Source: Mixta theicola
Lineage (GTDB): Bacteria; Pseudomonadota; Gammaproteobacteria; Enterobacterales; Enterobacteriaceae
Length of the DNA stretch: 32,000 nucleotides
NCBI RefSeq assembly: GCF_002895925.1
Contig: NZ_NWUO01000007.1
Coordinates: 137,252-169,251 of the forward strand
Direction of reading: 5' to 3'
In this document: positions 1-32,000 of the stretch, piece by piece
Position numbering within the stretch: the stretch's first letter is position 1
How the letters are laid out: every line of letters begins with the position of its first letter
The notes under the pieces: model-generated
The model's input: only the letters and a program-made list of their open reading frames with translations
Database searches by the model: none
What the model was told of the DNA's origin: nothing
Position numbers and translations under genes: made by a program

Positions 1-737
1 TATGGCGAACTATCGCCATGACGCTGGTCGCGATGCTGGTGGTTCTGGTGATAATTTTATCGCTGCGCGGATTATTTTTTGGCGCGGTACAGCTGCTGTT
101 CTGGATTTTGATGGGGCTATTGTGTATCGGTGCGGGCTCGGTGCGGCTGCATTATCACGCTTATCTGCAGGCGGCCAGCCACGGCGATGCCAATGCCTGT
201 AGCGCAATGGCGGAAGAGCTTACGCTGATTCACGGCATGCCGGTAGAGTGCAATCAACAGGAAACGTTGAAAGAGCTGCAAAACGCGCTGCTGTGGATTA
301 ATTACCGTTTTTATCTGGCGCCGCTGTTCTGGTTCGTCGTCGGTGGCGCTTACGGACCGGTGCTGCTTACCGGTTACGCTTTTCTGCGCGCCTGGCAGAG
401 CTGGCTGGCAAAGCATCATACGCCGCTTGAGCGCGCCCATTCCGGGATCGATCGTATTTTGCACTGGGTTGACTGGCTGCCGGTTCGGCTGGCTGGCGTG
501 GCTTATGCGCTGCTGGGACACGGCGAGCGGGCGCTGCCGGCCTGGTTTGCGGCGTTAAGCGACGTGCGTCGCCCGCAGTATCAGATATTAACCCAGCTGG
601 CGCAGTATTCGCTGGAGCGCGACGAGCGGTGGGATAGCGTGGAAACGCCACGGATAGCCGTGGCGCTGGCCAAAAAGGTCTCGCTGGTGATTGTGGTGGT
701 GGTGGCGCTACTGACTATTTACGGCACGCTGGTTTAA
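1..737 (+). CDS. ampE: AmpE-type inner-membrane protein, 5' end cut by the window edge
   Basis: Frame 3 is open from base 3 to TAA at 735-737. The translation ([11 protein letters not shown]...[21 protein letters not shown]...[22 protein letters not shown]...[10 protein letters not shown]) is collinear with my recollection of E. coli AmpE from about residue 40 to the C-terminus. Position next to aroP matches E. coli synteny. Confidence 0.85.
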
Positions 738-1682
738 CAGCGTATCCGCTGACGGCGCGCCGAAGTCGGGCATGCCGTTAGCGTCCCAGCGTATCGCTTT
801 AATGCGGGTATGGCGGTTCGGGTCCCACAGCGGATCGCCTTCGATTTCCGTATAGTTGCGGGCGTGATAGACCAGCAAATCATTGCCCGCCTCATCCACG
901 GTAAAGCTGTTATGGCCCGGCCCATACTGGCGGTTTTCCCAGCTGGTGGTAAATACCGGTCGGGCAGATTTATTCCACTGGGCCGGCTGCATGGGATCGT
1001 CATTCACATCAATCCACAATAGCCCCAGACAGTAATTCTCATCCGTTGCGCTGGCCGAATAGCTCACAAACAGCCGGTTGCCGTGACGAACCACCGCTGG
1101 CCCTTCGTTCACGCTAAAGCCGGCGCATTCCCATTCATATTCAGGACGGCTGAGCATCACCGGCTTGCCTTTTAGCGTCCAGGGGTTCTCCAGCTCTGCC
1201 AGGTAAAGGTTTGAGTTGCCAGGGATCGCCGGATCTTTCTGCGCCCACAGATACCACTGTTTGTCCTGATGACGAAACGTGGTGGCATCCAGCGCGAAGC
1301 TGTCGATAGGGGTACGAATGCGGCCCCTTTCCTGCCAGTTTCCGTTTAACGGATCGGCATCATCACAGGTCAGGGCATACATGCGATGCTGAAACAGGCC
1401 TTCTTTAATGTCCCGCATTGGCGCAGCGGCAAAATAGATCACCCACTGTCCGTCAATATGATGAATTTCCGGGGCCCAGATTAGCGCGCTCATCGGGCCG
1501 ATGTCGGGTTTACGCCATACCACCACCGACTCCGCTTCCACCAGGCCGACAATGGTATCAGCGCAGCGCAGTTCCAGGCGATCGTATTCAGGGACGGAGG
1601 CGATAAAGTAGTAGCGATCCTGGTAGCGTAAAATAAAGGGGTCCGCTCGCTGTTCAATTAACGGATTGGGCCACTGAGTCAT
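708..1682 (-). CDS. glycoside hydrolase family 43-like (beta-xylosidase / alpha-L-arabinofuranosidase type)
   Basis: 324-aa ORF. The N-terminus [21 protein letters not shown] and later [24 protein letters not shown] and GPGHNSF resemble five-bladed propeller GH43 enzymes. Its ATG overlaps the stop of the upstream transporter (ATGA at 1679-1682), indicating an operon. Its 3' end overlaps the ampE 3' end convergently by 30 bp. Confidence 0.75.
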
Positions 1683-3097
1683 AATGCCGTTCCTTCTGGT
1701 TTAATATCAAAAGCATTGTCTTCGCGCAGCGCGCTCAGTTCACGATAATTTTCCCGCCGTTTCGCCAGATCCTGCTGAATGGTTTGCATCAGGTGTCGAT
1801 CGACTTTTAACAGGCGTACTACGCCAGCGGTAATTAAATAACCGATGCCGGGGATCACGGTAAACAGCAGCACGATACCGTGCAGCGCGCTGCTGCCTTG
1901 CTGCTTAGCCCCTGCATCGTAGCCATAAAATGAGAGCAGGAAACCGACCATCGCACCGGCTACCGCCAGGCCGACCTTCAGGAAGAACAGATTCCCGGAG
2001 AAACTGATGCCGGTAATACGCTTGCCGGTTTTCCATTCGCCGTAATCATCCACGTCTGCCATCAGTGACCAGTGCAGCGGAGAAGGGATTTGATGCAGAA
2101 TATTCAGCAGGAAATACATTACGGTAACCAATACCGTGGCCTGCGGATTAAGGAACCAGAAGCCGCAGGAGAAAATAGCCAGGGCGATATTGGTCCAGAA
2201 AAAGACCTTCAGCTTACACCAGCGGTCGGTCATGACTTTCGCCAGCGTACTGCCGATCATCATGCCAACCACGCCGAGGCTGATAAACAGCGTAGCGAAG
2301 TGGGTCGATTGCCCCATTACCCAGGTCACGTAATACATGGTTGCCGCCATGCGAATAAAGCCCGGACAAACGTTGCAGAAGGTCAGCAGCAAAATGCGCA
2401 CCCACTGATCGTTTTTCCAGACGTCACGCAGATCGTTTTTCAGATCGTCATTGCTGGGGACGGCAGGGCGGATACGTTCGCGCACCGTGGCGAAGCAGTA
2501 AAGGAACATCAGCAGCCCGATAACGGCCATCACGCCCATCGCCATCTGATAACCCCGCGCCCGATCGCCGCCGCCGAACCACTCCGTCATTGGCAGCAGG
2601 GTAAGCGACAGGATCAGCGTTGCGATGCCCACCATCACAAAGCGGTAAGACTGACAGGAAACGCGTTCATGGGGATCGTTAGTAATAACGCCACCCAGCG
2701 AGCAATAGGGAATATTGATCGCCGTATAGGCCAGCGACATCAGGAAGTAGGTCACAAAGGCGTAGGCCACCTTGTATTCATAGCTCCAGTTCGGCGTGGT
2801 AAACATCAGCACGCTGAATACAACATACGGAACTGAAATCCACAGCAGCCAGGGACGAAAGCGGCCCCAGCGGCTTTGGGTACGATCGGCAATCGCGCCC
2901 ATAAGGGGATCGGTTACCGCATCCAGTACGCGTACCGAAAGCAGTAACACGCCGACCAGCGCAGGCGCCAGGCCAAAGACATCGGTATAAAAATAGTTAA
3001 GGAACAGCATTATGGCGCCGCCAATCATATTACAGCCAGCGTCGCCCATGCCGTAACCCAGCTTTTCTTTAAAAGAAAGCGCAGAGCCGTTCATCAT
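1679..3097 (-). CDS. glycoside-pentoside-hexuronide (GPH) family sugar:cation symporter
   Basis: 472-aa polytopic membrane ORF. The N-terminal KLGYGMGDAGCNMIGGAIMLFLNYFYTDVFGL and RWGRFRPWLL motifs are typical of MelB/YicJ/XylP-type GPH carriers. It is translationally coupled to the GH43 gene. Confidence 0.8.
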   Translation of the reverse strand: MMNGSALSFKEKLGYGMGDAGCNMIGGAIMLFLNYFYTDVFGLAPALVGVLLLSVRVLDAVTDPLMGAIADRTQSRWGRFRPWLLWISVPYVVFSVLMFTTPNWSYEYKVAYAFVTYFLMSLAYTAINIPYCSLGGVITNDPHERVSCQSYRFVMVGIATLILSLTLLPMTEWFGGGDRARGYQMAMGVMAVIGLLMFLYCFATVRERIRPAVPSNDDLKNDLRDVWKNDQWVRILLLTFCNVCPGFIRMAATMYYVTWVMGQSTHFATLFISLGVVGMMIGSTLAKVMTDRWCKLKVFFWTNIALAIFSCGFWFLNPQATVLVTVMYFLLNILHQIPSPLHWSLMADVDDYGEWKTGKRITGISFSGNLFFLKVGLAVAGAMVGFLLSFYGYDAGAKQQGSSALHGIVLLFTVIPGIGYLITAGVVRLLKVDRHLMQTIQQDLAKRRENYRELSALREDNAFDIKPEGTAL

Positions 3098-3232
3098 TTT
3101 ATTCTCCCACTGAGCAGTGGAATGATTATTGAGGCTTAACGAACGCGGGGCTAATACAGGTTGGTCATCGAGATGGACAAAATAACTGCGAAGAGAAAAG
3201 TGTGAAGAACATAACGCTTAGCGTAAAGGAAA

Positions 3233-3252
3233 CCGGGCGCATAAGCGCCCGG
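3233..3252 (-). terminator. putative rho-independent terminator of aroP
   Basis: Perfect hairpin CCGGGCGC-ATAA-GCGCCCGG lies 8 nt past the aroP stop. On the minus strand it is followed by a T-rich run (TTTCCTTTAC). Confidence 0.6.
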
Positions 3253-3259
3253 TAAATCG

Positions 3260-4615
3260 TCAGCGTTGCTGCGATCGTTTATTAATGGCGTAGCCAATTG
3301 CCAGCACTATTAGCCAGACCGGGATAAGCCAGACGGAGATCGCCATGCCCGGCGTCATAAGCATAATCACCAGAATCGCGGCCAGAAAAGCCAGGCAAAT
3401 CCAGTTACCGGCCGGATAAAGAATGGCACGGAAGCGCGTCTGTATGCCCTGGCGATTTTTCGCCCTACGGAATTTCAGGTGCGCCAGGCTAATCATCGCC
3501 CAGTTAATCACCAGCGCCGAGACCACCAGCGCCATCAGCAGGCCAAAGGCCTCGCCCGGCATCAGATAGTTAATCAGCACGCAAATCGCCGTTGCCAACG
3601 CCGACACGCCCAGCGCAACATAGGGAACGCCGCGACGGTCAACTTTCAGCAGCGCCTGCGGGCCGCTGCCCTGTTTCGCCAGGCCGTAGAGCATACGGCT
3701 GTTGCTGTAGACGCAGCTGTTATAAACCGACAGCGCCGCCGTCAGGAACACGACGTTCAACACGTTGGCCACCAGCGTTTCGCCGAGGTCGTGGAAAATC
3801 ATGACGAACGGGCTGCTTTCGCCAACCACTTTGACCCACGGATAGAGCGAGAGCAGTACCGCCAGCGAACCGATATAGAAAATAAGAATACGGTAGATAA
3901 CCTGATTAGTGGCGCGCGGAATACTTTTCGCCGGATCGTCCGCTTCAGCGGCGGTAATGCCGACCAGCTCCAGGCCGCCGAACGAGAACATAATCACCGC
4001 CATCGCCATCACCAGCCCGCTAATGCCGTGCGGGAAAAAGCCGCCCTGCGCCCAGATATTGCTGACCGAGGCCTGCGGCCCGCCTTGTCCGCTCAACAGC
4101 AGCCAGCCGCCGAACAGGATCATCCCGACGACCGCGACGACTTTAATAATGGCGAACCAAAACTCCATCTCGCCGTAAACTTTAACGTTGGTCAGGTTGA
4201 TGACGTTTATCAGCACGAAGAACAGCGCGGCGGTGGCCCAGGAAGGAAATTCCGGCCACCAGACCTGAATATATTTTCCTACGGCGGTCAGTTCGGCCAT
4301 CGCGACCAGCACATACAGCACCCAATAGTTCCAGCCGGAAGCGAAGCCAGCAAAATTGCCCCAGTATTTATAGGCGAAGTGACTAAAAGATCCGGCCACC
4401 GGCTCTTCGACTACCATTTCGCCCAGCTGACGCATAATCAGAAAAGCGATAAAGCCCCCGATGGCATAGCCTAATAATACCGAAGGCCCGGCCATCTGGA
4501 TGGTCTGCCCAATTCCCAGAAACAGGCCGGTACCCACGGCGCCGCCCAATGCAATCAGCTGAATATGACGGTTTTTTAATCCGCGCTTCAGCGTATCGCC
4601 CTGCTGTTGTTCCAT
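3260..4615 (-). CDS. aroP: aromatic amino acid:H+ symporter AroP (APC family)
   Basis: 451-aa ORF. LKRGLKNRHIQLIALGGAVGTGLFLG and the overall sequence closely match recalled E. coli AroP. It lies divergent from pdhR, as in E. coli. Confidence 0.93.
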   Translation of the reverse strand: MEQQQGDTLKRGLKNRHIQLIALGGAVGTGLFLGIGQTIQMAGPSVLLGYAIGGFIAFLIMRQLGEMVVEEPVAGSFSHFAYKYWGNFAGFASGWNYWVLYVLVAMAELTAVGKYIQVWWPEFPSWATAALFFVLINVINLTNVKVYGEMEFWFAIIKVVAVVGMILFGGWLLLSGQGGPQASVSNIWAQGGFFPHGISGLVMAMAVIMFSFGGLELVGITAAEADDPAKSIPRATNQVIYRILIFYIGSLAVLLSLYPWVKVVGESSPFVMIFHDLGETLVANVLNVVFLTAALSVYNSCVYSNSRMLYGLAKQGSGPQALLKVDRRGVPYVALGVSALATAICVLINYLMPGEAFGLLMALVVSALVINWAMISLAHLKFRRAKNRQGIQTRFRAILYPAGNWICLAFLAAILVIMLMTPGMAISVWLIPVWLIVLAIGYAINKRSQQR

Positions 4616-4688
4616 AAAAACCCTCGTGTTAGTTCTTCGCCTTCCCTGAAGAGTTGGCGCTGTAGTGCCTGCGGACAGGCGGTACGCT

Positions 4689-4729
4689 TGTATGGGTACC
4701 GTTACACTTTATGTATTGTTTATTTTACA
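4689..4729. promoter_or_regulatory. two adjacent TyrR-box-like palindromes upstream of aroP
   Basis: TGTATG-GGTACC-GTTACA (4689-4706) and TGTATT-GTTTAT-TTTACA (4712-4729) fit TGTAAA-N6-TTTACA. They lie 75-115 nt upstream of the aroP ATG. aroP is a known TyrR regulon member in E. coli. Confidence 0.4.
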
Positions 4730-5106
4730 GAGTGGGTTGGCGCAAATCGCCTGCGATGCTACCCCGACGCCAAGAATAGTGTTAAGCGTGCCCGAATGCA
4801 CCTGCTTTCTCTGTCCGTGCGTAGCGGCTCCTAAAAAACGCTGTTGCCGTCACGTCAGATTTTCTTTTTTGTGCCATTGAATTCGAATAAAGGCGAATAG
4901 CTTGCGCTTATGTCGTAAAATGAGATGCAGGTCTAAACCCACGTTAAGGTTTGTAAAAAACAGCGGTTAAATTTAAGACTTCGCAGGAAATAGCGCATTT
5001 TCATCGCTGTTTTCCCCGTTTTGTGACGTAACGTTTCCCCCCGGTTCTGGCAGATGCCATATAGACAGAAGGTGAATACTTTGTTACTTTAACGTCACTT
5101 TTTTTC

Positions 5107-5123
5107 AATTGGTATTACCAATT
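5107..5123. promoter_or_regulatory. PdhR operator (autoregulatory palindrome)
   Basis: The palindrome AATTGGTATTACCAATT lies 30 nt upstream of the pdhR ATG. It matches the recalled PdhR box ATTGGT-N3-ACCAAT of the E. coli pdhR-aceEF-lpd promoter. Confidence 0.75.
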
Positions 5124-5152
5124 GACTTCGGTGCCTGGCAGAAGAAGGGACA

Positions 5153-5917
5153 ATGGCCTACAGTAAGATTCGCCAACCAAAGCTCTCGGATGCAATTGAG
5201 CAACAGCTTGAGTCCCTGATTATGGAGGGTACGCTGCGTCCGGGGGAAAAGCTTCTCCCTGAGAGGGAACTTGCTAAGCAGTTTGACGTTTCTCGCCCCT
5301 CTTTGCGTGAAGCGATACAGCGCCTGGAGGCAAAAGGGCTTCTGCTGCGTCGTCAGGGCGGCGGCACCTTCGTCCAGAAAAGCCTGTGGCAAAGTCTGAG
5401 CGATCCTCTGGTAGCGTTACTCGCCGATCATCCCGAATCCCAGTTCGACCTGCTGGAAACCCGCCATGCGCTTGAAGGTATCGCGGCTTATTACGCTGCT
5501 CTGCGGGGAACCGAAGAGGATTTGCAGCGCATACGCGACTGCCATCTGGCGATTGAACATGCCCAGCAGAGCGGCGATCTGGATGCCGAAGCCGATGCGG
5601 TTATGCAGTATCAGATTGCCGTAACAGAAGCGGCGCATAATGTGGTGCTGCTGCATTTGCTACGCTCAATGGGCCCGATGCTGGAAAAAAACGTCCGTCA
5701 GAATTTTGAATTGCTCTACTCACGCCGGGAAATGCTGGCGCAGGTAAGCAGTCATCGCGCCAGTATTTTTGCGGCGATTGTGGCCCGCGAGCCGGAAAAG
5801 GCGCGCGAAGCTTCACACCGTCATCTGGCGTTTATTGAGGAGATATTGCTGGACAGAAGTCGGGAGCAGACGCGTCGTGAACGCTCCCTGCGTCGTTTAC
5901 AGCAACGTAAGGAATAA
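5153..5917 (+). CDS. pdhR: pyruvate dehydrogenase complex repressor PdhR (GntR/FadR family)
   Basis: 254-aa [67 protein letters not shown] is near-identical to recalled E. coli PdhR. It lies upstream of aceE. Confidence 0.96.
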
Positions 5918-6093
5918 CGCGTAAACTGAATAACCATAGATTTTGCAGGGCGCTCCAGGCTGCCTGGCAAGACAAAAGGAATACGCGGCAACCAACGACG
6001 GGCCTGTCTCCTTGCATTTTGTAATGAATCAGAATGCAGGGAGACAGGCTCCAGACAATTCAACGTATTAGACACAGATAAGGAATACCCCCC

Positions 6094-8757
6094 ATGTCAG
6101 AACGTTTACATAATGACGTGGATCCGATCGAAACCCGCGACTGGCTACAGGCGATCGAATCGGTCATCCGTGAAGAAGGTGTTGAGCGTGCGCAGTTCCT
6201 GATCGATCAGGTGCTGAGCGAAGCGCGTAAAGGCGGCGTGAATGTCGCTGCAGGCTCTGCTGTCAGCAACTACATTAACTCTATCGCCGTTGAAGAAGAG
6301 CCGGACTATCCGGGCAATACCTCTCTGGAGCGTCGTATCCGTTCCGCAATTCGCTGGAACGCCATGATGGCGGTACTGCGGGCGTCGAAAAAAGATCTGG
6401 AGCTGGGCGGTCACCTTTCGTCTTTCCAGTCCTCGGCGACGATTTATGAAGTGTGCTTCAACCATTTCTTCCGCGCGCGCAATGATAAAGACGGCGGCGA
6501 TCTGGTTTACTTCCAGGGCCATATTTCTCCGGGCGTTTATTCACGCGCCTTCCTGGAAGGTCGTCTGACTGAAGAACAGATGAATAACTTCCGTCAGGAA
6601 GTGCATGGCAAAGGCCTCTCTTCCTACCCGCATCCTAAACTGATGCCGGATTTCTGGCAGTTCCCGACCGTTTCTATGGGCCTGGGCCCGCTGTCGGCGA
6701 TCTATCAGGCGAAGTTCCTGAAATATCTGGAGCACCGCGGCCTGAAAGATACCTCCGCCCAGACCGTTTACGCTTTCCTTGGCGATGGCGAAATGGATGA
6801 GCCGGAATCTAAAGGCGCTATCACTATCGCTACCCGCGAGAAGCTGGACAACCTGGTCTTTGTCATCAACTGTAACCTGCAGCGTCTGGATGGTCCGGTA
6901 ACCGGCAACGGCAAGATCATCAACGAACTGGAAGGCATCTTTGGCGGCGCCGGCTGGGAAGTGATCAAGGTTATCTGGGGCAGCCGTTGGGATGAACTGC
7001 TGCGTAAAGATACCAGCGGCAAGCTGATCCAGCTGATGAACGAAACCGTTGACGGCGACTATCAGACCTTTAAATCCCGCAACGGCGCCTATGTGCGCGA
7101 GCACTTCTTCGGTAAATATCCGGAAACCGCTGAGCTGGTGAAAGATATGTCCGACGACGAGATTTTTGCGCTGAACCGCGGCGGCCACGATCCGAAGAAA
7201 ATCTATGCGGCGTTGAAAAAAGCGCAGGATACCAAAGGCAAGCCGACGGTCATTCTGGCGCATACCATTAAAGGCTATGGTATGGGCGACACCGCAGAAG
7301 GTAAAAACATCGCTCACCAGGTGAAGAAGATGAACATGCAGGGCGTGCGCTACGTCCGCGATCGCTTCAATGTACCGGTAACCGATGAAAACCTGGAAAC
7401 GCTGCCGTACATTACTTTCCAGGAAGGTTCTGAAGAGTACAACTACCTGCACGGTCAGCGTCAAAAGCTGGGCGGTTATCTGCCAAGTCGTCAGCCGAAC
7501 TTCTCTGAGAAGCTTGAACTGCCGACAATGGAGGATTTCGCTCCGCTGCTGGAAGAACAGAATAAAGAGATCTCTACCACCATCGCCTTTGTCCGTGCGC
7601 TGAACGTGATGCTGAAGAACAAGTCGATCAAAGATCGTCTGGTGCCGATCATCGCTGACGAAGCGCGTACCTTTGGTATGGAAGGCCTGTTCCGTCAGAT
7701 TGGTATTTACAGCCCGAACGGCCAGCAGTACACGCCGCAGGACCGTGAGCAGGTTGCTTACTATAAAGAAGATGAGAAAGGCCAGATTCTGCAGGAAGGG
7801 ATCAACGAGCTGGGCGCAGGCGCGTCCTGGCTGGCTGCTGCGACCTCTTACAGCACCAACAACCTGCCGATGATTCCGTTCTACATTTACTACTCCATGT
7901 TCGGCTTCCAGCGTATCGGCGATCTCTGCTGGGCGGCGGGCGACCAACAGGCGCGTGGCTTCCTGGTTGGCGGCACCTCCGGTCGTACCACCCTGAACGG
8001 CGAAGGTCTGCAGCATGAAGATGGTCACAGCCACATCCAGGCGCTGACTATTCCGAACTGTATCTCCTACGATCCGGCTTATGCCTATGAAGTCGCGGTG
8101 ATCATGCAGGACGGCCTGACGCGCATGTACGGCGAAGCGCAGGAAAATATTTACTACTACATCACCACGCTGAACGAAAACTACCATATGCCGGCGATGC
8201 CGCAGGGCGCAGAAGAGGGTATCCGTAAGGGTATCTACAAGCTGGAAACCCTGGAAGGCAGCAAAGGTAAAGTGCAGCTGCTGGGCTCTGGCGCCATCCT
8301 GCGTCACGTACGCGAAGCCGCAGAGATCCTGGCGAAAGATTACGGCATCGGCTCTGACATTTACAGCGTGACCTCCTTCACCGAACTGGCGCGTGACGGC
8401 CAGGATTGTGAACGCTGGAATATGCTGCATCCGACAGAAAAAGCCCGCGTGCCTTATATCGCTCAGGTGATGAATGATGCACCGGCCGTTGCGTCTACCG
8501 ACTACATGAAACTGTTTGCTGAACAGGTTCGCAGCTATATCCCGGCCAGCGACTATCGCGTACTGGGCACCGACGGCTTTGGCCGTTCTGACAGCCGTGA
8601 AAACCTGCGTCACCACTTCGAAGTGGATGCATCCTATGTGGTGGTAGCAGCGCTGGGCGAACTGGCTAAACGCGGCGAAATCGAGAAGAAAGTGGTGGCG
8701 GACGCCATTACCAAATTCAATATCGATGCAGATAAAGTCAACCCGCGTCTGGCATAA
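6094..8757 (+). CDS. aceE: pyruvate dehydrogenase E1 component
   Basis: 887-aa ORF beginning MSERLHNDVDPIETRDWLQAIESVIREEG, preceded by the SD AAGGAA. Length and sequence match enterobacterial AceE. Confidence 0.97.
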   Translation: MSERLHNDVDPIETRDWLQAIESVIREEGVERAQFLIDQVLSEARKGGVNVAAGSAVSNYINSIAVEEEPDYPGNTSLERRIRSAIRWNAMMAVLRASKKDLELGGHLSSFQSSATIYEVCFNHFFRARNDKDGGDLVYFQGHISPGVYSRAFLEGRLTEEQMNNFRQEVHGKGLSSYPHPKLMPDFWQFPTVSMGLGPLSAIYQAKFLKYLEHRGLKDTSAQTVYAFLGDGEMDEPESKGAITIATREKLDNLVFVINCNLQRLDGPVTGNGKIINELEGIFGGAGWEVIKVIWGSRWDELLRKDTSGKLIQLMNETVDGDYQTFKSRNGAYVREHFFGKYPETAELVKDMSDDEIFALNRGGHDPKKIYAALKKAQDTKGKPTVILAHTIKGYGMGDTAEGKNIAHQVKKMNMQGVRYVRDRFNVPVTDENLETLPYITFQEGSEEYNYLHGQRQKLGGYLPSRQPNFSEKLELPTMEDFAPLLEEQNKEISTTIAFVRALNVMLKNKSIKDRLVPIIADEARTFGMEGLFRQIGIYSPNGQQYTPQDREQVAYYKEDEKGQILQEGINELGAGASWLAAATSYSTNNLPMIPFYIYYSMFGFQRIGDLCWAAGDQQARGFLVGGTSGRTTLNGEGLQHEDGHSHIQALTIPNCISYDPAYAYEVAVIMQDGLTRMYGEAQENIYYYITTLNENYHMPAMPQGAEEGIRKGIYKLETLEGSKGKVQLLGSGAILRHVREAAEILAKDYGIGSDIYSVTSFTELARDGQDCERWNMLHPTEKARVPYIAQVMNDAPAVASTDYMKLFAEQVRSYIPASDYRVLGTDGFGRSDSRENLRHHFEVDASYVVVAALGELAKRGEIEKKVVADAITKFNIDADKVNPRLA

Positions 8758-8770
8758 GAGGTAAAGATAA

Positions 8771-9606
8771 ATGGCTATCGAAATTAATGTCCCGGACATC
8801 GGCGCCGATGAAGTTGAAGTGACCGAAATCCTGGTAAAGGTTGGCGATAAAGTTGAGGCGGAACAGTCACTGATCACCGTTGAAGGCGACAAAGCCTCAA
8901 TGGAAGTGCCTTCGCCGCAGGCTGGCGTGGTCAAAGAGATTAAGGTTAACACCGGCGACAAAGTTGAAACCGGCTCGCTGATTATGATCTTTGAGGCAGA
9001 GGCTGCCGCGAATGCGCAGCCAGCACCGGCCGCTGAGAAAAAGGCTGACGCACAGCCAGCGCCAGCCGCCGCTGCAGAAAGCAAAGAGGTTAATGTCCCG
9101 GACATCGGCAGCGACGAAGTCGAAGTGACCGAAATCCTGGTTAAAGTTGGCGACAAAGTCGAAGCGGAACAGTCGCTGATCACCGTTGAAGGCGATAAAG
9201 CCTCAATGGAAGTACCGGCGCCGTTCGCAGGTACGGTTAAAGAGATCAAAATCAACACCGGCGATAAAGTCAGCACCGGCTCGCTGATTATGGTATTCGA
9301 AACCGCAGCTTCCGGCAGCGCGGCGGCGGCCAAACCGCAGGCGAAAGAGGAAGCGGCCACTGCGCCTGCGGCCTCCGGCGGTTCGGCCACCAAAGAGGTG
9401 AACGTTCCGGACATCGGTGGCGATGAAGTTGAAGTGACCGAAATTCTGGTGAAGGCGGGTGATAAAGTCACCGCCGAGCAGTCGCTGATCACCGTTGAAG
9501 GCGATAAAGCCTCAATGGAAGTACCGGCGCCGTTCGCGGGTACGGTTAAAGAGATCAAAATCAACACCGGCGATAAAGTCAGCACCGGCTCGCTGATTAT
9601 GCTGTT
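8771..9606 (+). repeat. three tandem lipoyl-domain coding repeats (about 306-309 bp period) inside aceF
   Basis: Units start near 8771, 9083 and 9392. Units 2 and 3 share a 123-bp block (9170-9292 vs 9479-9601) with a single mismatch (9229 A vs 9538 G). Confidence 0.9.
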
Positions 9607-10669
9607 TGAAGTGGAAGGCGCACCAGCTCCGGCTCCGGCAGCGCAGAAAGAAACGTCGGCGCCGGCAGCTAAAGCTGAGCAGGCGGCTCCGGCTGCATCC
9701 GCTCCGGCAAAAGCATCCGCTAAAGATGAATTTGCTGAGAACGACGCCTATGTACACGCTACGCCGGTTATCCGTCGTCTGGCGCGTGAATTCGGCGTCA
9801 ACCTGGCGAAAGTCAAAGGCACCGGCCGTAAAGGACGTATTCTGAAAGAAGACGTACAGGCCTACGTGAAAGATGCGGTGAAACGCGCTGAATCCGCGCC
9901 AGCCGCCGCTACCGGCGGTGGTTTGCCGGGCATGCTGCCGTGGCCGAAGGTTGACTTCAGCAAGTTTGGTGAAGTGGAAGTCGTTGAGCTGGGACGTATC
10001 CAGAAAATTTCTGGCGCTAACCTGAGCCGTAACTGGGTCATGATCCCGCACGTTACGCACTTCGATAAAACCGATATTACCGAGCTGGAAGCGTTCCGTA
10101 AGCAGCAGAACGTCGAAGCCGAGAAGCGTAAGCTGGATGTGAAGATCACCCCGGTTGTCTTCATCATGAAAGCGGCCGCTGCCGCGCTGGAGCAGATGCC
10201 GCGCTTCAACAGTTCGCTGTCTGAAGATGGCCAGAAGCTGACGCTGAAAAAATACATCAACATCGGCGTGGCGGTTGATACGCCGAATGGTCTGGTGGTT
10301 CCGGTGTTCAAGGATGTTAACAAGAAAGGCATCATTGAGCTCTCCCGCGAGCTGATGGCTATCTCCAAAAAAGCGCGTGACGGTAAGCTGACCGCTGGCG
10401 AAATGCAGGGTGGCTGTTTCACTATCTCCAGCATCGGCGGCCTGGGCACTACCCACTTCGCGCCGATTGTGAACGCGCCGGAAGTCGCTATTTTGGGCGT
10501 TTCCAAGTCCGCAATGGAGCCGGTGTGGAATGGTAAAGAGTTTATGCCGCGTCTGATGCTGCCGATCTCTCTGTCCTTCGACCATCGTGTAATCGATGGT
10601 GCTGATGGTGCGCGTTTCATCACCATCATCAACAACACCTTAAGCGATATTCGCCGCCTGGTGATGTAA
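8771..10669 (+). CDS. aceF: dihydrolipoyllysine acetyltransferase E2 with three lipoyl domains
   Basis: 632-aa ORF. It has three tandem lipoyl domains ([10 protein letters not shown] x3) separated by Ala/Pro-rich linkers, an E3-binding domain and a catalytic domain with DHRVIDGA. Confidence 0.97.
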
Positions 10670-10676
10670 TAACCAT

Positions 10677-10701
10677 AAAGGCCGGCTTATGCCGGCCTTT
10701 T
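10677..10701 (+). terminator. putative attenuating terminator after aceF
   Basis: AAAGGCCGGC-TTAT-GCCGGCCTTT hairpin, 8 nt after the aceF stop, running into a short T tract. Confidence 0.6.
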
Positions 10702-10886
10702 GACAGGTGAGGTTATTAGCGCTGAGCCTGGCTGAAATAAGGGAAATGGGATCTTACTGAGCCGAAGCGGTTTGCAGTCTGTTAACAATTCTGTAAACTC
10801 TTGCGGTGAACGCGTCCCGGTGGATGAAGGGCGTACTGTGAATCAGGTAAGTGACGTCTGACCGCCGGATAGTCAATTAAGAGGTC

Positions 10887-12314
10887 ATGATGAGTACAGA
10901 GATTAAAACCCAGGTCGTCGTGCTTGGGGCAGGTCCTGCGGGCTACTCTGCAGCCTTTCGCTGCGCGGATTTAGGTCTGGAGACCGTACTGGTAGAGCGT
11001 TTCAGCACCCTTGGCGGTGTTTGTCTTAACGTGGGCTGTATCCCTTCTAAAGCGCTGCTGCACGTAGCGAAAGTTATCGAAGAAGCGAAAGCGCTGGCGG
11101 AACACGGCATCGTTTTCGGTGAACCGCAAACCGACATTGACAAGATCCGTACCTGGAAAGAAAAAGTCATCAACCAGCTGACCGGCGGTCTGTCTGGCAT
11201 GGCGAAAGGTCGTAAAGTCAAAGTGGTTAACGGTCTCGGTAAATTTACCGGCGCGAATACGCTGGTGGTTGAAGGCGAAAACGGCGCGACCACAATCAAC
11301 TTCGATAATGCCATTATTGCGGCGGGTTCACGTCCGATTCAGCTACCTTTCATTCCTCATGAAGATCCCCGCGTTTGGGACTCTACGGTTGCGCTTGAGC
11401 TGAAAGAAGTGCCGAAGCGTATGCTGGTGATGGGCGGCGGTATTATCGGCCTGGAAATGGGCACCGTTTATCACGCGCTGGGTTCAGAAATTGACGTGGT
11501 TGAGATGTTCGACCAGGTTATCCCGGCCGCCGATAAAGACGTGGTTAAAGTCTTTACTAAACGCATCAGCAAGAAATTCAATCTGATGCTGGAAACCAAG
11601 GTTACCGCGGTTGAAGCCAAAGAAGACGGCATCTACGTTTCTATGGAAGGCAAAAAAGCGCCGGCTGAAGCGCAGCGTTACGACGCGGTGCTGGTCGCTA
11701 TCGGTCGCGTGCCGAACGGCAAAAACCTGGATGCTGGTAAAGCGGGCGTAGAAGTGGACGATCGCGGCTTTATCCGCGTTGATAAGCAGATGCGTACTAA
11801 CGTGCCGCACATTTACGCCATTGGCGACATCGTCGGTCAGCCGATGCTGGCGCATAAAGGCGTACACGAAGGTCACGTTGCGGCAGAAGTTATCGCCGGT
11901 AAGAAACACTACTTCGATCCGAAAGTGATCCCGTCCATCGCCTATACCGAACCGGAAGTAGCATGGGTTGGCCTGACCGAGAAAGAAGCGAAAGAGAAAG
12001 GCATCAGCTATGAAACGGCCACCTTCCCGTGGGCTGCTTCCGGCCGTGCTATCGCTTCTGACTGTGCAGACGGTATGACCAAGCTGATTTTCGATAAAGA
12101 AACGCATCGCGTGATCGGCGGCGCCATTGTCGGCACCAACGGCGGCGAGCTGCTGGGCGAAATCGGCCTGGCGATCGAAATGGGCTGTGATGCGGAAGAT
12201 ATTGCGCTGACCATTCATGCTCACCCGACGCTTCATGAGTCGGTTGGCCTGGCGGCGGAAATTTTTGAAGGTAGCATTACCGACCTGCCTAATCCGAAAG
12301 CGAAGAAAAAATAA
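10887..12314 (+). CDS. lpdA: dihydrolipoyl dehydrogenase E3
   Basis: 475-aa ORF (tandem ATG ATG; the second ATG at 10890 gives the E. coli-like MSTEIKTQVVVLGAGPAGYSAAFRCADLG). Redox-active CLNVGCIPSK. C-terminus DLPNPKAKKK as in E. coli Lpd. Confidence 0.97.
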   Translation: MMSTEIKTQVVVLGAGPAGYSAAFRCADLGLETVLVERFSTLGGVCLNVGCIPSKALLHVAKVIEEAKALAEHGIVFGEPQTDIDKIRTWKEKVINQLTGGLSGMAKGRKVKVVNGLGKFTGANTLVVEGENGATTINFDNAIIAAGSRPIQLPFIPHEDPRVWDSTVALELKEVPKRMLVMGGGIIGLEMGTVYHALGSEIDVVEMFDQVIPAADKDVVKVFTKRISKKFNLMLETKVTAVEAKEDGIYVSMEGKKAPAEAQRYDAVLVAIGRVPNGKNLDAGKAGVEVDDRGFIRVDKQMRTNVPHIYAIGDIVGQPMLAHKGVHEGHVAAEVIAGKKHYFDPKVIPSIAYTEPEVAWVGLTEKEAKEKGISYETATFPWAASGRAIASDCADGMTKLIFDKETHRVIGGAIVGTNGGELLGEIGLAIEMGCDAEDIALTIHAHPTLHESVGLAAEIFEGSITDLPNPKAKKK

Positions 12315-12339
12315 CGTTTTTGTAGGTAGATAAAAGCTA

Positions 12340-12364
12340 ACGGCTCCGAAAGGGGCCGTTTTTT
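12340..12364 (+). terminator. rho-independent terminator of lpdA
   Basis: ACGGCTCC-GAAA-GGGGCCGT hairpin followed by TTTTT, 26 nt after the lpdA stop. Confidence 0.7.
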
Positions 12365-12469
12365 ATTAGGTAAAGCAAAAGACGGGATAATTTTTCTGTT
12401 GATGCTTTTATTTTGTGATAAAGCGACAGGTGCTGGTAGACGTCGGTTGTTATTATCCAAAAGTCTTCA

Positions 12470-12564
12470 AAATCAAAGAAATAGTGTTATTTAAAAAAGT
12501 GGAATTTACTGGTGGATTTTTGCTCCTTGTTTTTTGTTTTTAAAATCAGTGAGATAATTTTAGA
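12470..12564 (+). promoter_or_regulatory. CRISPR1 leader
   Basis: AT-rich 95 nt abutting the first repeat. It shares ordered blocks with the CRISPR2 leader: AAATCAA(A)GA, GTTAT, TTAAAAA, GGAA(A)TTT, GGTGGA and an identical ATAATTTTAGAG directly before repeat 1. Confidence 0.75.
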
Positions 12565-14672
12565 GTGTTCCCCGCGCCAGCGGGGATAAACCGACCATAA
12601 TCGCCGAGCGCAGCAGTTCTTTTATGTGTTCCCCGCGCCAGCGGGGATAAACCGCGTTTTATAACCGCCCAACAGAACAGCGCGATGTGTTCCCCGCGCC
12701 AGCGGGGATAAACCGCCGCTTCTAATACGGTAGACGCCACGCCCGTCGTGTTCCCCGCGCCAGCGGGGATAAACCTTCGCCCAGCTCGGCCGCAATGGGT
12801 AAAACGCGGTGTTCCCCGCGCCAGCGGGGATAAACCGGCTCATTTCACAGGTTAGGGTTCGGTGTGTTTGTGTTCCCCGCGCCAGCGGGGATAAACCGCA
12901 ACCGAGGCGACCGTGACAGCCACCATGATCGTGTTCCCCGCGCCAGCGGGGATAAACCGCTGCCGCGCGAGTTCTGTCATGTTGCCCCGAGGTGTTCCCC
13001 GCGCCAGCGGGGATAAACCGGCCGTCCGTGAGTCGATGGTGAATACCTACGAGTGTTCCCCGCGCCAGCGGGGATAAACCGGCTATCTGTATACCGTGGA
13101 TGATGAGTTTGCCGTGTTCCCCGCGCCAGCGGGGATAAACCGGTTAATAACAATGTCTGAAAAATTGATAGGTGGTGTTCCCCGCGCCAGCGGGGATAAA
13201 CCGCGTTCGACACCGACACTGACAACGGCGCGCTACTGGCCGTGTTCCCCGCGCCAGCGGGGATAAACCGCAGATGCGTTCTACAACAGGGCTCATCAGG
13301 AGGTGTTCCCCGCGCCAGCGGGGATAAACCGCCTGGCGTCGGGGAATGAAGCACCGATGGGAGGTGTTCCCCGCGCCAGCGGGGATAAACCGCAACGGGT
13401 GAGTAATTCTGCTCAATATAGTGGGTGTTCCCCGCGCCAGCGGGGATAAACCGCGACCAATTCTGTCAGAGACATCGAGAATTATGTGTTCCCCGCGCCA
13501 GCGGGGATAAACCGGAAATTCTGTCGTTCACCACCTCCCGAAACCCGTGTTCCCCGCGCCAGCGGGGATAAACCGCGTCCACCAGCGAGGTTTGGTGGCC
13601 GGAGAATGTGTTCCCCGCGCCAGCGGGGATAAACCGGTTCCATTTTCAACCTTGTTTAATTTATCCTTGTGTTCCCCGCGCCAGCGGGGATAAACCGCGC
13701 GCTGCTCGTGGGCGAACCACCAAAAAGAGTGTTCCCCGCGCCAGCGGGGATAAACCGAATACGACGAGCTATGCCCGGCTTCTTCTTGAGTGTTCCCCGC
13801 GCCAGCGGGGATAAACCGGTGCCCGACAGCGAAATTAACTGGGAGCAGTTGTGTTCCCCGCGCCAGCGGGGATAAACCGGTATATTGCGACCAGTCCATG
13901 TCAGTCATTACGTGTTCCCCGCGCCAGCGGGGATAAACCGCGGCCAGTAAATAAAAAAGAACCAAAACCGCTGTGTTCCCCGCGCCAGCGGGGATAAACC
14001 GATGAATTTGAACATATTTACCTCGGCGTGCCGGTGTTCCCCGCGCCAGCGGGGATAAACCGGCGGCATTTGATATGGCACGGTTAATAATTTCGTGTTC
14101 CCCGCGCCAGCGGGGATAAACCGTTTTCCAGAGCGTTCCTGCGCGCGGGCGATGAGTGTTCCCCGCGCCAGCGGGGATAAACCGCAGGAAATGATCGCCT
14201 GCCTTAAGGGTCAAATGTGTTCCCCGCGCCAGCGGGGATAAACCGGTTTTCAATACGTGTACGCCATTCTTTGAAAAGTGTTCCCCGCGCCAGCGGGGAT
14301 AAACCGGAGGCGCTGCTTATGTTTGATGAGCTGAGCAAGTGTTCCCCGCGCCAGCGGGGATAAACCGGAATCCGTTATCATCAAAATGCGCCTTTATTTG
14401 TGTTCCCCGCGCCAGCGGGGATAAACCGAGCTTTTAATGTCTAACACAGAATTTCCTGCTGTGTTCCCCGCGCCAGCGGGGATAAACCGACCCGAAAACG
14501 CCGAAAGGTAAGGCGTACACCGTGTTCCCCGCGCCAGCGGGGATAAACCGTGAACCTGACTTATCCGACAGCCTCCGGCAATGTGTTCCCCGCACCAGCG
14601 GGGATAAACCGCTACCGGCGAGAAAGGTCGCCCCGGACGTGGCGTGTTCCCTGCGCCAGCGGGGATAAACCG
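12565..14672 (+). CRISPR. CRISPR1, type I-E array, 35 repeats / 34 spacers
   Basis: 29-nt repeat GTGTTCCCCGCGCCAGCGGGGATAAACCG at 12565, 12626, ... 14644 with period 61. Spacers are 32 nt except 38 nt (13204-13241) and 31 nt (13698-13728). Repeat 4 ends in T (12776). The last two repeats carry one substitution each (14583: CGCACC; 14644: CCCTGCG). Plus orientation is inferred from the leader at the 5' side, degenerate repeats at the 3' side, and the I-E 5' handle ATAAACCG. Confidence 0.98.
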
Positions 14673-14872
14673 CCTGTCCCGCTCAATACCATACCATCAA
14701 CAGCAAATGCCGCTTGTGCCCACCGAACGCTTCTGTGAAGCCTAATGGCGCATCTGGCGTATGGTGCAGATCTTTATCTTACGGCACTGCTTTTGAGCTG
14801 GCTGGGTTAAATTTTTTATTCAATGCCGGGGCGACACCTGAGGAATTTCCTGCGGGCCAGACTGGTTTTTAA
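14673..14872 (+). pseudogene. decayed copy of the toxin-ORF linker fused directly to the last CRISPR1 repeat
   Basis: 14673-14738 reads PVPLNTIPSTANAACAHRTLL*, compare PVPLSTINSKAAGG in the 15085 ORF; the DNA is homologous to 15561-15600 and 16422-16460 with a 5-bp ATACC duplication. A second piece in another frame (14816-14872, LFNAGATPEEFPAGQTGF*) resembles IYNGNPEGFRQT of the same ORF. Confidence 0.5.
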
Positions 14873-14958
14873 TGCGCGCTCGCTGACAGTGACAGGCCCT
14901 GACGGGAAAGCGTGAAACAGATAAATATTGTCGAAAATAACGACAGGATTCACTATAG

Positions 14959-14998
14959 CTAATTCACTAATTCACTAATTCACTAATTCACTAATTAA
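14959..14998. repeat. tandem octamer (CTAATTCA) x4 perfect plus 1 imperfect
   Basis: CTAATTCA repeats at 14959, 14967, 14975 and 14983, then CTAATTAA at 14991, with a partial ATTCACTA at 14948. It lies about 90 nt upstream of the 15085 ATG in very AT-rich DNA. Confidence 0.9.
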
Positions 14999-15084
14999 CT
15001 GATATAAATGGTTTTTTATGGTTGATGTCTAAATAAAGTTGTGCAATCGTGCAGGCGACAGTTTCCATCATAAGGATATGATGT

Positions 15085-16008
15085 ATGAGCTTCAGCCTGC
15101 CCGGAACCGATCTTTATTATCTGCCGCGCGACGATTTGGCCCCGGAGAAATATGAGGAAATTGTCTCTCCTCATTCCGCCTGGTCACGAATCGACAGCCA
15201 ATATGTTTTTGATGACCGTCCGCTTTTGTGTTTTCAGCTTATCAATATGTATGAACGCGCCTTTAACGGCTATACAAACCAGCCGCCGCCGCACGGGCCA
15301 CGGGAGCGGGAAAAGCTAAAAAGTATGATTTACTGCGGCGAGGCGGTGATGCTCGGCGGATTTTCTGCCTTAAAAGGCCGGCTGTTTTATATCAACGACG
15401 ATGGCGAGCTGATTTGCCGCGACCCGCTGGTGTTTAAGTTTAACGGGGCGCAGGATATTATCCGTGAATATAAAAGATCGGTTGCCCGCCGGGACTACAG
15501 CAGCAGGGGCGGAAAGCCACGTCCCACCGTTTTACCTGCCCGGCAGGCCGGGATAAAGCAGCCCGTTCCGCTCAGTACTATCAACAGTAAAGCCGCCGGT
15601 GGAATTTATAACGGCAACCCTGAAGGATTCAGACAGACTGCAGAGCAGCTGGGAGGCGATGCGCCTGCCGGTTATGACCAGATGATATCTGACCAGGCCA
15701 AAGGGTTGCTTATTGCGGGCGCCTCAATAGCGGCTGGCCTGACACTGGGCAGAATGCCTGTCAGTAAAACCAGGGTAAAAGGAGCTGTGGCGAAAGCGGA
15801 GGCTGTGGCTGGTAATTCGCTGAAAAATATCGGGAATAGCACCGCCAAAAATTTGTTTAAAAATAGAGCGGAAACACAAGCTAGTATCGATCAGAAATTA
15901 GCTAACTACCTGTTGAATAAAGATAACCCCGTTGGAAGCAGCAAGGCGGAATGGTTCGATAGCGCTCTTGGTTTTAACACAACAAATTCAGGTGAGCTTA
16001 CAAAATAA
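15085..16008 (+). CDS. polymorphic-toxin-like protein with an unrecognised N-terminal region, Gly/Ala-rich hydrophobic segment and a DUF6883-like C-terminal domain cut by a TAA
   Basis: 307-codon ORF with the SD AAGGA 8 nt upstream of the ATG. I do not recognise residues 1-170. The linker PVPLSTINSKAAGGIYNGNPEGF recurs twice elsewhere in the island. There is a hydrophobic GLLIAGASIAAGLTLG segment. From residue 269, DQKLANYLLNKDNPVGSSKAEWFDSALGF matches my memory of the DUF6883 signature (KLxxYLLxxxHPxGxxKAxFFxxLGF). Confidence 0.6.
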   Translation: MSFSLPGTDLYYLPRDDLAPEKYEEIVSPHSAWSRIDSQYVFDDRPLLCFQLINMYERAFNGYTNQPPPHGPREREKLKSMIYCGEAVMLGGFSALKGRLFYINDDGELICRDPLVFKFNGAQDIIREYKRSVARRDYSSRGGKPRPTVLPARQAGIKQPVPLSTINSKAAGGIYNGNPEGFRQTAEQLGGDAPAGYDQMISDQAKGLLIAGASIAAGLTLGRMPVSKTRVKGAVAKAEAVAGNSLKNIGNSTAKNLFKNRAETQASIDQKLANYLLNKDNPVGSSKAEWFDSALGFNTTNSGELTK

Positions 16009-16184
16009 ATAATCTTTGATGCCACTAAAGCTATCAAAACAGCAGAAACGCAGTTTGGTACTAAATATGTCAAATGATGCCAATAACTGGTCTGAATGGT
16101 AGAACTATTAACATTAAATTTGGTTGGATTAGGAATAATGATGGATTTGTCAGGCTCGTAACCGCTATTCCGGCCCAAAAATGA
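16009..16184 (+). pseudogene. remainder of the DUF6883-like domain, separated by a nonsense codon and a frameshift
   Basis: Reading on past TAA 16006-16008 gives IIFDATKAIKTAETQFGTKYVK then TGA (16075-16077). The -1 frame (2 nt downstream-shifted) entered at 16074 gives MMPITGLNGRTINIKFGWIRNNDGFVRLVTAIPAQK* (stop 16182-16184). Together these give the second half of the recalled DUF6883 pattern (G.KYV...GPNGR...WI...LVTA.P). Confidence 0.6.
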
Positions 16185-16205
16185 AAATTTATCGGAATTT
16201 ACTTT

Positions 16206-16403
16206 ATGTTAAAAGAATATGATGTAGTAAAAGCAAAAAAAGAGCTGACTAAAAAAGTATTAAAAAATTGTACAGGAGCTATAGTTTTGATATATCAAGA
16301 ACCTACTTTAGGGTATGAAGTAGATTTCGTGGATAATCAAGGAGATACGTTAGAAGTGCTAACAGTTTACCCTGAAGATGATATTGAACCAGTAAAATTT
16401 TGA
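16206..16403 (+). CDS. DUF4926-like small protein (candidate immunity/antitoxin partner)
   Basis: Intact 65-aa ORF MLKEYDVVKAKKELTKKVLKNCTGAIVLIYQEPTLGYEVDFVDNQGDTLEVLTVYPEDDIEPV. The pattern (D.V.L......L..G..G.IV.......YEVEF.D..G.T..V.T......I.P) fits my recollection of DUF4926, which commonly follows DUF6883 genes. It starts 21 nt after the reconstructed DUF6883 stop and is very AT-rich. Confidence 0.55.
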   Translation: MLKEYDVVKAKKELTKKVLKNCTGAIVLIYQEPTLGYEVDFVDNQGDTLEVLTVYPEDDIEPVKF

Positions 16404-16409
16404 TTCAGC

Positions 16410-16530
16410 CAGGATAAGGAAGCTTGTCCCGCTCAGTACCATCAATAGCAAAACCGCCGGGAGGCTTCTGGCCGCCGGTAGAATTTATAACGGCAGCTCT
16501 GGATTGTTGGATCCTAAAATGCTGAAATAA
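16410..16530 (+). pseudogene. orphan (promoterless, start-less) copy of the toxin linker with a different short C-terminus
   Basis: 16420-16530 reads KLVPLSTINSKTAGRLLAAGRIYNGSSGLLDPKMLK*. The DNA is homologous to 15549-15620 with an insertion of about 18 nt. There is no ATG in frame after the upstream stop at 16393-16395. Confidence 0.6.
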
Positions 16531-16531
16531 A

Positions 16532-16771
16532 GATATAGATAATGATTTTGAAATAAAATTTTTTATTGATTCTAAGTATGAAGAAATCACGGTGGAAATT
16601 TGTTATGGGGAAATACTCTACCAATGAAACAAAGATAAAGGCCCTGATAATATTGAAATAGAATTTTTTTCAGACGTCAAAATCTTAGCTGAACAAAATG
16701 CCATGAAATTTATCCTGAGTAGGTTCTTACAGATTTTAGCGGAAACAATACAAGAACTGGAAATATCTTAG
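16532..16771 (+). pseudogene. degraded small ORF, possibly an orphan immunity gene
   Basis: The frame reads DIDNDFEIKFFIDSKYEEITVEICYGEILYQ*NKDKGPDNIEIEFFSDVKILAEQNAMKFILSRFLQILAETIQELEIS*. It has an in-frame TGA at 16625-16627 and no clear start. Its AT-rich acidic composition and its position after an orphan toxin tip are typical of immunity genes. The family is not recognised. Confidence 0.35.
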
Positions 16772-16991
16772 CCAATACGAATCCCTGCCAACTGGCCGGG
16801 ATGTTAATGTATAACCAGCCTGCCTGAACTCAAAGTATGACGAATAATAAACAAGGAATGTTAGATGCTGCAGGGCGTAAGAAATACATTCTGGCAGACC
16901 ATGAGGAACACCCGAACCTATAAAGGGTGGCCAGGCCGAGAAAAATGCGGCAGCGGAAGGCTTCATTCGTGATGTTTTGCACAATCCTGAT

Positions 16992-17080
16992 GTGTTCCCT
17001 GCGTCAGGGAGGATCAACCGAACGTCAGCTGTTGAATGTTGATAGGGCGGTGTGTTCTCCGCCCAGGTGACGATAAACTT
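16992..17080 (+). CRISPR. two heavily decayed CRISPR repeats with a 31-nt spacer (relic trailer)
   Basis: 16992-17020 GTGTTCCCTGCGTCAGGGAGGATCAACCG has 5 of 29 mismatches to the repeat. 17052-17080 GTGTTCTCCGCCCAGGTGACGATAAACTT has 9 of 29 ungapped mismatches. The orientation is the same as CRISPR1. Confidence 0.8.
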
Positions 17081-17145
17081 TTATATCAAAATGAGAGTTT
17101 ATCGCAGTGGATTCAACTGGAATAAAATAATAGCCTGCCATTATA

Positions 17146-17174
17146 TTTATTGCTGCGCCTTCGGGGATTAATTA
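17146..17174 (+). repeat. possible third decayed repeat overlapping the cas3 stop codon
   Basis: TTTATTGCTGCGCCTTCGGGGATTAATTA matches 17 of 29 positions overall, but the core GCGCC..CGGGGAT matches 12 of 14. Spacing from the previous relic is 94 nt, not 61. Confidence 0.35.
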
Positions 17175-19892
17175 TTTATTCACTACATTACTACCACATA
17201 GTCCGTAGCGCTGGCTGTAATATGACGATTCCCCTGTTGATGACACCAAAATGACGTATGCTGCGGGACGATGCTGCTTTTTGCGAAACTGCTCCAGCGT
17301 TTCATCGTCAGGGCAAGCAAAATTTCCTGATTGTTTCTTCCACCACGACAGGCGTACAGACAGGCGACTTTTTTCCCAAACAAAATCACCTTCGCTAACT
17401 AGGGGGTGTAACACTCTATTTTCATCCTGCCAGGCAAGATATAGATCAACGCTTTCCTCGCCCAGGCGTGTTGAAAACTCTCGCTCTTTATCCCATAGAA
17501 AATCACTGGCTTCTCTGTCGTAGCCTTTATCTCGTCGCAATAAGTTTTGAGCCGCAACAGCGCGTTGGCTTAATATTTTACCGAACGCTATATCAGAAAT
17601 AGTTAATAAGTCGGAAGGCGCTGTTATTTCTTGTCCATAAACGCCATCGATCAACATTCGGGCGCTTTCGGGCATGCGTATTTCCCCAGCTTGTTTAAGC
17701 AGCGCCTGCGTACGCCATAAACAGGCATGATCGGGATAAACGGCTCCGGTGCCGCGCAGTTCCTGTCCCAGCCAGTCCCGTTCCGCCTGCGGCTGCCATT
17801 CAGGCGCGAGGATATGCAGCACTGGCGGGTGCCGCTCATCAGGCAAAGTGGTTTTACATTTTCCCTGTACATTGCGGATATGACGCTGCAAACGGCCTGC
17901 TCGTTGAATAAGTAAATCGATGGGCGCTAAATCAGAGATCATCCAGTCAAAATCGAGATCCAGACTCTGCTCAACAACCTGCGTTGCAATTAGCACTTTC
18001 CCGCGACGTTCCGAAACCGGCGCATCCTTGCCGAACCAGCTTAACGTTTTTTCTTCAATCGCCATTCGATCCGCAAAGGCAAAACGGCTATGGAACAACA
18101 ATAGGTCCTGCTCGGGTATTTTCGCTTCATTTAGGAGCTGCCGAAAAACATTCAGCGCATCGTCAACGGTATTTCGAATCCAGCAAACGCATCCGCCGAA
18201 TTCCACTACCTGATAAATAATATCCAGCGCATCTTTGCACGTATGGATCCAGTTCACAGCTACCGTACGCTTTACTTCCGAACGCGTTGTTAGCGGTTGT
18301 TCTGAAAGGCCAGCAGAAGAAAGATGACTTAACCATGGGTAACTGGCTTCTTCACTAATATTTGTGGTGGGGTATCCGGCTCCTTCATTAAATGCGCAGA
18401 TTAATTTTTCTCGCAGTGCGGCGGGTAATGTCGCGCTTAAAATGATGGCGCTGCCGCCCTGGGCGGCATGAAAGCGGAGCAGCCCCTCCAGCAGCTTCAC
18501 CATATAACCATCGTAGGCATGCACCTCATCCAGCAACAAAATTTTGTCGAGCATTCCCAGCAGACGCAAGGATTGATGGCGAAATGGCATCACCGCCATC
18601 AGTAGCTGATCCAGTGTGCCAACGCCAACTTCCGCCAGTAAGGCTTTTTTACGCGAATCGGCAAACCAGGCATGGCATTCCGCCTGCGCACTGCTTTCAT
18701 TGCGCGCATAATCTTCAGCCTGATTTTTTTCACCGGGTTGCCAGATGGACTGCTGAAAAGAGGCGGCCATTTCGCGCCCGCCATGCGCCAGTATCAGCGA
18801 GGGTCTGGCATCATCAACAAACAGCGCGCGATAAGCTTTTGCCAGTCGCGAGTACATCGCGTTAGCGGTCGCCATCGTCGGCAGACCGACATATAACCCT
18901 TTCCCTTTACCGGCAGATAATAAACGATGGGTCAGAATCATCGCTGCCTCAGTTTTTCCAGCACCTGTGACATCTTCCATAATAATCAGCTGTGGGCCAG
19001 ACGCTGAAATATCCAGCGTAGCCGCTCGTTGCTGGAGCGGCGTTAGCGTTTTGATAAACGGGAACAGTGCCTGATGGCTGGTATAATGACTATATGCTGA
19101 TAAAGGCGGGATATTTTCAATCGCTCGCCGGGCTTTTTCGCAGGCGAGCGGCCAATAATCTTGCAGGGTAACCGGAGCGGCAATAAGCGGAAACTGAGTT
19201 TCGTCAGATCCTATCCAGTCCGCCAACGTCATTATGCCGGCAAAAAACCAGCTTTGCTGCCTTAAAATTTTTTTTGCTGTTTTTTTCTGCCATTCCTGCG
19301 GCAGTGTGAAAGGAAACAGCTGGCTCAACGTCTCAAGATAATTTTTGGCGGCAACGATATCGTCGCCGTCGAACGCCAGCGGGCTGCTATTTTTTAACGT
19401 ATCTGGAGGAATGCCATGATGTCCGGTGCTAATGGATAACCAGATAGTTAACGCGCTTTCAAATTTTTCGCGATCTTCTCGGGCAACATTAGAAATTATT
19501 TGATTGCTATCACTACACCAGTCTTTAAATAATCTATCCCATAAATAAAAGCCCAGCGAATCATGGCGTTCAGGCGCGAAAATATGGCTTACAGGCGGAG
19601 CTAATGGCGAATCAGGAAACACAGCATATTTTTGAAATCCCCTGGCGAACTTACCTATATCATGGCAGGCGAAGAGCCAGGCAATCCAGTTAGCGGTATC
19701 TTTCTCAGCAATGCCACATTTATGAAGCATGTTATTAATATTAAAGATATTATGTTTAACTAAATAATATCCGCATGCGGCGACATCAAGGCAGTGATAG
19801 GGCAGCAGATGATAAGGATCATTTTTATTGTTGCTGGATTTGTTAGTTTTTCCCCAGTAGAGAAGAAAGTCAGGAGTTGTTAACACCGTCAT
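17172..19892 (-). CDS. cas3: Cas3 HD nuclease / SF2 helicase, type I-E
   Basis: 906-aa ORF. N-terminal HD domain (HCLDVAA..., CHDIGKF, HHG), Walker A DVTGAGKTEAA, DEAH-like LLDEVHAYD, and helicase motif VI QRAGRLQRH. Its size is similar to E. coli Cas3. Confidence 0.95.
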   Translation of the reverse strand: MTVLTTPDFLLYWGKTNKSSNNKNDPYHLLPYHCLDVAACGYYLVKHNIFNINNMLHKCGIAEKDTANWIAWLFACHDIGKFARGFQKYAVFPDSPLAPPVSHIFAPERHDSLGFYLWDRLFKDWCSDSNQIISNVAREDREKFESALTIWLSISTGHHGIPPDTLKNSSPLAFDGDDIVAAKNYLETLSQLFPFTLPQEWQKKTAKKILRQQSWFFAGIMTLADWIGSDETQFPLIAAPVTLQDYWPLACEKARRAIENIPPLSAYSHYTSHQALFPFIKTLTPLQQRAATLDISASGPQLIIMEDVTGAGKTEAAMILTHRLLSAGKGKGLYVGLPTMATANAMYSRLAKAYRALFVDDARPSLILAHGGREMAASFQQSIWQPGEKNQAEDYARNESSAQAECHAWFADSRKKALLAEVGVGTLDQLLMAVMPFRHQSLRLLGMLDKILLLDEVHAYDGYMVKLLEGLLRFHAAQGGSAIILSATLPAALREKLICAFNEGAGYPTTNISEEASYPWLSHLSSAGLSEQPLTTRSEVKRTVAVNWIHTCKDALDIIYQVVEFGGCVCWIRNTVDDALNVFRQLLNEAKIPEQDLLLFHSRFAFADRMAIEEKTLSWFGKDAPVSERRGKVLIATQVVEQSLDLDFDWMISDLAPIDLLIQRAGRLQRHIRNVQGKCKTTLPDERHPPVLHILAPEWQPQAERDWLGQELRGTGAVYPDHACLWRTQALLKQAGEIRMPESARMLIDGVYGQEITAPSDLLTISDIAFGKILSQRAVAAQNLLRRDKGYDREASDFLWDKEREFSTRLGEESVDLYLAWQDENRVLHPLVSEGDFVWEKSRLSVRLSWWKKQSGNFACPDDETLEQFRKKQHRPAAYVILVSSTGESSYYSQRYGLCGSNVVNK

Positions 19893-20004
19893 GTTTTTAT
19901 CCTACACCTTATACGGAATAATGCTGACGATTTTAATATGCTACCAGAATGAACTGAACACAATTTTATACAACGCTTATATGAATGTAATTAAGATTAA
20001 AGTC

Positions 20005-20084
20005 TATTTTCCCCCGCTGACGGGGAAGCGCTCTGTTAAAGATTGTATAACTGGTGTTTTATCCCTGTAAGCATCAAGGAAGTT
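20005..20084 (-). other. two inverted CRISPR-repeat-like units flanking a 24-nt spacer-like segment (candidate psi-crRNA / relic mini-array) upstream of cas3
   Basis: Read on the minus strand. Unit B (20084->20055) is AACTTCCTTGATGCTTACAGGGATAAAACA, containing GGGATAAA, an exact 8-mer of the repeat 3' end. Then comes CCAGTTATACAATCTTTAACAGAG (20054->20031). Unit A (20030->20005) is CGCTTCCCCGTCAGCGGGGGAAAATA, containing TTCCCCG and CAGCGGGG, exact 7- and 8-mers of the repeat, with the stem-loop CCCCG-TCAG-CGGGG. Confidence 0.5.
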
Positions 20085-20195
20085 TCTTTCGTGCTAACCC
20101 ATGAGGAAATGCTGTTGTTGGCATTCCTAGTCTCTGTAATGAAGCGCTAACGTCCGGCTGGCCCCTCTTTGGGCCAGTCTTACAGGAGTAACAAG

Positions 20196-21752
20196 ATGGA
20201 TTTGACTCAGGAGAAATGGCTTCCTGTCGTTCTGCATGATGGAAAGAAAACCCGAATTTCTCTGTCGGAGCTGTTAAACGACAATATTATTGATGTCGCC
20301 TGGCCACGGGCTGATTTTCAGGGGGCGTCATGGCAAATGTTGATCGGCGTGCTGCAATGTGCCGTTGCGCCAGAAGAAGAGGATGACTGGAAAGATACCT
20401 GGGATGACGGTATTGATGCTGAAGAATGGGCGCTGGGGTTGCAACGTATCTCTTGCGCCTTACGCTTTGGCGCTGAAAAGCCTTCCTTTCTGCAAAGCTT
20501 TGAGCCGTTAGAAAGTGAAGCCAGCCCCATTTCCGGGCTATTGATTGATGCGCCTGGCGGTAACACGCTTAAGTTCAACAAAGATCATTTTGTGAAGCGA
20601 GGCCGCACAGAACGTATCTGTCCCCACTGTGCGGTAATGGCGCTGTTTGCCATGCAAACCAACTCGCCGGCTGGCGGGGCAGGCTATCGGGTTAGTATGC
20701 GCGGTGGCGGGCCGCTAACCACCCTGGCTGTCCCACTGGAAGAAGAAAAATTCCCGCTGTGGAAAAAGCTTTGGCTGAACGTATTGCCGCAGGATGAGGC
20801 TTTGACGCCTGTACAGTTCCCCTCGGTTTTCCCCTGGCTTGCGCCGACCAAAACCAGCGAAAAAGCGGGGAACGTGGTGACGCCGGAAAACGCGCATCCG
20901 CTTCAGGCTTACTGGGGCATGCCGCGACGTATCGAACTGGATTTTAACCATACCGTAAGCGGCATCTGCGATTTATGTGGCGAACCCCATGAGCAACTGC
21001 TGCTGCAAATCCGCGTAAAAAATTATGGTGTTCAGTATGAAGGTTGGCTACACCCACTTTCGCCGTATCGCCAGGCGCTGAAAGATCTCTCCGCGCCCTG
21101 GCTGGCGTTAAAAGGCCAACCGGGCGGGTTAAGTTATAAAGACTGGCTGGGCCTGAGCCTGGAGCGTGCCGATAAATTTAATAAAAACCAGCCTGCGAAA
21201 GTGGTGCGCGCCGCCAGCAGAAGAATTAATGGCGGAATGTGGTGCTTCGCCTGGGATATGGACAATGCCAAAGCGCGCTGTTGGTATCAGCATCGCATTC
21301 CACTTATTCCCGCTGATTCAGATCTCTTGCAGATCGCTGTTTATCACGTGCTGCAGCTGGCGACAGAAACATTGCCTCTGCTAAGAAATGCGCTGAAAAG
21401 CGCTAAATTTGAGCATCCTAAAGAGGCGAAGTTTGATTCCAGTATGGTGGATATCGCTTTCTGGCAGGAAACTGAACCCGCTTTCCGCAAACTGCTTGAT
21501 ATTTTAATAGCGGACCCGCCGCGTAAGAATGCGCCTGCGCGCCGGGCGCTGCGCCAGTGGGATAGTGAGCTGCATACCTACGCGCTGCGCGTTTTCGATC
21601 GTGATGCGCTAACCGACCCCGATAGCCCAACGGATATTCTGCTGCGACAGATTGAAGCCCGACGCACGCTGGATGGCAGCTATCGTAAGCTCAAAGCGCG
21701 CAAAGAAGTCCTGGCGCTGGCAGAAGAAGAAAAGGAGACCAAACGTGCTTAA
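20196..21752 (+). CDS. casA: Cse1/Cas8e (CasA), Cascade large subunit
   Basis: The ORF track starts at TTG 20169, but ATG 20196 has the SD AGGAG 7 nt upstream and gives MDLTQEKWLPVV..., typical of Cse1 N-termini. It is first in the cse1-cse2-cas7-cas5-cas6e order. Confidence 0.9.
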   Translation: MDLTQEKWLPVVLHDGKKTRISLSELLNDNIIDVAWPRADFQGASWQMLIGVLQCAVAPEEEDDWKDTWDDGIDAEEWALGLQRISCALRFGAEKPSFLQSFEPLESEASPISGLLIDAPGGNTLKFNKDHFVKRGRTERICPHCAVMALFAMQTNSPAGGAGYRVSMRGGGPLTTLAVPLEEEKFPLWKKLWLNVLPQDEALTPVQFPSVFPWLAPTKTSEKAGNVVTPENAHPLQAYWGMPRRIELDFNHTVSGICDLCGEPHEQLLLQIRVKNYGVQYEGWLHPLSPYRQALKDLSAPWLALKGQPGGLSYKDWLGLSLERADKFNKNQPAKVVRAASRRINGGMWCFAWDMDNAKARCWYQHRIPLIPADSDLLQIAVYHVLQLATETLPLLRNALKSAKFEHPKEAKFDSSMVDIAFWQETEPAFRKLLDILIADPPRKNAPARRALRQWDSELHTYALRVFDRDALTDPDSPTDILLRQIEARRTLDGSYRKLKARKEVLALAEEEKETKRA

Positions 21753-22347
21753 CAATGATACTGCCGCGATGCGAAAAATTACCCACCCTGAGGCGCAAAA
21801 AGCGCTGCTTGACTGGTTCGCTATTTTGTCGGAGCGCTATGCAATTTCAGATAAAAAGCAGGTCAATGGCCGCGCCTGGCGCGCTGAGCTTAAACGTATG
21901 GAACTACCTTATGGCGTAATGATGTGTGAAGGCTATAACAATCTTCGGCAGCGGCTTAATGAACATATGCCGCTGCGCCCTGTTGATGAAATGGCGCTGG
22001 CGTTATTCGTCAGCGTTGCTGCACATATCAAAAGCGATGAACGTGCATTAAGTTTCGCCGCGCAGCTGGGTGAACAGATCACAGGAGCTAAATCGGTGCT
22101 TTCTTCCCTGCGCTTTGAACGCCTGCAAAAAGCCAACGATCCTGAAAATTTTTGTCAGCTGCTTATTCGGGCGGTAAAAATTCGCGCGGAGTATGGCGTT
22201 AATGTGCTCTCTCTTGCCGACAGTATCTTCCTGTGGATGGAGGAATGGCTACGACGGGAAGAGCATCTGCCTGAAAACAGCAACCCTTTTGCACGTAACC
22301 GTATCCGTTGGGCCAGCGAATACCTTTCTACCGCACGCGCTAAATAA
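21745..22347 (+). CDS. casB: Cse2/Cas11 (CasB), Cascade small subunit
   Basis: GTG 21745 is preceded by AAGGAG (21732-21737) and overlaps the cse1 stop by 8 nt. ATG 21769 is an alternative start. The helical, basic protein of about 200 aa sits in the canonical position. The longer ORF-track start at 21652 lies inside cse1. Confidence 0.8.
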   Translation: MLNNDTAAMRKITHPEAQKALLDWFAILSERYAISDKKQVNGRAWRAELKRMELPYGVMMCEGYNNLRQRLNEHMPLRPVDEMALALFVSVAAHIKSDERALSFAAQLGEQITGAKSVLSSLRFERLQKANDPENFCQLLIRAVKIRAEYGVNVLSLADSIFLWMEEWLRREEHLPENSNPFARNRIRWASEYLSTARAK

Positions 22348-22369
22348 ACATTTTTAGAAGGATTTAACG

Positions 22370-23428
22370 ATGACCACTTTTATTCAGCTTCACTTACTCA
22401 CTGCGTATGCGCCCGCTAATCTCAACCGCGATGACGCCGGGCGGCCGAAAACCGCCTTCATGGGCGGCGTAGAGCGTCTGCGCGTATCATCACAAAGCCT
22501 GAAGCGCGCCTGGCGTTGTTCGGAAACCTTCGAAGATACAATGGGTGGCTATATCGGTAAACGTACCCGTCGCATCGGCATAGAGTATGTTTATCAGCCG
22601 ATGACAGACGCAGGCGTTGCGGAAAAAATGGCATCTGCCGCAGCGGAAAAAATTGCCGCTCAGTTTGGCTCGCTTAAAAAAGATAAGAACGCATCATCGG
22701 TTGAGAAAAAACTCGAAATTGAACAAATCGTTCATGTCAGCCGCTACGAAATCGATCTGATTAAACAGCTGGTTGACGTTCTGATTGCCGAACAACGTAC
22801 TCCTGGTGAAGAGGAGGTGAAGTTACTGCGTAAAGAACAGCGTAGCGTAGATATGGCCTTGTTTGGTCGAATGCTGGCTTCCTCGCCGGAGTTTAATGTA
22901 GAAGCCGCCTGCCAGGTTTCGCATGCGTTAGGCGTCAGCGCCGTCACCATTGAGGATGACTTTTTCACCGCCGTTGACGATCTGAACAAGAAAGAAGATG
23001 CAGGCTCCGCCCATATGGGCGAGCAGGGTTTTGCTTCAGCGCTTTTTTATACCTATATCTGCATCAGCCGCGATTTACTGATAAAAAATCTTGGCGGTGA
23101 TGAAGAACTGGCGAAACGTGTTATCGCCGCGCTCACAGAAACGGCCTTAACAGTATCGCCGACCGGAAAACAGAACAGCTTTGCTTCCCGTGCTTATGCT
23201 TCCTATGCCCTGGCTGAAATTGGCCAACGGCAGCCGCGTTCGCTGGCTGCGGCATTTTTTCAGCCGGTGCGTGAAGCCGATCAGATCCCGGCGGCCATTG
23301 TCCGTTTAAAACACCAGCGGGAGAGCTTCGAGCATGCTTACGGAAAATGTACTGATGCGCATCAAGAGCTGAATGTACCGGAAGGTCAGGGAACCCTGGC
23401 GGAACTGCTGGCCTTTGTCAGCCAGTAA
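22370..23428 (+). CDS. casC: Cas7e (Cse4/CasC), Cascade backbone subunit
   Basis: 352 aa. MTTFIQLHLLTAYAPANLNRDDAGRPKTAFMGGVERLRVSSQSLKRAWR is the hallmark Cas7e N-terminus. SD AAGGA upstream. Confidence 0.95.
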   Translation: MTTFIQLHLLTAYAPANLNRDDAGRPKTAFMGGVERLRVSSQSLKRAWRCSETFEDTMGGYIGKRTRRIGIEYVYQPMTDAGVAEKMASAAAEKIAAQFGSLKKDKNASSVEKKLEIEQIVHVSRYEIDLIKQLVDVLIAEQRTPGEEEVKLLRKEQRSVDMALFGRMLASSPEFNVEAACQVSHALGVSAVTIEDDFFTAVDDLNKKEDAGSAHMGEQGFASALFYTYICISRDLLIKNLGGDEELAKRVIAALTETALTVSPTGKQNSFASRAYASYALAEIGQRQPRSLAAAFFQPVREADQIPAAIVRLKHQRESFEHAYGKCTDAHQELNVPEGQGTLAELLAFVSQ

Positions 23429-23437
23429 GGATGAACA

Positions 23438-24163
23438 ATGAAGGAATATCTGGTTTTCCAGCTTTATTCGCCGCTCGCCTCATGGGGCGAAGAGGCGGTT
23501 GGCGAAATCCGCCATTCCGCTACGGTGCCTGGTCGATCCGCACTGCTGGGATTACTGGCGGCAGCGATAGGGATAGAGCGTGATGAAGAACAAAAGCTGA
23601 ACACATTTAATCAACATTATCATCTGGCGGTACATGCGCTGGCGTCGCAGGATCGCTGGCTGCGTGACTACCACACCGTTAGCGCCCCGCGGGAAAATAA
23701 AAAGTATCGCTACTACACGCGCCGGGATGAGCTTTGCCTCGCGCCTGAGGAGGTCGGTACCTTGATCTCGCAACGGGAGTATCGCTGTGACGGCTACTGG
23801 CATGTAGCGGTGAGCGCAACGCCCGGTGCGCCATATTCACTTACGGCTTTATGTGATGGATTATTGACGCCGCATTTTCCTCTTTATCTGGGACGAAAAT
23901 CCTGCCCTCTGGCGCTGCCCCTGGCGCCACAATTAATGGACGGTTCGCTGAAAGATGTTTTTATCCGCGCGGCAAAAGAGATAACGCCAGCAGAATTAAC
24001 CGGCTTTACGTTGAGCGAAGGCCTTTGTTACTGGGATGATCCGCAAGAGGCGAGCCTGAAGTGGCAGCAGAAGCAGCGTAGCAACAGTCAACCACTAAGC
24101 CGGCAGCGCTGGCAGTTTGGCAGTTATACCCGTTTTTGCGGGCAGCTGCAGGAGAGGGAATAA
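23438..24163 (+). CDS. casD: Cas5e (CasD)
   Basis: 241 aa. MKEYLVFQLYSPLASWGEEAVGEIRHS and LGRKSCP motifs are typical of Cas5e. SD AAGGA upstream. Confidence 0.93.
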   Translation: MKEYLVFQLYSPLASWGEEAVGEIRHSATVPGRSALLGLLAAAIGIERDEEQKLNTFNQHYHLAVHALASQDRWLRDYHTVSAPRENKKYRYYTRRDELCLAPEEVGTLISQREYRCDGYWHVAVSATPGAPYSLTALCDGLLTPHFPLYLGRKSCPLALPLAPQLMDGSLKDVFIRAAKEITPAELTGFTLSEGLCYWDDPQEASLKWQQKQRSNSQPLSRQRWQFGSYTRFCGQLQERE

Positions 24164-24866
24164 TGTATCTGTCTCGTATTCAGCTTTTGTTTAACCAGCT
24201 TACTCCCGACATGCTGAAAAAATGGGATTCTGCGGCTCCGTACGCCAGCCACCAGTGGCTATGGCAACTTTTTCCCGATCGGGAAACACGTCAGTTCCTG
24301 TTCCGTCAGGACGATCGTGGATGTTTTTTTATGTTATCGGCCATACCGCCGTTAGCACAGCATGCTCTGTTCAGGATCGAAACGAAGCCCTTTCAGCCGC
24401 AGCTAACCGAAGGCGTTTTGCTTGATTTTCAGCTGCGCGCTAATGCGGTTGTCACGCGTAATAACAAACGTAGTGATGTAATGATGGATGCTAAATATCA
24501 GGCGAAGACACAGGGTGTGCCGCAAGAACAATGGTGGGAACTACAGCAGCAGGCGGCCCAAGCCTGGCTTCAAAAGCAGGGCGAAAAACACGGGTTTCGT
24601 CTGGTTGAGCCGGAAATCGATGATTTCGCTCTCTGGGCCGGTGATGATGATGGGGAAAATCTGACGCGGGTCACCTGCGTAAAGACTTATCAACAGCACC
24701 GTTTTTTACGCAAACCGCATGAGAACCCGGTCGTTTTCAGCAGCGTGGATTTTGAAGGGACGCTTTGCATCACCGAACCCGCCTTATTTGAGCAGGCATT
24801 GTTTTCTGGGCTTGGCAAAAGCAAAGCGCTGGGCTGCGGTATGCTAATGATAAAAAGAAAACGCTG

Positions 24867-24867
<1 letters not shown>
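24163..24867 (+). CDS. casE: Cas6e (Cse3/CasE) pre-crRNA endoribonuclease
   Basis: ATG 24163 overlaps the cas5 stop (TAATG) and gives MYLSRIQL..., as E. coli Cas6e starts MYLSK. The C-terminal GLGKSKALGCGMLMI matches the Cas6e G-rich loop. Confidence 0.92.
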
Positions 24868-26071
<1,204 letters not shown>

Positions 26072-26164
26072 AATCAAGAGGTTATTGATCTTTAAAAACA
26101 GAGGAAATTTGGTGGAATTAAATGATTTAAATAAATCCTTTAAATTCAATCATATAATTTTAGA
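26072..26164 (+). promoter_or_regulatory. CRISPR2 leader
   Basis: AT-rich 93 nt between the cas2 stop and repeat 1. It is homologous in ordered blocks to leader 1, with an identical ATAATTTTAGAG junction. Confidence 0.8.
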
Positions 26165-27657
26165 GTGTTCCCCGCGCCAGCGGGGATAAACCGGCGATAA
26201 GACCCACTGGATTCTGTTTCTGAAGGTGTTCCCCGCGCCAGCGGGGATAAACCGGGCGGGTATAGCTCATTCAATAAAATTCAGCGGTGTTCCCCGCGCC
26301 AGCGGGGATAAACCGGTTCGTATTTCCTGTTCTCTGGCACTGCAAGAGTGTTCCCCGCGCCAGCGGGGATAAACCGCGATCCCCACCATGCCAGATGTAG
26401 GCATCGACGTGTTCCCCGCGCCAGCGGGGATAAACCGCACATCCTTAAGATCAAGAAATGAGCGACATTGTGTTCCCCGCGCCAGCGGGGATAAACCGCC
26501 AACCACTCATCCGGGCAAAACTGCATTTAAGTGTTCCCCGCGCCAGCGGGGATAAACCGGTCCGTTGAGTTAGCGTTACGGGCAGTCTCACGTGTTCCCC
26601 GCGCCAGCGGGGATAAACCGCATTCTCATATGCCCTGTACGCGGGATTCTGAGTGTTCCCCGCGCCAGCGGGGATAAACCGCGACCAGTACACGTCAGCA
26701 GAGATGCCCAGCAGTGTTCCCCGCGCCAGCGGGGATAAACCGCACTGAATTTGCCTCCCATGTGAAGGCCACCTGTGTTCCCCGCGCCAGCGGGGATAAA
26801 CCGAACATAGTCACAATCGGCATACAAAAGCGCGTGTGTTCCCCGCGCCAGCGGGGATAAACCGCTATGCGTGAGCATTGAAGATAAGAGAAAATAGTGT
26901 TCCCCGCGCCAGCGGGGATAAACCGTTGTTTCGTTGCGAGGTCAGCACCATAGTGGTGTGTTCCCCGCGCCAGCGGGGATAAACCGGATAATCTGAGGTT
27001 TAACCCCAAGGTTATCTAGTGTTCCCCGCGCCAGCGGGGATAAACCGGCATGGTTCCATTGGTTCTTGCTCTTCTTGTTGTGTTCCCCGCGCCAGCGGGG
27101 ATAAACCGTGATAACTCATATTTAACTCCATTTATTTAATGTGTTCCCCGCGCCAGCGGGGATAAACCGCCGCTTTTATCGTTGTTCCTGATCCCATAAA
27201 AGTGTTCCCCGCGCCAGCGGGGATAAACCGGTTCGTTGGGGGTGTAACTCATGAGGTGCTCCGTGTTCCCCGCGCCAGCGGGGATAAACCGGCTCATTAG
27301 GGTCCACGCATGGCCTGACCATTGTGTTCCCCGCGCCAGCGGGGATAAACCGAACATCCGTCTAACGCTATTCCCCGTCTTTCGGTGTTCCCCGCGCCAG
27401 CGGGGATAAACCGCAATTGGGTCTGGAGTACCTGAGTCGTTGTGGGTGTTCCCCGCGCCAGCGGGGATAAACCGTCACTGTAGTTATAATACTCTATTAA
27501 ATAAATGTGTTCCCCGCGCCAGCGGGGATAAACCGGCTCACATAATAACGATAACAACACACACGCAGTGTTCCCCGCGCCAGCGGGGATAAACCGATGT
27601 TTCGGTTTGCCCACAGCTCGTTCCAGTGGTGTTCCCCGCGCCAGCGGGGATAAACCG
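26165..27657 (+). CRISPR. CRISPR2, type I-E array, 25 repeats / 24 spacers
   Basis: Same 29-nt repeat at 26165, 26226, ... 27629, all copies identical. Spacers are 32 nt except a 31-nt (26682-26712) and an adjacent 33-nt (26742-26774) spacer. Confidence 0.98.
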
Positions 27658-27766
27658 TAAGCAAAAAAGTCTCCTGCTGGGGTTGGTGCTGCGTATAAGA
27701 AGATTCACGTACGCGGTAAATCCTTAACCTCAACTGCGCACTAACGGAAAAGCCATTTCTTTCCTT

Positions 27767-27792
27767 AACAAAACCGCGCCAGCCATAAATTA
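27767..27792 (+). repeat. decayed repeat relic in the CRISPR2 trailer
   Basis: AACAAAACCGCGCCAGCCATAAATTA contains CCGCGCCAGC (27774-27783), an exact 10-mer of the repeat core, followed by ATAAA with the GGGG block deleted. It lies about 138 nt after the last full repeat start. Confidence 0.5.
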
Positions 27793-28015
27793 TTTTTATC
27801 GTTAAAAAGAGGAAAAAGCGCTGCGCCAGGCATCGTAGCTGGAAAACAGCCTTGATAAATAATGTTGCTTTTTTGTAAACGCATTAACAAGTGAAGCAAA
27901 TCCTGCTATGCTGGCCGACGCGAAACCGGACACCTTACCCTACATAAGCATCCTACAGATCGCCGTGAAAAAAGGTGGCCGGAAAGCCCTATACAATGAG
28001 AGCGAGGAGAACGTC

Positions 28016-30613
28016 GTGCTAGATGAATACCGTAAGCACGTTGCCGAGCGTGCTGCCCAGGGAATTGTTGCTAAACCTTTAGATGCATCCCAAATGGCCG
28101 CGCTGGTTGAACTGCTGAAGAACCCTCCTGCGGGTGAAGAAGAATTCCTGTCCGATCTGTTAATTAATCGCGTGCCGCCGGGTGTTGATGAAGCGGCCTA
28201 TGTCAAAGCCGGTTTCCTGGCTGCTATCGCCAAAGGCGAAACGACCTCTCCTCTGGTAACACCTGAAAAAGCGATCGAACTGCTGGGTACTATGCAGGGC
28301 GGCTATAACATTCATCCGCTGATTGACGCGCTGGATGATGAGAAGCTGGCGCCCATCGCGGCGAAAGCGCTGTCCAATACGCTGCTGATGTTCGATAACT
28401 TCTACGATGTGGAAGAGAAAGCCAAAGCGGGCAATCCGCACGCGCAACAGGTAATGCAGTCGTGGGCGAACGCCGAGTGGTATCTGAACCGTCCGGCGCT
28501 GGCTGAAAAAATTACCGTGACCGTATTTAAAGTGACCGGCGAAACCAACACCGACGATCTCTCTCCGGCACCGGATGCCTGGTCACGTCCTGATATTCCG
28601 CTGCATGCGCTGGCTATGCTGAAAAATGCCCGCGAAGGCATCGTTCCGGACGAGCCGGGCAACGTTGGCCCCATCAGACAGATCGAAGCGCTGCAGGCGA
28701 AAGGCTTTCCGCTGGCCTACGTTGGTGACGTCGTCGGCACCGGCTCCTCGCGTAAATCCGCCACCAACTCGGTGCTGTGGTTTATGGGCGACGACATCCC
28801 GCACGTGCCGAACAAAAAAGGCGGCGGCGTGGTGCTGGGCGGTAAAATCGCGCCGATTTTCTTTAACACCATGGAAGATGCTGGCGCGCTGCCGATCGAA
28901 GTGGACGTTAATAACCTGAATATGGGCGATGTGATTGATATTTACCCATACAAAGGCGAAGTGCGTAATCACGAAACCGGCGAGCTGTTGGCTGAGTTCG
29001 CACTGAAAACCGACGTGCTGCTGGATGAAGTTCGCGCCGGCGGCCGTATTCCGCTGATTATCGGTCGCGGCCTGACCACCAAAGCGCGTGAAGCGCTGGG
29101 TCTGCCGCACAGCGATGTATTCCGTCAGGCGAAAGATGTGGCGCAGAGCACGCGCGGCTTCTCGCTGGCGCAGAAAATGGTAGGTCGCGCCTGCGGCGTG
29201 GACGGCATTCGTCCGGGCCAGTACTGCGAACCGAAGATGACCTCTGTGGGCTCTCAGGATACTACCGGTCCGATGACGCGCGATGAGCTGAAAGATCTCG
29301 CTTGCCTCGGCTTCTCCGCCGATCTGGTGATGCAGTCTTTCTGCCATACCGCCGCCTATCCGAAGCCGGTTGACGTGCAGACGCACCATACGCTGCCGGA
29401 CTTTATTATGAACCGTGGCGGCGTGTCGCTGCGTCCGGGCGACGGCATTATCCACAGCTGGCTGAACCGGATGCTGCTGCCGGATACCGTGGGCACCGGC
29501 GGCGACTCGCATACCCGTTTCCCGATCGGCATCTCTTTCCCGGCGGGCTCCGGCCTGGTGGCGTTTGCTGCCGCAACTGGCGTAATGCCGCTGGATATGC
29601 CGGAATCGGTGCTGGTACGCTTCAAAGGCAAAATGCAGCCGGGCATCACCCTGCGCGATCTGGTACACGCGATCCCGCTGTACGCCATTAATCAGGGCCT
29701 GCTGACCGTTGAGAAGAAAGGCAAGAAGAACATCTTCTCTGGCCGCATTCTGGAAATTGAAGGCCTGCCGGAGCTGAAAGTGGAGCAGGCGTTTGAACTG
29801 TCCGACGCTTCCGCCGAGCGTTCCGCTGCCGGTTGTACCATCAAGCTGGATAAAGAGCCGATCGTTGAGTATCTCAACTCCAACATCGTGCTGCTGAAGT
29901 GGATGATTGCGGAAGGCTACGGCGACCGTCGTACGCTGGAGCGTCGTATTCAGGGCATGGAGAAATGGCTGGCCGATCCGCAGCTGATGGAAGCCGATGC
30001 CGATGCGGAATACGCAGCGGTTATCGAAATCGATCTGGCGGAAATCAAGGAGCCGATCCTGTGCGCGCCGAACGATCCGGACGATGCGCGTCTGCTGTCG
30101 GACGTACAGAACGAGAAGATCGATGAGGTCTTTATCGGTTCCTGTATGACCAACATTGGTCACTTCCGCGCGGCGGGTAAACTGCTGGACAGCCATAAAG
30201 GCCAGTTGCCGACCCGCCTGTGGGTAGCGCCGCCGACCAAGATGGATGCGGCACAGCTGACGGAAGAAGGTTACTACAGCGTATTCGGTAAGAGCGGCGC
30301 GCGTATTGAGATCCCAGGCTGCTCGCTGTGCATGGGTAACCAGGCGCGCGTGGCCGATGGCGCAACCGTGGTTTCTACCTCGACGCGTAACTTCCCGAAC
30401 CGTCTGGGCACCGGCGCGAACGTCTATCTGGCCTCCGCCGAACTGGCCGCAGTCTCTTCACTGCTGGGCCGTCTGCCGACGCCGGATGAGTATCAACAGT
30501 TTATGTCTCAGGTTGATAAAACCGCAGTAGATACCTATCGCTATCTGAACTTTGACCAGCTGGAACAGTATACGGACAGAGCGAAAGATGTCATTTTCCA
30601 GACTGCAGTCTGA
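28016..30613 (+). CDS. acnB: aconitate hydratase B / 2-methylisocitrate dehydratase
   Basis: GTG 28016 is preceded by GAGGAG and gives [16 protein letters not shown]..., for a protein of 865 aa, the same length and N-terminus as recalled E. coli AcnB ([16 protein letters not shown]). The C-terminus is VIFQTAV. The ORF-track start at 27908 adds 36 non-homologous residues. Confidence 0.96.
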
Positions 30614-30635
30614 GATAAATAACAGCGATACAGAA

Positions 30636-30653
30636 GGGCGGAAGTTTCCGCCC
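30636..30653 (+). other. GC hairpin after acnB without a T tract (first copy)
   Basis: GGGCGGAAGTTTCCGCCC lies 23 nt after the acnB stop and is followed by ACAAACGG. Confidence 0.6.
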
Positions 30654-30809
30654 ACAAACGGCTAACCCACTCAAAGCGTGGAGAGCCCAGGCAGAAGAGT
30701 AAAGCGTCCCGCGCCATAGACGGCGCGGACCGAGCTGTCAGGGATGATATTGTTTGCGTCTTTACGATCGGCCAGGGCTCCCCATGCAGACGTGTTGTTA
30801 GCAGTTACA

Positions 30810-30834
30810 GGGCGGAAATTTCCGCCCTTTTTTT
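30810..30834 (+). terminator. rho-independent terminator (second copy of the hairpin plus T7)
   Basis: GGGCGGAAATTTCCGCCC followed by TTTTTTT. Confidence 0.75.
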
Positions 30835-30998
30835 ACGCCTGCAAAAAGCCAGCGCCACCCTCTGGTTATTTATCTCTGCTTATTGCCTGCTTTTCTCCCT
30901 AAAGCGCCGTGCCGGGCGCTGCTTTTCGCGCGTCGGGCTGCGATAATGCGCACAACGTAGTGAATTGAAGCGCAGCAGCATGCGCTAAGGGCAGCAAG

Positions 30999-31361
30999 AT
31001 GGAATATGAATTTTTACGCGACGTCACCAACCAGGTAAAAGTGCGCATGAGCATGGGGCATGAGGCGGTAGGCCACTGGTTTAATGAAGAAGTAAAAGGC
31101 GATATGGCGCTGCTGGATGAGGTAGAAGCGGCGGCGGCGCAGGTAAAAGGCAGCGAAAGAGAATGGTTGCTCCAGGGTCATGAATACCAGCTTTCGCTGA
31201 ATGGCGAAGAGGTAATGATCCGCGCCAATCAGCTTGCCTTTGATACCGATGAGCTGGAAGAGGGCATGAGCTATTACGATGAGGAAAGCCTCTCGTTTTG
31301 CGGCCTTGAAGATTTTCTGGCGGTGATTGCCGCCTATCGCGCCTTTATGCAGGGACGCTGA
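30999..31361 (+). CDS. yacL: UPF0231 family protein YacL
   Basis: 120 aa. [32 protein letters not shown]...[25 protein letters not shown] is close to recalled E. coli YacL. It lies downstream of acnB, as in E. coli. Confidence 0.92.
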
Positions 31362-31807
31362 CGACGTTTAGGCAACCCGCCGTTGCCCGGACGATACCGT
31401 TAGCGATATATCGGCGTATATCGCCGATAGGTTATCTTTCCTGACAGGCTATGCTGCCGCTAAGCCGTCATTATGGCGCTTCCCGGAGCGGCTATTCCAG
31501 TTATCTGTTTCGATTTTTTCCAGCAGGAATTTGGCTACCCGATGGCTTTCCTGCTGACGCTAATCGTCTGGTTAGCGTCACTCTTTCCTTTTGATGACGT
31601 CGGCTGATGCAGAAGAAAAACCATCCGCGCCATTTTTGATTAATTTTAATCATAACCCCATAGTGTAATCTAACCCGCTAATCTGCCGATTAGAGATAAA
31701 ATTTCCACTTTCTATTAATCCTGCACCGATCACATTTAATCACTGATGATTTTGTATAATCATTTTTCGGGCACGAGGCTGTTTAGCAATCACCAGAGGA
31801 AAAGAGA

Positions 31808-32000
31808 GATGAGATTAAAAAAAACGATCGAGAAGGTGCCGGGCGGGATGATGGTGGTGCCGTTGGTTATCGGCGCGTGTCTGAATACCTTTTTCCCGCA
31901 GGCGCTGGAAATCGGCGGCTTCACTACCGCCCTGTTTAAAAATGGCGCGGCAGCGCTAATTGGCGCTTTTCTGCTGTGTATGGGCGCGGGCATCAGTTTT
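31808..32000 (+). CDS. 2-keto-3-deoxygluconate permease-like (KdgT family), 3' end cut by the window edge
   Basis: My own translation from ATG 31808 (SD-like GAGGAAAAGAGAG upstream) is [64 protein letters not shown]. This resembles the KdgT N-terminus (..IE.IPGGMM.VPL..GA..NTF.P). The frame is open to the window end. Confidence 0.6.

Follow-up and report, generated by a model that had tools for sequence, protein, structure and literature searches.

A probable cluster of decayed orphan type VI effector-immunity modules in the trailer of a type I-E CRISPR array of Mixta theicola

The 2.3 kb (14673-16991) that separate the type I-E array CRISPR1 of Mixta theicola from two mutated repeats beside cas3 are best explained as a cluster of orphan effector-immunity modules of type VI secretion, now decayed and lodged inside the trailer of the array, an explanation to which, taken as a whole and including the place of the island, we give a probability of about three in four. 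Neither PIX-type orphan effectors nor toxin-antitoxin genes in the vicinity of CRISPR loci are new in themselves; a secreted effector-immunity cassette embedded between CRISPR repeats was not found described in a literature search. What is new is the recurrence of this type of cargo in CRISPR arrays of no fewer than three independent lineages and three repeat types, in every case close to the trailer and in the orientation of the array.

The stretch of DNA analysed, referred to here as the window, spans 32,000 nucleotides and carries only pdhR-aceEF-lpdA, CRISPR-Cas and acnB, and the cassette thus lies away from T6SS genes. The island is AT-rich, as stated in an initial annotation made from the sequence letters: its GC content is 0.437, compared with 0.528 over the entire window, and the AT-rich portion is 16206-16770 (0.30-0.36). 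The features are listed in Table 1.

Table 1. Features of the island and its surroundings, in window coordinates.
Feature	Position	Strand	Remarks
Leader of CRISPR1	12315-12564	+	AT-rich, GC 0.33; ends ...ATAATTTTAGA at first repeat
CRISPR1, type I-E, 35 repeats	12565-14672	+	Last repeat 14644-14672, with C9T variant
Linker fragment 0, start-less remnant of PIX-type effector gene	14673-14714	+	From alignments; joined directly to last repeat
Filler	14715-15061	+	Includes 8-bp tandem repeat CTAATTCA x5.2 at 14959-15000
Conserved 5' cassette edge	15062-15084	+	Ribosome-binding site GTTTCCATCATAAGGATATGATGT ahead of ATG
Effector pseudogene	15085-16184	+	Delivery domain, linker, DUF6883; TAA 16006-16008, frameshift near 16074
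DUF8093/PIX-like delivery domain	15085-15528	+	N-terminal part of effector pseudogene
Conserved linker of effector pseudogene	~15529-15850	+	6-codon deletion
DUF6883 toxin domain	~15868-16184	+	Pfam, after reading through stop and frameshift
DUF4926 immunity gene, intact, 65 codons	16206-16403	+	Pfam E 1.6e-10
Orphan 2, linker fragment	16405-16530	+	Canonical GRLLAAG motif kept; fused to last ~10 codons of toxin X
Toxin-X immunity pseudogene	16535-16771	+	Start codon lost; in-frame TGA 16625-16627
Decayed inner fragment, second toxin-X domain	16872-16991	+	Two in-frame stops; cut off at relic repeat
Relic repeat 1	16992-17020	+	5/29 mismatches; carries C9T
Relic repeat 2	17052-17080	+	9/29 mismatches; 60 nt after relic 1
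cas3	17172-19892	-	NCBIfam Cas3; 3' end towards array trailer

CRISPR1 and the relic repeats beside cas3

Searching both strands of the entire window for the 29-nt repeat, with up to 10 mismatches allowed, assigns 35 repeats to CRISPR1 and 25 to CRISPR2 and bears out that the regular array ends at 14672, the last two repeats of CRISPR1 having one mismatch each. Outside the two arrays, the only matches are the two relics, which had been recognised in the initial annotation and which lie in register, on the strand of CRISPR1 and adjoining the cas3 stop; the chance expectation for matches with up to nine mismatches is about 0.05 per window. A third relic proposed at 17146-17174 (12/29 mismatches) is at chance level, with about 7.8 such matches expected per window, lies 94 nt rather than 61 nt from the previous relic and overlaps the stop codon of cas3. 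The smooth series of decay away from the leader (0, 1, 1, 5, 9 and 12 mismatches) is therefore unsupported as well. No homolog was found for the tail between relic 1 and cas3 (17021-17171).

The C9T variant is common to the last CRISPR1 repeat, relic 1 and the repeat just 3' of an orthologous cassette in M. calida, and relic 1 together with the first ~13 nt of the next spacer aligns to the 3' flank of that cassette (84% over 43 nt). The leader of CRISPR1 is 67% identical over 240 nt to that of the cassette-bearing mini-array of M. calida. Repeats also abut the 3' end of cas3 in M. tenebrionis and Phytobacter.

A PIX-type effector pseudogene with an intact immunity gene

The 307-codon ORF of the island (15085-16008), noted earlier for its good SD sequence (AAGGA upstream), is the front part of an effector gene whose DUF6883-like domain is, as had been proposed, disrupted by a stop codon and by a frameshift, leaving no intact toxin reading frame. 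Intact relatives of the effector are 349-376 aa long. The same 307-aa product is recorded for M. theicola under two accessions on two contigs (GLR08690.1 and PNS11597.1), which makes a genuine premature stop probable.

The N-terminal domain and linker are shared with 471 homologs, and the C-termini carried on this N-terminus vary (HNH, colicin D, Ntox46, PF15524, PF15657, PF13930 and DUF6883), in keeping with the earlier expectation of alternative C-termini after the same linker. Comparison by hhalign of 12 DUF8093 N-termini with six PIX-proper N-termini, a set anchored on Pse3 residues 1-14 as given in the model file of Carobbi et al., resulted in a probability of 91.8% (E 7.5e-7, 110 columns), and at this profile level the N-terminal domain is distantly homologous to PIX. 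BLASTP left the first ~100 residues unaligned, and the PIX-proper N-terminus as a query retrieved only 11 proteins, all short (80-238 aa) and none with a precomputed Pfam domain, so that the domain may be a sister delivery domain of PIX. The linker, INSKAAG(RLLAAG)GIYNGNPEGFRQTAEQLGGDA, is common to the family and to an HNH protein of P. agglomerans whose N-terminus resembles that of Pse3, and it is also found in Hcp-DUF6883 fusions. According to the report on PIX, its effectors are typically encoded away from secretion genes and 92.4% of PIX-encoding genomes have a T6SS gene cluster (10.1101/2023.07.16.549128). Delivery had been regarded as unexplained; since PIX effectors are characteristically far from secretion genes, the homology of the N-terminal domain to this type VI domain would account for delivery without such genes nearby.

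Pfam DUF6883 matches the 307-codon ORF partially (E 2.8e-5) and, once the frame is read across the TAA and the frameshift, from profile position 9 to 109 of 110 (E 4e-16). The 65-codon ORF that follows is intact and matches DUF4926, as predicted, so that HMM searches with the 307-aa ORF, the rebuilt domain and the 65-aa ORF lead to the two families named initially; NCBIfam gave no match for the island ORFs. The DUF4926 start lies 21 nt past the reconstructed toxin stop; in intact relatives it overlaps the toxin stop or begins ~10 nt after it. A DUF4926 gene follows the toxin in all 44 of the selected DUF6883 loci, as well as among the called genes of the other examined cassette loci.

A structural model of the DUF6883 family, that of relative P0222 and not of the broken copy in the window, has a pLDDT of 94.3 and matches PDB 6CP9 (CdiA-CT Kp342) with E 1e-4, TM 0.65 and probability 1.00 at 18% identity, RelE and HigB2 being weak structural matches. 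A sequence-level PDB search with DUF6883 gave no match. CdiA-CT Kp342 is a BECR tRNase (PMC9086364). As modelled, the DUF6883 toxin is a BECR RNase fold most similar to this tRNase, and RNase activity is predicted.

Remnants of further modules and the edges of the island

The island had been likened to the C-terminal displacement architecture of polymorphic toxin loci, and this comparison stands: copies of one linker occur at 14673, 15561 and 16422 with differing tips, one of them with an intact cognate immunity gene. Tips and immunity genes are paired, DUF6883 being followed by DUF4926 and the toxin-X tail by a homolog of the toxin-X immunity gene. The start-less linker copy with a new C-terminus was recovered as orphan 2, whose tail SGLLDPKMLK matches the C-terminus of protein P0055 and of a VENN-CT toxin of P. 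dispersa. The small ORF with an in-frame TGA was likewise confirmed, and it shows 76% nucleotide identity over 312 nt to a 79-aa gene behind a VENN pre-toxin orphan on P. dispersa pESL4.1. What had been described as further coding debris is identified as a toxin-X fragment, similar to the P. dispersa toxin and P0055 at 47-50% over 38 aa (tblastx and tblastn). Linker fragment 0 is a third linker piece that was absent from the first list of features; no recognisable immunity gene follows it.

The left junction of the island falls on the microhomology GGGATAAA, which is common to the 3' end of the repeat and to the linker-coding region of the main ORF. Repeat-like sequence in the effector gene found no support as a general cause of capture: at this junction, the resemblance between repeat and linker-coding region ranks only in the top 0.7% of windows scored genome-wide, and microhomology is retained for the left junction alone. 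Spacer-guided capture was rejected: the 58 spacers of CRISPR1 and CRISPR2 match the island and the fetched cassettes only as chance 14-18-mers. Neither the loci retrieved nor plasmids or E. coli yielded a homolog of the filler. The conserved 5' edge is the sole upstream stretch common to cassettes at other genomic sites, conservation upstream of the start codon between cassettes extending over only ~25 nt, and promoter and terminator scans of the island returned sites at chance level.

The same cassette type in other CRISPR arrays

Cassettes of DUF6883 and DUF4926 with a PIX-type delivery domain are found between same-orientation repeats in four places, including the window. In M. calida, repeats of an orphan I-E mini-array enclose the orthologous cassette; the leader is homologous, the C9T variant is shared and the spacer begins similarly. 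No cas gene was found within ~10 kb of this mini-array, and the cassette is kept. In Klebsiella pneumoniae (I-E*), the array is followed by the cassette and then by a relic with 8/28 mismatches, which also resembles an intrinsic terminator, and a complete cas operon adjoins. In a type I-F mini-array, the cassette is followed by a relic with a perfect 19-nt core. M. tenebrionis, with a different insert, has two perfect repeats beside cas3, then 1.2 kb carrying higBA and then the main array. All five inserts (the four cassettes and higBA) are co-oriented with the array, and the array-borne cassettes are all near the trailer with repeats on both sides. As a separate observation, one K. pneumoniae member of the effector protein cluster is annotated as 'Cas3 family helicase'.

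Of the 26 distinct genomic contexts in which DUF6883/DUF4926 cassettes occur, roughly 4 are inside arrays and ~22 are elsewhere; for loci with other toxin tips the count inside arrays is 0 of 37. The array-borne cassettes are at least three independent cases, in I-E, I-E* and I-F arrays. When the divergence of cassettes and Cas proteins is compared, the Cas proteins of the Mixta I-E and Klebsiella I-E* systems share 27-37% identity and the toxins 39-46%. Cassettes related to that of Klebsiella, with 79-86% identity at the protein level, are also found outside arrays.

Alternative explanations

The relics could be what remains of a separate small array that had a leader of its own, in which case the island would simply lie between two arrays without ever having been inserted. 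Several arrays are common in enterobacterial I-E loci, and in Phytobacter massiliensis an 11-repeat array abuts cas3 with a second array 5.2 kb away, past cysHIJ-queD. However, the 220 nt upstream of relic 1 are toxin-gene debris and not leader-like, and TTTAGA, which directly precedes the first repeat in 4 of 4 leaders compared, is absent before 16992. Moreover, a single leader serves the M. calida mini-array with repeats on either side of its cassette, and the two cas3-proximal repeats of M. tenebrionis are perfect and directly preceded by the higBA insert. Two separate arrays are thus very unlikely, and the initial proposal of an insertion into the CRISPR1 trailer is backed by the position of higBA in M. 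tenebrionis and by the cassette within the M. calida mini-array. No island-free allele was found among the cas3 loci retrieved, which did not include the window's own M. theicola genome, and for this reason we infer the direction of events. A neutral hot spot is possible though not probable. Trailers would then be variable, recombination-prone sites where cassettes land by accident without any link to CRISPR, with shared hot spots and sampling behind the recurrence. Most cassettes of the family do indeed sit at ordinary intergenic sites, the island is heavily decayed, the M. calida cassette is kept with no cas gene near its mini-array, and PIX genes are reported beside mobility elements and as probably horizontally transferred (10.1101/2023.07.16.549128). 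However, arrays are a tiny share of the genome (by estimate well under 1%) in comparison with the proportion of contexts found inside them, at least three of which are independent. In addition, the flanking repeats, trailer position and shared orientation hold in all cases, and none of the 37 loci with other toxin tips is in an array.

The initial annotation also speculated that the toxin-immunity pair acts as an addiction module that stabilises CRISPR-Cas. In such a module, deletion of the locus would cost the cell its immunity and kill it. Toxin-antitoxin genes do occur in or beside the I-E and I-F arrays of Pectobacterium (PMC6963963; PMC3513311), higBA occupies the equivalent site in M. 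tenebrionis, and in K. pneumoniae intact effector-immunity pairs flank arrays and adjoin a complete cas operon. However, the toxin in the window is a pseudogene, so self-addiction cannot operate there, and the M. calida cassette, persisting with no cas gene within ~10 kb, protects itself and not CRISPR-Cas. The cassette also lies at the far end of the array, where its loss and that of cas are not mechanically coupled. The idea thus finds no support in the window and is improbable.

Origin and role of the island

In its intact form, the module would encode an effector with a PIX-type N-terminal domain for delivery, a conserved linker and, at the C-terminus, a DUF6883 toxin predicted to adopt the BECR RNase fold. 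In Pantoea, the PIX-type domain is reported to load onto VgrG (10.1101/2023.07.16.549128). The DUF4926 protein encoded just downstream presumably neutralises the toxin, and since the toxin gene is dead and the immunity gene intact here, the likely remaining role would be protection from relatives that still fire this toxin. An insertion of the cassette into the array trailer would have preceded the divergence of M. theicola and M. calida. Recombination in the shared linker may then have put newer modules in the place of older ones, and deletions between repeats and toxin-gene interiors may have trimmed both edges, the left one via the GGGATAAA microhomology. At the trailer, an insertion would cost only the oldest spacers, the array would provide transcription in the same direction for a cassette that lacks a conserved promoter, and toxin-antidote modules would resist the repeat-mediated deletions that purge neutral inserts.

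Since the cassette is bounded by repeats, co-oriented and without a conserved promoter of its own, it resembles a giant spacer. It is conceivable, if unlikely, that it acts as one, either being transcribed from the CRISPR leader within the pre-crRNA and released by Cas6 at the flanking repeats, or being captured or retained via the repeats. In the former case, expression of toxin and immunity would be coupled to CRISPR expression. Should arrays do more than tolerate insertions, phage defence would be linked with interbacterial killing in one transcription unit, and array trailers would be worth searching for new toxin-antidote cargo. Cassettes in arrays also explain 'split' or 'extra' arrays in annotation, and the cargo of an orphan mini-array can be the reason for its persistence.

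Comparison with known systems

[quoted passage not shown] Unlike PIX proper, the N-terminal domain here is of the DUF8093 subtype, tied to Pse3 at the profile level only, and the tip is DUF6883. The gene is also a pseudogene inside a CRISPR array, a setting not described in the available part of Carobbi et al.

Orphan cdiA-CT/cdiI and rhs-CT/rhsI arrays similarly contain start-less pre-toxin copies with differing tips and their own immunity genes, and for one module of the island there is direct homology to a P. dispersa orphan pair of the VENN/CdiA type. However, the shared segment here is the linker of PIX effectors and not VENN or PxxxxDPxGL, and the cluster is tiny, mostly decayed and without a large upstream cdiA or rhs. 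At the level of the predicted fold, the DUF6883 model matches CdiA-CT Kp342/CdiI (PDB 6CP9) best and has the same order of helices followed by four strands.

Among toxin-antidote genes near CRISPR loci, eca3686-7 of P. atrosepticum is likewise a pair between runs of the same repeat (CRISPR2 and CRISPR3), and RelE/HigB genes near Pectobacterium I-E arrays are also of the toxin-antidote kind, the higBA of M. tenebrionis being the direct parallel (PMC6963963; PMC3513311). The Pectobacterium modules are intracellular type II systems, whereas the cassette described here encodes a secreted interbacterial effector with its immunity protein and recurs in I-E, I-E* and I-F arrays. CreTA, an RNA toxin-antitoxin reportedly safeguarding CRISPR-Cas through an antitoxin whose action is said to depend on Cascade, is similarly a toxin-antidote element embedded in a CRISPR-Cas locus. 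CreTA differs in being RNA-based and Cascade-dependent, whereas within the scope of the tests no dependence on Cas proteins was seen for the island.

Locus layout and repeat relics

The gene order in the window is pdhR-aceE-aceF-lpdA, a leader with CRISPR1, the island (14673-16991), cas3 (minus strand), cse1 to cas1 (plus strand), CRISPR2 and acnB. A scan of both strands with the 29-nt repeat GTGTTCCCCGCGCCAGCGGGGATAAACCG at a limit of 10 mismatches recovered CRISPR1, the 25 repeats of CRISPR2 and, outside the arrays, only two further matches, relics 1 and 2, which share a strand at a spacing of 60 nt. By chance, about 0.05 matches with 9 or fewer mismatches are expected per window. A third relic proposed in the initial annotation is unsupported because about 7.8 matches with 12 mismatches are expected per window; in addition, its spacing breaks the register and it overlaps the stop codon of cas3. 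In several relatives, the divergent cas3-cse1 intergenic region carries a repeat-like match in the orientation opposite to the arrays, and no equivalent with up to 10 mismatches is present at 19893-20168 of the window.

Features of the window and of the comparison loci (L numbers, in their own coordinates)
Feature	Location	Description
CRISPR1	12565-14672	35 repeats
Unusual CRISPR1 spacer	13175-13270	38 nt (rest 32 nt); repeat spacing 67 nt
Unusual CRISPR1 spacer	13669-13757	31 nt (rest 32 nt); repeat spacing 60 nt
Left-edge linker fragment	14673-14714	starts at first base past last CRISPR1 repeat
Tandem repeat	14959-15000	8 bp, CTAATTCA x5.2, 97% matches; ~85 nt upstream of effector start
DUF4926 gene	16206-16403	intact
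Orphan linker copy	16405-16530	canonical GRLLAAG motif
Pantoea dispersa pESL4.1 match	16498-16805	76% DNA identity
Toxin-X debris	16872-16985	decayed internal piece
Relic 1	16992-17020	5 mismatches
Relic 2	17052-17080	9 mismatches
Proposed third relic	17146-17174	12 mismatches
cas3-cse1 repeat-like match of relatives	L001 9184-9995; L002-L004 near 9890	4-6 mismatches
Mixta tenebrionis insert	L001 12868-14108	higB (Pfam HigB_toxin, E 7e-23) and HTH antitoxin, co-oriented with array
Mixta calida mini-array	L042 9567-9758	63-aa ORF without family match, then terminator-like hairpin, between second repeat and effector gene
Klebsiella pneumoniae immunity gene	L043 11127-11810	227 aa; DUF4926 at residues 5-62 only
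Phytobacter massiliensis arrays	L009 12720-19726	
Entomohabitans teleogrylli array region	L010 6208-8921	
Lamprocystis purpurea array	L033 19455-20085	I-E array interrupted by 630-bp gap

A decayed effector-immunity module

All ORF-level statements previously made on the island held up in ORF, Pfam and reading-frame checks. The 307-aa ORF product, deposited under two Mixta theicola accessions with the same sequence (GLR08690.1 and PNS11597.1), is truncated. When the C-terminus is read across the TAA at 16006 and a frameshift near 16074, DUF6883 is recovered at full length (E 4e-16). The toxin is thus present here as a pseudogene. Polymorphic toxins widely carry DUF6883 as their tip; it is found also in short proteins of Proteobacteria and Firmicutes labelled filamentous hemagglutinin by their sources, a few of them with PT-TG or PT-HINT pre-toxin domains. 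The only significant PDB match of the family model (pLDDT 94.3, built from a 52-sequence alignment) is the K. pneumoniae 342 toxin CdiA-CT (6CP9; E 1e-4, TM 0.65, 114 columns), a BECR-fold tRNase which targets tRNA-Ile and needs EF-Tu, EF-Ts and GTP (PMC9086364); on the basis of this fold, DUF6883 may be an RNase. A DUF4926 gene follows the toxin in 44 of 44 DUF6883 loci, all chosen for having this pair, and in further called-gene loci. Immunity is probably the only function of the island to have survived.

The 307-aa ORF has 471 detectable homologs, mostly of 350-390 aa and from Mixta, Pantoea, Erwinia, Enterobacter, Klebsiella, Yersinia and Salmonella among the matches listed. They have in common an N-terminal domain (precomputed PF26362, source name DUF8093) and the conserved segment after it, the linker (INSKAAGRLLAAGGIYNGNPEGFRQTAEQLGG...), and vary in their C-termini, which are HNH, colicin D, Ntox46, PF15524, PF15657, PF13930 or DUF6883; Hcp-DUF6883 fusions also match the linker and DUF6883 part of the ORF. 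Orphan type VI effectors of the PIX class have this same anatomy. Work on Pantoea agglomerans found that residues 1-140 (PIX) bind VgrG and are both required and enough on their own for T6SS secretion, that residues 141-200 are dispensable despite their conservation, that the C-terminal toxins are polymorphic with an immunity gene no more than 25 bp downstream, and that the effector genes never adjoin T6SS genes (10.1101/2023.07.16.549128). The Pse3 N-terminus, which starts MLHHYQAKSVDDIY, was used to pick out a set of PIX-proper N-termini. A profile-profile comparison of 12 DUF8093 N-termini with 6 of these gave 91.8% probability (E 7.5e-7, 110 columns), and plain BLASTP of a DUF8093-type against a PIX-proper protein aligns only from residue ~104 on; the domain in the window is thus either remotely related to PIX or a sister domain for delivery that carries the same linker. 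Delivery, previously left unexplained, is thereby answered in kind, as genes for PIX-class effectors usually lie far from those of the secretion apparatus, and effectors of this type are probably delivered by a T6SS.

Orphan modules and island edges

The left-edge linker fragment, the third in the island, had been missed. The main ORF has lost the GRLLAAG motif retained by the orphan copy, which therefore derives from a different family member. The new short C-terminus reported for this copy consists of the last ten codons of another toxin (toxin X). In pESL4.1 the matching stretch takes in the 3' end of a VENN pre-toxin orphan and its downstream neighbour, a 79-aa immunity gene; the window's copy of this neighbour has lost its ATG and contains a TGA. 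What had been called coding debris matches the toxin-X domain of the P. dispersa toxin and of P0055, a family member with this tip. With a linker fragment at the left and toxin-X debris at the right, both island edges therefore cut through toxin-gene fragments. The left edge sits at a GGGATAAA microhomology between the repeat 3' end and the linker-coding region, a similarity that is modest when scored genome-wide. The filler DNA around the 8-bp tandem repeat has no homolog found elsewhere, and the repeat is absent upstream of the other cassettes compared.

Array-embedded cassettes in relatives and other repeat types

The position of the island inside CRISPR1 is supported by two other Mixta loci. 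In M. tenebrionis, whose Cas3 is 75% identical to that of the window, two perfect repeats abut cas3 and are followed by a 1.2 kb insert and a 28-repeat array, so that this insert, like the island, lies before the last two repeats; it also carries a 76-aa hydrophobic ORF on the opposite strand. M. calida has an intact 370-aa effector gene and a 66-aa DUF4926 gene between secA and mutT; a leader-like region and a pair of I-E repeats come before them, and three decaying repeats begin 17 nt past the stop. No cas gene is present in the 21 kb examined. The M. calida leader is 67% identical to leader 1 of the window and 44-52% identical to leader 2 or the M. tenebrionis leader. A C9T variant is common to the last CRISPR1 repeat, relic 1 and the repeat just 3' of the M. 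calida cassette, and the first ~13 nt of the spacer are similar after the latter two. We read the M. theicola and M. calida insertions as one old event.

The cas3-abutting repeats could alternatively, though this is unlikely, belong to a separate array. In P. massiliensis an 11-repeat array abuts cas3 and a separate 19-repeat array in the same orientation lies beyond 5.2 kb of cysH-cysI-cysJ-queD, so housekeeping genes do occur between arrays; however, nothing leader-like precedes the relic repeats of the window. In E. teleogrylli, a 19-repeat array truncates cas3 to residues 275-904. The stretch from this array to a lone weak repeat-like match holds genes for a 198-aa HExxH-motif protein and a DUF7480 lipoprotein, which may be another effector-immunity pair, and a possible transposase-like 56-aa ORF without Pfam match.

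Insertion into an array recurs with other repeat types. At the K. pneumoniae I-E* locus, the array downstream of cas2 ends in degenerate repeats and is followed by an intact 371-aa DUF8093-DUF6883 gene and a 227-aa DUF4926 protein, a pair not mentioned in an earlier survey of the locus (PMC4522967). A repeat-like unit with 8/28 mismatches (0.014 expected by chance, although also terminator-like) lies 22 nt past the immunity stop, before a glyoxalase gene. In seven metagenomic contigs an I-E* array immediately precedes a toxin gene of 98-99% identity, and the unit is present in all five that are long enough. One member of this protein cluster is annotated 'Cas3 family helicase'. The remaining ~165 residues of the immunity protein have no Pfam match and are 64-75% identical in related non-array cassettes. 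A type I-F mini-array is seen on two further metagenomic contigs, which carry, in this order, clpA-infA-aat, three I-F repeats, a gene for a 349-aa effector whose N-terminus is Pse3-like (PIX-proper) and whose tip is DUF6883, a DUF4926 gene, an I-F relic repeat whose 19-nt core is perfect, and cydCD.

The 44 loci with DUF6883 then DUF4926 represent ~23 flanking contexts, three of them in arrays, and the count becomes ~4/26 once the window and two more non-array loci are included. None of 37 loci with other toxin tips, and none of the other PIX-type cassettes of M. calida, lies in an array. Each of the five inserts embedded in arrays runs in the direction of array transcription and lies 1-3 repeats from the trailer end; with higBA counted, four of the five are independent. 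Upstream conservation between cassettes is restricted to ~25 nt before the start codon.

Interpretation

The initial finding is real and its reading essentially right. Beyond the observed parts, their decay, the repeat flanks and the recurrence, the order of events is a reconstruction in which the island would be a later insertion into CRISPR1. Low cost would most simply account for the trailer preference, since an insertion there would sever only the oldest spacers; a toxin-antidote cargo would in addition resist deletion between repeats, and putative read-through from the leader, expressing the cassette, is an attractive addition. The suggestion of a module that addicts the cell to its CRISPR locus is weak, given that the toxin in this genome is dead and that M. 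calida keeps its cassette without a cas gene nearby. In the literature searched, no secreted effector-immunity pair as array cargo across repeat types turned up; toxin-antitoxin pairs splitting or flanking arrays are already recorded in Pectobacterium (PMC6963963; PMC3513311). The local element is a decayed module of a known kind in an unusual place, and the recurrence of such cassettes in arrays is the part which deserves follow-up.

Follow-up and report, generated by a model that had tools for sequence, protein, structure and literature searches.

[quoted passage not shown]

Introduction

What is the pair of CRISPR-repeat-like units that lies outside the arrays, between the divergent cas3 and cse1 genes of Mixta theicola? 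The initial annotation of this locus put forward three answers: a CreR-type mini-array regulating the cas genes, a leader of the cas3 transcript processed by Cas6e, or just a relic. Here, we weigh these answers by comparing the locus with other type I-E loci.

Degenerate mini-arrays are known from type I-E systems. In Salmonella enterica ATCC 51960, an element of this type, named creR by Liu et al. (2023, bioRxiv 10.1101/2023.03.10.532045), represses PcasA 8.6-fold via the Escherichia coli Cascade. The spacer-like segment of this creR, PsiS, has 15 consecutive nucleotides in common with a site that is flanked by AAG and lies about 140 bp upstream of casA; crRNA over-expression, like AcrIE8, relieves the repression (bioRxiv 10.1101/2023.03.10.532045). 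A survey of bacterial I-E loci found mini-arrays in about 19% of them; they cluster in the interval from cas3 to cas8e, their partial targets, flanked by AAG, are in the cas8e promoter, and autorepression was predicted (Shmakov et al. 2023, bioRxiv 10.1101/2023.03.03.530964). The S. enterica creR and this I-E survey contradict the statement of the initial annotation that no such element is established for enterobacterial I-E systems.

Materials and Methods

Eighty I-E loci were fetched from species-representative genomes via Cse1 alignment; the closest Cse1 relatives and Salmonella were retrieved by exact-protein look-up. The repeat of each locus was aligned to the region upstream of its own cse1. 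When MAFFT was applied to whole intergenic regions, the leader block alone was aligned reliably. As large indels scrambled the rest of the alignment, we used anchored coordinates. A covariance model was trained on 13 mini-arrays from other species, the window being excluded, and 11 kb were searched with it on both strands.

Targets of the M. theicola PsiS were searched over the whole 32-kb window on both strands (about 64,000 positions), and a second scan covered the intergenic region ±150 nt. Positions 6, 12, and 18 of PsiS were ignored, leaving 10 counted positions in the first 12.

Results

The type I-E system of the window, by which we mean the whole 32-kb stretch of M. theicola DNA analyzed here, is complete: cse1, on the + strand, is followed by cse2, cas7, cas5, cas6e, cas1, and cas2 (table 1). 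An exact-sequence look-up of the window Cse1 returned no record. The two arrays contain 60 copies of the repeat GTGTTCCCCGCGCCAGCGGGGATAAACCG. The spacing in array A is irregular at two places: the repeats starting at 13175 and 13242 (within 13175-13270) are 67 nt apart, with a 38-nt spacer, and those starting at 13669 and 13729 (within 13669-13757) are 60 nt apart, with a 31-nt spacer. Each of the two repeats at the distal end of array A (14583 and 14644) carries one substitution, and just after the array an 8-nt tandem repeat, CTAATTCA, is present in about five copies (14959-15000). Another repeat, with a period of 309 nt (8789-9601), lies within the ORF 8771-10669. On the basis of its position and of the repeat, it looks like the lipoyl domains of aceF in tandem, and would then be nothing unusual.

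Table 1. Coordinates of the features of the M. theicola type I-E locus (positions in the window)
Feature	Position	Strand	Description
Array A	12565-14672	+	35 repeats
Array B	26165-27657	+	25 repeats
cas3	17172..19892	-	Divergent from cse1; Cas3_HD, Cas3-like_C_2, and DEAD matches
cas3-proximal block	19893..19985	-	-10-like boxes TATAAAAT and ATTAAAAT; cas3 ribosome-binding site
PsiR2, degenerate second repeat	20002..20030 (20030->20002)	-	CGCTTCCCCGTCAGCGGGGGAAAATAGAC
PsiR2 Cas6e-type hairpin	20025-20021/20016-20012	-	CCCCG(20025-20021)-UCAG-CGGGG(20016-20012)
PsiS, spacer-like	20031..20054 (20054->20031)	-	24 nt; CCAGTTATACAATCTTTAACAGAG
PsiR1, degenerate first repeat	20055..20083 (20083->20055)	-	ACTTCCTTGATGCTTACAGGGATAAAACA
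PsiR1 5'-handle-like sequence	20062-20055	-	AUAAAACA; canonical AUAAACCG
PsiR1 weak hairpin	20079-20075/20067-20063	-	CCUUG(20079-20075)/CAGGG(20067-20063), then handle-like AUAAAACA
cse1 leader block	20084..20195	+	Conserved, two hairpins; directly adjoins PsiR1
Best partial match to PsiS	20171..20197 (site 20174-20197)	+	GGG + CCAGTcTTACAggAG; over the cse1 ribosome-binding site/start codon; weak candidate
cse1	20196..21752	+	Cse1 100% identical to an NCBI Mixta theicola protein

A second degenerate unit of two repeats is present about 90 nt past the stop codon of cas3 (16992-17080, + strand). It consists of GTGTTCCCTGCGTCAGGGAGGATCAACCG (24/29 positions as in the repeat), a 31-nt spacer, and GTGTTCTCCGCCCAGGTGACGATAAACTT (20/29), in the orientation and with the period of array A; within the 32-kb window, a PAM-flanked target of this spacer was not found. 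In Mixta tenebrionis (L001), the array adjoins the 3' end of cas3. From this arrangement and from the unit at 16992-17080, array A seems to have been separated from its old terminal repeats by an insertion of about 2.3 kb. The segment between the two (14673-16991) contains ORFs matching DUF6883 (15085-16008) and DUF4926 (16206-16403).

The divergent cas3/cse1 intergenic region is 303 nt long (19893-20195) and holds, on the - strand, two repeat-like units, PsiR1 and PsiR2, around the spacer-like segment PsiS. As all the array repeats are on the + strand, this unit, located within the cas locus and outside the arrays, is inverted with respect to the arrays and to cse1. The end of PsiR2 is about 110 nt upstream of the cas3 ATG (19892), the gap being 109 nt. 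The sequence thus reads as the initial annotation described it, with a repeat-like pair on the cas3 strand and a 24-nt spacer-like gap.

The two repeat-like units are conserved asymmetrically. In PsiR1, the 3' part of the repeat is kept, its handle end reading GGGATAAAACA where the array repeat reads GGGGATAAACCG, and six of the eight bases of the handle are retained. In PsiR2, it is the 5' hairpin part that is kept, TTCCCCG--TCAGCGGGG as compared with TTCCCCGCGCCAGCGGGG in the repeat, with 2 nt deleted. RNA folding gives the hairpin CCUUG-AUGCUUA-CAGGG immediately 5' of AUAAAACA and, in PsiR2, the hairpin CCCCG-UCAG-CGGGG, both in the correct register. The Cas6e-type stem-loop CCCCG-TCAG-CGGGG noted at the outset is therefore recovered by folding. 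The proposal that only the halves relevant to a crRNA persist also holds, in the sense that the handle end and the hairpin part are present in a degraded form. With both hairpins in register, an RNA made from this remnant may be processed by Cas6e and loaded into Cascade.

How easily could such a layout arise by chance? When the repeat was aligned to the 303-nt intergenic region, the best local score was reached by 20/2000 dinucleotide shuffles, and the similarity of PsiR2 is by itself modest. The handle-like 11-mer by itself was found in 6.6% of the shuffles, as against 2.4% for the hairpin motif by itself. Handle and hairpin combined, correctly ordered and separated by 14-36 nt, were found in 0/20,000 dinucleotide shuffles, so that the comparison with shuffled sequence suggested in the initial annotation speaks against chance. 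A scan of positions 16800-20400 against Rfam matched no family.

Among the 85 I-E loci examined, 32 carry a mini-array. A rule-based scan detected the layout in 29 loci, and three more (L001, L005, and L011) were found by hand. Strong repeat-like matches occur almost only on the strand antisense to cse1, regardless of the direction of cas3, and all 32 mini-arrays are antisense to cse1. In this family, PsiR1 has the conserved end GGGAT(A/G)(A/G)ACC(G/A) and PsiR2 the conserved start TTCCCCGCG.CAGCGGGGAT. The PsiR1 hairpin shows compensatory substitutions: three pairs are changed on both sides, 98.7% of the cells are paired, and the observed level of covariation was reached in 0/500 shuffles.

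An AAG-flanked match to PsiS is present in 28/29 of the rule-detected mini-arrays and in 3/3 of those found by hand, that is, in 31/32. These targets are on the same strand, 70-130 nt nearer to cse1, and agree with PsiS at 9 or more of the 10 positions counted within the first 12. The PsiS/target pairs vary between species and match within each species. Many of their mismatches fall at positions 6 and 12, a pattern that, on sequence grounds, we read as the signature of Cascade-type pairing. The mini-array family is a genuine guide/target system.

PsiS is 20-22 nt long in Enterobacterales and Gilliamella, with one case of 15 nt, and 32-33 nt long in Methylococcales and others. A guide of 20-21 nt is 12 nt under the normal spacer length, as would be expected for a Cascade short of two Cas7 subunits; we found no statement of this idea for I-E systems in Liu et al. 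2023 or Shmakov et al. 2023. Several mini-arrays depart from the usual organization. In Pluralibacter gergoviae (L010; 9486-9624, - strand), three units follow one another: PsiR1, 21 nt, a perfect repeat, 32 nt, and a third repeat. Pantoea sp. FN0305 (L081; 3539-3670, - strand) has three PsiR, and its two PsiS, with the common seed CTAGTACAGTT, both match one AAG site. In Citrobacter portucalensis (L014; 9682-9760, - strand), PsiR2 is only 44 nt from the cas3 ATG. Given this short gap, creR and cas3 may be co-transcribed, and separated by Cas6e, in some of the loci with a divergent cas3.

The covariance model, from which the window had been left out, matched it over the full length of the model at 20001-20087 on the - strand (27.8 bits, E = 3.3e-5). 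Besides this match in sequence and structure, the window unit has the position and orientation of the 32 mini-arrays, upstream of cse1 and antisense to it, which they keep whatever the direction of cas3. The loop of PsiR2 is the GTCA variant of many PsiR2 of the family, as opposed to GCCA in the array repeats, and PsiR1 resembles those of relatives (TCTTTCCTTACGTAAGTAGGGATAAACCA in L087, ATGTTCCTTGCATCGGCGGGGATGAACCG in L022). In a manual alignment, PsiS is most similar to that of L081 (CTAGTACAGTTCTTTAAATTA versus CCAGT[TAT]ACAATCTTTAACAGAG), the closest relative with a two-repeat mini-array, whose Cse1 is 81% identical to that of the window. The full-length match to the model, the GTCA loop, and the L081-like PsiS lead us to regard the window unit as homologous to the type I-E mini-arrays, by the evidence of sequence, predicted structure, position, and orientation.

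Within the family, the window copy is an outlier. It scores 27.8 bits, versus 54-62 for members outside the training set and 65-84 for training members, and 3 of the 24 family-invariant columns are broken, one in the handle (ACC -> AAC) and two in PsiR2. There are two indels in the unit. PsiS owes its 24 nt, a length found in no other locus examined, to an insertion of 3 nt behind the fifth base of the seed (CCAGT), and 2 nt are deleted in the PsiR2 stem.

The surroundings of PsiR1 are also altered. In the window, the leader is fused straight to PsiR1, GAAAGAAA being directly followed by CTTCCTT. The relatives read GAAAGAAA(C/T)CACCAT, then 70-270 nt with the AAG target and, by eye, the creR -10 box. 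It is the lack of this middle segment that makes the window intergenic region short. By eye, a -10-like box is found 5-15 nt upstream of PsiR1 in the relatives. A consensus scan revealed no promoter-like site upstream of PsiR1 in the window, where the cse1 leader is located, and the guide is probably without a promoter and drifting.

Mini-arrays are in different states within the same clade. They are intact in L081, L087, L001, and Salmonella; a single PsiR is fused to the leader in L083/L084 and in L003; and no mini-array is present in L085 and L002. In a metagenome scan for the window-type PsiR2 CTTCCCCGTCAGCGGGGGAAAA, the single match (L089) was an unrelated GC-rich contig, and no second copy was found. 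A comparison with 25 E. coli genomes gave 69% similarity in coding sequence only, the intergenic region being unaligned.

Both sides of the unit are flanked by conserved blocks. The cse1 leader, of about 110 nt, is common to Mixta, Pantoea, Rosenbergiella, and Salmonella (L081, L082, L003, and L083). It contains the hairpins ggaaatgc...gcattcc and ggctggccc...gggccag, the second of which ends at the ribosome-binding site. Attenuation or the binding of a protein are possible roles of this leader. On the other side, downstream of PsiR2, the cas3-proximal block is strongly conserved with L085, a locus without mini-array, and likely represents the cas3 promoter and 5' UTR. This conserved -10-like block between PsiR2 and the cas3 ATG suggests that cas3 probably has its own promoter downstream of the mini-array. 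The ribosome-binding-site region of cas3 (19893-19905, - strand), AGGATAAAAAC-ATG, resembles the 3' end of the repeat, GGGATAAACC. It is kept as a ribosome-binding site in relatives (L081 and L083) and is a source of spurious low-scoring repeat matches.

The target was searched at two scales, and both scans agree with the initial annotation that the window has no seed-matched target for PsiS. We found no AAG-flanked match in the intergenic region ±150 nt, and none above chance within the 32-kb window, whereas 31 of the 32 other loci have a seed match flanked by the AAG PAM in or near the cas promoter. AAG-flanked CCAGT seeds occur inside cas3 at 17509 and 18346, at chance frequency. When the window PsiS was compared with the intergenic regions of relatives, no AAG-flanked ancestral target was apparent, the only recurring match being the cse1 leader/ribosome-binding site.

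The best partial match in the window is the GGG-flanked site at the start of cse1 (table 1). It agrees with PsiS at 9/10 counted positions of the first 12, with a seed mismatch at position 7 and a non-AAG PAM, and is on the strand opposite to all family targets. Its sequence is a leader/ribosome-binding-site element kept in relatives whatever their PsiS. Such a match has a probability of roughly p = 0.02-0.03 for the intergenic region, and by our estimate about two matches as good are expected by chance per window. The literature searched contained no statement that GGG is a usable I-E PAM. Since the search covered 32 kb, a target elsewhere in the M. theicola genome is possible.

Discussion

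The literature and the present comparison suggest how an intact creR would act. It would be transcribed antisense to cse1, and Cas6e would cut its RNA at the two hairpins to give a short crRNA-like RNA that loads into Cascade. The loaded complex would then bind the AAG-flanked site next to the cse1 promoter, pairing through the first 12-18 nt of the guide only, and this partial pairing would repress the cascade operon without cleavage by Cas3. In M. theicola, the segment between the cse1 leader and PsiR1 would have been lost together with the target and the creR -10 box. Afterward, PsiR1-PsiS-PsiR2 would have gained the 3-nt insertion in the seed region, the 2-nt deletion in the PsiR2 stem, and the substitution in the handle.

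Because of the segment loss, the indels, and the handle substitution, an inactive relic is the most likely reading, and we favor, with fair confidence, a decaying creR that is probably no longer functional. At most, the unit would be a poorly expressed guide without a cognate target in the locus. Homology, lesions, and the lack of a target within the window are seen directly in the sequence comparison, and it is from these that we infer the loss of function. The cse1 promoter could overlap the remnant. Of the answers offered at the outset, the fallback of a mere relic is therefore the better supported, given the missing target and the several lesions. The proposal of a CreR-type, cas-regulating mini-array stands, by homology, for the kind of element; it probably does not stand for regulation in this locus, where no PAM-flanked target was found within the 32 kb and the unit is damaged.

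A working CreR, transcribed, processed, and guiding Cascade either to a target elsewhere in the genome or to the GGG-flanked site so as to damp cse1, is in our opinion rather unlikely. The two hairpins are still in register, the handle is largely intact, and the best match to the first 12 nt among about 64,000 positions is located in the 5' region of cse1. An L081-like PsiS would match this site less well, as it lacks both the change of T to C at position 2 and the insertion of 3 nt (manual alignment). E. coli Cascade is moreover reported to bind sites in vivo via very short seed matches. However, the PAM is GGG where 31/31 family targets have AAG, the seed is interrupted at position 7, and the strand is opposite to that of every family target. 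The matching sequence is a conserved element present where PsiS is unrelated, about two matches of this quality would by our estimate occur in the window by chance alone, the AAG-flanked CCAGT seeds of cas3 are no more frequent than chance, and the consensus scan showed no promoter-like box ahead of PsiR1.

Could the remnant have been taken over for the expression of cas3? It would then provide either a promoter, CTTACA-N18-TACAAT, with a -10 box created by the PsiS insertion, or a 5' leader with a hairpin cut by Cas6e. The unit is indeed co-oriented with cas3 and close upstream of it, a promoter-like site on the cas3 strand (20071->20042) agrees at 9/12 positions, and the short gap in C. portucalensis makes co-transcription plausible in some relatives. 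Nevertheless, the scanned region would contain 1.6 sites of this kind by chance alone, and a separate -10-like block downstream of PsiR2 is conserved with L085, which has no mini-array. In loci where cas3 and cse1 are co-oriented, the mini-array is antisense to cas3; its conserved partner is thus cse1 and not cas3. We consider such a takeover improbable. As the main explanation, the Cas6e-processed cas3 leader of the initial annotation was rejected, a conserved promoter-like block lying between PsiR2 and the cas3 ATG.

It would likewise be surprising if the remnant had been repurposed, with Cascade binding weakly to the GGG-flanked CCAGTcTTACA, through a non-canonical PAM and an imperfect seed, or with TATACAAT serving as a -10 box for cas3. 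The first case would represent a retargeted autoregulator; in the second, a relic would drive or modulate cas3 transcription.

A chance similarity, or an eroded fragment of an ordinary array unrelated to creR, is very improbable: the handle and the hairpin are each found in some shuffles, and the string GGATAAAA is present, with no connection to creR, at the cas3 ribosome-binding site too, but the combination of handle and hairpin was never obtained by shuffling, the family model matches significantly, placement and orientation are syntenic with the mini-array family, the GTCA loop is common to family PsiR2, and the inter-repeat spacing is short as in this family rather than the 32 nt of the arrays.

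The S. enterica creR is, like the window unit, a degenerate two-repeat mini-CRISPR upstream of casA/cse1 in which the handle end of PsiR1 and the hairpin end of PsiR2 are kept. The Salmonella locus L082 also shares with the window its arrays of GTGTTCCCCGCGCCAGCGGGGATAAACCG and a divergent cas3, and its Cse1 is 70% identical. In contrast to the S. enterica PsiS with its AAG-flanked 15-nt target, the PsiS of the window is 24 nt long without an AAG match, and PsiR2 and the handle carry lesions. The mini-arrays of Shmakov et al. 2023 similarly lie in a long cas3-cas8e intergenic region and have two repeat-like units, of which one is decayed and the other well preserved; the window copy differs by the absence of a predicted target and by an intergenic region of 303 nt.

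Other crRNA-like regulators are more distant. CreA of the CreTA module (Haloarcula hispanica, type I-B) is, like creR, an RNA from a degenerate mini-CRISPR that represses with Cascade through a partial seed match. It differs from the window unit in also repressing a toxin RNA, CreT, and in subtype and repeat. No such toxin partner is evident beside the window unit: there is no additional ORF or RNA family match, and the 109 nt up to cas3 are occupied by the cas3-proximal block. The tracr-L of the Streptococcus pyogenes cas9 operon is a non-canonical natural guide that acts, as creR does, on its own promoter via a short match; unlike creR, it belongs to class 2 and derives from the tracrRNA and not from a mini-array. 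Repeat-like hairpins are also known outside arrays, as solitary repeat units, phage RNA anti-CRISPRs (Racr), and crRNA-like RNAs of phages, and can bind components of Cascade or Cas6. All of these are encoded by mobile elements and directed against immunity, whereas the window unit is chromosomal, syntenic with creR, and made of two units.

The class, location, and mechanism of creR have already been published, including for Enterobacterales, and the M. theicola locus adds little new biology in this respect. It provides a new but degraded member of the creR mini-arrays. Its value is comparative, as it adds a guide without target to a series of intact mini-arrays (L081, L087, L001, and Salmonella), single repeats (L083 and L003), and loci with none (L085 and L002). 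This series suggests that the clade, which still has large and nearly perfect arrays, can dispense with autorepression by creR and readily loses it. If the unit is indeed a relic, M. theicola would be a natural creR-null strain, suited to asking which other factors keep cas expression in check.
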